From Candidatus Hydrogenedentota bacterium (GTDB taxonomy: Bacteria; Hydrogenedentota; Hydrogenedentia; Hydrogenedentales; SLHB01), in assembly GCA_963668025.2 (NCBI GenBank), contig CAXXTH010000017.1, positions 1,280,001-1,344,000 on the forward strand: a stretch of DNA of 64,000 nucleotides, given 5' to 3'. A model generated the notes under the pieces. It was not told the DNA's origin, did not search any database, and saw only the letters and a program-made list of their open reading frames with translations. Positions 1 through 64,000 of this stretch are shown here, piece by piece. A program made the translations under genes and the position numbers. The number at the start of each line of letters is the position of its first letter. The first letter of the stretch is position 1.

Positions 1-582
1 ATCGCCTACATATACAGCTACTTCACGAATAATATCTGCAAGTACATCTGTGATGACTGCCTCATCGTCTCGACGTGCGTAAACCTGCATATCAATCCAG
101 ACACATGGTCTAGATTCCTTTTTCCTAGTGTGCATTGCATAGAGAAGGAGAGTTGACTTTCCTGCTCCACGCCTCCCAAACACGACATGGTTTGCGGCAG
201 CAGTGACTTGCTCCTCTGCGCCAGTAACTGAACGTGTATATCGTGAGAGAAAATCGGCTTCAAAACTATACCGATTGATGTTAAGGCTCTCAGCAAGTGT
301 TTTGAGAAAAAGCTTTCCTTCTGGTCCTCGTAAAAGGTTCTCTCCCAACTTCTTAATCAGTGTAGCCATAGGTGGTTCCTGGCCTTCAATTGCGAAATGA
401 TTGCGGACCTCTTCCAATATTGAATAGAGTCTTTCGGTGGGATTAGCTACCTTGAGAATAAGAATTGGATTTCCTTCTCTTTCATGCAGATTGTAGTCTA
501 TTCGCATGAGCCCGGATTCATTTTCGAACTCTTTTCTGATTCTATCGAAGACGCTTTCTTCTATTGTTGTGGTTAGCTTCAC
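1..582 (-). CDS. P-loop NTPase (STAND/AAA-like), 5' part only, runs off the window edge
   Basis: Not in the ORF track. Manual translation from GTG at 582 (GTGA overlap with the HEPN stop) gives 194 open codons, MKLTTTIEESVFDRIRKEF...NHVVFGRRGAGKSTLLLYAMH...CVWIDMQ, with a clear Walker A GxxGxGKS. Confidence 0.85.
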   Translation of the reverse strand, partial: MKLTTTIEESVFDRIRKEFENESGLMRIDYNLHEREGNPILILKVANPTERLYSILEEVRNHFAIEGQEPPMATLIKKLGENLLRGPEGKLFLKTLAESLNINRYSFEADFLSRYTRSVTGAEEQVTAAANHVVFGRRGAGKSTLLLYAMHTRKKESRPCVWIDMQVYARRDDEAVITDVLADIIREVAVYVGD

Positions 583-1073
583 AGCTTAATCCCTTTTCCT
601 TTGAGATAAATAAATACATCCTTTAAGAACTCACCAACGAGTTTCGTGGAATCGCGAGAACCTAGGACAAGATCCTTATCAGAAGACAAGTGATCATAAT
701 CACATGTATTGCGATCTTCGCGTAATACCTGAAGTTTATTCACATACTCGGATCTGCTAGGAAAATCATCTGGAAGATTATAGAATCGTTGATGGTCTTT
801 CACATCGGCAGAGTAGTCGCCAGAAACAAATAACCGGACAGCCCTAGAAGCATTATAAGCAGAATAGTAGAGGCGCGAGACTCTTTGACGCCAATTTGAC
901 CTAGATAGGTGAATAGCGAAACTATAATGATTTTTGGCCAAAGATAATAGCGCGACGGTATTGGCTACAATATCCGCCTCAATTAACTCTAATGAGGCTG
1001 AATCTAGAATCCCCGACAGATGCTCCTTAACTTTTCGTGGATTACCCAGATTGAGTAAGTGAGGCGATCTCAT
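579..1073 (-). CDS. HEPN-domain protein
   Basis: 164 aa, predicted helical, with SRLYYSAYNA and LREDRNTCDYDH matching the HEPN (UPF0332-like) SRxYY...RxxxDY pattern; AT-rich coding sequence. Confidence 0.7.
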   Translation of the reverse strand: MRSPHLLNLGNPRKVKEHLSGILDSASLELIEADIVANTVALLSLAKNHYSFAIHLSRSNWRQRVSRLYYSAYNASRAVRLFVSGDYSADVKDHQRFYNLPDDFPSRSEYVNKLQVLREDRNTCDYDHLSSDKDLVLGSRDSTKLVGEFLKDVFIYLKGKGIKL

Positions 1074-1284
1074 AGCGTTAGTCGACCCTCATGAATAAAA
1101 ACTAGATCTCTGTTTTCGAAAAGAACCTCATAGTTCCAATATCAAAGCTATTATAAAAAAATCCATCTCACTATATATACTGCATTAAGCCGATATTTAC
1201 TTATTATTTTATGGCGCTTCATCGCATGTTTTGTCTAGCAGGTAAATCCCGTTAGCCATAGCTATCTTACAACCATTTTTTTAG

Positions 1285-1314
1285 TTAGCGCAAGTAGATT
1301 TAGCGCAAGTAGAT
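1285..1314. repeat. Perfect 2x15-bp tandem repeat TTAGCGCAAGTAGAT
   Basis: Copies at 1285-1299 and 1300-1314 in the AT-rich region upstream of the HEPN gene. Confidence 0.9.
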
Positions 1315-1530
1315 ATTATATTTTCATAATCCATGATACAAGTGAAATGAAACACGGGACCAAGTGAATAGATACTATTGAACACTTGTTTCCCTATGAT
1401 GCGAGGCACCCAAGGAAACGCGCATCGGAACTCGGTTTCAGGTAGAATACAGTATGTTGTGTTAGAATGCGGAAGATGAACCGCTAGGTTCGGAGCGGTG
1501 CATCACCGGATAAAATGGGAGATATGAAAA

Positions 1531-2280
1531 ATGCCGTTCTTTTTCTGGGATTCGACCATGATTCTGCTGGTTCCAGCATTGTTATTGGCCATGTGGGCCC
1601 AGTTCAAGGTGAAGTCCACGTATGCCCATTATGCACAAGTAGCGAACCGTTCCGGATTGACCGGAGCCCGCGTGGCGAGTTTGATCTTGCGCGATGCCGG
1701 TATCGAAGTGACGAACAGCCCGGAGCGCGCAAGCGGCCCGGCCTGCGCCATCGAGCCTATCGGCGGCGAATTAACCGACCATTATGATCCCCGCGACCAC
1801 ACCTTGCGGTTGTCCGAGGGCATCTATGATGGCCGCAGCGTGGCGGCGCTGGGCATAGCCGCCCACGAAGTAGGGCACGCCATCCAGCATGCGAAAGGGT
1901 ATGCCCCGATGGCCCTGCGCAGCATCATCTACCCGGCGTCGTCCATTGGCTCGACTCTCGCGTTTCCGTTGTTCTTCATCGGCCTGCTGGTTCCCCGCCA
2001 TTTGGCCATTGGCGGCATGGACCTTGGCCCCATGCTGATGAACAGCGCGATCTTGCTTTTCGCCATGGCCGTGATGTTCACACTGGTGACGTTGCCGGTT
2101 GAGTTCAACGCCAGCAACCGCGCCCTCAAGGCATTAGCCAAGGGCGGCTATCTGGCGGAGGATGAAATGGCGGGGGCGCGCAAGGTGCTGAGCGCCGCAG
2201 CCATGACCTACGTCGCCGCGGCCGCCATGGCGCTTATGCAGCTTCTGCGCCTTATCCTGCTCGCACAGCGGCGCGATTAA
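1531..2280 (+). CDS. Membrane neutral zinc metallopeptidase, YugP-like
   Basis: LTDHYDP, AAHEVGHAIQH (HEXXH), TLPVEFNASNRA and AAAMTYVA family motifs; hydrophobic helices. Confidence 0.9.
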   Translation: MPFFFWDSTMILLVPALLLAMWAQFKVKSTYAHYAQVANRSGLTGARVASLILRDAGIEVTNSPERASGPACAIEPIGGELTDHYDPRDHTLRLSEGIYDGRSVAALGIAAHEVGHAIQHAKGYAPMALRSIIYPASSIGSTLAFPLFFIGLLVPRHLAIGGMDLGPMLMNSAILLFAMAVMFTLVTLPVEFNASNRALKALAKGGYLAEDEMAGARKVLSAAAMTYVAAAAMALMQLLRLILLAQRRD

Positions 2281-2295
2281 CACTGCGGCCGCCAA

Positions 2296-4368
2296 TTAAC
2301 GTTTGGCCTTGTACACGTAGAAACCAGTTCCAGGGCGCTGCCCGATAACCACGGGCAGCCCTTCTTTTAAGAGCGCGGCTCCGGAATACTCCTTGGATTC
2401 CGTTGCGTTGTCCAGGTCCGTTACAACATATGTTGCCGTTTCATCCAGGCCTTTCAACGGGAATCGCGCGGATTCATACACGCTTTCCTCCCTGCGGAAA
2501 ACCTGCACCATCCCGCCGTGCAGTTCTTCGCGATGGAATTGCCAGGCAATCCACTGATCATGAGCCAGGGAATACGAGGTCAACGGATAGTAATCGCCGA
2601 AGTAATAAGGCCCGAATTCCCGCCATTCATGAATCAGCTTCGCCAGACCCGCAAAATCGATGCTTTCGTCGCGCATGTCCCAGCACGCGTTGAAACTGGG
2701 GCACAGCACACTGCGCACCTGGTAAGAGTCCGTTTTGGACGTGCCTGTGCCGTAGAAGGGAATCCACTGCGCCAGCGCCCAGGTATGGCATTGGTTGCCC
2801 ACCGGCTCCATGATGTAGTCGCTTCGCAACAGCGGCACGGCCCGCCGCAAGGTTTCCAGGTCATTACGGCGGCCGCCGCTCGCGCAGGAATCGATCAGCA
2901 TATCCGGATGCCGCCGGAGCAATTCGTCCCAGTAGGCCAAATATCCCGTTACATACCGGTTTTCGCTAATGCCTTTTCGATCTTCGGCGTCGTTGGCCCG
3001 CCAAAAACTGAGCGGCTCAATATTAAAATCCTGCCGGTATAGGTCGATGGCTTCGTCCTTCAGAATCGTGTCCACGTGATTCGTAACCCATTCACGAACC
3101 TCCGGCTCATTCAGCTTGAGGAGGCCTCCATTGGTTCCACCGAACACCCAGCCGGGCCGCTCGTTTGTCAGCCAGGTGTCCGCGGCCACCCGTTCCGGCT
3201 CAAACCACACAATCGTTTGCACCCCGAGCGCATGGGCATGATCCGATATTTCGCGCAGGCCCTTGGGGAACCGCCCGCGATCCACTTCCCATGTGCCCGT
3301 GTGGGTCCACCCCGTCTTGTTAGGATACCAGCCCGCGTCCATCCACCAATAATCCAGCCGCATGTCGTGCTTGAGATAGGCATCCACGAAGAATACCTGG
3401 TTTTCGGTGTTAGCGTGGATCATCTCACCAAACTGGTGGGAACTGCACGCTTCGAGCAGCGGGAGCGGCGGGAGCTGGCCTCCCGGCCTTGGCATGTTGT
3501 GGGCGATCATCCACTGCCGCCAGACATTCTGGGCATGCAATGGATCTCCTTTCCAAAACTGGAGGACAATCATGGGCGTACGCACTTCCTCACCGGGATA
3601 CAGCGTAAAGTGGGTGTCTTCCTGGCCCGCCTTCAACCGCACCCCGCTTTCCCCTTCCCGCACCATATCCGTCTTCCATTGCCCCGGCCAGCTCACGACG
3701 AAGATAACCCCCTCATCGCCGTATTGCAGGTTGAAGTACGGGAACTGGTGCTGGGTGCCACGCCCGCCCGTATTAGCCACGGAAAACGTCTGCCCCGGCG
3801 CGATGGCCGTTTCATGGGGCTCGTAACTGTCAGCCGTGCATTCATCGCCGGTATGATGGCGCAGCACGAGTGGAATCTCTGGATTCCAGTCAAGCGATGT
3901 GTCAATCGCCCGCAGTTCGCTGATGATCGGCGTGTTGGCCGCGCCTTCATTCTTGAGGTATACCGTCCATTCCACTGTCGGAAAATCCGCATACGCCACG
4001 CCCACGCATCGCACGCGCAGCTTGGTGGCCGGATCAGTGTAGTTTATCGTGTACTGAGTCCGGCTGGCGTCCAACGGCTGCGTCTTGCGCGATACCTCCC
4101 ACGAATCAATAAATTCCTTCGACGTTTTTTCACCATAGTTAAACGAAAAAAGGGGGGCCGTTGAATAAGGCGGCCGGGTCCAGGTTTGCAACGGCACATC
4201 GCCCATGGCAGGCGCCGTTCCGCCGTCTAGGTTAGCAGTGGCTTCCTCTTGGGGAGCGCCGGAAAATGCGGCTCCAGCCCACCGCTTAGCCTCATCCAGT
4301 TCCACCTGTGCAGGTATCGCCGCGAAACAAGAATTTATCGTCCACAGCGCCATAATCGCAGTCATCAT
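2296..4368 (-). CDS. GH36 alpha-galactosidase (melibiase) family protein, secreted
   Basis: WMDAGW, RFPKGL, WFEPE, RQDFN, CASGGRR and RSD motifs. Start moved to ATG 4368, which has a GGGGAG RBS and a signal-like N-terminus. Confidence 0.85.
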   Translation of the reverse strand: MMTAIMALWTINSCFAAIPAQVELDEAKRWAGAAFSGAPQEEATANLDGGTAPAMGDVPLQTWTRPPYSTAPLFSFNYGEKTSKEFIDSWEVSRKTQPLDASRTQYTINYTDPATKLRVRCVGVAYADFPTVEWTVYLKNEGAANTPIISELRAIDTSLDWNPEIPLVLRHHTGDECTADSYEPHETAIAPGQTFSVANTGGRGTQHQFPYFNLQYGDEGVIFVVSWPGQWKTDMVREGESGVRLKAGQEDTHFTLYPGEEVRTPMIVLQFWKGDPLHAQNVWRQWMIAHNMPRPGGQLPPLPLLEACSSHQFGEMIHANTENQVFFVDAYLKHDMRLDYWWMDAGWYPNKTGWTHTGTWEVDRGRFPKGLREISDHAHALGVQTIVWFEPERVAADTWLTNERPGWVFGGTNGGLLKLNEPEVREWVTNHVDTILKDEAIDLYRQDFNIEPLSFWRANDAEDRKGISENRYVTGYLAYWDELLRRHPDMLIDSCASGGRRNDLETLRRAVPLLRSDYIMEPVGNQCHTWALAQWIPFYGTGTSKTDSYQVRSVLCPSFNACWDMRDESIDFAGLAKLIHEWREFGPYYFGDYYPLTSYSLAHDQWIAWQFHREELHGGMVQVFRREESVYESARFPLKGLDETATYVVTDLDNATESKEYSGAALLKEGLPVVIGQRPGTGFYVYKAKR

Positions 4369-4540
4369 GGATTGCTCCCCTCGTAGATAGTACATTTTCG
4401 CCCATCCCATCGGTCTTTGTAGATGAGATGGATGAAGTATGAGCAAGGATGCTCACGCAGTCAATCTTTTAGGCGGTTTTGAGCCATGAACACGCGAATA
4501 AACGAATCGCGTATAGCCGCAATCGAAGAGCCCGATTTTG

Positions 4541-4682
4541 CACCACCAAGAGTTCTAAGTGTTTCTACGTGTTTACTTGTCTGCTCTGCTTTAGATTTAT
4601 AAATATCAGACATATTTACTGGCTACCGCCGCAGCCTAATTCTTGCGAGCCTCTTTTTGTGTCTTTGTGACTTGGTGGTGAA
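4541..4682. repeat. Triple-subrepeat arm (reverse, 4653-4682) with a degenerate forward partner CACCACCAAG (4541-4550); about 142-bp empty unit
   Basis: CTTTTTGTGTCTTTGTGACTTGGTGGTGAA followed by CTCTCCGG matches the arms at 22516, 23316 and 25150. Confidence 0.7.
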
Positions 4683-4717
4683 CTCTCCGGAAAGATCGCC
4701 ATACGAGAGATAGTTAC

Positions 4718-4756
4718 ACAAACCCGCCGCTATCATTTTGGAATGATAACGGCGGG
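4718..4756 (-). terminator. Probable intrinsic terminator of hcp
   Basis: 15-bp stem CCCGCCGCTATCATT/AATGATAACGGCGGG (1 mismatch) about 22 bp after the hcp stop, followed by TTTGT on the minus strand. Confidence 0.65.
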
Positions 4757-4778
4757 CGTATAGAAGCGTCTAGCGGTT

Positions 4779-6089
4779 TTATACCCTTGCGCAGGCTTTC
4801 TCGACATCCGCCTTCGCATCCGCGCCGATAGGCTTCAAGTCGAAGGTCTTCACCAGGAGATCCAGCACATTCGGCGTGACGAATGCGGGGAGCGCCGGGC
4901 CGAGGATGATCCCTTTGACGCCCAGTGACAGCAACGTCAGCAGCACCGCCACGGCCTTCTGCTCGAACCACGAGATGCACAACGTGAGCGGCAGGTCGTT
5001 AACGCCGCAATTGAAGGCCTTGGCCAGCGCCAGCGCCACTTGGATCGCCCCATAGGCGTCGTTGCATTGGCCCATGTCCAGCAAGCGAGGCAGGCCCGCC
5101 ACCGTGCCATAATCATAATCGCGGATGCGGTATTTGCCGCAACCCAGCGTCAGGATAATGCTGTCCGGCGGCGCACTTTGCGCATACTGGGAGAAGTAGT
5201 TGCGCCCTGGCTCCGCGCCATCGCAGCCGCCAATCACGAAGAAATGCTTGATTTTTCCGGACTTTACCGCCTCGACGACTTTGTCCGCCAGGCCCAGAAT
5301 CACGCTGTGGTGGAAGCCGATGGTGTTCGTCTTCAATTCCGTCGGCTTAAGGGGGCCAACGGCCTTAGCCCGTTCAATCAGCGGAGTGAAGTCGTTGCCT
5401 TGAATCCGGGTTGCGCCGGGAATCGCCGTGACGCGCGTCGTGAACAGCTTATCCAGATACGTATTCGCCGGACTAGGGATCATCACGCAGTTGGTCGTGG
5501 CGAGGATGGGCCCGCCGAAGGCCTCCCATTCCATACGCTGTTTTTGCCACGCCCCGCCATAATTGCCCGCCAAGTGCGAATACGCCCGCAAACCGGGATA
5601 CATATGCGCCGGAAGCATCTCGCCGTGCGTGTAGACCTTAATGCCCGTGCCCTTCGTCTGTTCGAGCAAATCGCGCAGGTCCACCATGTCGTGGCCTGTC
5701 ACTAAAATGCCGGGGCCTTCTTGAATGCCTTCCTTTATCTCCACCGGACTCGGCTGGCCGAAGGTCTCGACATGGCCCGCATCCAACAGCTCCATGACCC
5801 GCAGATTCATTTTGCCGCATTCGAGCACCAATTCCAGTAGGCTGTTCATATCGAAATTGACATTCGTGACCGTGGCAAACAGGGCTTCTTCCACAAAGGC
5901 GTCCACGGCCTCATCAGTTTTGCCCAAGCGCCGGGCGTGGTGCTTGTAGGCAGCCATGCCCTTGAGGCCATATAGCAAGATTTTCTGGAGAGACTCCATA
6001 TCGGCGTTTTTACCGCAGACCCCCTTCTCGCCCCGGCACCCAAGCCCGTCCCGTGTTTGCTCGCACTGATCGCAGAACATATCCACCAT
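4779..6089 (-). CDS. hcp: Hybrid cluster protein (hydroxylamine/NO reductase), short form
   Basis: MFCDQCEQT...C...VCGK Fe-S motif, plus VTGHD, YTHGEMLPAH, TTNC, GGCDG, LGCGKYR, DMGQCND and SWFEQKA. Confidence 0.95.
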   Translation of the reverse strand: MVDMFCDQCEQTRDGLGCRGEKGVCGKNADMESLQKILLYGLKGMAAYKHHARRLGKTDEAVDAFVEEALFATVTNVNFDMNSLLELVLECGKMNLRVMELLDAGHVETFGQPSPVEIKEGIQEGPGILVTGHDMVDLRDLLEQTKGTGIKVYTHGEMLPAHMYPGLRAYSHLAGNYGGAWQKQRMEWEAFGGPILATTNCVMIPSPANTYLDKLFTTRVTAIPGATRIQGNDFTPLIERAKAVGPLKPTELKTNTIGFHHSVILGLADKVVEAVKSGKIKHFFVIGGCDGAEPGRNYFSQYAQSAPPDSIILTLGCGKYRIRDYDYGTVAGLPRLLDMGQCNDAYGAIQVALALAKAFNCGVNDLPLTLCISWFEQKAVAVLLTLLSLGVKGIILGPALPAFVTPNVLDLLVKTFDLKPIGADAKADVEKACARV

Positions 6090-6147
6090 TATAGATCCTC
6101 CTTATCTGATTTAGGGCTGCGCCTTTCGCCTCCCGTTTGCTGCTCTT

Positions 6148-6642
6148 TTAGGATTTTTCCCGCATCTCTTCTTGCATCACAGTCTCATCCGCCAGAAGTG
6201 CAATCCGGCCCATTTTACAATCCACTTTTCCGCGCAGCACGTGATCGGGCGTGGGCCGTTTAGCCAGGTCCGCCACGGTCCATCGTTTTAATGTTTCCAC
6301 AATGGCCTGATGCAGCGCCGCCATGGCTTGATGATACGCGCATGTCATTTGTAGTGGGGCCACCCCGCCGCAAAAATCGCCCAGTACTTTTCCCTGGCAC
6401 GCTTCCACCACATCCAGCAAGGTGATCTGTTCGGGCCGGTTCGACAGTGTCACGCCGCCCTGCGCTCCACGCGTGGCATGCAAAATTCCAGCTTTCACCA
6501 GCGAGCCGGTGATCTTCGCCATGTAAGAAGGCGACGCATCCAAAATATCCGCCAGCGCTTTTGGCGGGATAGGCTCCTTGCTGTTGCGCATGGCCAGGTA
6601 AGCCAGCACTTGAAGCCCTATCTCGGAAGTTTGAGTAAGCAT
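6148..6642 (-). CDS. Rrf2 family transcriptional regulator
   Basis: Winged HTH (SPSYMAKI...LVKAGIL.ATRGAQGG), PEQITLLDVVEA, and C/C/C/H candidate Fe-S ligands; directly upstream of hcp. Confidence 0.92.
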   Translation of the reverse strand: MLTQTSEIGLQVLAYLAMRNSKEPIPPKALADILDASPSYMAKITGSLVKAGILHATRGAQGGVTLSNRPEQITLLDVVEACQGKVLGDFCGGVAPLQMTCAYHQAMAALHQAIVETLKRWTVADLAKRPTPDHVLRGKVDCKMGRIALLADETVMQEEMREKS

Positions 6643-6667
6643 GGGAATGAATCGCGCTCCTTATTAC

Positions 6668-6702
6668 AGATAAAGCATATCTTAAATATCCCTAAATGTC
6701 AA
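6668..6702 (-). promoter_or_regulatory. Sigma70 promoter of rrf2-hcp with overlapping palindrome
   Basis: TTGACA (6702-6697), 17-bp spacer, TATGCT (6679-6674). The AGATA-N5-TATCT dyad at 6668-6682 overlaps the -10. Confidence 0.7.
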
Positions 6703-6727
6703 GCCTCTTTTTCCGCCGTGAAACAGT

Positions 6728-6757
6728 TGCGCCGGACACCCCCCGGTGTCCGGCGCA
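6728..6757. terminator. GC-rich hairpin, possible terminator downstream of oppD
   Basis: Perfect 13-bp stem TGCGCCGGACACC-CCCC-GGTGTCCGGCGCA; only a weak U-tract. Confidence 0.5.
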
Positions 6758-6820
6758 TCGCCTTTTCCCTCTCGTCTAGAGAGGATCCTTCCCACTCCCA
6801 GCCTGGTGTGCTTGTGTCTG

Positions 6821-6870
6821 CTGGTTTAGGAGAAATGAGGAGACCCTCCCTCCTCATTTCTCCTAACCAG
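6821..6870. repeat. Long intergenic inverted repeat
   Basis: Perfect 16-bp stem TTAGGAGAAATGAGGA/TCCTCATTTCTCCTAA with a 9-nt loop, extendable by CTGG/CCAG. Confidence 0.8.
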
Positions 6871-7048
6871 AGCACTCGTTGAGCGTCGTATGCGAGAGAT
6901 AATATCATTAATTACTCTTTACTCATTTCTATTATATATAAATTGCTACAAGATAGCCAGCAAAAAAAACGGTAGGAGAAAGCACTAAATTAGGTTGCGA
7001 TGAGGAACAGCCTTGGATTCATTATTGCCACGCTTTTATTTCCAGTGA

Positions 7049-8029
7049 TTAATCGTATATCTGCCCGTTCAACACCCGCGTGCAAGCCGTATGATGTCCG
7101 GGAGCCATCTCGCGTAATGCGATAGGTTGCGCCTTGCATTCAGGCTGTGCTTGTTCGCAGCGCGCGGCGAAAGGGCAGCCGGAGATGGGCTGAACCAGGT
7201 CCGGCGGAAGGCCGGGAATGGTATACAGCTCCTCGCCTTGCCCGCGCATCGAAGGCAGCGATGCCATGAGCGCTTTTGTGTAGGGATGGCGTGGATGCGT
7301 GAAGAGTTCGCTGGCCGAAGCGGCTTCCATGGCTTCGCCCGCGTACATGACCACGACGCGATTGCATGTGCCCGCCACGACGCCGAGGTCGTGGGTGATT
7401 AAAATGACGGCCATGCCGATTTCCTCTTGAAGCTGCTTGATCAGCGCCAATATCTGGGCTTGCACGGTCACATCCAGCGCCGTGGTCGGTTCGTCGGCGA
7501 TGAGGAGTTTCGGGCGGGTGATCAGGGCCATGGCGATCATGACGCGCTGTCGCATGCCGCCGGAGAATTGGTGGGGATATGAACCCAGGCGCTCCTCGGC
7601 ATCGTGAATGCCCACGCGCCGCAAGGCCTCGATAGCGCGTGCGCGTGCGTCCGCGCGTGAAGCGCCTTCGTGAACGCGCAACGGCTCCATGATTTGCGCG
7701 CCGATGGCCATGAAGGGATTCAGGGCCGTCATGGGATCTTGAAAAATCATCGAGATGGATTTGCCGCGTATGGCGCGCAGGCGCGCCGAGCCACATTGCA
7801 GCAGATCCACGCCATCGAAACGCGCCGTTCCCGATTCTATCCGCCCTGGAGGCATGGGGATAAGCCCCAGTATCGAGAGCATGGCGACGGATTTGCCCGA
7901 GCCCGATTCGCCAACAATGCCTAGCGTTTCGCCCGCATCGAGGGCATACGACAGCCCGTTCACGGCGCGCACGACGCCATTGCGCGTGTGGAAATACGTA
8001 CGCAGATTCTCGACTTCCAACAGTGGCAT
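7049..8029 (-). CDS. oppD: Oligopeptide/dipeptide ABC transporter ATP-binding protein
   Basis: [44 protein letters not shown] and GCPFAARC motifs; start placed at MPLLEVENL. Confidence 0.93.
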
Positions 8030-8045
8030 ATAGCAGTTCCTACGT

Positions 8046-8073
8046 ATGACCGGCGAGGGCGCCGGCCCCACAC
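8046..8073 (-). repeat. REP-like palindromic element, copy 1
   Basis: Reverse complement GTGTGGGGCCGGCGCCCTCGCCGGTCAT is 27/28 identical to 11702-11729. Confidence 0.75.
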
Positions 8074-8124
8074 TTTTATGTTTATCCACACGCGAAGCGA
8101 ACTAAAGTTTCTAGGAAGGGGGCA

Positions 8125-8160
8125 TGGGGGAAACCCTCTTTTCAAAGAGGGTTTCCCCCA
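8125..8160. repeat. Perfect hairpin between oppC and oppD
   Basis: TGGGGGAAACCCTCTTT-TC-AAAGAGGGTTTCCCCCA. Confidence 0.85.
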
Positions 8161-8168
8161 TCTTCCTC

Positions 8169-9062
8169 TTAATCCTTCGATGATTTCGGGTCGAGGGCGT
8201 CGCGCAGGCCGTCGCCTAGGAAATTCAACGAAAACAACGTTAGCGTCAGCGCCGCGCCGGGAAACATCAGCACCCACATGAACTCTTCCATCGAGCCCGT
8301 GCCTTCCTTGATCAACGTGCCCCAGGAGCTCATGGGGGCCTGCACGCCCAGGCCGAGATAACTGAGGAAAGCCTCGAGCAACATGACGCGCGGCACGGTG
8401 AGCGTGGCGTAGACGATGATCGGGCCGAGGGCGTTCGGGATGAGATGCCGGAATAGGATGCGCATGCGCGGCAGGCCGAGGGCTTCGGCGGCCTCGACGA
8501 ATTCTTTTTCCTTGAGCGACATAATCTGCCCGCGCACGATGCGGGCCATAGTGAGCCATTCGACGGCCCCGATAGCAGCGAAGACCAGGATGATTTTCCG
8601 GCCAAAATACGTGACTAAAATAATGGCGAATATGGTGAATGGCAGCGTGTAGAGAATATCGACGATGCGCATCATTAGATTATCGATGCGCCCGCCCGTG
8701 AAGCCCGCCATGGCCCCCCACGTGACGCCGATGCACAGTGATACGGCGGTCGCGGCGAAGCCAACCATAAGCGACACGCGGCCCCCGATGAGCACGCGGG
8801 TGAGGAGGTCGCGCCCGAGGTGGTCCGTGCCAAACCAATGCTGGGCGCTGGGCGCGATGAACTTGTCGTCCCGGTTTTGCTCGCTGTACGAATAGGGGCT
8901 AAACCACGGCCCCACGATGACGGCGATTGCCATAAAGGCCAGCACAAACAGGCCGATCATGGCGAGCCGGTTTTTGCGCAGGCGGTAATACGCGTCATGC
9001 CAGAGCGACGCGCCCTTTTCGGCCCGTGCGAAAGATTCCGTGATGGCGGTTTCGTTAGGCAT
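8169..9062 (-). CDS. oppC: Oligopeptide ABC transporter permease
   Basis: HWFGTDHLGRD, EFVEAAEALG (EAA loop), LSYLGLG...SWG and LGDGLRDALDP; start placed at MPNE. Confidence 0.93.
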   Translation of the reverse strand: MPNETAITESFARAEKGASLWHDAYYRLRKNRLAMIGLFVLAFMAIAVIVGPWFSPYSYSEQNRDDKFIAPSAQHWFGTDHLGRDLLTRVLIGGRVSLMVGFAATAVSLCIGVTWGAMAGFTGGRIDNLMMRIVDILYTLPFTIFAIILVTYFGRKIILVFAAIGAVEWLTMARIVRGQIMSLKEKEFVEAAEALGLPRMRILFRHLIPNALGPIIVYATLTVPRVMLLEAFLSYLGLGVQAPMSSWGTLIKEGTGSMEEFMWVLMFPGAALTLTLFSLNFLGDGLRDALDPKSSKD

Positions 9063-9972
9063 TGCGCAGCCTCGGATCGAGCCAGGCCTGGACAATGTCC
9101 ACGGCTAAGTTGAACGTCATGATCAGTACGGCGAAAAAAAGCACCGTGCCGAGGATCATGCCGTAGTCGCGGTTGAGCGCCGATTCAATGAATTGCGTGC
9201 CCAGGCCCGGTATGCGAAAGATGTTCTCGACCACGAACGAGCCGGTCACGATGCCTGCCGACGCCGGGCCTAAGAAAGACACCACCGGCTGTAGCGCGCC
9301 GCGCAAGGCGTGGCGTATGACCACACGCGGCTCGCTCAATCCTTTGGCTCGGGCGGTGCGGATGTAATCCTGTGAAAGCACGTCCAGCAGGCTCGCGCGC
9401 GTCAAACGGGCGATATAGGCCGCGTAGATGGCTCCGAGGGTGATCGTGGGCAGGATTTTGCCGCTCGGCAGATCCCACAGCGCCACAGGCAGCCAGCCCA
9501 GCCAAATAGCGAATATTAAAGCCAGCACAGGACCCAGCACGAAATTGGGAATGCAGATGCCGCCCATGGCCAGCGACATGGACGTGTAATCCAGCCAGGT
9601 ATTGGGCCGCCATGCCGCTAAAATGCCCGCTGGCAGCCCGGCGCACAGCGCGAAAAGCATCGAATAGCATCCGAGTTCAAGGGACACGGGAAAGGTGATG
9701 CCGATCCATTCGGCGACGCTGCGGCTCGGATTCTTCAGCGAAGGCCCGAGGTCGCCCCGTACGAGGCCCCCCAAGTAACTCGTGTATTGCCGCCACAACG
9801 GCTGGTCGAGTTTGTAGTACGCCTGGATTTGGTGGAACGCTTCGTCACTGATGGCCCGCTCGCGCGACAAGGGGTCACCGGGGGCCAATCGCGCCAGAAA
9901 AAACGTCACGGTCACGATAACAAACAAGACCGGGAAAAACTCCATCAATCGCCGTGCGACAAACCGCCCCAT
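9055..9972 (-). CDS. oppB: Oligopeptide ABC transporter permease
   Basis: APGDP, GDLGPS, DYIRTARAKGL, VENIFRIPGLG, LDPR. Confidence 0.93.
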   Translation of the reverse strand: MGRFVARRLMEFFPVLFVIVTVTFFLARLAPGDPLSRERAISDEAFHQIQAYYKLDQPLWRQYTSYLGGLVRGDLGPSLKNPSRSVAEWIGITFPVSLELGCYSMLFALCAGLPAGILAAWRPNTWLDYTSMSLAMGGICIPNFVLGPVLALIFAIWLGWLPVALWDLPSGKILPTITLGAIYAAYIARLTRASLLDVLSQDYIRTARAKGLSEPRVVIRHALRGALQPVVSFLGPASAGIVTGSFVVENIFRIPGLGTQFIESALNRDYGMILGTVLFFAVLIMTFNLAVDIVQAWLDPRLRNA

Positions 9973-9975
9973 CCG

Positions 9976-11622
9976 CTAACCCTCGGATGGCGCTGCCGCG
10001 CCGCCGCGTTCGAGCCAGAGCGACTTAAAATTGATATAGCCCAATAAGCTTGGCTTGAATCCCTTGACATCCGCCGCAATCAGCCTCGAGTTGGTATAGA
10101 AATACAATGGAATGAGGGGCGGCTGTTCGAGCAGCATTTGCTCGGCTTCCTGCATCACCGCGATTCGCGCCTGGGGATCAAGCGTATATACCGCTTTTTG
10201 GATGAGCGCATCATACTCTGGCGAGGTGAATCCCGTCCGGTTGTTGCCATTGCCCGTGGTGAAGCATTCGAGGAAATTCATGGCGTCCACGTAATCGCCA
10301 ATCCAGCCCGAGCGTGCAATGTTGTAATCGAGCTTCTGCATGCTGTCCAAGTAGACTTTCCACTCCTGATTTGAAAGGGTCACATTGACATTCAAGTGCT
10401 TCTTCCACATGGCCTGAATGGCTTCGGCAATCGGTTTGTGGGCCTCGCTCGTATTGTAAAGAATATCCACTTGCGGGAAATTCGCGCCATCTGGATAACC
10501 CGCCTCGGCGAGCAATTGCCGGGCCTTCTCCGGATTAAACGCCTGGGGATGTGCGCTGTTGTATCCCGCGACATTAGGCGGAACGTACGAATAGGCCGCC
10601 GCGCGGCCCTTGCGCACCACATTGCGCACCAGATCATCCCGGTCAATGGCCAATGCGAAAGCCAGGCGCACCCGCGCGTCATTAAAGGGTGGCTTCGTCA
10701 CATTCAAGCGGTAATAGTACGTCCCAAGGAAAAGATCATTGTGGAGCAATTCGGGATGCTCTTTCTGGTATACATCGAATTTCTCCGTCGGGATGTTCTC
10801 CGTCATATCGAGCAATCCCGTGCGGAACATCTGCTCTTCGGTCTGGTCATTGTCAATGGGACGGAATTTCACGCCGTCGAGCTTCACGTTCGCCGCGTTC
10901 CAATAATGCGGATTTTTCACCACCGTGATGTGGTCTTTGGGAGCCCACTCGGAGAGCATGAATGCGCCATTCCCCACATAATTGCCGGGGCGTGTCCACT
11001 TCGTGTTACGTTCCGTCATCGAGCCGAATTGCTCGATGGTGGCCTTATGCACGGGGAACCACGCATAATGGATTTGCATTTGTAAGAAATACGGTGCGGG
11101 ATAGGCCAGCGTAATCTCGATAGTGTAGTCATCTAGGGCTTTCGCGCCAACTTCCGCGAAATATTTGACGGTTCCTTTATTAAATTCCTTGGCGTTTTTC
11201 ATGGGATACAGCATCGAGGCATATTCGGCTCCCATGGCGGGTGTGAGAATGCGCTCCCATGCATACAGGAAATCGCCCGCCGTCACCGGCTCGCCGTTGG
11301 ACCACTTGGCATTATGGCGCAAATAGAAAACATAGACGATGCCGTCGCCGGAAATATCCCAAGATTCCGCTCCGGCAGGCTTGGGTTCGAGGGTCTCCGG
11401 GTCCATGTCCACCAAGCCTTCGAGCAGCGTGCCGATAATGCGGTGCTCGGGAACGCCCGTGACCACATGGGGATCGAGGTCCTGGGGCTCCGCGCCATTT
11501 CCCACGAACAGCACGTTGCCCTTCGCTCCGCTGGAGCCACATCCGCTGAACAGGCCAGCAATACTCAACAAAACCAGGCAAATCCCTGCATAATAAGTTA
11601 ATCGGCGCATGAGCCTCTCCAT
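9976..11622 (-). CDS. oppA: Oligopeptide ABC transporter substrate-binding lipoprotein
   Basis: Lipobox LFSGC, EPQDLDP, KWSNGEPVTAGDF, GNGAF and GWIGDY motifs; alternative start at 11610. Confidence 0.93.
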   Translation of the reverse strand: MERLMRRLTYYAGICLVLLSIAGLFSGCGSSGAKGNVLFVGNGAEPQDLDPHVVTGVPEHRIIGTLLEGLVDMDPETLEPKPAGAESWDISGDGIVYVFYLRHNAKWSNGEPVTAGDFLYAWERILTPAMGAEYASMLYPMKNAKEFNKGTVKYFAEVGAKALDDYTIEITLAYPAPYFLQMQIHYAWFPVHKATIEQFGSMTERNTKWTRPGNYVGNGAFMLSEWAPKDHITVVKNPHYWNAANVKLDGVKFRPIDNDQTEEQMFRTGLLDMTENIPTEKFDVYQKEHPELLHNDLFLGTYYYRLNVTKPPFNDARVRLAFALAIDRDDLVRNVVRKGRAAAYSYVPPNVAGYNSAHPQAFNPEKARQLLAEAGYPDGANFPQVDILYNTSEAHKPIAEAIQAMWKKHLNVNVTLSNQEWKVYLDSMQKLDYNIARSGWIGDYVDAMNFLECFTTGNGNNRTGFTSPEYDALIQKAVYTLDPQARIAVMQEAEQMLLEQPPLIPLYFYTNSRLIAADVKGFKPSLLGYINFKSLWLERGGAAAPSEG

Positions 11623-11662
11623 TCAGTTTCCCCCAACTAGGAATTAATTATACAGAAGGGCG

Positions 11663-11700
11663 GGGTTTAGGGTCTAGGGTTCAGGGTTTAGGGTTTTGGG
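11663..11700 (+). repeat. Imperfect heptamer tandem repeat (GGGTYYW)x5 + GGG
   Basis: GGGTTTA GGGTCTA GGGTTCA GGGTTTA GGGTTTT GGG, just upstream of a minus-strand TATAAT (11652-11647) for oppA. Confidence 0.85.
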
Positions 11701-11701
11701 T

Positions 11702-11729
11702 GTGTGGGACCGGCGCCCTCGCCGGTCAT
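11702..11729 (+). repeat. REP-like palindromic element, copy 2
   Basis: GTGTGG-GACCGGCG-CCCT-CGCCGGTC-AT hairpin. Confidence 0.75.
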
Positions 11730-11870
11730 TCTTCACCACTTGGCTAAAGTGTTACAAAAATCAGATGCTTCTTCCGTCGGCTAAAGCATTACCTCTATTT
11801 AATGCGATTGCCCTGTATGTGGCGTCCATATGGGTTTGTCCAAAAAGCATTCCGTGATATAATACCCCGC

Positions 11871-12257
11871 ATGATGATAAAGCGAGCCATAGGAGGCCTC
11901 GTGGCGGGCCTAATGTTTATCGCATTATGGGCAAGTGTTTGCTTGCTGATGGCATGGCTCTCCACCGCCTCCACATGGTACCCTGATTCTCGCATCCTCC
12001 ACTTCATACATTTCCCTGTGCACGTCATATGGATGGTCTTGTCCGATTTTCCATTGCTGTCTACGGCCATGGCAGTGCCTGCGATCTGGCTAGCATGTCT
12101 AGCCATGCATTCCAATGAAGACCGAGCGAGAATGACCTTCGGGCAGTGGGTGTTTCTAGCGCTCGTCGCCATTGTCTTTGTGTTCGCGGCATTTTGGGCT
12201 GGCCAAGGCTTGTTGACGGCAATGGATGCCTTGATGACACACGGCGGATCTACGTAG
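11871..12257 (+). CDS. Hypothetical membrane protein (about 3 TM)
   Basis: Three hydrophobic segments. Start chosen 7 nt after TGATATAAT; the ORF track starts at 11802. Confidence 0.6.
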   Translation: MMIKRAIGGLVAGLMFIALWASVCLLMAWLSTASTWYPDSRILHFIHFPVHVIWMVLSDFPLLSTAMAVPAIWLACLAMHSNEDRARMTFGQWVFLALVAIVFVFAAFWAGQGLLTAMDALMTHGGST

Positions 12258-12341
12258 ACGCCGGGCTACCAGAATTTGTCCCTTAGCGCCTGTCTATCCA
12301 GGTATGTGCTGCTTCTCTGGATGGCGTACCGCGTAGGGATA

Positions 12342-14163
12342 GAGGCATTTGCGAAATAAAGAAAATCCGTATTGACAAGGGTTTACAAAGCGGCGGAATT
12401 GGCGCCTACCCCGGAGAATGCGGGGAAAGGGGCTTGGCGGGGGCATGAATAAGGATTTTTTGTGAAAAATCACCCCAAATGCCCTCGGCGAGCGGGAAAA
12501 GGCGTAACGTCTCCCGTGTGTGATTGTAGTATAGTTGACCACATAACCACGCACACACCAAGGAGACGTTTGCGATGGCCATTATACACCAAATGGGGTT
12601 GTTCTCGTGGAACCAGGTCGACGCGGCGTCGGATCTGGATCGGCTGAACCTGTTGCTGGCGGCGCTGCCGGATGAAGATTTGATGCGGGCGATGGAAGCC
12701 GAACGCAAGGGGCGGCGCGACGATTATCCTATCCGCGCGATGTGGAACAGCATACTGGCGGGGATCGTCTTCCAGCACGACGGCGTCGAAAGCCTGCGCC
12801 GCGAACTAGCCCGAAACGGGCAATTGCGCCAGTTGTGCGGATTCGACGTGTTGCGGGGCGCCAAGGCGGTCCCGCCCGAATGGGTGTACACGCGGTTCTT
12901 CGCCAGATTACTGCGCCACTGGAAAGAAGTGGACCGGATGTTCGACGCGCTCATCGTCCGGCTGATGGAACGCTTGCCGGATCTCGGGGTGCGTCTGGCC
13001 GTAGACTCGAAAGCCATCCAAACCCACGCCAAGCCTCCGCGCAAAGACGCGGTCCTGGAAAACGAAGAGCCGGACGGGCGGCGCGACCGCGACGCAGACT
13101 GGGGCACGAAAACCTACAAGGGCGTTCACAAGGACGGCACGCCCTGGGAGAAGGTCAAACGGTGGTTCGGCTACAAGCTGCACCTCATCGTGGACACGAA
13201 ATATGAATTGCCGCTGGGCTACGCGGTCACGAAAGCCAGCGCCAACGACTCGCCCTTTCTGCTGCCCCTCGTGGCGGCTCTCGACGCGCGCCACCCCGAA
13301 CTCGTCCAACGCGCCGAGTACCTCAGCGCCGACAAGGGCTATGATTCCGAAGCCAACAACAAGGGCCTCTTCGAGGAACATGAAATCCGGCCCATCGTGG
13401 ACATCCGGGCGACCTGGAAAGAAGAACCGGAACGGCCCCGCCCTTTATATCCCGAACGGGTAGACACGATCTTCCATACCGAACGAGGTGAAGTCCTCTG
13501 CCGGTGTCGTAACGGCGCCCCAAACGAACGCGACAACTATGATTCCATGGCCTACCAAGGATTCGAGCAAGATCGGGGAACCTTGAAATACCGTTGCCCA
13601 GCCAAGGCACGCGGGAGCGCCTGTACCCAGCAAGACCTCTGCAACCAAGGATGCCAGCCCGAACACGGACGGATTGTCCGCGTGCCCATCGCTATCGACC
13701 GGCGCATCTTTACCCCCCTGCCCCGCAGCGCCAAATCCTGGCGCCGCGAATACAAACACCGCACCGCCATCGAGCGAGTCAACAGCCGACTCGACGGCGC
13801 ATACGGATTCGAGCGCCACTACATCCGCGGTATGAAAAAGATGCGCGCCCGCACCGGATTAGCCCTCCTCGTCATGCTCGGCATGGCCCTGGGATGGCTC
13901 GAAGCCGGCCAGGCAGAACGCATGCGCTCGCTCCTCGGACAGCCCCGCGCCGCATAGATCACATCGAATCCGCACAAGCAATGATGGCCCGAATCAAGGG
14001 CAAACCATGCCCATTCGGGCCGCAAGGGTCCTACACGCGAACCTCCTGCATGATTTATTGCACCCGTAGCGGAGGCGTAATCCCATTGCCACAGGCGAAA
14101 ACCGCTCCGCGTGTGCCCGCACCGTCCGCGCGTTCGCAAACCACGCTATTTCGCAAATGCCTC
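12342..14163 (+). mobile_element. Insertion sequence, IS1182/IS5-like DDE, 1822 bp
   Basis: Perfect 17-bp TIRs GAGGCATTTGCGAAATA (12342-12358 and 14147-14163) and a 5-bp target duplication GGATA (12337-12341, 14164-14168). Confidence 0.93.
12575..13957 (+). CDS. DDE transposase
   Basis: GRRDDYP N-terminus, VDSK, WFGYKLHLIVD, ADKGYD, RTAIERVNS. Confidence 0.93.
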   Translation: MAIIHQMGLFSWNQVDAASDLDRLNLLLAALPDEDLMRAMEAERKGRRDDYPIRAMWNSILAGIVFQHDGVESLRRELARNGQLRQLCGFDVLRGAKAVPPEWVYTRFFARLLRHWKEVDRMFDALIVRLMERLPDLGVRLAVDSKAIQTHAKPPRKDAVLENEEPDGRRDRDADWGTKTYKGVHKDGTPWEKVKRWFGYKLHLIVDTKYELPLGYAVTKASANDSPFLLPLVAALDARHPELVQRAEYLSADKGYDSEANNKGLFEEHEIRPIVDIRATWKEEPERPRPLYPERVDTIFHTERGEVLCRCRNGAPNERDNYDSMAYQGFEQDRGTLKYRCPAKARGSACTQQDLCNQGCQPEHGRIVRVPIAIDRRIFTPLPRSAKSWRREYKHRTAIERVNSRLDGAYGFERHYIRGMKKMRARTGLALLVMLGMALGWLEAGQAERMRSLLGQPRAA

Positions 14164-14201
14164 GGATACAACCGGCGTTGCAATCACGGAGTGAACCTGA
14201 C

Positions 14202-14879
14202 ATGAAGACCAATGAAAACCAGCCACAAACCGTCCGCTTGCGTTCCTGTATGCAGCGCCTACTGGCAATGTGTCTGCTTTTCCTGTTGTGCCTGGTCCCG
14301 GTAGCTCTGTTCGAATTGTCAACAGACATCCTGTACTTCCCAATGCCACACCAATCAGAGGCCATGGCCATCCTCATCGAGACAATCGGATTCCTTGGTT
14401 TTGTAAGCATAATACCGTTGGAATTCATGATACTGCTCATACCGGTCTTCCTCGCGGCTTTGAGTGTTCTCTGGCTCATGCGCCTCAGTGGGCTGGCGCA
14501 TCCGCGCGCGCTGCGCGTTTGCTGGATTGGCCTGTTCCTCTGTCTTTTGACTCCTGCCACGGAATACTCCTGTGGGCACGCCATAGGTCCCGCGGTGAAA
14601 GAACATGCGTGCTACTGGCTGGCAGACTACCAGCGCCCCCTCATCGACGCGTTGGAAGCCTATCGTACGGAACATGGCTCATACCCAGAAACGCTCGATG
14701 CGTTGACGCCCCAGTATCTGAACCGCCCGCCCATGGCCGGTCTGGCGGGCTTCACGGAGTTCGAGTATTCCTCTTCCGGGGCCGATTTCGACTTGGAGAT
14801 ACCGTGTGGGTCTCCATTGAATATGGACGATTCCAGCTATTTTGGCTATAACCGTGACGGCTTCTGGGAACTACGATGA
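14202..14879 (+). CDS. Hypothetical membrane protein with a pilin-like C-terminal motif
   Basis: Three TM segments followed by ALEAYRTEHGSYPETLDALTPQYL; GGAG RBS before ATG 14202. The track start lies inside the IS end. Confidence 0.7.
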   Translation: MKTNENQPQTVRLRSCMQRLLAMCLLFLLCLVPVALFELSTDILYFPMPHQSEAMAILIETIGFLGFVSIIPLEFMILLIPVFLAALSVLWLMRLSGLAHPRALRVCWIGLFLCLLTPATEYSCGHAIGPAVKEHACYWLADYQRPLIDALEAYRTEHGSYPETLDALTPQYLNRPPMAGLAGFTEFEYSSSGADFDLEIPCGSPLNMDDSSYFGYNRDGFWELR

Positions 14880-14910
14880 GTGAATTTCGTGACGAGCCGC
14901 TGCCCTCCAA

Positions 14911-15237
14911 ACCGCGAATGAACGCAAATGGACGCAAATAATCTGACGCGTTTATCTATTTCCACGGATGACGTCGATGACACGGATATTGGAGCGGTTC
15001 AACACCGCATGCACTTGCGCTTCAACGAGCGCAATGCATCGCATTCCACGCCGCTCATCTGTTTCCATTCATATCCCATTCAACGCCTTCTTTGCATGCT
15101 CCTATGAATCGCTCTGGCAGACCGGGCACATCCCGTCCCGCTTCTTAACCACGAATGGACACCAATGAACACCAATACGGAAGCGCTTGCATGTAAGCGC
15201 GCCAGATTATTCGCGTTCATTTGCGTGCATTCGCGGT
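14911..15237. mobile_element. MITE-like unit with 44-bp terminal inverted repeats and two nested single arms
   Basis: 14911-14954 matches the reverse complement of 15194-15237 at 39/44. Nested arms are TCCACGGATGACGTCGATGACACGGAT (14961-14987) and ACCACGAATGGACACCAATGAACACCAAT (15148-15176). Confidence 0.65.
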
Positions 15238-15352
15238 AAAAAAAAGGCACATGGGTTTGGTCGCAGCTACGCGTTCTCCGACCCGGATTTGACCCTTCGC
15301 TGCCGCCAGGGGTACTTTCGTACAGGTGGGATTCAACACGAGAGGACGAGGC

Positions 15353-16693
15353 ATGAACGATGGAGCGGGAGCATCTGCGCGCGGGGGATGGCGCAACCGC
15401 GCCGTGATGCTCGTGCGCGCCGTTCATCTTCCAGGATTCGGCCCGGTGTTTGGATTCAAACTGCTCTCCGCAGTGGCGGCCTTTGCGGCCATGGCGCTGG
15501 CGGGGCGCGTCCTCGGGCGTGCGGGGCTGGGCGACCTGACGATGCTGCGCACCGTCATGCTGCTGCTGGCGGGCCTTGTGGGGCCAGCGCTAGACATGGC
15601 CTTGGTGCGGTTCGCCGCCCACGAGATGGCCAGCGGAAACGGCCAAGGCGCACGATATTTCACCCTGATGTTTTGGTTAAAAGCCGCTCTTTCCGTGTTA
15701 TTTCTCCTGGCGGGCCTAGGGCTGGCCGGGCCTATTTACGAGCGTTTTTTCGAGGCGGACTCCACGGTGCGGCCTGGGGCGGTTTACTGGGCCTTTGCGG
15801 GAGCCGTGGGCATCCTTTTTCTCGAGTATGAACGCGCCTATTTCCAGGCGGGCCAGCGGTTCTACGCGTTTGGACTCCTCGATTTCTTGCATGCCGCGCT
15901 ACGTTTGGGAGCTACGCTGGCGCTGGTATTGGCAGGCTTATCGGCTGCATCCCTTCTATTTGGCGTTTATGCCTTGGCGCCCGTATTGCTGGCCTTGGCG
16001 GCATGGTTTTGGATGCCCAAAGGCCTGCTTGCGCCGGTGCGTGAGGCGCGCGACGCCGCCCCGGAGGTCTTCCGTTATACGGGATGGGTGCTCATGGCGT
16101 GTATATGCACGAGCGGAGTGAATAGCATCGACATGATGCTCATCGGCTGGTTCAATGTGGATGAATTAGCCCGGGGCGACTTCAGCGCCGCGCGTTCATT
16201 GATGCAAGTGGGCGATTTGGCCATATTGGCCCTATTCAACGTCTTGCTGCCCAGCGCCAGCGGTTTGCGCACCGCTGGTGAGGCCCGCGCGTTTCTCCGG
16301 AGGCAGATGCTGCCCGCCATCGTGTTGGCGCTGCTCATGATACCGGGCCTGTTGCTGGCTGGCCCAGCCGTGCGGATCACGTTCGGCAAGGATTTCGCGC
16401 ATGGCGGGCCCCTATTCGCGATTCTGCTGTTGGGCATTATCTTTAACCTCGCCAGCGCCCCCGCGGGCACGGCCTTATACGGCATGGGGCGTTCCCGGAC
16501 CGTGGCGCTGCTCGAGGGGCTGAAACTACTATTCACGCTGGCGATTGGGTGGTGGGCCGTGCCACAGTATGGCGTGCTCGGTATGGCGTGGACCGTGGCG
16601 GGCGTTAAGGGTACAATAGGCGTGCTGACATATGGGGCCGCGCACTGGACCGCACAGCGCGCGGATGGCCATCGGGGTGAAGCAGGCGAATAG
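15353..16693 (+). CDS. Wzx-like polysaccharide flippase
   Basis: About 12 TM segments, RVLGRAGLG, IDMMLIG and GVLGMAW patterns; first gene of the glycan locus. Confidence 0.8.
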   Translation: MNDGAGASARGGWRNRAVMLVRAVHLPGFGPVFGFKLLSAVAAFAAMALAGRVLGRAGLGDLTMLRTVMLLLAGLVGPALDMALVRFAAHEMASGNGQGARYFTLMFWLKAALSVLFLLAGLGLAGPIYERFFEADSTVRPGAVYWAFAGAVGILFLEYERAYFQAGQRFYAFGLLDFLHAALRLGATLALVLAGLSAASLLFGVYALAPVLLALAAWFWMPKGLLAPVREARDAAPEVFRYTGWVLMACICTSGVNSIDMMLIGWFNVDELARGDFSAARSLMQVGDLAILALFNVLLPSASGLRTAGEARAFLRRQMLPAIVLALLMIPGLLLAGPAVRITFGKDFAHGGPLFAILLLGIIFNLASAPAGTALYGMGRSRTVALLEGLKLLFTLAIGWWAVPQYGVLGMAWTVAGVKGTIGVLTYGAAHWTAQRADGHRGEAGE

Positions 16694-16722
16694 GCCGCAG
16701 GGGATAAGGAGCACCGGGAACC

Positions 16723-18228
16723 ATGACTGCTGTGACACGAGAGGTTGGCGAAGGGCCGGGACGCCTGGCGGGTTTTCTAGCGATGCTCTTGGGGGCCGCC
16801 ATTTTGGCCGCGGCCATTGTCGCCACGGGCGAGCAGGCGCTATACGGCCTTGCCGGGGCGCTCTTGTTTGCGCTATTCCTGCGATACCCCATACTCGGCC
16901 TATATATCACGACGGCGCTGCTCCTCATTTCCGGCTCCGCCACCATTGTGGGCGGCCTGCGCGTGAGCATTCCGCTTACGGCGTCAAAGGTAGCCGGTTT
17001 CGCCGCATTCACCGCGTGGGCCATCAACGTGGTGGTGACGCGCAAAAGGATCCGCTTTACCGCGCCCACTGCCGTATTGCTTGCCTTCCTCGGATGGTCG
17101 GCTTTGGGCGTGCTATTCTCCTCCGCCTATGAACAGCAATGGGCGGAATGGTTCCGCATGGCCACGCTCGTGGCGTATTTCGTGCTGGCCGTCAATTTGC
17201 TTGATTCCGGGCCGCGCATCCGGACGTTCGTGATCATTGTGCTCTTGTGCGGTTTGGCCATGGCGGCCTTCGCGCTGGCGCAGTATGTATTGCCCTCCAT
17301 GCAGGTCGAAATTGACCAAGCCTCGGCGGACGTGGGCGCACGCAAGGAAGTGGCGTTGATCGAGGCGACGGGCGGCGGGGAAGCCGTCCGCGTGAGCGGC
17401 GGCGCGGGGCACTCGAATTGGCTCGCCATGATCATTTTGATGACCCTTCCCCTTACGGCGTACTGGTTTATGAGCGCCCGCTCGTTCGTGGGCAAGGGCC
17501 TTTCACTATTGACCGTGGCCTTCGGCCTCGTGGCCCTTGTGCTGACCTTCACGCGCACGGGCTTCCTGGTCGGCGTCATCATCCTCGCCATTCTAGGTTT
17601 GCGCAATCTCGTGCGTTTCACGCCGCAGCGCGTTGTCGCCGTGGCGCTGGCGCTCTTCTTTGCATGGTTTTTCCTGCCCCAATCCTACAAAGAGCGCGTG
17701 TTGAATCTCGATCAATACACCAAAAGCGAATCGGTGCGGAACCGCATGGAATTGCAGCAAGCCGCTTGGGAAATGGCGGGCGAACATCCCCTGTTTGGAG
17801 TGGGCCTCGGCGGATACGGCCCGCGCCTGCTGCGCAGCAATATCCACGTGGCCAACATCATGCGCTGGTTCGTCGAGGATCAAGACTGGCCGCCCCAGTT
17901 CATTGGCTGCCACAATTTTTATCTGCAAGTAGCCAGCGAAACAGGCATCGTGGGCTTATTACTGATGCTCGCCTTTCTCGCCTTGGTGCTGCGGGAAGTG
18001 CGCCGGGCGCACCGTGAATTTCGCGAAGCAGGCAACCAGGCGGGCATGGCCCTCACCTCGACCCTCGAGGTGTGCATCATCGCGTTCCTGATCGCCGCCG
18101 TGTTCCTGCATGCCTTGCAGCAAAAAATCCTATGGATGATCGTCGCCCTGGCCACGGCCTCCTCGTATTACCAATTTGGCGGGCGTGAAGCGCCGCACGC
18201 CAAATCCGTTCCGGAGGCGCGCGCATGA
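16723..18228 (+). CDS. O-antigen ligase/Wzy polymerase family protein
   Basis: Multi-TM, with LTFTRTG, HPLFGVGLGGY and CHNFYLQVASETGIVG. Confidence 0.88.
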   Translation: MTAVTREVGEGPGRLAGFLAMLLGAAILAAAIVATGEQALYGLAGALLFALFLRYPILGLYITTALLLISGSATIVGGLRVSIPLTASKVAGFAAFTAWAINVVVTRKRIRFTAPTAVLLAFLGWSALGVLFSSAYEQQWAEWFRMATLVAYFVLAVNLLDSGPRIRTFVIIVLLCGLAMAAFALAQYVLPSMQVEIDQASADVGARKEVALIEATGGGEAVRVSGGAGHSNWLAMIILMTLPLTAYWFMSARSFVGKGLSLLTVAFGLVALVLTFTRTGFLVGVIILAILGLRNLVRFTPQRVVAVALALFFAWFFLPQSYKERVLNLDQYTKSESVRNRMELQQAAWEMAGEHPLFGVGLGGYGPRLLRSNIHVANIMRWFVEDQDWPPQFIGCHNFYLQVASETGIVGLLLMLAFLALVLREVRRAHREFREAGNQAGMALTSTLEVCIIAFLIAAVFLHALQQKILWMIVALATASSYYQFGGREAPHAKSVPEARA

Positions 18229-20374
18229 AAACGCATACGCTGGCCGTATTGGCGCTGGCGTGCATGGCTGGTGCGTTCCCGGCATCCGCACTTTCAGGAA
18301 CGGTGCAAGGAGAGGATGGCGCGGAGGTTCCTTTCGCCTTCATCGGCTTGCTCTCGAAAGATTTCGCCCTTGACGCCCAAGCCGCTTCGGGCGCGGACGG
18401 GCAATTCCGCCTGGACGGCTCCGGCGGCTATCTCGTGGTGCAGCCCCCCGCCGCCGCCACGCCGGAAGGCATCGACGTATACGCCTATCAACCGCGCATG
18501 TACCAGCTCGATGGCGCGCCGGACACGGCGAACATTCAGCTCCCCGCCGCCGCGTGCCTGGTGATTCGCGCGTATGGGCCTGATGGCGCACTGCTGCGCT
18601 GGGAGGATTTCCAAAAACGCGGCGAATTCGGCGGCGTTTTCCTCTACGCCACGAACCTCAATGACGAAGCCGCCGAAGCCGTGTGCTGGCCCTGCCATGA
18701 TGCCGTTTCAAAAAAGGCCGGTTCGCCCCGCGAGAAAGGACTGCCCGCCCTCGTGGTGCGGCCCGGCGCGTCCTATGCCGTGCAGCCGCTTTTCTGGGAA
18801 GCCCCCGGCTACGGCAAAGTCCTCTTGCGCGCGGACAATGCCGGGCAAGGTTTCAAGCCAGGAAAAGCGGGCGAGGCCGTGTTCATCGACTTGAATCTCG
18901 AACTGGCCCGTACGGCAGTATATGCGCTCGAACGCCGCGCCAGCGCCTTCCCCGCATTGCGGTCGCTGGATATCGCCCTCGCGAATTACGAAATCGAGCA
19001 GGCCGCCGCACTGTCCGAGCCTGCCGCGCGCGCCGCAGCCGCCGACCGCGTCCTCGCCAAAGCGCTCGAGTTGCGCGATACCCTTGAACTGGAGCGGGCG
19101 CGCACCGCGATTCCTAAATTGCGCCAGGGGAGCATCGAGGTGCGCGTCGTGGACGCCAAAGGACAGCCCGTGTCCGGATGCACGGTGAAGATCGAACAGC
19201 AGACGCACGCCTTCCAGTTCGGCGTATTCGAGGGCGGACCGTATAACGCCCAGCCCTTTAAAACGGCCCGCGAAGCGGGCTTCAATCTGGCGACGACCCT
19301 CCCGGGCTGGGGATGGACCGATGCGCACAGCAAGACCCAATGGGACGCCCTCGACAAGACGCTGGGCCTCTCGGCGTTGCGCGCCCAGGGCTATACAGTG
19401 AAGGCCCACGGCGTGGTGTGGATGCAGGACTACGGCATTCTACCCAAAAAGGCCAAGGGAATGGCGAAGGCGGACCTGGCCGCCGCCGCGCTCGAGCACC
19501 AGCGCGGCATGCTCGATGCCTGGGCGGACTGCATCGGCTTGTGGGAGGCGGTGAACGAACCGGCCACGACCAACAACGCGGGTCTGTCCCGTGACGACAT
19601 GCTGGGCCTGCTGCGCGGCGCGGCGGACGCCATCAAGTCCCACGAGGGCCTGGCGTCCTTGGTGAACAGCCCCCATGAATCCGATTATGGCCGGAAATAC
19701 CTCTTCTTCGGCCTCGACAACCAACCGGTGAACAATTACCCCGAGACGTACTCCGTCTTTCTGAATCAGGCCCGCGCGGCGGGTGCGCTGGACAAGGTGG
19801 ATATCATCGGCCTCCAGTTCTACCCCGGCTACCGCTTCGCGGAGTACCTGGGCGGCTACCAAGGGCCGGGACATTGCCCCGGCTGGCTGGCGGATACGCT
19901 CGAACGGTATAACGCCTTCGGCAAGCCCATCCACATCACCGAGTTCTCCGCGCCATCGAGTTATGGCCCGGATTGGCATGCGGGCTATTGGCATGAGAAG
20001 TCCAGCCCGAAGACCCAGGCCGATTGGGGTCGAGGCGGTGTTCACGCTGGCCTTTGGCACGGAGGGCGTCGAGTCGGTCACCTACTGGGACATCACCGAC
20101 AAGAACCCGTCCGTACTGACCGGCGGCCTCCTCGACGCCAGCGGACAGCCCAAGCCCGCCTTTGACCGGGCGCGCGCCCTGCTCGATAGCTGGACGACCC
20201 ACGCCACCGCCATCACCGGCGAGGACGGCATAGCCCACGTGGACGCCTTCGCGGGAACCTATGCCGTGGAAGCCGCCACGCCGAAGGGCGAAAACAGGCA
20301 GCGCCACTATCGAGGTGAAGGCGCACGAAGCGGTGTCTTGTGAGGTCCGCTTGAAAGGGGAGGGCGCGCGATGA
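18225..20374 (+). CDS. Secreted GH10-like glycoside hydrolase, split by two +1 homopolymer frameshifts
   Basis: Signal peptide, KAHGVVW, WEAVNEP and PIHITEF. Removing one G at 20026-20029 and one A at 20291-20294 gives 716 codons, ending in an ATGA overlap with the next gene. Confidence 0.75.
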
Positions 20375-21535
20375 ATCCGGTCCGGGTGTTGTATCTGATT
20401 CGTACGTGGGCCCTCGGCGGGTCGCACACCATCATGTATTTGCTGCTCGAACACCTGCCCAAGGACCGCTTCGAGATCATTGTCGTGCCGTATGACTCCC
20501 ATTCCGGGGGCGACGAGGCCTTCATCGCCGGATGCGAGAAACGGGGCATCCCCGTGGCCCCCGAGCGCATCCCCTGGAAGTCGCGCTTCGCGTGGAACCA
20601 GGCCCGGCAGGCCGTGTCCGATTTGGTCGCGAAATACCACATCGACCTCATCCACACCCACGACCCCCATTCGGACGTGCTCATCGGCATCGGCCGCAAA
20701 CGCTGGCCCTGCGCCTGCGTGGCCAGCCCCTATGGCTGGTGGGAACGCCTCTTCCCCCTGCGGAGCCACGTCCATGTGATGCTCGAAAAATACTGGGCGC
20801 TGCCGCAATTCGAGCGTCTCATCACCGTCTCCGAGAACATGAAATCGAAGATCCTCGAGGGCTTCGCGGACGCCGAACGCATCCGCGTCGTCCACACGGG
20901 CCTCGACCTCGCGTTTCTCGACAAAGGCGCAGCACGCGAGGCCGTACGCGCCGAACTCGCCATCCCCGCCGAGGCATGCGTCGTGGGCACCGTGAGCCGC
21001 ATCTACATCGAGAAAGGCCACACCTACCTCCTCCAAGCCGCCGCCCAACTCGCTACTGCCCACCCGGACCTCCACGTCCTCATCGTGGGTGACGGCCCCC
21101 CTGCGCCCCGCCCTCGAAGCCGAGGCCGCCCAACGAGGCCTCGTGGGACGCGCCCATTTCACCGGCTTCTACCATGATCTCCCCGGCGCACTGCGCGCCA
21201 TGGATATCTTCGCCTTGCCCTCGATTCTCGACGAAGGCTTCCCCACGGCCGTGCTCGAGGCCCAAGCAGCGGGCCTGCCCGTGGTGGCGTCGAACGTCGG
21301 CGGCACCAGCGAGACCATGGACGTGGGCCGGACAGGCCTGCTCGTGCCGAAGAAAAACGCGACGGCCCTAGCGGACGCCTTAGGCGGCCTGGCGTCCGAC
21401 GCCGCGAAACGCCAAGAAATGGGCGAAGCAGCCCGCCAATGGATCGCCCGTTCCTTCTCCCTCGAAGACATGATCGCCCGCGTGAGCCAGACCTACGAAG
21501 AAGCGCTGGCATGCTACGCGCGGAGGAGCGAATGA
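20371..21535 (+). CDS. GT4 glycosyltransferase, split by a +1 frameshift in a C6 run
   Basis: EKGH, IVGDGP|LRPALE and DIFALPS..EGFPTAVLEA. Removing one C at 21096-21101 gives 388 codons. Confidence 0.85.
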
Positions 21536-21537
21536 TT

Positions 21538-21567
21538 TTCAACACAAAGACACGAAGACACAAGGAG
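21538..21567 (+). repeat. Triple-subrepeat arm, forward
   Basis: TTCAACACAAAGACACGAAGACACAAGGAG, 2 bp after the GT stop codon. Confidence 0.8.
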
Positions 21568-21632
21568 GCTCGGGGGAGTTCGATTGCTAGACCGGGATAA
21601 GTAGATCATCTAATAAAAGGAAAGCAAGTGTG

Positions 21633-22430
21633 ATGAACAAACCGTCAAAATCAAAAGCACTGGAGCGTTTACGCAAAGCATTGGAGCCCATTCCAAATTT
21701 TCAGAGGGTAAATCCTGGTTCTGCTGAGTTGAAAGAGTGGCAACGGAATACTAGGATCGCCATCAAGAAGGTGTTTATTGATGATGAGCATGTAAAGGAA
21801 TTTGATAGAATCCAATTTGATGCTTGGAGCAAAGAGCGAGCCATAAACCGAGAAGATATCTACCAAAGCGGCCTCATCTCTGCGTTATCCATGCTCCGAT
21901 CAATGATTCATGAGGTTGAAGATGATTGGCCCGACGAAGAGGACGAGACCGGAGCTTCGTCGCTTTGCAATACTGCCCCTAAGATAATAGATCAAGTCTT
22001 CATAATCCATGGACGAGATAACGAAGTCAAAGAGACCGTGGCGCGTTTCATCGAAAAACTCGGTCTAAAACCTGTTATTCTACATGAACAGCCCAGCCAA
22101 GGTCGTACTCTCATGGAAAAATTCGAGCAGCACGCCGAGGTCGGATATGCCATAGCCCTGTTGACTTCTGACGATGTAGGCGCGCTTCGAGGAGACGAGC
22201 AAAACTCTAAGCCTCGTGCAAGGCAAAATGTGATCTTTGAATTAGGGTACTTCATGGGACGCTTTGGCCGTGCTCGGGTTTGTGCATTAACGAAGGGTGA
22301 TCTGGAACTACCATCAGACTACGCAAATACCGTCTACGTTCCTTTTAATTCATCGGGAGGCTGGAAATTTGATCTCGTGAAAGATCTGAGGGCTGCTGGC
22401 TTCGAAATAGATGCAAACCTCGTGTTCTAG
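21633..22430 (+). CDS. TIR-like nucleotide-binding domain protein (Cap12/PycTIR-type TIR)
   Basis: VFIIHGRD, LHEQPSQGRTLMEKFE, LTSDD, RARQNVIFELGYF and ELPSD; AT-richer than the flanks. Confidence 0.9.
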   Translation: MNKPSKSKALERLRKALEPIPNFQRVNPGSAELKEWQRNTRIAIKKVFIDDEHVKEFDRIQFDAWSKERAINREDIYQSGLISALSMLRSMIHEVEDDWPDEEDETGASSLCNTAPKIIDQVFIIHGRDNEVKETVARFIEKLGLKPVILHEQPSQGRTLMEKFEQHAEVGYAIALLTSDDVGALRGDEQNSKPRARQNVIFELGYFMGRFGRARVCALTKGDLELPSDYANTVYVPFNSSGGWKFDLVKDLRAAGFEIDANLVF

Positions 22431-22515
22431 GAAATGGCTGCTAAGTAGTATCGAGCAACCATTTAGCGCCAAGAAAACTTAACAAAACACAGGATAGCCA
22501 AACAATCACTTATAA

Positions 22516-22586
22516 TTCGTTGTGTCTTCGTGTCTTAGTGGTGAATCTTCCGGATCTTCACCACCAAGACACGAAGGCACAAGGAT
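22516..22586. repeat. Back-to-back pair of triple-subrepeat arms around a TCCGGA core
   Basis: TTCGTTGTGTCTTCGTGTCTTAGTGGTGAA-tcttccggatc-TTCACCACCAAGACACGAAGGCACAAGGAT. Confidence 0.9.
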
Positions 22587-22607
22587 GCTCTCAAGGACTG
22601 GAGGTGT

Positions 22608-23174
22608 GTGATGGCCGATCAAGAGTCGAATGCCGATGCCGCTATCCCGGTGGATGTGTTGCGTGTAGCGTTGAGGGGCCAATACCACGCCGCCTTGGTG
22701 ATGTTGCAGCAGGCGGTCGAGCGGTGCCCCGAAGACCTGTGGAACAGCAGCGCCCACCCCAACCGGTTCTGGCACGTCGCCTACCACGCCCTGTTCTTTA
22801 CGCACCTCTACTTACAGCCCAATGACGCGGCGTTCCAAGCGTGGGAGTACCACCGTGAGGAATACCAGTTCCTGGGTAGGTTGCCCTGGCCGCCCCATGA
22901 CGCGCCCAAGATCGGCGAATCCTACGCCAAGGCGGAGGTGTTGGCGTATGGCCGATATTGCGCCGCCATGGTGAACGACGCCGTCGACCACCTGGACCTC
23001 TCCGCGCCGGACTGCGGTTTCTGGTGGTACCAGATGCCCAAGCTGGCCCACCAGATGGTGAACATCCGACACCTCCAACACCACGCGGGCCAACTGGCCG
23101 ACCGCCTCCGCGCCGCCGCCCACGTGGGGATCGATTGGATTGGCGCTGGCGATAAGGAAAAGCCAGGGGAATGA
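22608..23174 (+). CDS. DinB/YfiT family protein
   Basis: CPEDLW, FWHVAYHALF and NIRHLQHHAGQL metal-binding His pattern. Confidence 0.85.
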   Translation: MMADQESNADAAIPVDVLRVALRGQYHAALVMLQQAVERCPEDLWNSSAHPNRFWHVAYHALFFTHLYLQPNDAAFQAWEYHREEYQFLGRLPWPPHDAPKIGESYAKAEVLAYGRYCAAMVNDAVDHLDLSAPDCGFWWYQMPKLAHQMVNIRHLQHHAGQLADRLRAAAHVGIDWIGAGDKEKPGE

Positions 23175-23197
23175 CACGACGGGCATTTGCCGGATCT

Positions 23198-23345
23198 TTC
23201 ACCACCAAGGCACAAAGACACAAGGAGGTTGGCATGGATTGTATGCCTGCTATAGCTAAAGAATGCATCTGCTAATGACATATCCAAATAAAAACAGGCC
23301 AATAATTACTTATAACTCCTTGTGCCTTAGTGTCTTGGTGGTGGA
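23198..23345. repeat. 148-bp empty unit bounded by inverted triple-subrepeat arms
   Basis: Forward TTCACCACCAAGGCACAAAGACACAAGGAG (23198-23227, preceded by GCCGGATCT) and reverse CTCCTTGTGCCTTAGTGTCTTGGTGGTGGA (23316-23345). Confidence 0.85.
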
Positions 23346-23410
23346 AAATCCAGATGATTTGCCACTTCGTTATAGCATGTTTGAGGAAAGAAAAAACATT
23401 GGTACCGATT

Positions 23411-23486
23411 TCTCTGTGGTCCTCCGTGGCCTCTGTGGTGAAAATTCCGGATTCTGCACCACAGAGGCCACGGAGGATCACAGAGA
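23411..23486. repeat. Back-to-back pair of variant arms around a TCCGGA core
   Basis: TCTCTGTGGTCCTCCGTGGCCTCTGTGGTG-aaaattccggattctg-CACCACAGAGGCCACGGAGGATCACAGAGA; arms 29/30 complementary. Confidence 0.9.
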
Positions 23487-23605
23487 GAGCTTCAGCAAGG
23501 CAAGTTGGGCCGAAAATCACCAATAAATGCTCATGAAGAGGCTAGAAATCATATCCTAACCAGCGTATCGAATGGACGCATCTACGAACCGAGATAGGGT
23601 AGTAT

Positions 23606-24208
23606 ATGAAAGAAACGCACGGCGTCTATATCCGCGAGGCATACAAGGACTACACGCCGCCGTTTGACGCGGTGAAGGTGGTGGACCGGCTCCTGAACGG
23701 CATCCCGAAGAAGTATCTTGCGGGGCTTCACACCGTCGTCATCACGAACATGGGGCATATGTCCCGCGAGGAACGCCGGCGGAAGACAAAATCCCGAAAA
23801 CGTAAAGTCATCTTAAGCCAGCGTGGCGGGTCCTATTGTGAACAGTGGAAAGGGGAACCGGCTCATATCCAACTCATACTGGATAACATCATCGGACGAC
23901 GCCCAAAATGGTTGCTGCGTTTTCCTTATGTCCAAGATACTGCCCTTGCTACCGTGTTGTTCCATGAGATCGGCCATCATATTCACAAGACGCAAGCGCC
24001 GGAGAGCAGGGAACGGGAGAATGTCGCCGAAGATTGGTGCACGAAGCTGCTGGGTCTCTATATAGACAAACAGTACGGGTATCTACAGAAACCCATGAAC
24101 GCTGTGTTCTGGACAGCCATAAAGCCTATAATTTGGTTTCTAGAGAGACTAGTGAGAACCAGTAAACGTTCCCGTCACCATTCCCAGCGCCGCACACACG
24201 CGGGATAA
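23606..24208 (+). CDS. Hypothetical basic protein with HEXXH (zincin-like)
   Basis: TVLFHEIGHH followed by ERENVAEDW as a candidate third ligand. Confidence 0.7.
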   Translation: MKETHGVYIREAYKDYTPPFDAVKVVDRLLNGIPKKYLAGLHTVVITNMGHMSREERRRKTKSRKRKVILSQRGGSYCEQWKGEPAHIQLILDNIIGRRPKWLLRFPYVQDTALATVLFHEIGHHIHKTQAPESRERENVAEDWCTKLLGLYIDKQYGYLQKPMNAVFWTAIKPIIWFLERLVRTSKRSRHHSQRRTHAG

Positions 24209-24250
24209 CGAGATTCTAGAACACGGAATAAAACAAAGGAGTTCAATGAG

Positions 24251-25033
24251 ATGAAGACCATTTTACTGATGGCCATTATGATGCTCGCCGCCGTGTCTCA
24301 TGCGGAGGACATGCAGAAATACCTGCACGACACGCGCGAGATGGTGAAACAGAAAAAATACGAGGAAGCCCTCAATCGCTGTATTTGGTTTCACGAGCAC
24401 GCACTCGAACATGATCCAGGGATGTACGGAGTCCGCTTGTCGTTTGCGCTGTCGGACTGGAAAGAACTGGGAGATGTCTATCCCCCCGCCAAAACGGCCC
24501 TCATTGAAACGCGTGATCGCAAGACAAAACTGATAGAGGAAGACAAGGGTAGCTTCTACTTTTTTGCCGATGTGGTTGCTCTGAATAGAATCCTTGGTGA
24601 GGCTCAGAAGACCGTTGCGCTCTTTGAACTCGTGGACCGTACGCAGCCCGAGTCAGCGAAGGAGTATTGGAACGTGGCGGAGGACGCAGTGATCTCCGCT
24701 AAGCGCTATGACCTCGTCCGCAAGTATATTGGAAATCCCGTGCGCGAGTTTCTGGAAGTCAAGGCTAGGTATGATGAGGAGAAAGCGTCGTACGATGACC
24801 CACGGATGGGAGGAGAGCACTTCAAGGCATGGAACGAAGACCATTTTGTCGAAGAGAGCGTCAAGCTGATCGGGGTCGCTCTTGCGCTGGACGATAAGAA
24901 GGCCGCCCAGGAGATCCAGCAACAGGCATTGGCCATACTCGATGATTATCGCCTCCGTGACGCCATCCCTAAAGAACAAGCTGAAACAGCGCCACCCAGC
25001 ACAGAAGGCGGCGGGCAGAAAACCACGCCTTAA
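24251..25033 (+). CDS. Hypothetical secreted alpha-helical protein
   Basis: AAGGAG RBS, signal peptide ending in SHA, 260 aa. Confidence 0.8.
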   Translation: MKTILLMAIMMLAAVSHAEDMQKYLHDTREMVKQKKYEEALNRCIWFHEHALEHDPGMYGVRLSFALSDWKELGDVYPPAKTALIETRDRKTKLIEEDKGSFYFFADVVALNRILGEAQKTVALFELVDRTQPESAKEYWNVAEDAVISAKRYDLVRKYIGNPVREFLEVKARYDEEKASYDDPRMGGEHFKAWNEDHFVEESVKLIGVALALDDKKAAQEIQQQALAILDDYRLRDAIPKEQAETAPPSTEGGGQKTTP

Positions 25034-25057
25034 TCGCCCCATGAGGTTTAGCAATCA

Positions 25058-25179
25058 CTCACGCGAAGGCGCGAAGACGCGAAGATGCGCGCAAGGATGC
25101 CGTTATAGAGCGCAACTCATAAGGGGCGCAAGCAAACAATCCCGTATAACTCCTTGTGTCTTAGTGCCTTGGTGGTGAA
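25058..25179. repeat. Variant forward arm (25058-25084) and reverse arm (25150-25179)
   Basis: CTCACGCGAAGGCGCGAAGACGCGAAG, then CTCCTTGTGTCTTAGTGCCTTGGTGGTGAA followed by TAATCCGG, 14 bp before the GT start. Confidence 0.85.
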
Positions 25180-25193
25180 TAATCCGGTTCATC

Positions 25194-26303
25194 ATGACGA
25201 AACAACGCCCACGCATCGCGATTGACGCCCACGCCTTGGGCACCCAGGCGGGGGGCAACGAGACGTTCGTGCGCCAATTGCTCGAAGGCCTCCGAGCCGT
25301 GTCGCCCGATACGGACATCGTGGCGCTGGTCCATACCGGCGCGCCCGAGGGCCTTACGTCGGGTTTTCCGGCATACCCCATGCAGTCCCGCTCGTCGTGG
25401 CTGCGGGTGCCTTTCGGGCTGCCCGCCGCCGTCCGGGCCACCCATGCGGACCTGCTCCATGTGCAATACATCGCCCCGCCGGTTTGCCCCGTCCCTTTCG
25501 TGGTCACGCTGCACGACATGGTATGGAAGCGGTTCCCCGAGACGCTCCGCACGGTGGACCGGATGCGCCTGGCGGCGCTCGTGCCGGGCACGCTACGCCG
25601 GGCGGCGCGCGTGTTCGTGGTGAGCGAGGCGATGAAGCGGGAAGCCATGGCGTTCTACGGCGTTCCCGAGTCCAAGATCGACGTGGTCTACAACTCCGTG
25701 GACCCCTTGTACCGCCCGGTGGCGGACCCCGAGCGCCTGGCGGCTGTGCGGGCGCGATACGGCCTGCCGGAACGCTATGTGGCTTACATGGGCCAGCTCC
25801 AGCCGCGCAAGAACGTCCTCCGCCTTGCCGAGGCCTTCGCCCGCTTGCAGGGCGAAGCGCCCCATGCGCTGGTGTTCATCGGCAAACAAAGCTGGCGCTA
25901 CCGGGAGATCGGCGAAGGCCTCGAACGGCTCCATCTCGGCGAACGCCTCCGCTTCACGGGATACGTGGAACAAGAAGACCTGCCCGCCCTGCTCTCCGCA
26001 GCGGATGTCTTTGCCTATCTATCACTCTACGAAGGCTTTGGCCTTCCTGTAGCGGAGGCCATGGCTTGTGGGACGCCCGTCCTCACCTCGACGGACCCGG
26101 CGTTAAGTGAAGTGGCGGGGGGCGCCGCTCTCACGTGCGACCCCATGAGCGTGGACGACATTGAAGCGGCCTTGCGCCGCTTGCTGCTGGATGAAGGGCT
26201 TCGTAAAACGCTGGCCTTGGCTGGCCCTGAACGGGCAAAATGTTTCGCACGCGAATCCATGGCCCGGGCCGCTCTCGCCGGGTATGAAAACGCCCTCGCC
26301 TGA
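25194..26303 (+). CDS. GT4 glycosyltransferase (MtfB/WbdB-like)
   Basis: VVTLHD, QPRKN, FTGYV, SLYEGFGLPVAEAMACGTPV. Confidence 0.92.
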   Translation: MTKQRPRIAIDAHALGTQAGGNETFVRQLLEGLRAVSPDTDIVALVHTGAPEGLTSGFPAYPMQSRSSWLRVPFGLPAAVRATHADLLHVQYIAPPVCPVPFVVTLHDMVWKRFPETLRTVDRMRLAALVPGTLRRAARVFVVSEAMKREAMAFYGVPESKIDVVYNSVDPLYRPVADPERLAAVRARYGLPERYVAYMGQLQPRKNVLRLAEAFARLQGEAPHALVFIGKQSWRYREIGEGLERLHLGERLRFTGYVEQEDLPALLSAADVFAYLSLYEGFGLPVAEAMACGTPVLTSTDPALSEVAGGAALTCDPMSVDDIEAALRRLLLDEGLRKTLALAGPERAKCFARESMARAALAGYENALA

Positions 26304-26687
26304 TATCGCACATATGCCACTTCTAATACTTCCTCGATCTGTTGAATATACAATATATTGTGGTTGGGTAATGTTTATAGGTTATAGCAACATCTTAGCC
26401 CGGGTTTTTGGTTATTTAGTGTTATTATTTATTGTATTTCGGGTATAGCGAAGCATAAAATATAGAATACATCGGTATTATTATATGGGTATTCGGCGAA
26501 GTGGCGACAATTCTGTGAAATACTAGACACAAACACTGGCCATTTACGGTGAAAAACGGTTCCCTGCGCACCCATTCAGAGGTATGGATAACGTCAGTCA
26601 CCACAATATTTTGTTGCATTCATTATTGACACCTGATAGAATATGCGCAGGATAAGTAGTGAGAACCAGGTAGAGTGTTGGTAAGCG

Positions 26688-29600
26688 ATGAGCTTTAAGC
26701 CCCGATTGTCATCTGAGCGGCGATGCGAGATTTGCGGTGTGTTCGTGCTCGCATGCACGATTCTGTTGTTTCTTGCCCTTGTGACCGATGGATTCCATGG
26801 CGATATGCGCCGCCCCCTTGACGACATGAGCCAAGTGCCGAATGCCCTTGGCAAGCCGGGCGGCATTGCAGCGACGGTGTTGACGCTTGTGTTGGGGCGC
26901 GCCGCCCACATCCTCTATTGCGTGGGGGCCATTTGGGGCTGCATGCTCATGCTCCACATGCCCCTGGACCGCTTGTTTTCCCGGCTCAGCGGCCTGGTGG
27001 TGCTCGTGGTTGCCGCCGCCATGCTGTTCAGCATTGATGGGCCGTATGTGCTGCATGGCGCTGCGCTCACCGCGGCCGCCGCACCCAGTGACGCCATTCC
27101 AAAAGAAGAGCCTCTTGGAGGCCTTGTAGGCGCATTTTTGGCCGCCATGACAGCTCCCAATTTGGGCATGATCGGCGCGAATGTCATCGCGGGCGCGCTT
27201 ATTCTTGTAGGCATTTTGCTCTCGACGGAATTTTTGTTATTCCAGGCCCTCGGCCAAACAAAGCCGCTGTTTGTCGCCATGGGAGAGCTGGCGTATTACG
27301 TGGGATATGGCGTTTTATGGATGGCGGCCTGGATGCTGGGCGGCTTTTGGCGTCTATTAACGCAGCGCCGCACCAAGACAAGACGCCGGGTGCTCGTGCT
27401 CGCGCCAGAGCCTGCCATCGAGCGCTTCGATGACGATGAAGAATATGAGCCGGAGCTGCCCGTCGTACAGCCAGCGCCTCAAACGGTGCGGGAATTCATC
27501 GAGGTGGACCTCGGCTTTACGCCGCCTCCTGCATACCAAGCGCCTGCGCCCGCAGCGGCCCCATTGGAGCCTGCTATCGCGCCAATGGAAAATGTACATG
27601 CCCCCTCCGTATTAAATAGCGGTTTTATCGATGAGGGGGCGGACGAGATCCCGTTTGCGTTGCCCCCCATGGAGGAAAGTGTTGCGCTGTTTGATCCGGC
27701 CGCGACGCTTCCCGCCGCCCCGTTTGATTTGCCATCCGCCGCCCCAGTTCCGTTTGAATCGCCCGCTGCTGCTGTTCCATTCGAGATGCCATCCGAGCCT
27801 GTAGCGGTATTCGAGCAGCCCGTGGCACCGCCCGCTGAACGTATTGCGGAGCGGGAAATGCCTCGCATTGTCACATTCGCATCGCCGGTGTTAGCCACGG
27901 CGGCGCCCTCTCATGAAGAAGTGGAAGAGCCCATGGCGGAAGTATCGTGCGAACCGCCTGCGGCGGACTCGAATCTGATCGATTCGCTTGAAGAAGATGT
28001 GCAAGAGCGCATCCGTGTGGTGCAGCGCCTGATCGAGAATGGCGGCATTTCACAAGCCCCGGCAGCCGTTTCGGCCAACGACTCCGAACAAGAGGGGCAG
28101 GAGGAAGACGCGGCTTCCGAGAGTCTGGAAGCCGAATCGGAAATAGTTTCGGCTGTTCCACAGGCCACTGCTAAAAAAGTGAACACCAAGCCGCTTCCGC
28201 GCCGCAAGAATATGGAAATGGACGAGTTGCCCGCGGATTACGTATATCCCAAACGTTATGCCAAACCGCCCATCGACTTGTTTAATCCGCCGCCGCCTCG
28301 CTCGACCGCCGACCAGAGCAGCCATTTGCTGCGCACGAGCGCCTTGCTCGAGGAAACGCTACGGACGTTCAAAATCGAAGCGCGGGTGACGGATATTACG
28401 TGCGGGCCGACCATTACACGGTATGAACTGGAGCCCGCGCCGGGCATCAAAGTGAGCCGGTTCACTGCCCTTGCCGATGACATCGCCTTGGCCCTCAAAG
28501 CCCACCGGGTGCGTGTCGAAGCCCCTATCCCAGGCAAAGGGCGCGTGGGTGTTGAAGTGCCCAATATCCACCGGGAACCGGTGGTGTTCCGTGAGCTGTT
28601 GGAATCACAGAAATTTGCCAAAAGCAAAGGCGCATTGCGGCTGGTGGTGGGAAAAGACATCACCGGCGAGGTCGTCGTGGCCGATATGGCCGCCATGCCC
28701 CACCTGCTCGTGGCGGGCGCCACGGGCGCGGGGAAAACGGTCTGCGTGAAGACCATGATCGCAAGCCTGCTCTGCACGCTGACGCCCGAAGAACTGCAAG
28801 TGCTGTTTATCGACCCCAAAATGGTCGAATTGTCCATCTTCAACGATATCCCACACCTGATTACGCCGGTGGTCACCGATCCTAAAAAAGCCGCCACGTC
28901 GCTGCGCTGGCTCATCACCGAAATGGAGGAGCGCTACCGCCTCTTCTCCCACTTGCGCGTGCGGAACATCGAGGTGTACAACGCAAGTGTTGAAAACGGC
29001 GAGATCGAAATGCCTGAATCGGAAGGGCATGCGGTGGATTCCGTGGATGTCATCCGGAAACTGCCTTATATCGTCTGCATTATAGACGAATTGGCGGACC
29101 TGATGATGCTGGCGCGGGCGGAAGTGGAAGACGCCATCGCGCGGCTGGCGCAATTGGCGCGCGCGGTGGGGATTCATCTTATCATCGCGACGCAGCGTCC
29201 TTCCGTGGATGTATTGACCGGTGTAATTAAGGCGAATTTCCCGGCACGCATGTCGTTCCAAGTCTCCTCGAAGGTCGATTCCCGCTGCATTCTGGACCAG
29301 ATGGGCGCGGAGAAGCTGATTGGCAAAGGCGATATGCTGTTTCTGCCTGCTGGCCAGTCCAAACCTACGCGCGTGCAAGGGGCGTTCATCAGCGACGAAG
29401 AAATGAACGACCTAATCATGTATTTGAAGACACAAGCTCCGCCGCAGTATCGTGATGAAATTGCACGCTTCGGCTGTGATAAAGAAGCCCTCGAAAGCCT
29501 CGAGGGTGAGGACGACGATCTGTTTGAGGATGCCGTCCGGGTGGTTTTGGAGACGGGACAAGCCAGTATTTCGATGGTGCAAAGACGATTGCGAGTGGGG

Positions 29601-29720
29601 TATACTAGAGCCGCCCGCCTCATTGATATGATGGAAATGAAGGGGATTGTGGGGCCGCATGTGGGAAGCAAAGCGCGAGAGATCCTTGTCGAGATCACGC
29701 CTAGTGACGAGGTCGCATGA
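26688..29720 (+). CDS. ftsK: DNA translocase FtsK
   Basis: N-terminal 4TM domain, long linker, PHLLVAGATGAGKT, IDPKMVEL, IIDELADLMM, ATQRPSVDV, and gamma domain QRRLRVGYTRAARLID. Confidence 0.97.
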   Translation: MSFKPRLSSERRCEICGVFVLACTILLFLALVTDGFHGDMRRPLDDMSQVPNALGKPGGIAATVLTLVLGRAAHILYCVGAIWGCMLMLHMPLDRLFSRLSGLVVLVVAAAMLFSIDGPYVLHGAALTAAAAPSDAIPKEEPLGGLVGAFLAAMTAPNLGMIGANVIAGALILVGILLSTEFLLFQALGQTKPLFVAMGELAYYVGYGVLWMAAWMLGGFWRLLTQRRTKTRRRVLVLAPEPAIERFDDDEEYEPELPVVQPAPQTVREFIEVDLGFTPPPAYQAPAPAAAPLEPAIAPMENVHAPSVLNSGFIDEGADEIPFALPPMEESVALFDPAATLPAAPFDLPSAAPVPFESPAAAVPFEMPSEPVAVFEQPVAPPAERIAEREMPRIVTFASPVLATAAPSHEEVEEPMAEVSCEPPAADSNLIDSLEEDVQERIRVVQRLIENGGISQAPAAVSANDSEQEGQEEDAASESLEAESEIVSAVPQATAKKVNTKPLPRRKNMEMDELPADYVYPKRYAKPPIDLFNPPPPRSTADQSSHLLRTSALLEETLRTFKIEARVTDITCGPTITRYELEPAPGIKVSRFTALADDIALALKAHRVRVEAPIPGKGRVGVEVPNIHREPVVFRELLESQKFAKSKGALRLVVGKDITGEVVVADMAAMPHLLVAGATGAGKTVCVKTMIASLLCTLTPEELQVLFIDPKMVELSIFNDIPHLITPVVTDPKKAATSLRWLITEMEERYRLFSHLRVRNIEVYNASVENGEIEMPESEGHAVDSVDVIRKLPYIVCIIDELADLMMLARAEVEDAIARLAQLARAVGIHLIIATQRPSVDVLTGVIKANFPARMSFQVSSKVDSRCILDQMGAEKLIGKGDMLFLPAGQSKPTRVQGAFISDEEMNDLIMYLKTQAPPQYRDEIARFGCDKEALESLEGEDDDLFEDAVRVVLETGQASISMVQRRLRVGYTRAARLIDMMEMKGIVGPHVGSKAREILVEITPSDEVA

Positions 29721-30190
29721 AACTGGAATCCTTCAACGGACAGATGCTCAGGGAACGGCGCATGGCAATGGGCCTGCGTCCAAAAGACGTGTACCTTAAG
29801 ACACGCATCCCCCAAGCATATGTGGAACATCTAGAGAGCGCCGCATTGGATGCGCTGCCTGCTCCGTGTTATACCGTGGGATTCCTGCGCTCCTATTGTG
29901 CTTTTCTAGGACTTGACGCCGAGCCGTTTTTACGCGCCTACCATGCATCCGTGCTGCCGCAGCAGCGCGTATTGTTCCGCCGGGGCGTGGCGATTCCTTC
30001 TTCCCGCCTTCGCGGGCTTTCAGACGCGCTTACCTGGGCTGCGGTATGCGCCTTTATTGGGCTGGCCTGGTTTGCGTATAGCGTGGTGGTCCAGCCTCAT
30101 GCGGATGTGGCCGAAAACCAAGTGGAAGCGACAACGAACCACATGGTCGTGCCGCCCACGCCCCAATGGCCTGGCCAGCCGCGCCCGTAA
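29717..30190 (+). CDS. RodZ-like HTH membrane protein (short)
   Basis: GQMLRERR...TRI...LE...YTVGFLRSYC.FLGLD plus one TM; ATGA overlap with ftsK. Confidence 0.85.
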   Translation: MKLESFNGQMLRERRMAMGLRPKDVYLKTRIPQAYVEHLESAALDALPAPCYTVGFLRSYCAFLGLDAEPFLRAYHASVLPQQRVLFRRGVAIPSSRLRGLSDALTWAAVCAFIGLAWFAYSVVVQPHADVAENQVEATTNHMVVPPTPQWPGQPRP

Positions 30191-30277
30191 AACTTCCCGT
30201 ATAAAACCTTGCACCAAAAAAAGCCCACCTAATGCGCAAGCCTAAGCCATTGCACTAGACGGGCATATGCGGCCTAT

Positions 30278-31279
30278 TCAGTTTTTCTTGGGTTGCATCA
30301 TCTGCTGCTGCAGCTTTGTCATACTTTCCATTTGCTGGATAAACGCATCCACTTGGCTCAGTTGATCCGGTTCAAGTGAGGTGGACAAGCGGTCCCGCGC
30401 CCGCTGGAAGGCGTCCAACTGGGCATTCTGTCCGGATGCTTGCCCCGTGGGATTCGAGAAATCGGCGCCTGTCGCCAGCAATTCCTCCGTAATAGTCTGC
30501 CTGGCCAGTTCGCGGCTTTCGGACGTAAGGCCGGGCGCCATCATACCGAGCTGCATGTCAATGCCTTTACTCACCATATTGGCTGATTTGTTGGCCTCAT
30601 AAGTTTCCCAAGTCGACATCTCGACGGGAGTGAGGACACTGCCCATTTGGGCGCGCAACGTTTTATCCAGTTCCGCCATTTTGGCTTGGGCGGCGGCGGC
30701 ATCGATTTTACCCTGCATCGCATCGAGGCCAATGCGCATGGCTTCCTTTTGATATTCCGATAATATGGATTTAGCTTGTTGCTGTTTTTCCGGGCTGAGC
30801 TGGGCTTCGTTGAAATAGTCGCCGTACATCATATTGAGCTGCGTTTGGACGCTCATATCCATCAAGGCTTCGCCCTTTTCACCTTCGAACATGGCCGCCA
30901 TTCCCGCCATGGGATTGGCGTTTTCACCCTCAGCCGGCTTGCCCTGTCCACCCAGCATCTTCGCGAATGCTTCGGCCATGCTTGGTTCGGCGGAAGCCTC
31001 TGGCGCTTTGGCGGCAGTTTCAGCCTTCTGCTTCAAATCGACAAGCTCCGCCTTGAGCGCGGCAAGATCATCGTCGGCTTTCGCAAGGTCGCTTTTCAGC
31101 TCCTTTATTACATCCTGCGTCTTTTCCTGCTCTGCTTGCGCGGTGGCTTGGGCTTGCTCCAACTGGCCGCGTAAATCCTTTACCACATTTTCGCGTGATA
31201 TGCCCCAAATGACTAGCGCGATAATGATCACGAAATCCATTGCGGCAACAAGCCATCCAATCCGGCCCATACCAGACAT
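30278..31279 (-). CDS. Hypothetical membrane-anchored coiled-coil protein
   Basis: N-terminal TM followed by a heptad-rich, Met/Gln-rich helical body; GGGAGG RBS before ATG 31279. Confidence 0.8.
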   Translation of the reverse strand: MSGMGRIGWLVAAMDFVIIIALVIWGISRENVVKDLRGQLEQAQATAQAEQEKTQDVIKELKSDLAKADDDLAALKAELVDLKQKAETAAKAPEASAEPSMAEAFAKMLGGQGKPAEGENANPMAGMAAMFEGEKGEALMDMSVQTQLNMMYGDYFNEAQLSPEKQQQAKSILSEYQKEAMRIGLDAMQGKIDAAAAQAKMAELDKTLRAQMGSVLTPVEMSTWETYEANKSANMVSKGIDMQLGMMAPGLTSESRELARQTITEELLATGADFSNPTGQASGQNAQLDAFQRARDRLSTSLEPDQLSQVDAFIQQMESMTKLQQQMMQPKKN

Positions 31280-31416
31280 ATTCGCCTCCCTCTTTTTGTA
31301 GCCGCCACGCCTGAACCTACCCACGGCGGTGTTTGCTAACGGTATACCATGTTATGGGTTCAGGTGTAAAACGCGCTGCATATAAATCCGTGCAAGCGCA
31401 AGGCGAAGGAGCCTGC

Positions 31417-31575
31417 TTATGTCTCCCCGTTCGCCGTCGGCATCAATTGCTGGAGTTGCTTTTGCTTTTTCATGATGCTTTCCCGTTGCAGAATATACCG
31501 GTCAATGAAGGCGATTTGGTCGGGCTTAAGTTCAGCGGCCAAGCGTTCCAGTGCATGCTGATACCAGGATTGAGC
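31417..31575 (-). pseudogene. 3' remnant of a paralogue of the 30278-31279 gene
   Basis: Translates as AQSWYQHALERLAAELKPDQIAFIDRYILQRESIMKKQKQLQQLMPTANGET*, aligning with FQRARDRLSTSLEPDQLSQVDAFIQQMESMTKLQQQMMQP. No upstream start. Confidence 0.7.
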
Positions 31576-31582
31576 TCAGAAA

Positions 31583-33067
31583 CAGGAGTTCCCCCAGAAA
31601 AAGGGGTGTCATAACCGCAACTACTTATGCTGAATTGACTTACCTCTCTACAGAAGTATCCTTGGCGGATTTTGGGGGATCTTTCGTCAAGTTGAAACGG
31701 CCTCCCTGGTGCGAGAGAATCTTGGTGTGAAAAGCCACAACTCCAACGCAATCAAGGAGGACCGCCGATGAATGCTACCAGAGTTGCTCGAAACTTGCGA
31801 GTTCGCATAGGGCGATTTTCGGGGGATCTCTCGAAAGGCCTTTGTGTAGCGGCCCAACGCTTCGTTTCCCAGATGGTGTACGGCATTCAGGCTTCCGAAT
31901 CGGTGCTGCTCACGGAGATAGGCCGAACCCTGGGGGAGGACATTCCCCTGCGCAAAACGCACAACCGGCAATCGAGGAATTTGCAGCGGCCCGAGTTGGA
32001 AGAAACCATCCAGGAAAACGTGCTGCGCATGGCATCGAGCCGGGTGGCGCAGGACACGCTGCTCCTTATTGACCCTTCGGATCTTTCCAAGAAGTACGCC
32101 CAAAAGATGGAGTATCTGGCCACGGTGCACGACGGCAGCGCGCACGATTTGGCCCAGGGGTATTGGACGCTTCACATCGCCGGGTGCGGGGTGGATTCCG
32201 ATGGCATGATTCCATTGTATCAGCGGTTATGGTCCGCCGATGCGCCGGGCTTTACCAGCGAGAATGACGAGATTTTGCGCGGGATAGATGCGGTGGCGGC
32301 GCACGTGGGCCGCCGCGGCCTGTGGGTCATGGACCGTGGCGGGGACCGCATCAATTTATTTGATGCCCTTCTGGAGCGCCAGCTACGGTTTCTTTTCCGC
32401 TTGGTGGGCAACCGGAATGTGCTTCACAAAGGACAGTTGATGCTAGCCGAGAAAGCCGCGAACCATTGCCCCATGATGCACTCCCAAACCATAGCGCGCA
32501 TCGAAGATGGAGAAGAGAAGGTGTACACCTTGCGTTTTGGATATTGCGGAGTCCGCCTGCCCGAACGTGCAGAACCCCTGCATTTACTGGTAATTCACGG
32601 CTTTGGGGCCAAACCCCTCCTGCTGCTGACCAATGAGCCTCTGTCCAAAAGCTACAAATGCCTATGGCGCATGGTCCGCGCCTACCTCAAACGATGGAGT
32701 ATCGAAGAAACCATTCGCTACGCCAAGACCTGCTATGACCTCGATAACGTCCGGGTGCTGAACTACCAAGGCCTGCAAAACTTAATGCCGCTGGTGTTGG
32801 CCGCGATGTATTTCGCGGCCTGCGTGCTCGACAACGATTCCCGCTTACGGGTGATGGCTGGTTTTGTAGAAAAGGCCGCCAAACGCCTCTTCGGCATCCC
32901 TGATTTCAAGTACTACGCCCTCGCCGACGGATTACGAGCGCTCCTGACCCGATGCCCAGGCGCCCCTGTGACGCCCAAACAACTCTCCAAATCGTCCCAG
33001 ATGACCCTGTTTGCTTTCGATTCCCCATGAAAGCAGTTTCCTCTGTAAATTCTGGGGGGAACTCCTG
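31583..33067 (+). mobile_element. IS4-family insertion sequence, about 1485 bp
   Basis: TIRs CAGGAGTTCCCCCAGAA (31583-31599) and TTCTGGGGGGAACTCCTG (33050-33067, one extra G); 9-bp target duplication GCTCAGAAA (31574-31582, 33068-33076). Confidence 0.93.
31768..33030 (+). CDS. IS4-family DDE transposase
   Basis: LIDPSD, MDRGGD, and the Y-x2-R-x3-E-x6-K motif YLKRWSIEETIRYAK. Confidence 0.93.
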   Translation: MNATRVARNLRVRIGRFSGDLSKGLCVAAQRFVSQMVYGIQASESVLLTEIGRTLGEDIPLRKTHNRQSRNLQRPELEETIQENVLRMASSRVAQDTLLLIDPSDLSKKYAQKMEYLATVHDGSAHDLAQGYWTLHIAGCGVDSDGMIPLYQRLWSADAPGFTSENDEILRGIDAVAAHVGRRGLWVMDRGGDRINLFDALLERQLRFLFRLVGNRNVLHKGQLMLAEKAANHCPMMHSQTIARIEDGEEKVYTLRFGYCGVRLPERAEPLHLLVIHGFGAKPLLLLTNEPLSKSYKCLWRMVRAYLKRWSIEETIRYAKTCYDLDNVRVLNYQGLQNLMPLVLAAMYFAACVLDNDSRLRVMAGFVEKAAKRLFGIPDFKYYALADGLRALLTRCPGAPVTPKQLSKSSQMTLFAFDSP

Positions 33068-33079
33068 GCTCAGAAAATC

Positions 33080-33108
33080 TTGAACCATCTGGTTTTATGT
33101 GGTAAACT
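33080..33108 (+). promoter_or_regulatory. Sigma70 promoter of tRNA-Ala
   Basis: TTGAAC, 17-bp spacer, TAAACT with an extended TGTG. Confidence 0.65.
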
Positions 33109-33145
33109 TCTTCTGCTTTAAGAAAACAGTGGAGATTTATTTATT

Positions 33146-33221
33146 GGGGATGTAGCTCAGTTGGGAGAGCGCATGACTGGCAGTCATGAGGTCAGGGGTT
33201 CGATCCCCCTCATCTCCACCA
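33146..33221 (+). tRNA. tRNA-Ala (GGC)
   Basis: 76-nt cloverleaf, anticodon arm CATGA-CTGGCAG-TCATG, GTTCGATCC T-loop, G3:U70 pair, encoded CCA. Confidence 0.98.
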
Positions 33222-33222
33222 A

Positions 33223-33251
33223 TGTAAGCCATTAAGCCTCAATGACTTACA
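33223..33251. repeat. Dyad immediately after the tRNA 3' end
   Basis: TGTAAGCCATT-N7-AATGACTTACA (10/11 complementary). Confidence 0.7.
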
Positions 33252-33558
33252 AAAGATAGTCCTTGAGGATTTTTTAAACCAATTTCCGCCAGAGATCCAG
33301 CAGTCTCCAAAATATCCCTGATAGTTTCACTGTCGTCCTGTCTGTATTTACCTATTTTCCTCAGCCGTGCAAATCCGGGAAATAGTCGTTTGACTAGTTA
33401 GTGTTGCATAGGTTTGAGTAGGGCAATGCCTCGTAACTTTCCTTGATTGAATCACTTCAGCATTCAGGCAATAATCATTGCGGGAGTGCTCCATTTTCGT
33501 GTTGTTATTCGCTTCATTCGAAAACCGGAACCGCCAGTCGTAAAGGGAGGTTACGAAA

Positions 33559-35562
33559 GTGCAGATTCTTCAGATTTTTGTGGTGTTGTGCATCACCAGT
33601 GTAGCTGCCGCGAATCCAGAAGATAGCGATCGTTGGGCCCTGGATTCCGACGCAAGTATTTGCTGGGGCACACCAGACGGCGCGCCGCTCCCGCCGCATC
33701 AAGACCACATCGAAATGAGTGGGCGGCAGGTGTCACTGATTCTGAGTTACGGTGTGGATGAATCCGGCTCACTTCTGTTAAGCCGTCACTTGGTGTGGCC
33801 TATGTTGCGTACGATTCCAAACGACACGCACGCGAGCTTGCAGCAGGATTTTGCATCAGAGGCGTCCGTATCGATGCGCACGTGCGACGGAACCGCTATT
33901 CTGGAACATCCGGTCCAATTTCGTTTGCGTGGTTTATTATCGGTGGTGAGCCGTACCGACAATGGCCTTGAGATCACGCGCACCTTGCTGCCTTGCACCA
34001 ACCTGCCTGCCGTGATTGAAAACTGCGAGATTCGGAACACCGGAGATCAGCCTTGTGCGATAACGCTGGAATGTACGCCCGCTGATATACACACCGACCC
34101 ATCGAAAGGGGTATATGGCGAATACGTGCTCACGTCGCAATACGTAGGGCCGGGCAAAGCGGAGTTAGCGCCGGGCATATCGATGTCATGCAGTGTAATC
34201 TATTCCGGACGCAACGCTACCGACCCGGCGCTCGCATTGAATCCCAAAAAAGAAGAGGAACTTCGCCGGGCATATGTGAACAGCCTGTGGAAAACGCTGA
34301 TTTTCGTTTGTCCTGATCCGGAATTGTTCGTGTCTTTTGCATTCGCCAAGATTCGGGCCGCGGAAAGCATTTTCGCCACGAAGGGCGGGCTCATGCATGG
34401 GCCAGGCGGCGGCGCGTATTACGCGGCCATTTGGGCGAATGATCAGGCTGAATATGCGGGCCCCATCTTTCCATTCCTGGGCGATCCTGGCGGCAATGAA
34501 GCATCGCTGAACGCTTATCGCCATTTTGCGCGGTTCATGAATCCGGAATACAAGCCTATCCCCAGCTCGATTATCGCCGAAGGCGCGGATATCTGGAATG
34601 GCGCGGGCGACCGGGGCGATGCCGCCATGATCGCCTATGGTTCGGCCCGTTTCGCATTGGCGCGGGGCGATCGCGCCATCGCGGAAGAACTCTGGCCGCT
34701 CATCGCATGGTGCTTGGAGTATTGCCAGCGGAAAACCACTCCAGACGGCGTGATCGCATCCAATTGCGACGAGTTGGAAGGACGGTTTCCAGCGGGTGAA
34801 GCTAATCTATGCACCGCGTCGCTTGCCTATGACGCACTGCGTTCCGCCGTGCGGTTAGGCAAGGACTTGGGCAAGCCCGAACCGGAACTGGCTACGTACG
34901 CCGAACGCGCGGACGCGTTGCGCCAAGCCATCGATAAGTATTTCGGCGCGAAGATGGATGGTTTCGAGACGTATCAGTATTATCAGGGCAATCAGGACTT
35001 GCGCGCCTGGATTTGCATTCCGCTGGCCATGGGCATTTTCGACCGTCGCGATGGCACTCTTGCGGCCCTGTTCTCGCCTCGATTGTGGACCGAGGATGGT
35101 TTGGCCACCCAAGCGGGCGAAAAGACTTTCTGGGATCGCGCCACACTCTATGGCATGCGCGGCGCATTCTATGCGGGCGACACGGAGCGCACCCTGCAAT
35201 ATTTCCAGGCCTATTCAAAGCGGCGTCTGTTGGGCGAGCACGTGCCTTATCCCGTGGAAGCATGGCCGGAAGGCAACCAGCGCCATCTCTCCGCGGAAAG
35301 CGCCCTTTATTGCCGCGTGGTTACCGAAGGCCTCTTCGGCATACGCCCAACGGGCCTGCGCACCTTCGAGTGCATGCCACGCCTGCCCCAGGCTTGGCGA
35401 AACATGGCGCTGAAAAATGTGCAGGCTTTTGTCCATCCCTTCGACTTGAACGTACACCGGGAGGATGGCAAGGTTTGGGTGCAGATCACGGCCAACGGGC
35501 AGGAAATGCTGCACGAGCCTTTTGACGGCAGCCAACCGATTATTATGCATATGCCGGAGTGA
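33559..35562 (+). CDS. Secreted six-hairpin glycosidase-like protein
   Basis: GTG start with GGGAGG RBS and signal peptide; YYAAIWANDQAEY, DELEGRFP and EAWPEGNQRHLSAES in a helical C-terminal domain. Confidence 0.7.
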   Translation: MQILQIFVVLCITSVAAANPEDSDRWALDSDASICWGTPDGAPLPPHQDHIEMSGRQVSLILSYGVDESGSLLLSRHLVWPMLRTIPNDTHASLQQDFASEASVSMRTCDGTAILEHPVQFRLRGLLSVVSRTDNGLEITRTLLPCTNLPAVIENCEIRNTGDQPCAITLECTPADIHTDPSKGVYGEYVLTSQYVGPGKAELAPGISMSCSVIYSGRNATDPALALNPKKEEELRRAYVNSLWKTLIFVCPDPELFVSFAFAKIRAAESIFATKGGLMHGPGGGAYYAAIWANDQAEYAGPIFPFLGDPGGNEASLNAYRHFARFMNPEYKPIPSSIIAEGADIWNGAGDRGDAAMIAYGSARFALARGDRAIAEELWPLIAWCLEYCQRKTTPDGVIASNCDELEGRFPAGEANLCTASLAYDALRSAVRLGKDLGKPEPELATYAERADALRQAIDKYFGAKMDGFETYQYYQGNQDLRAWICIPLAMGIFDRRDGTLAALFSPRLWTEDGLATQAGEKTFWDRATLYGMRGAFYAGDTERTLQYFQAYSKRRLLGEHVPYPVEAWPEGNQRHLSAESALYCRVVTEGLFGIRPTGLRTFECMPRLPQAWRNMALKNVQAFVHPFDLNVHREDGKVWVQITANGQEMLHEPFDGSQPIIMHMPE

Positions 35563-35694
35563 TGAGCGCCTATAAGCCATTTCTTGATGAAGCGCTCAAA
35601 ATGTATAGCAAAAAACATCCGGTGTTTCTTTAGTGGTAAAAAGTGTTGCTTGTGTTGCACATCCTGTTATCATGCCTTTTGTCGCGCCTACGCG

Positions 35695-37089
35695 TTACGC
35701 CTTATCTGAGAAATGCTTCAGCGGGAAAATGGGTGAAGGTTCCACAGTGGAGAGCGATGCTTCCCATCCGGTCAACAGCTTCCGGTGCGCTTCAATGGTA
35801 TCCGCATATTTCGGCTGATCGAACAGATTCACCATCTCCCAGGGGTCTGCTTTCATATCAAAGAGCTGCTCGATGGGATCATTGGGGTATTTGACGTATT
35901 TGTACTGTTCCGTTCGGAGCATGCGGCCGACGAGCTGGGTTTCGGCCGCGACAAATTCCCGCCACGTCGTGGTTTTGTTTTCAAGGATCGGCCGCAAGCT
36001 ATGTCCTGCCATGTGCGGAGGAGATGGGATGCCTGCCAAGTCGCACATCGTGGGCATGATATCGAGGCCGCTGGCCAGATGCTGGTCGTCTTTCCGGCCG
36101 GACTGGAATTCCTCTGGGTGCGAGATTATCAACGGGACTTTGACGGATTCGTCGTAGGGATACCATTTTTCGACATGGGCATGCCGGCCGGCGCCTTCGC
36201 CGTGGTCGCTTGTAAAGATAATGATGGTGCTTTTGGCCAGTCCAGTGTCCTCCAAGGCGTCCAAGATACGGCCGACGTCGGCATCCAGCATTTCCACCAT
36301 GCGGTAATAACAGTAGAGATAGAACTGCCACTGCTCATCATTAAAATAGCTAACGTGAGTCTTCGCCAATGCCTGGGGCTCTTTTGGAAAGATCCTGTTG
36401 TTGGGCGGCAGCGGAGGCAGTTGGCCCTTCAGGTCTGGAAATGCCAGGGTTTTGGGCGCCAGGACGTCGTGTAGGAAATCGATGGCGTAATAGCAGATAT
36501 CGTGGGGTTGGACGAATCCGGCAAACAACACAAAAGGTTGTTTGCTGGCCCTGGTGCGGAGGTAGGTCTCGCAATTGAGAGAGGTAATCGGATCGACGAG
36601 ATCGCCTTGGGCTTCCCCATTGGGCAGGACGGTCCAGCCTAGGATCTCCGATGGATAGACGCGGGGCAGATGATGTTTGCCCGAATACACCGTCTCATAT
36701 CCATTTAGCCGGAACCATTCCCCCATCGTGGCCACATCGGCATTGATCTCTCGGTTGTTGCTGATAACGCCAGTTTCGACCGGCATGCGGCCGGTCAGCC
36801 AACTGCTGCGGGCGGGCGAGCAAACAGGAGATGTGCTGTGAGATTCCAGGAAAGAAACGCCCTGATGAACCAAGCGATCGATGTTTGGTGTTTGGACATA
36901 GGCGCATCCATGTCCGGAGATGGCGTCCAGGAGTAGTTGGTCGCAGGTGATTAAGGCGAAATTCGGACGTTTCTTGTTGCCGATGGCAAAGGCGGATTGG
37001 CCCGCCCATGCTCCACTTAGGAGAGCGCCCGTGCTGAGTACGCTGGCTTTCATAAAGTTGCGGCGCGTGAGATCGTGTTTGTTCGGCAT
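35695..37089 (-). CDS. Tat-exported Cys-type (FGly) sulfatase
   Basis: TRRNFMK twin-arginine signal, CSPARSSWLTGR, GKHHL, FTSDHGE. Confidence 0.93.
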   Translation of the reverse strand: MPNKHDLTRRNFMKASVLSTGALLSGAWAGQSAFAIGNKKRPNFALITCDQLLLDAISGHGCAYVQTPNIDRLVHQGVSFLESHSTSPVCSPARSSWLTGRMPVETGVISNNREINADVATMGEWFRLNGYETVYSGKHHLPRVYPSEILGWTVLPNGEAQGDLVDPITSLNCETYLRTRASKQPFVLFAGFVQPHDICYYAIDFLHDVLAPKTLAFPDLKGQLPPLPPNNRIFPKEPQALAKTHVSYFNDEQWQFYLYCYYRMVEMLDADVGRILDALEDTGLAKSTIIIFTSDHGEGAGRHAHVEKWYPYDESVKVPLIISHPEEFQSGRKDDQHLASGLDIMPTMCDLAGIPSPPHMAGHSLRPILENKTTTWREFVAAETQLVGRMLRTEQYKYVKYPNDPIEQLFDMKADPWEMVNLFDQPKYADTIEAHRKLLTGWEASLSTVEPSPIFPLKHFSDKA

Positions 37090-37107
37090 GGTGGAACCTC
37101 CGTATCG

Positions 37108-37842
37108 TTACGCGTCCAGGATGTATGCTTCAAGGCCGCTGACCACCCATAACAGTTGTCCTGATTCCGCGACCCAGTACTCGATGGGTAGCACGCCTTC
37201 ACCGAGTTGTTGATAAATGATCACGCGAACCGGACCGGCGGGCAAGGAGATCGTGGCCGTCTCTCGCTTGCAGAATTTTTGATTGGGGCGGATTTGATCG
37301 CAATGATCAATCAGTAGGAATGAAACTGGCGTATCTCCCGTGGAGGGGAACCGTTGGACGGCGTCAAAAAGAGTCCAACTGCATGTGTAATCGCCCGATA
37401 TAGGAGTCCGGCGTTTGCGCCCCTCTTGATCGGCAAATACGATTTCATTTTTTCGCGCATGCGCGGATTTCCTGAGGTTGGAATGGGCAACTGGCTCGCC
37501 TTCCGGCGTAAAAAACGTGGAAGCGTATTTCCAGTGGATTGGCCGAGACAGCATATCGTCTTCACAGGCAAAATGGGCCTCTATGACTTGTGAGAAGCCG
37601 GCGGTCAAGCGGCGGGTATGACTCAGGTTTATGGACATGCCGCCGCTTTCGTTTGGGGTCCGCACCAGCGTGACGCGGCCCACGCGATTCTGGACGTTCC
37701 CGGCGGTCATGCAGATGTGATAATTGGCGGTCCATTGGCCTTGCATATCTAAAGTCGTGGATGGACCGGCGAAGTCTTTCAGCAGGTGCATAATCGAATG
37801 CGTCGAATAATGATCAGACAACGAAGTTACATCGGCCGTCAT
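37108..37842 (-). CDS. Hypothetical beta-rich protein
   Basis: Open frame within the operon; GAGGAG RBS before ATG 37842. Confidence 0.65.
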   Translation of the reverse strand: MTADVTSLSDHYSTHSIMHLLKDFAGPSTTLDMQGQWTANYHICMTAGNVQNRVGRVTLVRTPNESGGMSINLSHTRRLTAGFSQVIEAHFACEDDMLSRPIHWKYASTFFTPEGEPVAHSNLRKSAHARKNEIVFADQEGRKRRTPISGDYTCSWTLFDAVQRFPSTGDTPVSFLLIDHCDQIRPNQKFCKRETATISLPAGPVRVIIYQQLGEGVLPIEYWVAESGQLLWVVSGLEAYILDA

Positions 37843-37906
37843 GGCGTCGTCTCCTCTCTGATTTATTGAATGTATATCCGCACACATCGGCGCGGTATGC
37901 AATGCT

Positions 37907-39730
37907 CTATCTCCAGGTTTTTTGGGCATTCTGCGCAACGGCCATGAGCAGCGCCAGCGCTAAGGGCAGCCAGTTCAATGGGAGTGCTTCGGTATCGGAA
38001 GCATCTGGCGTAAAGAGCCCATCCGTCACGCGGATATAGTTAATGTAGGTTGTTCCGGAGAGGCTGCCGCCGCCCCATAATCTGCCGGGCACAATCCTTA
38101 GTTGAGTCACGATGCCATTCCATTCGGGATTATCCCAGAGGTCAAACACATATTTTTCGTAGTTGCTCGCGTAGGGCGTTAGGGCCAGGTGAATGGATTT
38201 TGTCTCATCCCAGGTGGTGTCGGCAGTGGTGATCCAGTAGAGGTCGAGGCCATTGGCGCTGGAATCGTTCATCAGGCTGATGACGATGCTTCGAACATAT
38301 TTGGTGTCGATATTGAGAGAAGCGGGGCTGGTGAGAGAAGCGGGATTTTGCGTTAATGTGGCGGAGATATGCCCATCCGCTACCGAGACATCCGACATGT
38401 TGGCGGCGGTCCAATTTTCTAAGCTGGCCGCATTAAATTCGTATAGTTTCCATCGGGCGCTTGGCGCTAACACGGAACTGACCTTGGCATCGCTTTCCGT
38501 GCATGCCCAATAATTGGAATCGCCTTCCGAATCGAAGGTGTAGAGGCATTCCCCTTGAATTCCATAATTGTTGTATAGGTCCGTCCGGACGTTTTTCAGC
38601 ATGTTGGCTGCTTTCGTAGCGGTTGTCCACCATCCTTTATTCGCGCCGAATTCGGTTACATAGAAAGGTTTTTGTGTTTTGTCGATACTGCTCCATTCCA
38701 TGGTGGCGAGTGCACTGCCCGCGCTCCAGCTATTATTATCAGGATAGAAGTGTATGTCGATGTATGAAATGTCTGGGATGGAAGGGAAGTCCGAAATTCG
38801 TGCAGGCCAGCGGTGGTCGGCCGTGTTGATGGGCAGCAGTCCGTTGAAGCTGGAGTGGCCGACGGCCTGGTTGGTGAACACGCTGCATGTGCATAAAGCG
38901 TCTGGGATGATCTGGCGGATCTGCCGGGCGCTATCGATGATGAACTGGCTCAAACCGATGTCATGGCAGGATTGGCGGCTTTCCGCGCTGCCCATGTCGA
39001 AGGCCCCATCGGCGGTCTGGATGATGCCGGAGGAAAGGCTAAAGGGCTTGGCGTCCGTCATTGAACAGATCTCGTTCCAGATCTCGAAGGATAGAACAGT
39101 GTTCGTGAGTTCGCCGCTATCGGCGGAAGCGATCTCTTGCGCGAATTGCCCCCAATAGGTGGCCACCGCTTGACGGGTGCCTGGGCTGTAGAAATAAGAG
39201 TTCCATCCCGTCACATCCGGCAATTGGCCTTTTTGGGCGATGGAAACATAATAGGTGTTGATGGGGAAGAAGATGCTGGAGATCATGACATATATGTGGT
39301 GGTTGGTGGCGCGGCGCAGGAAATCGAATAGGTTCGCCATGTATGCGGGATACAATTCAATCTGGTTGCGGCCTGACGGCCCAGCTATCGAGTAGTTGCT
39401 GGCCCTCGATGTGCAGTCTATCCATACGCGGACGACGGTATAGCCCTGCTCTTCCATCCATGCGAGCGCCGTTTCCGCTTCCTCGGAATCGTAAACGTTC
39501 TCGTTGAACTGGCACTGGACCCAACTCGCGTCCACGCGCTGAAAGACATTGCCTTCCGGATAGAAGGGCTTGCCAGTATCCGCATAATAAAACGAGCCAT
39601 ATGTTTCGCCGCTTCGGCAGGCGATCTTCGGGAGTTCCGCAAACGCGGGAGCGCATAAGAAAAGCATCACGATGGTGAACGTAAGTACGCACCCATAAGT
39701 GAAGAGGTTCCATTTGCTCGATAAGGCCAT
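37907..39730 (-). CDS. Secreted clan GH-A (GH5-like) glycoside hydrolase with C-terminal beta-domain and hydrophobic tail
   Basis: Signal peptide, VVRVWI, FEIWNE (acid/base), IDIHFYP and YVTEFG (nucleophile). Confidence 0.8.
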   Translation of the reverse strand: MALSSKWNLFTYGCVLTFTIVMLFLCAPAFAELPKIACRSGETYGSFYYADTGKPFYPEGNVFQRVDASWVQCQFNENVYDSEEAETALAWMEEQGYTVVRVWIDCTSRASNYSIAGPSGRNQIELYPAYMANLFDFLRRATNHHIYVMISSIFFPINTYYVSIAQKGQLPDVTGWNSYFYSPGTRQAVATYWGQFAQEIASADSGELTNTVLSFEIWNEICSMTDAKPFSLSSGIIQTADGAFDMGSAESRQSCHDIGLSQFIIDSARQIRQIIPDALCTCSVFTNQAVGHSSFNGLLPINTADHRWPARISDFPSIPDISYIDIHFYPDNNSWSAGSALATMEWSSIDKTQKPFYVTEFGANKGWWTTATKAANMLKNVRTDLYNNYGIQGECLYTFDSEGDSNYWACTESDAKVSSVLAPSARWKLYEFNAASLENWTAANMSDVSVADGHISATLTQNPASLTSPASLNIDTKYVRSIVISLMNDSSANGLDLYWITTADTTWDETKSIHLALTPYASNYEKYVFDLWDNPEWNGIVTQLRIVPGRLWGGGSLSGTTYINYIRVTDGLFTPDASDTEALPLNWLPLALALLMAVAQNAQKTWR

Positions 39731-39866
39731 TTTTCATTCTCCTATGGGAAAAGATAGCGTTTATTTTTGGCAGAATTTACAAGCTGAACAAGATTGGACA
39801 AGAGCACCTGCAAGCCGGTATGCCGCTGGCCAAGACAATGCCTGGGCTTGGTTATGTGCTGTCATG

Positions 39867-41591
39867 TTATTCCATTTCTTTCGCTGGCGCGGCTGCGGGA
39901 CGCTCGTTCACTTGAACCTCGATTCTGTCGGGCGTATCGGTTTTGCGGAATTCCACGATATTGTTTTTGAACCGGAACCGGGCCACATCGGGCGGGCCGA
40001 GGAAAGGCTCCAAGGCGGATTTGAGTTCAGGCGCTTTGAAATCATCGATGATGACCCATGCGCCCGGAAGCGGACCTTTTGCGTGGGCGTCGTAAAGCCG
40101 CCGGGCGATGATGCATGTCGCCCCTGAAGCGGTGCGTTCCGCAATGGCGTCAAATGCGCCTGCGCTGAGTGCGTGGCCGCATACCACCATGCATTCGATG
40201 TTTCGCAGGGATTCGGCTCCCACTTCATGGTCAAACACGGCGACGCTGTCAATCGGCACGAAGAAGTCTTCCACCTGTTTCGGATAGATAAACGGATTAC
40301 CGGTGCTAATGGCGCCAGGCCGCGCGACGCCATGGGTTAAGATAGGCCACACATACAGCCACTCGGATGCAGGCTCGTCGAGGGGCATCTCGCGGTTCCC
40401 CAGCAGCCGGTTGCGGGCTTCCGATTCGCCATGGCCGGACCCCGCCGAGAACTGTCCCCATCCGCCATCGGGCAAGCGGATGATGGCGACCCGGGGATCG
40501 TAATCTTGCCAGCGAATGGTGCGGGGATGTGAGGGGGCATATTCTTTTGTAAACTCACGGAACACCTGCCCGTAATTGGTTAACACGTAGTTTTGCGGAT
40601 CACTCCACGCGATGAGCGAACCTTTTGGCGTGGAGAGGGGGTGCCGCGGTCCAGGGCTGTCGTAGTCCAGATTTTCGACATAGATCGTTTCCGCCCCCAG
40701 CCAGTAGGACATCAACATCGCCGAGCGCAATGCCTCCGGCGAATGGCCGGGGTATATGCCCGCATTCCATAGATCCGGGGAGCACCAGAATCCGCCGCAG
40801 TCTTGCTTGTATTGAATCGCCGCGCCCAGCGCGATGGACATGACCGCCGAGCTGAGATGCTCTTTCAGCAATTTAGGCCCGATGATCCATCCGGCGCGCG
40901 CGAAGATGTGGAACAGATCCGGCCAGACTTGCTCGGTTTGGGGAAGCACTTTTCCTTGGTAGTGCTCACGAACCAATCGAGCCGATTCCACAAGGCGCTT
41001 GTAAGCCTCCGGGAGGGGCATGCCGTGGGTGTTCACCCAGTAGGGCTTGTCGAAATCATTTTTAGGCGAGTTGGCGAATTTGTTGTTGGAGAGGATCATA
41101 TGCTCAATTTCGTCATAGGTAATAGATGCTAACGCGGGCGGCCCTGCTTTTTCGGGGGGCAGCACGGGATTCAGCCATTCCATGCGAAGATCCCAATGGT
41201 GTGTTCCATCTGGATGGTCAAACTCATTCACGCCCGGCGTGATTTCTATCGAAGAGATAAAATTGGAACCTTCTACATCCAGCAGGTAGTTCAGGCCATG
41301 CGCACGCATGGCCGCATCGATTTCTTGGATGCGTTTCGCAGTTTCTTCGGAATTGTGTTCTCCCTTGTCCGTGACGCAAGGCAGATGCAGGCATACAAGC
41401 TGGGCGCCAAGCTCGTCTAGGGCTTGATAAAACGGGGGATGGGTCCAAAAGGCTGGCACTTCCAGGGAGGAGCCTGCAAGCGCAATTCCAAGGCGGACGG
41501 GAACGGGCGTGGGGGATGATTCACCGTATGCGGTACGGGGTAGCGCCATACATCCTAGCGCCAATACAGCCAGCATAAAAATGATTCGCAT
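39867..41591 (-). CDS. Hypothetical secreted protein, possible TIM-barrel glycosidase
   Basis: Signal peptide, 574 aa, located in the glycan operon; no family motif recognised. Confidence 0.6.
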   Translation of the reverse strand: MRIIFMLAVLALGCMALPRTAYGESSPTPVPVRLGIALAGSSLEVPAFWTHPPFYQALDELGAQLVCLHLPCVTDKGEHNSEETAKRIQEIDAAMRAHGLNYLLDVEGSNFISSIEITPGVNEFDHPDGTHHWDLRMEWLNPVLPPEKAGPPALASITYDEIEHMILSNNKFANSPKNDFDKPYWVNTHGMPLPEAYKRLVESARLVREHYQGKVLPQTEQVWPDLFHIFARAGWIIGPKLLKEHLSSAVMSIALGAAIQYKQDCGGFWCSPDLWNAGIYPGHSPEALRSAMLMSYWLGAETIYVENLDYDSPGPRHPLSTPKGSLIAWSDPQNYVLTNYGQVFREFTKEYAPSHPRTIRWQDYDPRVAIIRLPDGGWGQFSAGSGHGESEARNRLLGNREMPLDEPASEWLYVWPILTHGVARPGAISTGNPFIYPKQVEDFFVPIDSVAVFDHEVGAESLRNIECMVVCGHALSAGAFDAIAERTASGATCIIARRLYDAHAKGPLPGAWVIIDDFKAPELKSALEPFLGPPDVARFRFKNNIVEFRKTDTPDRIEVQVNERPAAAPAKEME

Positions 41592-41605
41592 GGGGCGTAT
41601 CTCCG

Positions 41606-43180
41606 TTAGTGGGCTGAAGTGTCTGTATCTGTCCTGAAAGGCAGTGCGGGAAGGCCTTCCTTATTCATGAGATTGGGTTGCGCAAGTTTATCCCAAGCAA
41701 ACCGGACGGCGACTGGTTTAGAAATGGTGTCACTCCACACGATGACTTTTTCCTTTTCAATCACCGCCTGGGCTGGAACGAACTGCTTGTCCACACCGGC
41801 AATGGTGAACCAATTTAACGGCTGGCCATCCCGTGACGCGAGGCCGCTGCCGGTATGCTCAAACGAGAGTTGAACTTTGTTCTTTTTTATCTTCATGGAT
41901 TTATACATGGGTCCTGAATAGACAATGTCTTTTTTACCATATGTTTTTGCCAGCGCACAGAGAGCGAGGCGTTTGCCGACATCCCGCTTGTTGGCGGGGT
42001 GGACATTGTCGAGTTCGCCGAGATCAAGCGTTCCCGCGATGCCCGTATTGGGGATGGATAAAGCGTCGATTTGCGCTTCCCATATGGTGGGGACATCCTC
42101 GCCGTACAAGGCGCATGGGGTGATTTGTACGTAGTAGAAAGGAAAAGAGCCTTCATCCCATAAGGTCCGCCAGCCGCCGATGAGCGCCTTCATTTTATCG
42201 GTATAATTCAGATCTCCCACATTGGATTCCCCCTGGTACCAAATCGCCCCACGAATGGCGTACGGGACGAGCGGCTGGATCATGGCGTTGTATAAACACG
42301 TCATGGCGGTGGGGGGGAATGCTGTAAAGGCCTCCGTATCTAGAGGATGCCGCGGCCATTGGGGGCGAGGCGGTATAGGGGCCCCGCTTTGGATGGCGCT
42401 TTTGCAGGCGTTTACCCAGGTTTCAATCTCATCCAGTTTAGGCGTCAACTCATTGCGGTATTGGCTGGCGGTCTTATCGAGCGATTCCGTGAGCTCTTTC
42501 AATTCAGGGACTTGGGCGAATCCCACGGGAGGGGTCCAGGTCTCGATGCGGGTGCCTCCCCAGGCGGATTGAATCAAGCCCACGGGGGTGTTCAGTTCGC
42601 GATGAAGCTTTTCTCCAAAGTAATACGCCGCGCCAGAAAAGCTGCTCCAATCTCCGATTCCCAGCGTTTCGGGGCTGCACACCATCCATTCGCCGGTGCA
42701 ATCATACTGCGGCTCCCCGTTCGCGGTGAGCTTTGCTTTGAATAGCCTAAGGCTGGGATAATCGGCCTTGGCGATATCTTCTTTCGCGTTACCGCACGTT
42801 GCAATGCCCATTTGCATATTGGATTGGCCGGAACAGAGCCAAACTTCTCCTACGAGCACATTGTCGAAAACGATAGTATTATTGCCAGCCACTTCGAGCG
42901 TGGATGGCGTGTCCGCCGCTGCCTGGGGAGGCAGTTTAGCCATCCATTCCCCTTTTGCATTCGCGGTTGTTTTCATTTTGGCATCGCCGAATGTGATGGT
43001 GATTTCTTCACCCGGAGACGCCCAGCCCCACACTGGCGCGGGGACGCCGCATTGCAGCACCATGTTGCTTCCGAAGATATGAGGCAGCCGGACATCAGCA
43101 ACTGCATGATAAGTGGTTAATGCGGGCAGGAGCATGCACAGCAGCATACGGAACAGAGAGCTGTTGGCTTGGCGAGGCAT
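41606..43180 (-). CDS. Sialate O-acetylesterase family (SGNH) protein
   Basis: GEVWLCSGQSNM, WGGT, WYQGESN, DNVHPANK, LPALPFRTD. Confidence 0.92.
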   Translation of the reverse strand: MPRQANSSLFRMLLCMLLPALTTYHAVADVRLPHIFGSNMVLQCGVPAPVWGWASPGEEITITFGDAKMKTTANAKGEWMAKLPPQAAADTPSTLEVAGNNTIVFDNVLVGEVWLCSGQSNMQMGIATCGNAKEDIAKADYPSLRLFKAKLTANGEPQYDCTGEWMVCSPETLGIGDWSSFSGAAYYFGEKLHRELNTPVGLIQSAWGGTRIETWTPPVGFAQVPELKELTESLDKTASQYRNELTPKLDEIETWVNACKSAIQSGAPIPPRPQWPRHPLDTEAFTAFPPTAMTCLYNAMIQPLVPYAIRGAIWYQGESNVGDLNYTDKMKALIGGWRTLWDEGSFPFYYVQITPCALYGEDVPTIWEAQIDALSIPNTGIAGTLDLGELDNVHPANKRDVGKRLALCALAKTYGKKDIVYSGPMYKSMKIKKNKVQLSFEHTGSGLASRDGQPLNWFTIAGVDKQFVPAQAVIEKEKVIVWSDTISKPVAVRFAWDKLAQPNLMNKEGLPALPFRTDTDTSAH

Positions 43181-43226
43181 GGCGCGTTCTCCTTTGTTGT
43201 CGCATATGGCCTTATGAAAGTGTATG

Positions 43227-44612
43227 TCAAGATGGGGCCAGCGTATTGGTTGCTGGGCTCCAAGACCATGACGTTGTTTCGGATGATTGTGAACCGCGAA
43301 GATGGTTTACGAGCTGAATGGTCGCTTCCACCATGCATTGCCCGCTTCGAGGGTCAAAAATGGAACTGCATGCTTCATAACTATTGCGCCGGACGGCGTC
43401 TTCAGTCACGATGTAGCCCTGGAATTCGCCATTTGCCATAGAGATGACAAACACATCCTCATGCGCCTTTTTCACCTGAAGCGCGTATTCGACAAATACC
43501 TCGCCCGGCCATGCGACAAAAATCCACGGCCCTAGTTTCATTGCTTGCACTTCGCAGGGTAGGGTTGACTTGTAAACGGACTCTACACGGCCGTCCTGTG
43601 CTGCTTGGGCGAGTGTCAGGGTCTCCTCCGTGCCGAACCAGTCGCATTCCGCCGTGCGGACGTCTTCGGGACGGCTGCCATTTTGCCTGAGCCGTTCGAG
43701 CTTCTCTTTTGCTTGTTGCACCCTTTCGGACGCCTCCGCCACCGTCGGCAAATCTCTGCGGATGAGGTCGATATAGGCTTGCGAAAAGGTGATGGATATA
43801 TCATTAACATACTGAATGGAGGGAATGGCGGCTCGAATGGCATGGCCAACCTCGCGCCCGAGTTTCCGGGCCGCCACGAAATCGTTGGAGCGGATCAAAT
43901 AGCGCGGGCTCTGATTTCCCGCTGGGCCCGTATGATACAGAATAGGACAATCCTCACCTAATACGGTATCATGCAAATACTGGCGGGCCATTCCTGGGAA
44001 ATCGGCGCTTATCAGAGTGGAGTCTTCATGCAATGCCGTGGGATGAAGCGAATAGGCCGCCATGCAGGCGATGAAACCGCCGCTTTGGACCTCTCGCGCA
44101 ACCAATACCGGGATAGCCGGATCGCTGGGGCCAGTGGGATTATGCCGGTTCGTTTGGCTATGCGGAGCGGCAGCCACGGTTAATCCGATCTCGGCTGGCC
44201 GGGCGGACGCCTGCGCCTTTACCGCGCATTCAACCACCTGGTCTTCAAAGAATTTAAGATATTCCACATCGGCTGGCGGGACCACCGGGTCCGTGGAACA
44301 GCTTATTACATCGACGGTCACGGGGCCGGAATGCGTATGCGTCGCCGATATCATGATATGGGAGCCAGGTATTCCTGTCTTCGCGGTTATCCGGGCGCGT
44401 ATGCGGGCGCAGATTTCTTTTGAAACATAAATCAGATCATTCGCGATGATGACGGCTTCATTCCCGCCATCACACAAATATAGGGAAGCGGATAATAGGG
44501 GATCATGGATCCCTGTGCTGTATCTTGGCTCGTGCGGATAACCATACAGAAATTGGGAATCTCGTGGAGATATGTCAATAGACGCTGCTCCAGCTAAGAG
44601 GTTTGCTGCCAT
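43227..44612 (-). CDS. Neutral/alkaline ceramidase-like amidohydrolase
   Basis: GIHDPL, SATHTHSGP, HPT, ISADFPG, PGEVF, ANG..GY and YE motifs. Confidence 0.8.
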   Translation of the reverse strand: MAANLLAGAASIDISPRDSQFLYGYPHEPRYSTGIHDPLLSASLYLCDGGNEAVIIANDLIYVSKEICARIRARITAKTGIPGSHIMISATHTHSGPVTVDVISCSTDPVVPPADVEYLKFFEDQVVECAVKAQASARPAEIGLTVAAAPHSQTNRHNPTGPSDPAIPVLVAREVQSGGFIACMAAYSLHPTALHEDSTLISADFPGMARQYLHDTVLGEDCPILYHTGPAGNQSPRYLIRSNDFVAARKLGREVGHAIRAAIPSIQYVNDISITFSQAYIDLIRRDLPTVAEASERVQQAKEKLERLRQNGSRPEDVRTAECDWFGTEETLTLAQAAQDGRVESVYKSTLPCEVQAMKLGPWIFVAWPGEVFVEYALQVKKAHEDVFVISMANGEFQGYIVTEDAVRRNSYEACSSIFDPRSGQCMVEATIQLVNHLRGSQSSETTSWSWSPATNTLAPS

Positions 44613-44949
44613 TACATTCTACTCCTTGGACTTGCGGTTTTCCCTCTCGCCACTACATGAAGCGGGCAAGGACGCTATTGGGGAGGGCTTCAATTTTTTC
44701 GAATATGATGTATTTCGACTCAATATAACAACTGTACACTTAAATTTTCTGTGATTTCAAGTGAAAAAATGAAAGCCTAATGCAGCGCTGCTTTGTGAAT
44801 GCGGAAGGCTCTTTGTTGGCGCTTCCCCGCGCTGGCGGGAAAAGCGGACTCCATTAAAGGGGGATTTGGTCTTTTAAAATAACGCAAACGGATTCATTTC
44901 TGTTGTTTCGGACGAGTGAGAAGCGGCGTGAAAGTCTCACAAAAGGGTC

Positions 44950-44979
44950 TTGACAAATCATGTTAATCTGTGTTATTTT
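44950..44979 (+). promoter_or_regulatory. Sigma70-like promoter of DeoR copy 1
   Basis: TTGACA, 18-bp spacer, TATTTT with an extended TG; same layout as upstream of copy 2. Confidence 0.55.
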
Positions 44980-45015
44980 TAGTTTATATTAAACAAGCGT
45001 GATGGAATTCATGAT

Positions 45016-45846
45016 ATGGCTGATATAAACAGTTCTGAACGCTTAAATCGGATTCGGGCGCTGCTCGGTGGCCGGGAGTCCGTTTCCGTGGGGGAATTGG
45101 CTCAAAGTCTTGATGTGAGCGAGATGACTATCCGCCGGGATGTGGCGGAACTCGAGCGCGCCGGATTCGTGCAGCGCATACACGGAGCGGTCATCGCGAC
45201 GGAGCGGCTTTCGTTCGAGATCAATTTCCATCAACGCCGTATGACCCGGCGCGAGCAGAAGCAGGCTATTGCCGCAACCGCTGCTCGTTTGGTGGAACCC
45301 GGCAGCCGCTTATTTGTGGATGCAGGCTCCACTACGCTTCGGTTCGTGTTCTGTATTAAAGATATCCCCAATCTTGTCGTGGTGACGACTAGCCTTGCGG
45401 TCGCCTCGGCCCTTCAATATACCGAATCCATCGAGACGATTCTGCTGGGGGGCACCTTGCGGCGGGGCCGTCCTGATCTGGGGGGCGGGTTTACGGAAGA
45501 TATGCTGGAGATGTTTTCCGCTGATTTTACGTTTCAAGGCGCCGACGGAATTGATCTGGAAGGATATGTCTACAACTCCAATGTCCAATCCGCGCGTGTA
45601 AGCCAAAAAATGCGCCAGAAAGCGGAGCGCTCCTATATCCTTGCGGATAGTTCCAAGATTGGAAGAACGGACCTGATTCGGTTCGGCAATCTTAAACATG
45701 GCAGCGGGCTTATCACGGATGATGAAATCAAACCCGCGCATCTGATGGCGTTTCGCGATTTTCTGGATATCAATGTGACCATTGCTTCGCCCACGCCTGG
45801 GATAAGCTCCCGGGCGGCGAATGATGACGCTGAAAATGGCCCATGA
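45016..45846 (+). CDS. DeoR/GlpR family transcriptional regulator
   Basis: VSEMTIRRD HTH, DAGSTT, LLGG, ADSSK. Confidence 0.95.
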   Translation: MADINSSERLNRIRALLGGRESVSVGELAQSLDVSEMTIRRDVAELERAGFVQRIHGAVIATERLSFEINFHQRRMTRREQKQAIAATAARLVEPGSRLFVDAGSTTLRFVFCIKDIPNLVVVTTSLAVASALQYTESIETILLGGTLRRGRPDLGGGFTEDMLEMFSADFTFQGADGIDLEGYVYNSNVQSARVSQKMRQKAERSYILADSSKIGRTDLIRFGNLKHGSGLITDDEIKPAHLMAFRDFLDINVTIASPTPGISSRAANDDAENGP

Positions 45847-46084
45847 TCTGAGCCAGCAAGGCCGCGTCAGGAAGAAGCGTATGCCTTCGAGGGGGTAGAG
45901 CGCCCCATTAGGAAAGAAGCAGTTTCCCATTTTATGCAAGCTGGGTGTTGGCTATGCCTTCATAGTGGTTTCGGCACGGGAAGGAATATTACTGATGGCG
46001 ACGGTTCAAGAGAGAATTCGGGCGATCCCCAATCGAGAGCAATTGGACACGTTCTTGCGTCCGATGAGTCTGGCTGAAGCTCCG

Positions 46085-48016
46085 ATGAGGCAGCAAAGAT
46101 GCCATTCTTGCGTTTTGGGGATGGCTTGCCTTTTGTGTTTGGCCATTTCGATGAATGCTCGAGCGGAGGGCCCGAATCCAATCAAGGCCACGCTGGACTG
46201 CGGCCAACAGGCCAGCCATCAAGCCTCCGCGCTGCTTCTTGGGCATAACATCGAGACGGGTCTCGACACGGTGCCTGGGCTGTTATCGGACCGCCTCGAT
46301 AACCCTAAGTTTCTTGGGCCTGCGGATAGCATAACTGGAATTGCGCCTGGCTGGCGGCACAACAGCGATAACATGAACGAAGTCCGTTGTGAGTTGACTC
46401 CTGGATCGGGCATGTCAGGGAATTCCGCGCAGTTGATTCAAAACTTCAACGCAGAGCAAGCGTTTGGGATTCTCCAGAATAACCGGAAGATACGCGCGGG
46501 AGAGACCTACGAGGTCGAGATCTGGGCGCGGGCTTGGAACCATCCCGTAACGTTGTGCGTAGGGCTTCTACCGCCAGCCGCTACGCTTCCCCCGTATTCC
46601 GAAGCCCAGGTGGAAGTAGATGCATCATACTTTAAACAGTATCAGGTGTCGCTAACTTCTCCCGTGGACACGGATGAGGCTGCTTTTTCTTGCGCGCTCA
46701 AGGGGCAAGGAGCGGTTTGGATTGACCAGATCCACCTGCGTAAATCTGGCGAGGGATTGCTCTGCAAAGAGCTTATCGAAAAATTTGACTCGCTAGATAT
46801 CCCGGTCTTGCGGTTTCCTGGCGGTGTGGTGACAACCGCTTACCGGTGGCGTTTCGGGACAGGGCCCGTCGAGCTGCGGCCTTCCATGCCGGATCCGGTC
46901 TGTAAAAAACAAATGGATTATGACTTTGGAACGGATGAATTTCTGGAACTCTGCCACCAGCAAAACATTTTGCCATACATTACCGTGAACGTGGGCTTTG
47001 GAACGCCTCAAGAAGCCGGAGAGTGGGCAGCCTACTGTACGGAATGGTATACAAAGCGAAACGCCCCGGTTCCCACGATCTATTTTCAAATCGCAAACCA
47101 CCCCTATCTTACGGTCGAATTCACCAATATGACGCCGGACATGTATGTGCAGACTTTGCGGGTATATGCCGCCGAGATACGGAAAAACTGCCCCACGGCG
47201 CGCATCGTCGCGGTGACTGATCCTGCGAAAACAGAATGGCACAAGGCCGTGCTTGCCGCAGCGGCGGATGCCTATGATGTGCTGGCGCTCCAAGGGTACT
47301 CCTGCCAGCCTACGCAGCTCGCGTACAAGATCTCCAACGTACCAAGTACGATGTCCGACGAAACCAGCATGGAAAATGTGGCCCAGGGTGTGGATGCGTT
47401 GAGCGGCATTCTCGCGGGCGCAATCGAGGACTGCAAACAGCAGCGGCCCTCGACTCGAGTCGGGTTGGTGGAGTGGAATCTGTGGGCGGTTGCCTCCCAT
47501 CGGGATGGCAAGAACTTCACTGAGCCATACGATGTGCAGCATGGCCTCTTCGTGGGCTCGATGATTCACGAGTTTGTTCGTCTTGCGCCCGAACTGGAGC
47601 TTGCGAATTTCTATTCGCTGCTCAATCCCATGGGCATGTTTATCCACCGGGGGCCTGAAGTAATCGAGACGTGCCTGGCCGAAGTCTTTAGGGCCTACCG
47701 GCCAGCTTTTCCGGGAGATGTCTTGCCGGTGCGGTTGGAATCGCCTCAGATGGGGAAATCCCTGGTGCTCGATAGTGTGCTTCTTGAAAATGCTGGCGGC
47801 ATGTGGCTCTTCGTTGTGAACCGGCATGCTTCGTCCCCAGTGGAACTCGATGTGACGGGCCTTGCGCTAGCCGGTGCGGAGGTTTACTCATTGGTTGGGC
47901 AAAGTGCGGAAGGGGAATTTGAGCGCGTCGAGGCGGCTGGCGCAGGGAATCAACTCATTTTGCCTCCGCTATCCATCACGAGGGTGCATGTTCCCGCTTC
48001 AAATAGCGGCATGTAA
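46085..48016 (+). CDS. GH51 alpha-L-arabinofuranosidase-like protein with CBM-like insert
   Basis: LRFPGG, FGTDEFL, YITVNVG.GTPQEA.EW..Y, VEWNLW and LPPLSIT. Acid/base position reads ANH instead of GNE. Start uncertain (45965-46121). Confidence 0.8.
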   Translation: MRQQRCHSCVLGMACLLCLAISMNARAEGPNPIKATLDCGQQASHQASALLLGHNIETGLDTVPGLLSDRLDNPKFLGPADSITGIAPGWRHNSDNMNEVRCELTPGSGMSGNSAQLIQNFNAEQAFGILQNNRKIRAGETYEVEIWARAWNHPVTLCVGLLPPAATLPPYSEAQVEVDASYFKQYQVSLTSPVDTDEAAFSCALKGQGAVWIDQIHLRKSGEGLLCKELIEKFDSLDIPVLRFPGGVVTTAYRWRFGTGPVELRPSMPDPVCKKQMDYDFGTDEFLELCHQQNILPYITVNVGFGTPQEAGEWAAYCTEWYTKRNAPVPTIYFQIANHPYLTVEFTNMTPDMYVQTLRVYAAEIRKNCPTARIVAVTDPAKTEWHKAVLAAAADAYDVLALQGYSCQPTQLAYKISNVPSTMSDETSMENVAQGVDALSGILAGAIEDCKQQRPSTRVGLVEWNLWAVASHRDGKNFTEPYDVQHGLFVGSMIHEFVRLAPELELANFYSLLNPMGMFIHRGPEVIETCLAEVFRAYRPAFPGDVLPVRLESPQMGKSLVLDSVLLENAGGMWLFVVNRHASSPVELDVTGLALAGAEVYSLVGQSAEGEFERVEAAGAGNQLILPPLSITRVHVPASNSGM

Positions 48017-48173
48017 GTTGAAACGGTCTTGAGATTGCGGAGGTGATGCAAAGGGATGAGCGCGGCTTCACACGGGGAGGAAGGTAAAAATCCATTTTTT
48101 TAGGCATTTACGGCAGTTTGTTTGGATAAATTTAGAATCATACAGAAACCATACAACGATGGAGGAAGGTACT

Positions 48174-49256
48174 ATGCACAGGAGAGGATTCACATTAATT
48201 GAGCTGTTGGTTGTGATTGCCATCATCGCGATACTTGCGGCAATCCTGCTGCCGGCTTTGGCGCGGGCTCGTGAGGCGGCGCGCCGCGCTTCTTGCGCGA
48301 GCAATCTGAAGCAGTTTGGTATTATTTTCAAGATGTATTCCAATGAGAATAAGAGCAAGTTCCCGCCGATGGCGACGAAGTCGCGGCTGGATGTCAATTC
48401 GGGCATCTTCGGATACATGCTGGGTTTCGATGGCGCGGAGTTGTATCCCGATTATTGGAATGATCCCTCGATCGTACGCTGCCCTTCGGATGCGTCAGGC
48501 GATTATGTCGGCAAAGATGTGTTCAAGATGGAATCCGATTATAACGCGATGATTGACAGGGTGGCTAAATCGACTACAGGCACTGCGGACGCGAAAAAGC
48601 TTTGCTTGGAATCCCTTCTGTCGGTTCCGATTTCTTATTGCTATAGCGGTTTCTTGGCGATGACCGAGTCCCAAATCGCGGATTATGCCTGGTCAAAAGC
48701 GAACTTCTGGTATCCGCCATATACCAAGAATATTATGGGAACCACTTCTTGCGTGTTTTCGAATGTGGATGTATCCGCTGTGGATTCGTCAGCGTGCGGC
48801 TTAAAGGTCTACACCTGTTCTTGCACGCTGCCGGACACATTGAAGTCGCTGTATAAGCCTCTTGGATTTAAAGACAACGACGGCGTGACCAATCTTCCCG
48901 ATAGTTATTATGCGCTCAAGGAAGGCGTCGAGCGTTTCATGATCACCGACATCAACAATCCCGCCGCTGGATCAAATGGCCAAAGCACCATGCCGGTCAT
49001 GTGGGATGCCTATGTGAACAACGCCACGCTGGCGGGAGCCAGCGATGCGGGTGTCGCGCGCTTCAATCACGTGCCGAGCGGTTCCAATGTGCTATACATG
49101 GATGGCCATGTGAGTTTTGTCCGGTTGAATGCCGCATCGCCGATTGGCTCGGAATTCTCAAATAAGTCCATAGCGGGAAGCACATCTGGAACCGGCCAGA
49201 TTGGCAACCAATCGTATTGGCAATGGACGCTGTCCTATATGGGCGGCATGGGTTGA
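48174..49256 (+). CDS. DUF1559 prepilin-type N-methylation / H-X9-DG domain protein
   Basis: [14 protein letters not shown]...[15 protein letters not shown] and [17 protein letters not shown]. Confidence 0.93.
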
Positions 49257-49371
49257 CATATATAAAAGTCCTATAGTGTAAAAATGTCCATCATGCAGGG
49301 GCTGGCCGTTCAAATTGTTGCCCACGAGAACGGCCAGCCCAAGCGTACATGAAAGAGGGCAAGAGTGGGAT

Positions 49372-51348
49372 ATGTTCTTCAATCGGATATTTCTAACTAT
49401 GGCGGCCATTTCCATGTTGCTTAATGCTGCATATGCCGCTGGACAGGATTATGCCCTGTCCAGCCACGTTAATGACTGGCTGCATCACTCCATTTATGGC
49501 GATCCGTCGTTTGATGCGTTCACCCATTCGAAGGGCAATCCCATTCATACCGGCGCGCCCCCACATGAGTGGCCAGTGAATTGCTTCTGCTTCGAAGACC
49601 CCGTCTCTAATAATTGGTATCTCTATATCGGTCTCTATGCGCAATTTTATACAATCGGCGATGGGAAGACCATGGAATGCCTGTTGTATCGGTCTTCCGA
49701 TAAAGGGCAATCGTGGGAAAAAATAGGGCCCGTGTTTTCCCCTGAGCCATTCTATGTCAATAACAGCAGTGCTGTGGTCGAGCATGCCCCCGATGTGTCG
49801 GTCGTGTATGCCGATGGCAAGTATCACATGGTCTACGATTTCGCCACGGCCAACACTACCTGGGACACCTATGCCGATCCCAAAGGAGGCGGGGCGGAGA
49901 GCGGAGTCGCGTATGCGGTGGCGGACAAGCCGGAAGGGCCATTCACGCGCAGCCCGGAACTGGTGTACCGGGTGAGCACGCAGCAGGCGTTGCTGGGTAA
50001 ATACCGCCGGGGTTACGCGGCTACTCTCGTGAAGCGTGAGAAGGATTGGATGGTCCTGTTCATGATGGACTCGAACATCCATTATAGCTGGGGCCTGTTC
50101 GGCGTCACCGCCCCGAAGCCGGAAGGCCCGTATTCCGCGCCAGTGCCGTTGAAGCTGGTCGAGGGGGATGACTATTATCCGCCATTATTGGAGTATTTCC
50201 CCGCGTTCGTACATGAGGGATACGTCTATTCACCCGCGACCTCCGTCGCGCTGAACCGCAATTACCAGGCCATGCTCAAGGCCCCGCTCGAGGAAGCGAT
50301 GAATCCCGATGCGTGGGAGATTTCGCAAGACGGTTCGGTGTGGCATTCGGATGCCGTTTCAAATGAATATTACGGCATATGGGGCCAGACATTTTCTGGC
50401 TTCGTGGACGGCGATACCATGCTGCAAGTGATGTATCCCTCACGCAACGCGGAAGGGATGGGGACGATCAACTGGGCGTCGCGCCCCTGGGGCCAGTTGC
50501 ACCGCGAGAACGGGTTTGCCTTGACGGCATCCCAAGGCCCGAGCACCGCATTGTTGAAACAAGGCTTCACCGCATTCCGCCTGGATGCGGAACTCCAAAT
50601 ATCGGGCGAATGCGCCGTTATATGGGACTACGCGGCAGCGCTCGAGCCGGATAAGCTCAGCTCGGACGCATCGCTCCATCACGCTTCACTGACACGGTAC
50701 AGCGCGTTATCCATCAAAGAAGCGCAATGGAGCATCGGGCAATATGACGCCCAAGGCGCGTACGCGCAACAGGCTGCAGGCAGCCTATCGGACGCGTTGC
50801 CCTCAACGGTGAAAATCGAAATCAACCGGGATGACGAAGGCGCGGTGCAGGTTGCCATCGGTGGCGAGGAAGTGTGGAGCGGCTCCATGAACGGTGCGGG
50901 CGGACTAGTGGGCTTACTGGCCCCGGCCCATTCCAACATCACGGCCACCCGGTTCAATGTCGAAGGCGATAGGATGAACGGCGGTTTATGGCTTGGAGCG
51001 GGGGATGCGATTTTAGCGGCGGGCGATGTGCCCGATAAGTGGGAGATGGCGGAAAACGCCGCGTTTCGTTTTGGGCGTGGAGCGGTTTCCCTTCTGCCCA
51101 ATTCGCGTGCTAAATGGAATTTCGTGGGAACGGGATTCGCCGTGAATGCCCCGTCGGGGCCGGAATACGGAAAAGCACGGGCGTTCCTTAATGGGGAAGA
51201 CCTTGGGGCCGTGGACTTTTATTCCGAACAAGCCCAGCCTTCCCATGTGATTTTGGAACGCAAGCATTTGAAGAACGACAAAAACGCGCTTGTCCTTAAA
51301 GATATCCAAGGCCGGATTCCGCTGGATTGCATCGAGATTTATGGTTGA
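49372..51348 (+). CDS. Secreted protein with a beta-propeller glycosidase-like N-terminal domain
   Basis: Signal peptide, HAPDVSV..DGKYHMVY, AVADKPEGPF and APKPEGPY blade motifs (GH43/GH32-like). Confidence 0.65.
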   Translation: MFFNRIFLTMAAISMLLNAAYAAGQDYALSSHVNDWLHHSIYGDPSFDAFTHSKGNPIHTGAPPHEWPVNCFCFEDPVSNNWYLYIGLYAQFYTIGDGKTMECLLYRSSDKGQSWEKIGPVFSPEPFYVNNSSAVVEHAPDVSVVYADGKYHMVYDFATANTTWDTYADPKGGGAESGVAYAVADKPEGPFTRSPELVYRVSTQQALLGKYRRGYAATLVKREKDWMVLFMMDSNIHYSWGLFGVTAPKPEGPYSAPVPLKLVEGDDYYPPLLEYFPAFVHEGYVYSPATSVALNRNYQAMLKAPLEEAMNPDAWEISQDGSVWHSDAVSNEYYGIWGQTFSGFVDGDTMLQVMYPSRNAEGMGTINWASRPWGQLHRENGFALTASQGPSTALLKQGFTAFRLDAELQISGECAVIWDYAAALEPDKLSSDASLHHASLTRYSALSIKEAQWSIGQYDAQGAYAQQAAGSLSDALPSTVKIEINRDDEGAVQVAIGGEEVWSGSMNGAGGLVGLLAPAHSNITATRFNVEGDRMNGGLWLGAGDAILAAGDVPDKWEMAENAAFRFGRGAVSLLPNSRAKWNFVGTGFAVNAPSGPEYGKARAFLNGEDLGAVDFYSEQAQPSHVILERKHLKNDKNALVLKDIQGRIPLDCIEIYG

Positions 51349-51382
51349 GATAGTAGCGTGAAGTGACGCATCTGGAGGTAGT

Positions 51383-53461
51383 ATGACATCGAGCTTTTTC
51401 CGATTGAATATCGCGGCTTATGCGGTGATAAGCGCTGTGCTATGCTGTATTGTGAGCATTGCGGACGATGCTGTTGGGGGAACGGATGGCATGATACAGG
51501 TGAAGCAATCGATTCTCGTTATATATGACAGCCAAGCATCGTCCGTGGAGAAAAATGCAGCCGATGCGTTTGCCAATCGGCTGCGATTGCGCAGCGGCTT
51601 GGATGTAACGGTGGCTGGCCAGGAAGAAGCGCGCGGCTTGCAGGAAGCGGATGCAAAAGCCTACGGCTTTTTGATTTTAGCGGCGACGGCAGGTTCGAAT
51701 GGTGTTCTAGAAGCGGTGGATGTCCTCTCATCTTCAAAGCCAGAAGGCTTTTCCATTGATATAGGCCGCAGTGCAGGATGGGCCTTGGCCTCCTTCCCTG
51801 GGGTGGCGCATCGGGCGGTGGTATGTGGAAATGACAGCCGGGGCGTGCTGTACGGTTTAGGCAAGCTGCTCCGGCTTATGGACTTCACGAGCCCAGGTTT
51901 TTCCATACAACCGCAAAAATGCGAGGAATCTCCCGCGACGGCACAGCGGGGCGTTTATTTCGCCACGCACTTTAATAACTTCTACGAAAGCGCCCCCATC
52001 GAGGAGATCGAAGCGTACATCGAAGATATGGCGCTTTGGGGATTCAACTCCATCTGGACCTGGTTTGATATGGGGTGGTATCCCGAAGGTTTTTGGGACG
52101 ACCCAAACAGCAAGGGGACGGAGCTGCTGAACCGTATTCGGCGGATTAATGATAAAACCCGCAGCTTGGGATTAACCGCCGGTTTGACGACTGTCGCCAA
52201 TGAAGGTTTCAAATCGCAGCCGCCTAAAGAGCTTCTCGCCGATATGTCGGATAAGCGGGGCGGTTTCTACCCGGAATCGACCATCTGCCCCAGCAAGCCG
52301 GGCGGCATGGAATTAATACTGAAAGACCGCTGCAAGATTTTAGAATTGATCGGGCCTATTGACGCCTATATCACGTGGCCATACGATCAGGGAGGCTGCG
52401 GCTGCGCACAATGCCGCCCTTGGGCGCGCACCTTCATGAAGATCAATCCGGTGATCGCTACGGAAGTCCGGCGGCTGAATCCTAACGTGAAGATTCTTGT
52501 TTCCACCTGGTATTTCAACGCGGAAGAGATGCAGTCGTTTCTTTCCGAGATGAAAACCGGGCCGTTCCCGTATGACGGGATCCTAACGGAAACGAAATGG
52601 CTGGATGCGTTTGAATTCCCCACGGACGGTGAGCGAGTGGTGTTTCCTGAGATCAGCATGGAAGGCAGCCTGTTCTGCGGCTACGGTGCGAGCGGCGCCA
52701 ATCCGATTCAATCCAAGTTCAGCACCGATGCTAAAAAAACGGCGGAACGGGGATTTGGCGCGCTGCTCTATTCCGAGGGCATATATGAAGACCTGAATAA
52801 AATCATCTGGGCATGCACGTTATGGAATCCGGCGCGTGGCGTGGACGACATACTTGACGAATATGCCCGTTTCTATTTCGAGCCCGCCGCGGCCGCCGAC
52901 TGGGCTGCCCTCATTAATGGACTAGAAAAGACATGGCCCCCAGAAGCCTTGCCCGATAAAAGCACGGCGGCAGTTCAGCAGCTTTTTGAATTGGCTGGGC
53001 GGCTGGGCGCTTCCGCGCATGATCCCATCGGCAAGACTCGCTGGCAGTATTTTATGGACCGGGCCGAGATGGATTGGCGCATGGTGCAGATAGGCTCGGA
53101 TATGGAGCTGCTTCGTGAAGCCAAAACCCTCCTTACGGATATTGGGTATTCACGCACTCCTGGCGAGCTGCGGCCATCGGTCCAAACGCTTCGCGATAAA
53201 GCCGCCGCTCGAGCGCAAGCCATCGAAGGGCTGTTTCAGTTTCATTGGGAGTATTTGGAGCGGGCGCATCTCGAGCAGACCACTGCGCTGGTATTGACGC
53301 CTCCTACGTTCATTGGCCAAAGAGACTGGGATTACCTCGAACGCATACTAGATGAAGCGCTGAAAGAAAAAGACGGCGGGCAAATGCGCCTGGCGATTCT
53401 CAAAGGATTTAAACAATGGTTCTGGCACAACAACATCACAATGGATTTCTGTTTTCTTTAG
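51383..53461 (+). CDS. Secreted glycoside-hydrolase-like protein with a GH20/GH67-type N-terminal domain
   Basis: EGFSI...GNDSRGVLYGLG.LLR...RGVY, then a barrel-like region with WPYDQGGCGC..C. Confidence 0.65.
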   Translation: MTSSFFRLNIAAYAVISAVLCCIVSIADDAVGGTDGMIQVKQSILVIYDSQASSVEKNAADAFANRLRLRSGLDVTVAGQEEARGLQEADAKAYGFLILAATAGSNGVLEAVDVLSSSKPEGFSIDIGRSAGWALASFPGVAHRAVVCGNDSRGVLYGLGKLLRLMDFTSPGFSIQPQKCEESPATAQRGVYFATHFNNFYESAPIEEIEAYIEDMALWGFNSIWTWFDMGWYPEGFWDDPNSKGTELLNRIRRINDKTRSLGLTAGLTTVANEGFKSQPPKELLADMSDKRGGFYPESTICPSKPGGMELILKDRCKILELIGPIDAYITWPYDQGGCGCAQCRPWARTFMKINPVIATEVRRLNPNVKILVSTWYFNAEEMQSFLSEMKTGPFPYDGILTETKWLDAFEFPTDGERVVFPEISMEGSLFCGYGASGANPIQSKFSTDAKKTAERGFGALLYSEGIYEDLNKIIWACTLWNPARGVDDILDEYARFYFEPAAAADWAALINGLEKTWPPEALPDKSTAAVQQLFELAGRLGASAHDPIGKTRWQYFMDRAEMDWRMVQIGSDMELLREAKTLLTDIGYSRTPGELRPSVQTLRDKAAARAQAIEGLFQFHWEYLERAHLEQTTALVLTPPTFIGQRDWDYLERILDEALKEKDGGQMRLAILKGFKQWFWHNNITMDFCFL

Positions 53462-53485
53462 TCCAAAATAGGAGGTTTCAAGAAA

Positions 53486-54862
53486 ATGTCGGATAAGCCA
53501 TTTTCAACGTTAGCATGGGGTTCAGTCGATCTGGCGCAGTACCCGCATATCGTTACAACGCCGCCCGGGCCGAAATCGAAGGAATACCATACCCGGTGTA
53601 CGAAGTATTTCAAAGGGCTGAGCGGGCAGGTCAAGCTGTTTCCCGTGGTCTTCGAGTCCGGTGAAGGCTGTGTGTTGCGGGATGTGGACGGCAATGAATA
53701 CATTGACTTTTCATCTGGCATTTATGTGACGACGCTTGGCCATTGCCATCCCAAAGTTACGGAAGCGATTGCCAAGTATGCGGGCACGTTGATGAACGCG
53801 CACGACTTCGTGACTCCGATCAAGACGCTGCTTTGCGAGAAGCTTGCCGAGATTTTGCCGGAAGGCCTGACAGGCTACCAGTTCTATGATTCCGGCACGG
53901 CGGCGGTCGAGGCGGGCTTGCGCGTACTGCGCGCTGCTTCGGGGAAAAACGAGATCATCAGCGCATTCTATGATTTCCATGGAAAAACGCAGGGTGCGGT
54001 GTCCCTTGGCCATATTCGCGCCCGTTGTTATGGCGCGACGCGCGTGCCGGGCATGCATATGGTGCCGCGTCCTGACACCTATCGTCCCATGTGGACAAAA
54101 GCGGATGGCTCGATTGACACGGATAAATACATCGAATTCTACGACCAATACCTCGATCGTGCGACCGTTCATGATGTGGCCGGTTTCTGTCTGGAGCCTA
54201 TTCAGGGTTGGGGCGGTTCTGTTATGCCCCCGGACGATTTCTTCCCGAAACTCCGTAAATTCTGCGACGAGAAGAAAATCCTGTTGATGGCGGATGAAGT
54301 CCTCACCAGTTTTGGCCGCACCGGCAAATGGCTGTGCATGGAAAACTGGGGCGTGACGCCCGATGTGGTCACGATGGGCAAAGGCTTTGGCAACGGATTC
54401 CCGGTCACCTGCGTCGCGGTGCGCGAGCCGTATAAAGAGAGTTTCGAGGCGATATCCGCATCGAGCAGTTACGGCGGCAATCCCATGGCGTGCGCGGCGG
54501 CCCTCGCCTGTATCGAGATCATCGAGGAAGACAACCTGCTGGAACACGCCCAGCGGCTGGGTGAAGTCGCCGCGAAGCGCATGGCCCGTATGAAGGAAGA
54601 GCACAAGATAGTCGGCGACGTGCGGGTGATGGGCTGCCTGATGGGCATCGAACTCGTCAAGGACAAAGCCACGAAAGAGCCGTTTGACGAGGCCGGAAAA
54701 CGGGTGTATCAGAATGCATTCCGTAAAGGCCTTGCATGGATACCCGCTGGCCATATTCTTCGGATGAGCCCGCCTATCGTGATGGATGAAGCCACCTTGC
54801 TCAAAGGCCTGGACATGATCGATGAGGCGATCGGCGAAACGGAGAAGGAACTCGCATCGTGA
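53486..54862 (+). CDS. Class III PLP-dependent aminotransferase
   Basis: DVDGNEYIDF, LGHCHP, FHGKT, EPIQG.GG, ADEV.TSFGRTG, GKGFGNG, YGGNP. Confidence 0.95.
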   Translation: MSDKPFSTLAWGSVDLAQYPHIVTTPPGPKSKEYHTRCTKYFKGLSGQVKLFPVVFESGEGCVLRDVDGNEYIDFSSGIYVTTLGHCHPKVTEAIAKYAGTLMNAHDFVTPIKTLLCEKLAEILPEGLTGYQFYDSGTAAVEAGLRVLRAASGKNEIISAFYDFHGKTQGAVSLGHIRARCYGATRVPGMHMVPRPDTYRPMWTKADGSIDTDKYIEFYDQYLDRATVHDVAGFCLEPIQGWGGSVMPPDDFFPKLRKFCDEKKILLMADEVLTSFGRTGKWLCMENWGVTPDVVTMGKGFGNGFPVTCVAVREPYKESFEAISASSSYGGNPMACAAALACIEIIEEDNLLEHAQRLGEVAAKRMARMKEEHKIVGDVRVMGCLMGIELVKDKATKEPFDEAGKRVYQNAFRKGLAWIPAGHILRMSPPIVMDEATLLKGLDMIDEAIGETEKELAS

Positions 54863-56022
54863 CGAAACCGGAATTAGGCGTGGGCATTCTTGGGTTCGGC
54901 TTCATGGGCCGGACCCATACCTATGGCTTGGTGAATCTGCCCTTGTTTTACGAGCCGCTTCCGTTCCGGGTGAAGCACGTGTCGGTCTGCACGCCAGTGC
55001 CAGCCGAACAGGAGACGGCGCAATCCATGGGGTATTACCACAAAGTGGTGGCGGATTACCGCGAACTCATTGATGATCCCGAGATCAATGTCATCACGGT
55101 GAGTTCGCCCAATAAATTCCACAAGGAACAGCTCATCGCCGCGATTCAGGCCGGCAAACATGTCTATTGCGACAAGCCGGTGGCGGCGTCTATTCAAGAC
55201 GCGGAAGAAGTGCTCGATGTGATGAAGCAAACCGGGTACCGAGGCAAGAGCCAAGTCGCCCTGCAATACCGCTTCTTCCCGGCGACGATGCGCGCCAAGC
55301 AATTGATTGACGAGGGATTTCTGGGGCGGGTGTTCCACTATCGCGGCGGATACCTGCACTCGAGCAACATCAATCCCAAAAAGCCGATCAACTGGAAGTC
55401 CGATAAAGGGCAAGGCGGCGGCGGGTCGCTGTTCGACATGGGCGCGCACACCTTGGACATGATGACCTATCTGCTCGGTGACATCACCCAGATCAATGCC
55501 CTGTGCGAGACCTTCATCAAACAACGCCCGAGCAAAGAAACGGGGGAGATGGTGTCCGTGGACACCGACGACGCCGCGCTGATGATGCTGCGCCATGCGA
55601 ATGGCGCGGTGGGCATGCTCGAGGCCACTAAATTCGCTACGGGCATTTGCGATGAATTGCGGTTCGAAATACACGGAGAGCTAGGCGCGATACGATTCAA
55701 TCTCATGGCTCCCAATTGGCTGGAGGTGTATGACGTGCGCGATTCGGATTCTCCCATGGGCGGGATGCGGGGCTTTAAGCGCATCGAGTGTGTGCAGCAA
55801 TTCCCGAAACCTGGCGGCGGGTTTCCCAATCCGAAATTTAGTATTGGGTGGATTCGCGCCCACATGCATTGCATGTATAGTTTTTTGGCGAGCATTGCAA
55901 ACGACACCGTTCCCCGTCCCACGCTGGAAGAGGGCATTCAACTCCAGCGGGTGATGGCCGCCGGATACCGCTCCGCGGAATCGGGGAGATGGGTCCAGCC
56001 TTCGGATATTGCTGTTTCTTAG
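54859..56022 (+). CDS. Gfo/Idh/MocA family oxidoreductase
   Basis: GFGFMG, GKHVYCDKP, GGGSLFDMGAH; GTGA overlap with the aminotransferase. Confidence 0.93.
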   Translation: MTKPELGVGILGFGFMGRTHTYGLVNLPLFYEPLPFRVKHVSVCTPVPAEQETAQSMGYYHKVVADYRELIDDPEINVITVSSPNKFHKEQLIAAIQAGKHVYCDKPVAASIQDAEEVLDVMKQTGYRGKSQVALQYRFFPATMRAKQLIDEGFLGRVFHYRGGYLHSSNINPKKPINWKSDKGQGGGGSLFDMGAHTLDMMTYLLGDITQINALCETFIKQRPSKETGEMVSVDTDDAALMMLRHANGAVGMLEATKFATGICDELRFEIHGELGAIRFNLMAPNWLEVYDVRDSDSPMGGMRGFKRIECVQQFPKPGGGFPNPKFSIGWIRAHMHCMYSFLASIANDTVPRPTLEEGIQLQRVMAAGYRSAESGRWVQPSDIAVS

Positions 56023-56108
56023 GATGGTTGCCGGTAAACACGCCTGGCTATTCGCCATGAGGTAATGGCGCATAGCCAGGCAAATGCATGAAAGGGAGAT
56101 CGTTCATC

Positions 56109-57500
56109 ATGAGCGCGGGATCAGGAGAATATAAAGATTCAGGCCAAGCAAGCGCAGGCTATTTGTACTTCCTGTCCATTACAGCAGCAATGGGCGGTTT
56201 TTTGTTTGGATATGACTTGAACATCATTACGGGTTCGATGCTCTATTTGCAGGATTATTTCCACATTGAGAGCGCCGAGCTGGGCTTATTAACCAGCAGC
56301 GCCGTGTTTGGCTGCATTTTCGGGCCAATAGTAGCAGTGTGGATGGCCGATTCGCTGGGGCGGCGCAATTCGTTGTATGTAGCGGGCGTCCTGTTCTTCA
56401 TCTCGGCCGTGTGGAGCGCATTAGCGACTACCATACCTACATTCAATATTGCGCGGGCTATTGGCGGTATCGGAGTCGGCATTGCCACGGGCGTATCGCC
56501 GATGTATATCGCGGAGATTTCGCCGGCCCGGCTTCGCGGGAGAATGGTTACAATAAACCAGTTGTCCATTGTCGTGGGCATTGTGTTATCCGTGGTGGTG
56601 GCGCTTTGGCTTTCGTATGGCGGCCATTGGCGCTGGATGTTCGCTTCCGAATGTGTTCCCATCATCCTTTTAATGGTCGGCCTGATGTTCATCCCACGCA
56701 GCCCCCGCTGGCTTGCATCTAAAGGCAAAGACACTGAAGCCATGAAGGTGCTCACTTTTATTAATGGCGCGGAGCAGGCGGCGAAAGAAATAAAAGAGAT
56801 CAAATCCGAACTCGGACAAGAAGTGGGCTCGTTCAAGGAACTCCTTCAGCCGGGTATTCGCTATGCCTTGGTGGTGGCCTGCATTCTCATGATCTTTCAA
56901 CAGATCAATGGCGTGAATATGATACTGCTCTATGCCTCGAAGATATTAGTCGAAGCGGGCATTGGCAGCATATCGAACGCCCTGCTCAATTCGTTGTACG
57001 TCTATTTCTTGATTTTGCTTTGCACCGTGTTTTCTTTTTATATCGTAGCGAAATTCCCACGCCGCAAGATCATCATGGTGGGAGTCACGGGCATGGCCGT
57101 TGGCCACCTGTGCATGGCCTTTGCATTTTATAGCCAGATCTCCCCGTATGTAAACTTGCTGGCGATGCTGATCGCCACGGGCTCCTTCACGCTCACATTT
57201 GCTCCTCTTGGCTGGGTGGTGGTTTCTGAGATTTTCCCCAACCGCGTGCGCGGCAAATGCATGGGCATTGTGACATTCTTCCTCTTCACCTCCTCGTTCT
57301 TCTGCTCCTGGGCATTTCCTAATATCACCGATTATTTTGAAAAGCAATTTGGCACGCAAGCAGGCGCGTACATTTTCTTCGCCTGTATTTGCATGGCATG
57401 CGTGGGATTTGTCTGGAAATATATCCCCGAGACCAAAGACCTAACTTTAGAAGAGATCGGCCAGTTCTGGCTCAACCGTGGCCGGAATAGCGGGAAGTAA
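56109..57500 (+). CDS. Sugar porter family MFS transporter
   Basis: GGFLFGYD, DSLGRR, YIAEISP..RGR, PRSPRWL, QQINGVN, SEIFP, PETK. Confidence 0.95.
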   Translation: MSAGSGEYKDSGQASAGYLYFLSITAAMGGFLFGYDLNIITGSMLYLQDYFHIESAELGLLTSSAVFGCIFGPIVAVWMADSLGRRNSLYVAGVLFFISAVWSALATTIPTFNIARAIGGIGVGIATGVSPMYIAEISPARLRGRMVTINQLSIVVGIVLSVVVALWLSYGGHWRWMFASECVPIILLMVGLMFIPRSPRWLASKGKDTEAMKVLTFINGAEQAAKEIKEIKSELGQEVGSFKELLQPGIRYALVVACILMIFQQINGVNMILLYASKILVEAGIGSISNALLNSLYVYFLILLCTVFSFYIVAKFPRRKIIMVGVTGMAVGHLCMAFAFYSQISPYVNLLAMLIATGSFTLTFAPLGWVVVSEIFPNRVRGKCMGIVTFFLFTSSFFCSWAFPNITDYFEKQFGTQAGAYIFFACICMACVGFVWKYIPETKDLTLEEIGQFWLNRGRNSGK

Positions 57501-57522
57501 GCGCAGCGGATAGACACGGAAA

Positions 57523-57558
57523 GCGCAGGATGGAGGCTGAGCCATCCTGCGTTTTTTT
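57523..57558 (+). terminator. Intrinsic terminator between convergent operons
   Basis: GCGCAGGATGG-N8-CCATCCTGCGT followed by a T run. Confidence 0.85.
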
Positions 57559-57578
57559 GATGCTTTGCGTGGTGCTAT

Positions 57579-58616
57579 TTATGACGCCTTAAAGGATTCG
57601 AGCAAGGCCCAGCCGGATTCAATGAACTGGGACAGTGTCCGTTGTGTGACTCCGAATGTGATGAATTCTTCCGGCTTTAATCCGTCCGGTTCATACGCGC
57701 GCACAAATTCTGGGATGGTCATTAAGCGTTCCATCACATCGGGCTCGATCTCCGTATCGATGCCGATGGCCCTTGGCATATCAGGCGCTAAAATCATTTT
57801 CTTGATCTTAGGATGAATCGACATAATGAGTTTACCGCCCGCAAGCCCCGCCATGTGATGCGGGCCCCGCAACGCGGCGACGATCAGGTTCGCACCATAT
57901 CCCCGTTCTTCATACAGATGCAGCGCCCGTTTGGTGATCGCCAAACCTGCTTGGCGGATGTCGGATTCCGTGGCCGCGGATCTCCGGTCTTGCGCCACTT
58001 CACGAAGATAATCGTCAATGCGGCCAATCATGATCACCGGAAAACACTTAGCAGGCTTGATCCCGGCCTGTCGCGCACGGGCTTGGCCTTGTTGATACCT
58101 CACAGCCACTTCAAGGACTTGCGGCACGGAAAAGCTTACTGTCGCCGCGACCGTGATGCCTTCGGCTACACAGTCTTCTAGAACATCCAGCCCGGCGGCG
58201 GTGGCGGGGAGCTTGACCGCGACATTAGGGGCCCAGGAATGAAAGCGCTTCGCGAGCGCCATCATGGATTCACGATCCCCAGCCTTGGATGGATTCACTT
58301 GTGCGCAGATATACCCCTGTTCGCCAGCGGTCTGTTCATACAAGGGCATAAGCGCCTGTGCGCCTGTTTTGACGACCCGGCTCGTTAGCATTTCCGCCAG
58401 TTCCACGGGCTTCAGCCCGCTGGAAGCTTCGCGCAGCCCTTCTTTCCAGGAATCCGGGCAAGAGCGAATCGCTTGATACGCCAGCGGGGGATTAGTGGTG
58501 ATGCCTACAGCGCCGCAAGCCAAAGCGTTTTGAAGCTCGTCTTCTTCTCCGGAATCGAGCCACCATGTGGTGGGCGTTTCGCTGGCAAGCCAGCAGAGGT
58601 AGCAATGATCAGGCAT
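57579..58616 (-). CDS. Transaldolase/FSA family protein
   Basis: WLDS, GITTNP, VKLPAT (Schiff-base Lys), IGRIDD; AAGGAG RBS before ATG 58616. Confidence 0.88.
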   Translation of the reverse strand: MPDHCYLCWLASETPTTWWLDSGEEDELQNALACGAVGITTNPPLAYQAIRSCPDSWKEGLREASSGLKPVELAEMLTSRVVKTGAQALMPLYEQTAGEQGYICAQVNPSKAGDRESMMALAKRFHSWAPNVAVKLPATAAGLDVLEDCVAEGITVAATVSFSVPQVLEVAVRYQQGQARARQAGIKPAKCFPVIMIGRIDDYLREVAQDRRSAATESDIRQAGLAITKRALHLYEERGYGANLIVAALRGPHHMAGLAGGKLIMSIHPKIKKMILAPDMPRAIGIDTEIEPDVMERLMTIPEFVRAYEPDGLKPEEFITFGVTQRTLSQFIESGWALLESFKAS

Positions 58617-58645
58617 GATGATCTCCTTTTGAAAAACATGTATGG

Positions 58646-59086
58646 TTATTGTTTTCGGCAAAAAATCTCGCAGGTTTCACCGTCTGGCCCATAAAAATAG
58701 GCCACCCAAACGCCTGGGCGGTATTCCAGCGGTTCGTTATAGAACGCGACGCCGCCAGATTTGAGTCTGTCGTAATCCGCGTGTATATCCGCCGATACGA
58801 AACCCAGGTGTGAAAAACCGATATCCGATTGGGTGCGCTCTTGCGGAATGGGGCGGCCTCTGGGATCAAAATATTCAAACAATTCAATCGTTTTATCGCC
58901 CAGCGTCATTATGGCGATGCGCGCATCGCATCCCGGCAATCCTACGACTTCTCCTAACCGGATATCCGGCGGGCATTCGATAATGCGGGACAGTTGAAAT
59001 CCAAGCATGTCCCGGTAAAATGAGATGGAGCGCTCCAGGCTGCTCACGCTAAGCCCTGTATGTTCGAGTTCAATATTCATGTTCAT
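58646..59086 (-). CDS. VOC (glyoxalase-like) family protein
   Basis: HTGLSVSSLERSISFY, IELFEY, HLGF, GPDGETCE metal ligands. Confidence 0.9.
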   Translation of the reverse strand: MNMNIELEHTGLSVSSLERSISFYRDMLGFQLSRIIECPPDIRLGEVVGLPGCDARIAIMTLGDKTIELFEYFDPRGRPIPQERTQSDIGFSHLGFVSADIHADYDRLKSGGVAFYNEPLEYRPGVWVAYFYGPDGETCEIFCRKQ

Positions 59087-59113
59087 ATTCCTTGAGGCGT
59101 TACGCATGAGGAA

Positions 59114-59860
59114 CTAGTCCATGACGAATCCGCCGTTAACATCCAGGATCTCCCCCGTAATGTAGCGGGCTTTACCGGAAGCCAGGAATGCCACCGCATC
59201 GGCCACATCCTGCGGCTGGCCATATTCTTTCCACGGTATGGCGGCGGCCAAATCCGTGTTCAACTCTTCACCCCAAGCCTTTGTCAGATCCGTCACGGTA
59301 GGGCCAGGCGAGACGGCGTTGACATTGATCTTGTATTGGGCGGCGTAGCGGGCCAATGATTTCGTCAGGCAGATCACCCCTGCCTTCGATGCCGCGTAAT
59401 GCACGCCCGCCATTGTGCCGCCCGTTTTGCCCGCAGTGGACGCGATGTTGATGATCTTTCCGCTGCCTTGCTTTTGCATAATGCGCAATGCCTCGCGGCA
59501 CATGAGAAACGTACCGCGCAGGTTGACGGCCATGATGCCATCCCATTCCGCCGCGCTCGTTTCTAGAAGAGGAGTCGCCTTGAATACGCCCGCGTTGTTG
59601 GCTACGATATCAATCTTTCCAAATCTCTCCATCGTGGCGGCAAAAAGCTGTTTGATGGAATCTTCAGAGGACACATCCGTCCGCACCGGCAGCGCCGCGC
59701 CAGGCGGCATTTCGTTTGCCGCCTTTTCCGCGTCCGCCATGTTGATATCGGCGATGACGATGTTCGCTCCTCCTTGAGAAAGGGTTAAGGCTATTGCGCG
59801 GCCAATGCCGCATGCGCCGCCGGTGACAATGGCTACGCGCCCATTAAAATCATATTGCAT
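59114..59860 (-). CDS. SDR family NAD(P)-dependent oxidoreductase
   Basis: TGGACGIG, NNAG, YAASK, VNGG. Confidence 0.95.
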   Translation of the reverse strand: MQYDFNGRVAIVTGGACGIGRAIALTLSQGGANIVIADINMADAEKAANEMPPGAALPVRTDVSSEDSIKQLFAATMERFGKIDIVANNAGVFKATPLLETSAAEWDGIMAVNLRGTFLMCREALRIMQKQGSGKIINIASTAGKTGGTMAGVHYAASKAGVICLTKSLARYAAQYKINVNAVSPGPTVTDLTKAWGEELNTDLAAAIPWKEYGQPQDVADAVAFLASGKARYITGEILDVNGGFVMD

Positions 59861-59930
59861 GGCAGGATTCCTTATTCTCCCGAAGCCGTTGCTTCATACA
59901 AGCATTTACAGCTTACGGAATAGTTTTCTA

Positions 59931-61415
59931 TCAATCATTTTCTTTCCAGAACCGTTCCGTGATGATTTTGTCTTCCGTGAAGAAATTGACGATAGCCTTT
60001 CCCTGCGCCTTGATATCCGCCCATTGGGACGATTTCATGCCGCCAAAGGGCAGATACGCAACCGGTGCGGGAATGCCTACATTGACGCCAATCATCCCTA
60101 CTCTTGTTTCGAGTTTGAACTTCCGCGCCCAATATCCGTTCTGGGTGTAGATGGATGCGCCATTGCCATATTGGTGGTCGTTGATGATTTTGATGGCTTC
60201 GTCAAGCGTGTCCGCCTTGAGTATTACGACCACCGGACCAAATATCTCGGTGCTGTGAATTTTCATGCCCGGTTTCACATCCGTAAAAACCGTCGGTCCG
60301 ACGAAATGCCCATTTTCACACCCAGGAACCTCCAGTCCCCGCCCGTCCAAGGCTAGCACCGCGCCTTCCTCAACGCCCGTGGCGATCATGTCCTGAATGA
60401 ACTGTTTCGCCTTATCGGAAATCACGGGCCCCATCACCACCTGCTCGTTCGCGACAGCAGGATCGAGAGGATTCGCGACGATCACATGCCTGGACGCTTC
60501 AATGATCTCGGAGCATATTGTCTCGTATGTGGCATCGCCCACGCAGACTATCGCGGACGCCGCCATGCAGCGCTGGCCCGCGCATCCGTAGCACGAAGAC
60601 ACCATATTACGGATGACCTCGTTGACACGGGCGTCCGGCATGACGACGAGATGATTTTTCGCTCCACCCATCGCCTGGAAACGTTTGTTATGCGAGGCGC
60701 ATCTTTCCGCGATTTGCTTGCAGACTGGCGTGGAGCCTACAAACGACACGCCTTGCACGAATGGATGGTCCATGATGGCGTTCGCCACTTCCTTGTCTCC
60801 ATTCACCAAATTGAAAACGCCAGGAGGAAGCCCGATCTGGTCAATGAATTCCGTGATGAGCTGCATTGTACAGGGCACTTGTTTGCTCACTTTAACGACA
60901 TAGGTGTTGCCGGTAGCGATGGCGTATGGGAGAAACCAAAACGGGACCATGGCAGGGAAATTGAACGGGGCTATCATTCCGAATACCCCCATGGGAAGCC
61001 GGAGCACTTCACCGTCAATGTCAAAGGACGACCCGATGAGCTTTTCGCCTTGCTGAAGCACGGGCATACCGCAGGCCACTTCAATGTTCTCGAATACCCG
61101 CTTCAATTCGGCGATGGCGTCCGGTATCGATTTCCCCATCTCGGCGACCAGCGTGCGGGCGATGACGATTTCATTCTTTCTCAGCACCGCCAAAAGCTCA
61201 AACAAGTAATGCACCCGCCGGGCTACGGGCACATCCTTCCATGTCTGAAAAGCGTTATGCGCCGCTTCAATGGCGAGATTCGTTTCCTCGGCCGTGGAAA
61301 GCGGAAGCCTGGCGATAATCTCGCCCGTGCTGGGATTCTCGACATCCACGAAGCCGGTGTTCCGAGGCTCCGGCCAGCGCCCATTCACATAATTGCGTAT
61401 TAATCTCAGCGTCAT
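59931..61415 (-). CDS. mmsA: CoA-acylating (methyl)malonate-semialdehyde dehydrogenase (MmsA/IolA family)
   Basis: PFNFPAMVP.W, SFVGST, GGAKNH, AGQRCMA, EIFGPV, YGNG, GVNVGIPAP. Confidence 0.9.
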   Translation of the reverse strand: MTLRLIRNYVNGRWPEPRNTGFVDVENPSTGEIIARLPLSTAEETNLAIEAAHNAFQTWKDVPVARRVHYLFELLAVLRKNEIVIARTLVAEMGKSIPDAIAELKRVFENIEVACGMPVLQQGEKLIGSSFDIDGEVLRLPMGVFGMIAPFNFPAMVPFWFLPYAIATGNTYVVKVSKQVPCTMQLITEFIDQIGLPPGVFNLVNGDKEVANAIMDHPFVQGVSFVGSTPVCKQIAERCASHNKRFQAMGGAKNHLVVMPDARVNEVIRNMVSSCYGCAGQRCMAASAIVCVGDATYETICSEIIEASRHVIVANPLDPAVANEQVVMGPVISDKAKQFIQDMIATGVEEGAVLALDGRGLEVPGCENGHFVGPTVFTDVKPGMKIHSTEIFGPVVVILKADTLDEAIKIINDHQYGNGASIYTQNGYWARKFKLETRVGMIGVNVGIPAPVAYLPFGGMKSSQWADIKAQGKAIVNFFTEDKIITERFWKEND

Positions 61416-61914
61416 TTATGCCATCTCCTTTTACTGTTTATGGCTAGTACTGCAACACACAGGCGCGCCATAAATATGAACTCCCCCTGCACAATCTGGG
61501 AGGAAAAAACAGGCATGCAACTGGATGCGCGCAAGATACCCCTTGCGCGGCGGTTCATTGCCGCGCGCCAGGCTTGCGTTGAATGAATACAGCTATCCCG
61601 TTAAGCCCTGTGGCATTACTGTGATGTCGTGGAGCTTAGCTATGACGTTATATGGATGAATGAGTGCGGCGGATGTAAATGAACAGGCCCCTCCCGCTCC
61701 ATTCGAGCGCAGTGCGCCCGCAATGAAAACTTGGGCTAATATGTAATTCTATTAAAACAATATACACATACTCTTTGCACAAATAATGCAAGAATAATAT
61801 ATATAGTTAATATATGTAAAAGGGCAACCCTCTCCTTCACGCGCGCCTGGAATGCCTTTTATGCATCAAGCATAGCGTGCGGCTTGCCTTCTCCTCCACG
61901 CGCAGGGAGCTTTC

Positions 61915-62739
61915 TTATATATCGGAAATAGCCTGCCCATCCGTTCCGGATATCGGCGAAGCGATTTTAACGTCGATTCCTAGGAAATCCCGGAAGGTCT
62001 GCAAGTGCTGGGGTTTGATCTGGGAATCCGTAATGAGCCCGCAGCTATCTTTCAGGTTGCCAAACCGGATCAAGGCGCTCTGGCCAATCTTCGAGCTGTC
62101 GGAGAGGGTGTACGAACGCACCGCCTTTTTGCACATCTTCTGGCTGATCCGCGCCGTTTCAACGCTGGCGTTATATATATATCCGTCCAGGTCGATCCCG
62201 TCTGCGCCTTGGAATGCAAAATCCGCGGAGAACAAGTCTAGCATGTCTTCCGTAAAGCCGCCGCTCAAATCCGGGCGTCCCCGCCGCAGAGTGCCGCCAA
62301 GCAGAATGGTCTCGATGGATTCCGCGTATTGAAGGGCCGCGGCGACGGCAAGGCTTGTGGTGATGACGACCAGATTAGGAATATCCCGAATGCAGAATAC
62401 AAACTCCAGCGTGGTGGACCCCGCGTCCACAAACAGGCGGCTGCCCGGCTCGACCAGCCGCGCCGCCAGAGTCGCAATGGCCCGTTTTTGATCACGGCGG
62501 TTCTGGCGGCGCTGGGAGAAATTCAAGTCAAATGAAAGCCGCTCTGTCGCCACCACGGATCCATGCATGCGCTGGACAAATCCAGCCCGTTCCAATTCGG
62601 CCACATCACGCCGAATGGTCATTTCGCTTACAGAGAGATTCTTCGCTAATTCTGCTATGGAGACCGAGTCTCTATTGCTCAGCATAGCCCGAATCTGCCC
62701 CATGCGTTCGTTTGGATTCATTCCTTCTGGCATGTTCAT
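61915..62739 (-). CDS. DeoR/GlpR family regulator, paralogue of 45016-45846
   Basis: Identical VSEMTIRRDVAELERAGFVQR and other long identical blocks. Confidence 0.95.
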   Translation of the reverse strand: MNMPEGMNPNERMGQIRAMLSNRDSVSIAELAKNLSVSEMTIRRDVAELERAGFVQRMHGSVVATERLSFDLNFSQRRQNRRDQKRAIATLAARLVEPGSRLFVDAGSTTLEFVFCIRDIPNLVVITTSLAVAAALQYAESIETILLGGTLRRGRPDLSGGFTEDMLDLFSADFAFQGADGIDLDGYIYNASVETARISQKMCKKAVRSYTLSDSSKIGQSALIRFGNLKDSCGLITDSQIKPQHLQTFRDFLGIDVKIASPISGTDGQAISDI

Positions 62740-62770
62740 TCCTTCTTTATTTTAAGTCCTAACGATTAAA

Positions 62771-62800
62771 AAGTTACCACATAATCACACATTTTGTCAA
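62771..62800 (-). promoter_or_regulatory. Sigma70-like promoter of DeoR copy 2
   Basis: TTGACA, 18-bp spacer, TAACTT with an extended TG. Confidence 0.55.
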
Positions 62801-63606
62801 GCGCAAAATACGCCAGCGCGCGGTATATTTTGCGATTTGCTCCTGCAAAAACGTATTGGGCGCGAAGCAGCCTCATCCGTCTGGATGCTCCTCTTTTCGT
62901 TGCTGTTACGGCAGCCAGCCGCCGCGTTTCCATATATAGGGCCCCGCCCTCTATTTCCGTACAATTCCGGGATGTGCGGCATGCCATGCGCCGGCCGGGG
63001 TCTTTTGTTCTATGTGATTTGTTCTCACCGGTTTGCTTGGAACAATGCATTCATTGCAACATGCCTGATTGCAATTGGAATACATGGCGAGGCCGCCATC
63101 CCTGCAATCGGCGGGAGGCAATATTTCTAGATTTATGGATTGTTTCCATGGGAAATATCTATTTGCACATGTGCATGTTAATAGAATCCTCGAGCCGCAG
63201 CCTTTGCGGTGATTCGATTGGTATAGAGTATTCTAGGTTTGATAACAATACATATTCAAATTCTGATGAAGCAGTGTAATTGCGTTGGGGCATTCTCACA
63301 TATTTTTGTACGCATTATTTCAATGTGCTCCGATTCGCCGGTCCGAGCAGGGGTGGTCTGCTTAATGGAAAGCGCCAAACAGGAGGTGAGTGTAGCATGC
63401 CGCCATTTAGATGGCAGTTTCATAGGAAACCCCATGCAAAATAAAAGGAATATAATCCGGCTCATAAGGCTGTTAAATTTAGATAAATTGCGGGCAGTAT
63501 AAACAGCTTTATTCCCGGCTTGGGGTTCGGCAGGCTTATTATTCCATTCAAATCGGTAGATGGCGGCCATGAGCCACCATATCGACTTCACGATTCCTTA
63601 ATGAGT

Positions 63607-63640
63607 GCGGCCTTGCGGTGCTTTGTCACCGCAAGGCCGC
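63607..63640 (-). terminator. Hairpin after the gene ending at 63662
   Basis: Perfect 14-bp stem GCGGCCTTGCGGTG/CACCGCAAGGCCGC; weak U-tract. Confidence 0.6.
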
Positions 63641-63661
63641 TGAATCGATTAGCCAGCCCTT

Positions 63662-64000
63662 CTAGTCTAGGATGCGAACGAAATCAACGTAAGTGGTTCC
63701 GGAGAGCGTGCCTCCGCCCCATAACCTGCCGACATCCACGCGTATCTGTTTGACCGTGCCGGTCCATTCATCATCATCCCATAGATCGAAAATGTGCAAT
63801 ACATAGTCATTGGAATACGTCGATTGCCCCAGATGGATCGCTTTATCTTCATCCCATGTGGTGTCATCTTCGCGTATCCAATACAGGTCGATGCCGTTGG
63901 CATTGGAATAATTCTTGAGCACCACGGCGACTCTTCTCACATACTTGGTGTCTATTCCCAACGATGTGGGGCTTACCATATAGGCCGAGTTCGGACCCAT
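63662..64000 (-). CDS. 3' end of a paralogue of the 37907-39730 glycoside hydrolase (C-terminal beta-domain)
   Basis: IDTKYVR...ANGIDLYWI...DTTWDE.K.IHL...FDLWD..EW.G...GRLWGGG.LSGTTY shared with the paralogue; gene continues beyond the window. Confidence 0.85.
   Translation of the reverse strand: MGPNSAYMVSPTSLGIDTKYVRRVAVVLKNYSNANGIDLYWIREDDTTWDEDKAIHLGQSTYSNDYVLHIFDLWDDDEWTGTVKQIRVDVGRLWGGGTLSGTTYVDFVRILD

Follow-up and report, generated by a model that had tools for sequence, protein, structure and literature searches.

A repeat-bounded gene block that looks like a little-studied mobile element able to carry other genes

Described systems resembling the block

REPIN/RAYT systems, as far as the accounts in PMC3116915, PMC3733652 and PMC5581495 go, combine repetitive extragenic palindromes with an associated tyrosine (HUH) transposase. 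The arms described here punctuate a block of four genes between two GT4 glycosyltransferase genes, at 21536..25190 of the window (the whole 64-kb stretch of DNA analysed). They resemble REPIN/RAYT, so far as those accounts describe it, in forming short hairpin doublets with many intergenic copies, in flanking a small nuclease-type gene elsewhere as inverted repeats, and in showing no target duplication. They differ from that description in the enzyme of the element, predicted to be PD-(D/E)xK (RecB/Cas4-like) rather than an HUH Y1 transposase, in being built of 8-9-nt tandem sub-repeats with no REP tag (GTAG or CGTC), in keeping a near-identical sequence across phyla, and in having genes other than the enzyme between them. 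REPs are lineage-specific.

Integron cassettes and CALIN (attC clusters without an integrase) share with the block an array of apparently promoter-less, co-oriented, compositionally uneven genes with imperfect palindromes between them, set at a fixed chromosomal place with no recombinase inside. Unlike them, the block has no RYYYAAC/GTTRRRY core sites (no such pair at 50-150 nt, in keeping with the initial annotation, which held that the arms are not attC), no IntI is found in the window, the block is closed on both sides by inverted half-sites, and the associated gene elsewhere is a predicted nuclease. MITEs and their parent insertion sequences likewise have terminal inverted repeats, gene-less short copies that outnumber gene-bearing ones, and lineage-specific terminal extensions common to full and empty copies (here, in Acetobacteraceae); the present family differs in having no target-site duplication, no DDE, serine or tyrosine transposase, and as its sole gene one for a protein of about 125 aa of the PD-(D/E)xK type.

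Free-standing homing endonuclease genes of phages, such as the seg and mob genes of T4, also present a small nuclease gene wedged precisely between conserved co-oriented genes, but they are not flanked by inverted repeats, nor do they leave gene-less copies of a repeat behind. The intervening sequences of 23S rRNA, which RNase III removes, hold a small ORF between inverted repeats inside a transcription unit, an arrangement that the present units share. They differ in that neither PF05635 nor TIGR02436, the four-helix-bundle families, adjoins arms among 134 small ORFs (nor does any HUH protein); the PF05635 protein is itself called uncharacterised in the part of 10.1101/2024.02.27.582315 that concerns it.

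The block and its arms

The features are as follows, with F and R for forward and reverse arms.

4531..4692, no strand: degenerate unit, about 160 bp long, standing apart in another intergenic spacer (nhmmer)
20371..21535, + strand: upstream GT4 glycosyltransferase, Pfam Glyco_transf_4 and Glycos_transf_1 divided between two ORFs
21538..21567, + strand: outer left arm (F), TTCAACAC, three 8-nt sub-repeats, AAGGAG at its inner end
21630..22430, + strand: cargo 1, TIR-domain protein, PF10137 (E 6.2e-37), G+C 0.46
22498..22545, - strand: right end of unit 1, 22-nt subterminal motif (22498-22519) and R arm (22517-22545)
22517..22585, no strand: junction palindrome J1, R arm, 11-nt centre TCTTCCGGATC, F arm, 90% complementary
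22608..23174, + strand: cargo 2, DinB-like protein, DinB_2 (E 0.062), G+C 0.63
23190..23353, no strand: empty unit, F arm (23198-23227), 88-nt interior, R arm (23316-23345), 86% complementary over 36 nt
23411..23486, no strand: junction palindrome J2, variant arm type CACAGAGGCCACGGAGGA, R arm (23411-23448), F arm (23449-23486), 89% complementary over 38 nt
23606..24208, + strand: cargo 3, HExxH-motif protein of no known family, FHEIGHH in the sequence
24251..25033, + strand: cargo 4, no family, signal-peptide-like N-terminus (judged by eye)
25055..25098, + strand: variant F-type arm with CGCGAAGR sub-repeats (sub-repeat expression match)
25132..25187, - strand: outer right end, 22-nt motif (25132-25153), R arm (25150-25179), outward TAATCCGG
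25194..26303, + strand: downstream GT4 glycosyltransferase, intact, Pfam Glyco_transf_4 and Glycos_transf_1

The nine arms reported by the initial annotation are all found where it placed them, far above chance as judged by shuffled sequence. The forward ones begin at 21538, 22557 and 23198, and their variants at 23457 and about 25055-25058; the reverse ones lie at 22517-22545, 23316-23345, 23411-23440 and 25150-25179. When up to 3 mismatches are allowed, TTCACCACCAAGRCAC occurs 8 times in the window (shuffles: mean 0.69, maximum 3, n = 100): six matches fall within the block, another is at 4667-4682, and a weak one (3 mismatches) is at 56863. With a generic sub-repeat expression 8 arms are detected, every one of them within 21543-25174, against none in 20 mononucleotide shuffles. 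Pairs of arms are 81-96% complementary over 27-38 nt. Against the arm length first given, about 30 bp, the arms reach about 38-40 nt by an outward extension of CCGGA plus 3-5 nt, and the outward-facing CCGG is retained at 7 of 10 arm ends.

The empty unit measures 148 bp from arm to arm (23198-23345; fold z -5.6), and its interior holds a 13-codon mini-ORF behind a perfect Shine-Dalgarno sequence, together with the 22-nt right-end motif (23298-23319). Three reverse arms have this motif, which is absent from the rest of the window and from 127 loci, and which therefore argues for one backbone with differing cargo. The outer right end is 92% complementary to 23190-23227 over 38 nt.

The gaps of 2 nt from the upstream GT4 stop (a TGA ending at 21535) to the first arm and of 14 nt from the last arm (ending at 25179) to the downstream GT4 ATG are exactly as first described. 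The accompanying statement that neither GT4 gene is disrupted is true of the insertion point and not of the upstream gene as a whole, since its coding sequence is divided between two frames, 20371-21177 and 21089-21535, and holds a 7-C run at about 21094-21101. All four cargo genes are co-oriented with each other and with the host operon, and with the empty unit they are punctuated by arms and uneven in composition as had been reported: most of the block has a G+C of 0.42-0.55, the DinB-like ORF 0.63 and the flanks 0.62-0.70. The block shows no enrichment of promoter-like or terminator-like sites. Profile scans of ORFs find no integrase or transposase within it and no recombinase gene among the window ORFs scanned, and the 64-kb window holds no GxxExxY gene, again as first noted. 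An ftsK gene lies 1.5 kb downstream of the block.

The TIR identity of cargo 1 is firm: besides PF10137, the protein is a full-length match (residues 7-265, E 1.3e-79) to the phage-defence candidate PDC-S35 (PADLOC PDLC05005). For cargo 2 the DinB assignment draws on an Atlas look-alike score of 0.96, with DinB_2 in 10 of the 10 best matches that carry a family; the Pfam match itself is weak, though it spans the entire profile. The HEXXH motif of cargo 3 is plainly visible; the protein has no Pfam or NCBIfam match, and the Atlas returns hypothetical-protein clusters at 0.97. Cargo 4 has no family match apart from TPR_MalT at E 0.013 and may be secreted, to judge by its N-terminus.

The arms belong to the GxxExxY-element arm family

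A 24-nt arm pattern, TTCACCACNAAGNCACNAAGNCAC, matches at least 120 stretches, and these 120 arm-seeded loci come from genomes labelled with at least 15 phylum-level groups. By record title the matches listed include Acidobacteriota (25), Pseudomonadota (25), Planctomycetota (15), Chloroflexota (14), Verrucomicrobiota (11), Cyanobacteriota (5) and others, with Fischerella, Azospirillum, Thiomicrorhabdus and Salinisphaera among the cultured isolates; relatives of the window's own genome are not among them. At least 15 genomes contribute two or more arm loci. The arm profile gives 231 matches in the 120 loci, and the commonest form is a gene-less "empty" inverted-repeat unit of 56-255 bp in a short intergenic spacer. 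Only 31 of 145 strong arms fall inside ORFs of 150 aa or more, though such ORFs cover 77% of bases. In Acetobacteraceae one lineage-specific terminal extension is common to a full copy (L042) and to empty ones (L036, L066, L002).

The complete form of the element is an arm, a gene for a GxxExxY protein (TIGR04256 / PF13366, PDDEXK_3; about 125 aa) and an inverted arm. Arms directly enclose this gene in 7 of the 120 loci listed (L042, L073, L100, L102, L020, L035, L077), and it is the sole recurrent family among the 134 small ORFs adjoining arms, with 6 occurrences against one for each other family. The initial annotation had mentioned just such a link and had also named four-helix-bundle and HUH proteins as candidates for enrichment between arms; the link is borne out, and neither of the other two families is found among those 134 ORFs. 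A reciprocal, protein-seeded sample of six GxxExxY genes (from tblastn; plasmid or chromid records) shows sub-repeat arms in four, on both sides in three (L122-L124) and on one side in one (L121), including the CACAGAGG and CGCGAAGG variants, both also present in the window. The J2 arm type likewise flanks a Bacteroides GxxExxY gene (L123), and the CGCGAAGR variant of 25055-25098 lies upstream of a Sphingomonas one (L122).

The GxxExxY gene fits between co-oriented conserved genes, as between fabD and fabG or between radA and the next gene. Sphingomonas parapaucimobilis has fabD, arm, GxxExxY, arm, fabG, where S. paeninsulae has fabD, 32 nt, fabG; this filled and empty pair breaks at the arms, the two species being only 74% identical. 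In 69 units no terminal direct repeat of 3 nt or more is found, with no excess over shuffles. Across 32 GxxExxY sequences there is little or no variation at E38, D78, E88, K90, Q102 and Y106, and the predicted nuclease keeps its catalytic set E...D...ExK...QxxxY intact. The AlphaFold2 model (pLDDT 94.1) has Cas4, RecB-type nuclease domains and Hjc resolvases as its best PDB neighbours, all of them weak matches (none with E at or below 0.001). The protein family is already named in NCBIfam and Pfam; "undescribed" applies to the arms, for which the literature searched yields no paper.

Among the 120 loci listed there is no array of several non-GxxExxY cargo genes like that of the window, and there are no homologues of the window's cargo. 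A gene between arms can arise without capture: in cyanobacteria, where R-then-F hairpins occur alone, the arms around two housekeeping genes, for a thiolase (L092) and an amidohydrolase (L117), probably belong to two independent hairpins each.

Movement of the units and competing readings

Since the arms fence four unrelated genes here and occur in many phyla around a nuclease gene, the block looks like a little-studied mobile element able to carry other genes. We lean, with moderate confidence, towards reading it as three or four clustered units, of which one is empty, belonging to a widespread family of small elements with inverted repeats. In the window the nuclease gene would have been replaced by other cargo, the arms and the shared 22-nt right-end sequence being kept. 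The units would be non-autonomous and would depend for their movement or exchange on a GxxExxY nuclease whose gene lies elsewhere in the genome; this enzyme may cut at the arms, recognising their iterated sub-repeats of 8-9 nt. Insertion might then be finished by break repair or by recombination between arm-bearing sites, not by DDE-type strand transfer, so that anything between two arms could be copied into another such site. Cargo genes presumably lack promoters of their own and would be read through from the polysaccharide operon. The observation made in the initial annotation is thus confirmed; its interpretation is partly supported, and gene capture and mobilisation in trans are what we infer.

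The arms might instead act in RNA, which we consider unlikely: in the operon transcript the flanking arms would form a long stem that serves as a signal for processing or insulation, much as in RNase III excision of 23S rRNA intervening sequences, the purine-rich sub-repeats would be Shine-Dalgarno-like ribosome-loading sites, and GxxExxY would be merely the commonest passenger, spread by ordinary recombination after horizontal transfer. Co-orientation fits this, being seen with the downstream gene in 6 of 7 arm-seeded GxxExxY loci, with both neighbours in all 5 annotated protein-seeded records (the sixth, L121, is unannotated) and in 4 of 4 window genes; so do the AAGGAG(G) at the inner arm end, 5-45 nt upstream of GxxExxY start codons, the very stable stems (by DNA folding) and a block that adds no terminators or promoters. 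Yet the mismatches in the stems have no G-U bias specific to one strand (45 with G-U on top, 59 with A-C on top, 90 other; both kinds in 20 units), complementarity averages only 86%, most units have no gene inside, and Rfam returns nothing beyond generic hairpin noise for them. A structural role alone would not keep a 24-nt sequence constant across phyla.

More doubtful still is site-specific recombination. Here an unlinked recombinase of the tyrosine or Xer type would act on the R-centre-F palindromes at 22517-22585 and 23411-23486 (centred on TCCGGA), the intervening genes would be cassettes comparable to those of integrons or of the pdif modules of Acinetobacter, and the outer lone arms would be hybrid half-sites. 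Both junctions are indeed near-perfect palindromes (J1: DNA fold -26.2 kcal/mol, z -8.8; J2: -37.9 kcal/mol, z -11.4), and their halves match each other better than the far end of their own cassette, most clearly at the variant junction. J2 joins the right arm of one cassette to the left arm of the next, so cassettes 2 and 3 have unlike ends; a simple terminal-inverted-repeat transposon does not predict this, and it counts against our main reading. Co-oriented cassettes without promoters, the lack of target duplication, the outward CCGG and the nearby ftsK (possibly a coincidence) also suit recombination. Against it, the scanned window ORFs include no recombinase and the block no attC core sites, and it is a predicted nuclease gene that accompanies the arms. 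The opposite polarity, F-loop-R, is commonest elsewhere (64 F-to-R pairs within 260 bp, against 7 R-F, in the 120 loci listed). Xer, Cre or Flp-type cores have spacers of 6-8 nt, whereas those between the conserved GTGGTGAA and TTCACCAC halves are 11-16 nt.

That the arms are ordinary MITE ends, belonging to a DDE insertion sequence elsewhere in the genome with genes trapped between independent insertions, is very improbable: the units are small, intergenic, inverted-repeat-ended and many per genome, and two DDE transposase genes lie in the window (7.6 kb and 6.6 kb from the block), but 69 units lack 3-6 nt target-site duplications, the arm profile finds no arms beside either transposase gene, no transposase lies between arms in the 120 loci listed, and the arm sequence crosses phyla with GxxExxY as the only associated gene among those loci.

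The degenerate unit at 4531-4692 supplies a tenth and an eleventh arm, with nhmmer E-values of 1.7e-9 (4692-4654, minus strand) and 0.071 (4531-4551, plus strand) and a fold z of just -1.5.

Inverted-repeat arms and cargo genes in the window

The initial annotation described nine arms in a block (21536-25190) set between two glycosyltransferase genes, and all nine are present at their places in the window sequence. Read from outside to inside, an arm consists of approximately CCGGA, 3-5 nt, TTCACCAC, three 8-nt sub-repeats (NAAGRCAC), and an AAGGAG end. A 16-nt arm pattern allowing up to 3 mismatches has 8 matches in the window, against 0.69 on average and 3 at most in shuffled sequence (n = 100), while a looser expression for the sub-repeats finds 8 arms, all within 21543-25174, and none in 20 shuffles. 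Arm-to-arm complementarity in the window is 81-96% across 27-38 nt. The variant sub-repeat CACAGAGGCCACGGAGGA occurs in two arms (23411-23448 and 23449-23486), and the variant CGCGAAGR in one (25055-25098). A 22-nt motif, CCAAACAATCACTTATAAYTCS, precedes three of the reverse (R) arms and is absent elsewhere in the window and in the 127 fetched loci. The two junctions at which an R arm is followed by a forward (F) arm (22517-22585 and 23411-23486) are near-perfect palindromes with a TCCGGA centre, and their folding z scores (-8.8 and -11.4, respectively) lie far beyond those of shuffles. The empty unit of the block has at 23222-23273 a perfect AAGGAGG, 5 nt, and then a 13-codon ORF, which may be the remnant of a former cargo start.

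Features of the window discussed in the text
4531-4692: degenerate arm unit, ~160 bp, in an unrelated intergenic spacer, separate from the block
12575-13957: DDE transposase gene, IS1182/IS5-like, no adjoining arms
20371-21535: upstream GT4 glycosyltransferase gene, in two reading frames split at a seven-C run (~21094-21101)
21630-22430: cargo 1, TIR protein (PADLOC PDC-S35; PF10137)
31768-33030: DDE transposase gene, IS4/IS701-like, no adjoining arms

The GT4 genes that flank the block, with gaps of 2 nt and 14 nt to the arms, belong to a polysaccharide operon whose upstream part includes one flippase-like and one Wzy-like gene. The split of the upstream GT4 gene may come from a sequencing error, mark a pseudogene or reflect a tract prone to slippage. 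The four cargo genes have G+C contents of 0.46, 0.63, 0.53 and 0.53, with flanks at 0.65-0.66, and promoter-like and terminator-like sites show no enrichment in the block. Cargo 1 matches the PADLOC model PDLC05005 (PDC-S35) over its full length, TIR domain included (E = 1.3e-79, residues 7-265 of 266), as well as PF10137 (E = 6.2e-37), and on this profile match is a putative single-gene defence candidate; our literature search found nothing on PDC-S35. Its TIR homologues on plasmids (1152 records) are uninformative as to arms. Cargo 2 is possibly DinB-like, with 14.2 bits to the DinB superfamily model PF12867 (below the gathering cut-off of 24.8) and DinB_2 in 10 of 10 look-alikes, at a score of 0.96, from the Atlas, a protein look-alike resource that supplies only a lead. 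In cargo 3 an HExxH motif is present, and profile scans and the Atlas assigned no family; in cargo 4 the N-terminus is signal-like, and profile scans again assigned none. Pfam and NCBIfam scans of the window ORFs found no recombinase gene, no integrase, and no gene for GxxExxY (TIGR04256; PF13366, PDDEXK_3), a PD-(D/E)xK-type protein of ~125 aa whose absence the initial annotation had noted.

Distribution of the arms and their GxxExxY gene

In the species-representative genome collection, TTCACCACNAAGNCACNAAGNCAC matched at least 120 stretches. By our phylum assignment of their record titles, the matches listed, in which single MAG matches may reflect binning errors, come from Acidobacteriota (25), Pseudomonadota (25), Planctomycetota (15), Chloroflexota (14), Verrucomicrobiota (11), Cyanobacteriota (5), Gemmatimonadota (4), Bacteroidota (4), a dozen other labels, and one archaeal MAG. 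Because cultured isolates are among the matches listed, the arms are not an assembly artefact, and at least 15 genomes contribute at least two of these loci each. A lone arm at 4699-4722 of L024, whose contig was binned to a Methanotrichaceae archaeon, adjoins a large ORF that appears by eye, from its translation, to be a Cas3-like helicase; the arm reflects either genuine presence across domains or misbinning.

With a profile of seven window arms, 231 arm matches were obtained in the 858,689 nt of the 120 listed loci, and a self-complement search recovered further arm partners. The commonest layout there is an F arm followed by an R arm 56-255 bp on (64 pairs at 260 bp or less); the reverse polarity, R then F within 40 nt, is seen in seven loci, mostly from cyanobacteria. 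Arms avoid genes: crude ORFs of 150 aa or more cover 77% of the bases but contain only 31 of 145 strong arms. The inverted repeat mostly ends at TTCACCAC or 0-3 nt past it, and the number of sub-repeats per arm ranges from 2 to at least 6. The outward extension GGAT(T)-TTCACCAC of the window arms is also found in Verrucomicrobiota loci; taken with markers such as a DUF1559 protein of the window, it may point to a host of the Planctomycetota-Verrucomicrobiota group. Paired arms of one unit have a mean complementarity of 86%, with no strand-specific G-U excess in the stem mismatches. Agreement at variable positions is 0.61 for arms of the same unit versus 0.41 for arms of different units (0 of 2000 shuffles reach 0.61), which common descent would explain without selection for pairing.

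The GxxExxY-associated inverted-repeat element family is an operational definition of this analysis: arms in inverted orientation that begin with TTCAC(C/G) and continue into at least 2-3 tandem 8-9-nt sub-repeats of the form C[AG]C-N-purine run. The nine arms of the block have these features, the same consensus is found in the 120 listed loci and beside GxxExxY genes reached from the protein side, and the block also shows placement in a short spacer and no target duplication. The arms of the block are members of this cross-phylum family. By these features, the block is read as three cargo-bearing units and one empty unit between two operon genes. The 120 listed comparison loci, among which is no relative of the window's genome, contain no multi-cargo array bounded by such arms and no homologues of cargo 1-4.

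Where the arms of a unit are 390-490 nt apart, a single ORF fills the interior. This ORF encodes GxxExxY in L042, L073, L100, L035, L102, L077 and L020 (frameshifted in L020), with TIGR04256 E-values down to 5e-43 and matches to PF13366. Among 134 small ORFs adjoining arms, GxxExxY is the only family that recurs (6 matches); no transposase family is represented, and the enrichment of four-helix-bundle or HUH proteins between arms that the initial annotation had suggested looking for failed to appear (0 of 134). The same annotation mentioned a pairing of similar repeats with GxxExxY genes, and this pairing is now seen both from the arm side, in the seven loci, and from the protein side. For the latter, tblastn with one arm-enclosed GxxExxY protein returned six plasmid or chromid records, of which one (L121) is unannotated. 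In the five annotated records, the GxxExxY gene lies tightly between neighbours in the same orientation (e.g. fabD and fabG; radA and the next gene; ade and mannose-1-phosphate guanylyltransferase). Sub-repeat arms stand on both sides of the gene in L122, L123 and L124, an arm hairpin on one side in L121, and other repeats in L125 and L126. The arms are of the CACAGAGG type in Bacteroides and of the CGCGAAGG type in Sphingomonas, and these are both of the variant arm types of the window. Sphingomonas paeninsulae has 32 nt between fabD and fabG, the spacer that in S. parapaucimobilis holds an arm-GxxExxY-arm unit with the fabG ribosome-binding site kept 3' of the right arm; the two species are only 74% identical at fabD-fabG, so the exact ends are not readable. 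The complete form of the family has arms around a GxxExxY nuclease gene, and units lacking a gene are the commonest. Translation of the arm gives an N-terminal extension to some annotated GxxExxY proteins (e.g. in L100).

The GxxExxY / PDDEXK_3 family is very large, with at least 7966 clusters (90% identity) at E 1e-10 among 8000 candidates scored, and members from different phyla are 60-70% identical. Residues E38, D78, E88, K90, Q102 and Y106 are fully or almost fully conserved across 32 sequences, a pattern we take to be the PD-(D/E)xK motifs and QxxxY helix, as in RecB/Cas4-type nucleases. An AlphaFold2 model (pLDDT 94.1, pTM 0.87) has as its nearest solved structures Cas4, alkaline and lambda-type exonucleases, the nuclease domains of AddAB/AdnAB, and archaeal Hjc resolvases, all weak matches (best E 7e-3, TM ~0.45, none at E of 0.001 or below). 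By sequence, GxxExxY has no match in the PDB and none in the phage collection. A survey of the PD-(D/E)xK superfamily gives the function of PDDEXK_3 as unknown and reports multiple between-division transfers (PMC3424549). Text searches of the literature yielded no description of the arms or of GxxExxY protein function. The family name is already in NCBIfam and Pfam, where repeats beside the gene may be noted in a curated comment; as far as the evidence goes, the arm-GxxExxY system is uncharacterised.

Proposed mobility and alternative explanations

The family fits a mobile or recombinogenic element that works without DDE chemistry, a reading drawn from its many copies per genome, its intergenic placement, the one filled/empty pair, the absence of target duplications, and the lineage-specific end extensions common to full and empty copies. 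Two observations are at odds with a simple transposon. The junction at 23411-23486 links the DinB cassette, at its right end, with the left end of the HExxH cassette, so the palindromes, rather than gene-flanking pairs, may in some cases be the inherited unit. Hairpins of both polarities also stand free, so that housekeeping genes (as in L092 and L117) can land between arms without capture. An asymmetric 72-nt R-then-F hairpin of cyanobacteria (L092 3250-4600, L059, L034, L106), kept between Pelatocladus and Fischerella, flanks a thiolase gene in opposite orientations, in the manner of a composite element. One Planctomycetota MAG carries a ~230-nt unit on four contigs (L013, L022, L030, L033), in tandem in L022; its conserved, non-coding interior of ~170 nt could encode a small RNA.

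Action of the arms at the RNA level, as a rival or an additional function, is kept alive by sub-repeats that are purine-rich and Shine-Dalgarno-like, the innermost often AAGGAGG, and by the strict co-orientation with host operons. Purine-rich motifs of this type (AAGGA, GAGGA, AGAGG) are seen in the window arms and in L042, L073 and L122-L124, and the outer CACCACC of the arms resembles the anti-Shine-Dalgarno end of 16S rRNA. As a known RNA family, the arms were rejected: Rfam at gathering thresholds returned only tRNA, and a permissive search added only sub-threshold microRNA-hairpin matches on the palindromes.

A MITE of DDE type should be accompanied by target duplications, and none is present at the block flanks; direct repeats (k = 3-6, offsets 0-4) were found in 0-2 of 69 units, as in shuffles. 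A 7-nt repeat, ATTTGCC, near 23185 and 23362 is at unequal offset from the ends and is therefore treated as chance. No parent IS with these ends and a transposase was found in the window or in the 120 listed loci. REP elements are described as 20-40-nt palindromes tagged with GTAG or CGTC at one end (PMC3733652). The arms end instead in TTCACCAC or TTCACGCG, and no RAYT (HUH Y1) gene was found among the 134 arm-adjoining ORFs or in the window. The attC sites of integron cassettes consist of inverse core sites, RYYYAAC ... GTTRRRY, 50-150 nt apart; either strand of 21500-25250 has 0 such pairs, which upholds the earlier statement that the arms do not fit attC, and scans of the window ORFs found no IntI. 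The hallmarks of attC sites, REP/REPIN and DDE-type MITEs for which the arms were tested are all lacking. An Xer dif module is a 28-nt site with two 11-nt arms and a 6-nt centre; the window junctions have 11-16 nt between conserved halves. A blastn search of plasmids with the empty unit gave no match, with the query possibly masked by the low-complexity filter. A tRNA/tmRNA integration site is dismissed, the only candidate being the tRNA-Ala at 33146.

For a mobile or recombinogenic element without DDE chemistry, the units of the block are at best non-autonomous derivatives, as no window ORF matches GxxExxY. They would have a common backbone of arm, AAGGAG, cargo, 22-nt right-end motif and arm, and would depend on a nuclease encoded elsewhere. 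This nuclease may cut at the arms or at extruded hairpins, with repair, or recombination of one arm-bearing site with another, as the next step. The fullest version of the proposal is tentative, and we consider it rather doubtful as a whole: that the arms are a pan-bacterial class of mobile element, not described in print, making no target duplication, driven by a minimal RecB/Cas4-like PD-(D/E)xK nuclease (GxxExxY) and colonising intra-operon spacers; that a second arm-bearing site can receive a copy of whatever DNA two arms enclose, making the class also an integrase-free platform for capturing and arraying genes; and that here a TIR gene of defence type was in this way assembled with three further foreign genes in a polysaccharide operon.

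The tie between GxxExxY and a conserved, cross-phylum inverted-repeat structure gives this family a testable role. Through this link, the known routes of bacterial DNA movement would gain a further enzyme class, and an explanation would be at hand for the puzzling intergenic hairpins and short ORFs annotated as "hypothetical", thousands of them, that genomes and MAGs contain. The window shows that arms are able to enclose other genes, a candidate anti-phage gene included, within a housekeeping operon; if arms mediate exchange, they offer a second, integrase-free way to cassette arrays.

Other parts of the window gave minor observations. The 385-nt gap from the downstream GT4 gene to ftsK (26304-26687) is AT-rich (G+C ~0.40), with no ORF or repeat recognised in it. 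The degenerate arm unit at 4531-4692 sits between a GH36/melibiase-like gene and a hydroxylamine reductase gene, the ORF of which aligns with its own profile only from position 136, its start possibly being miscalled or truncated. The gene at 48159-49256 encodes a protein that combines DUF1559 with an N-terminal methylation motif.
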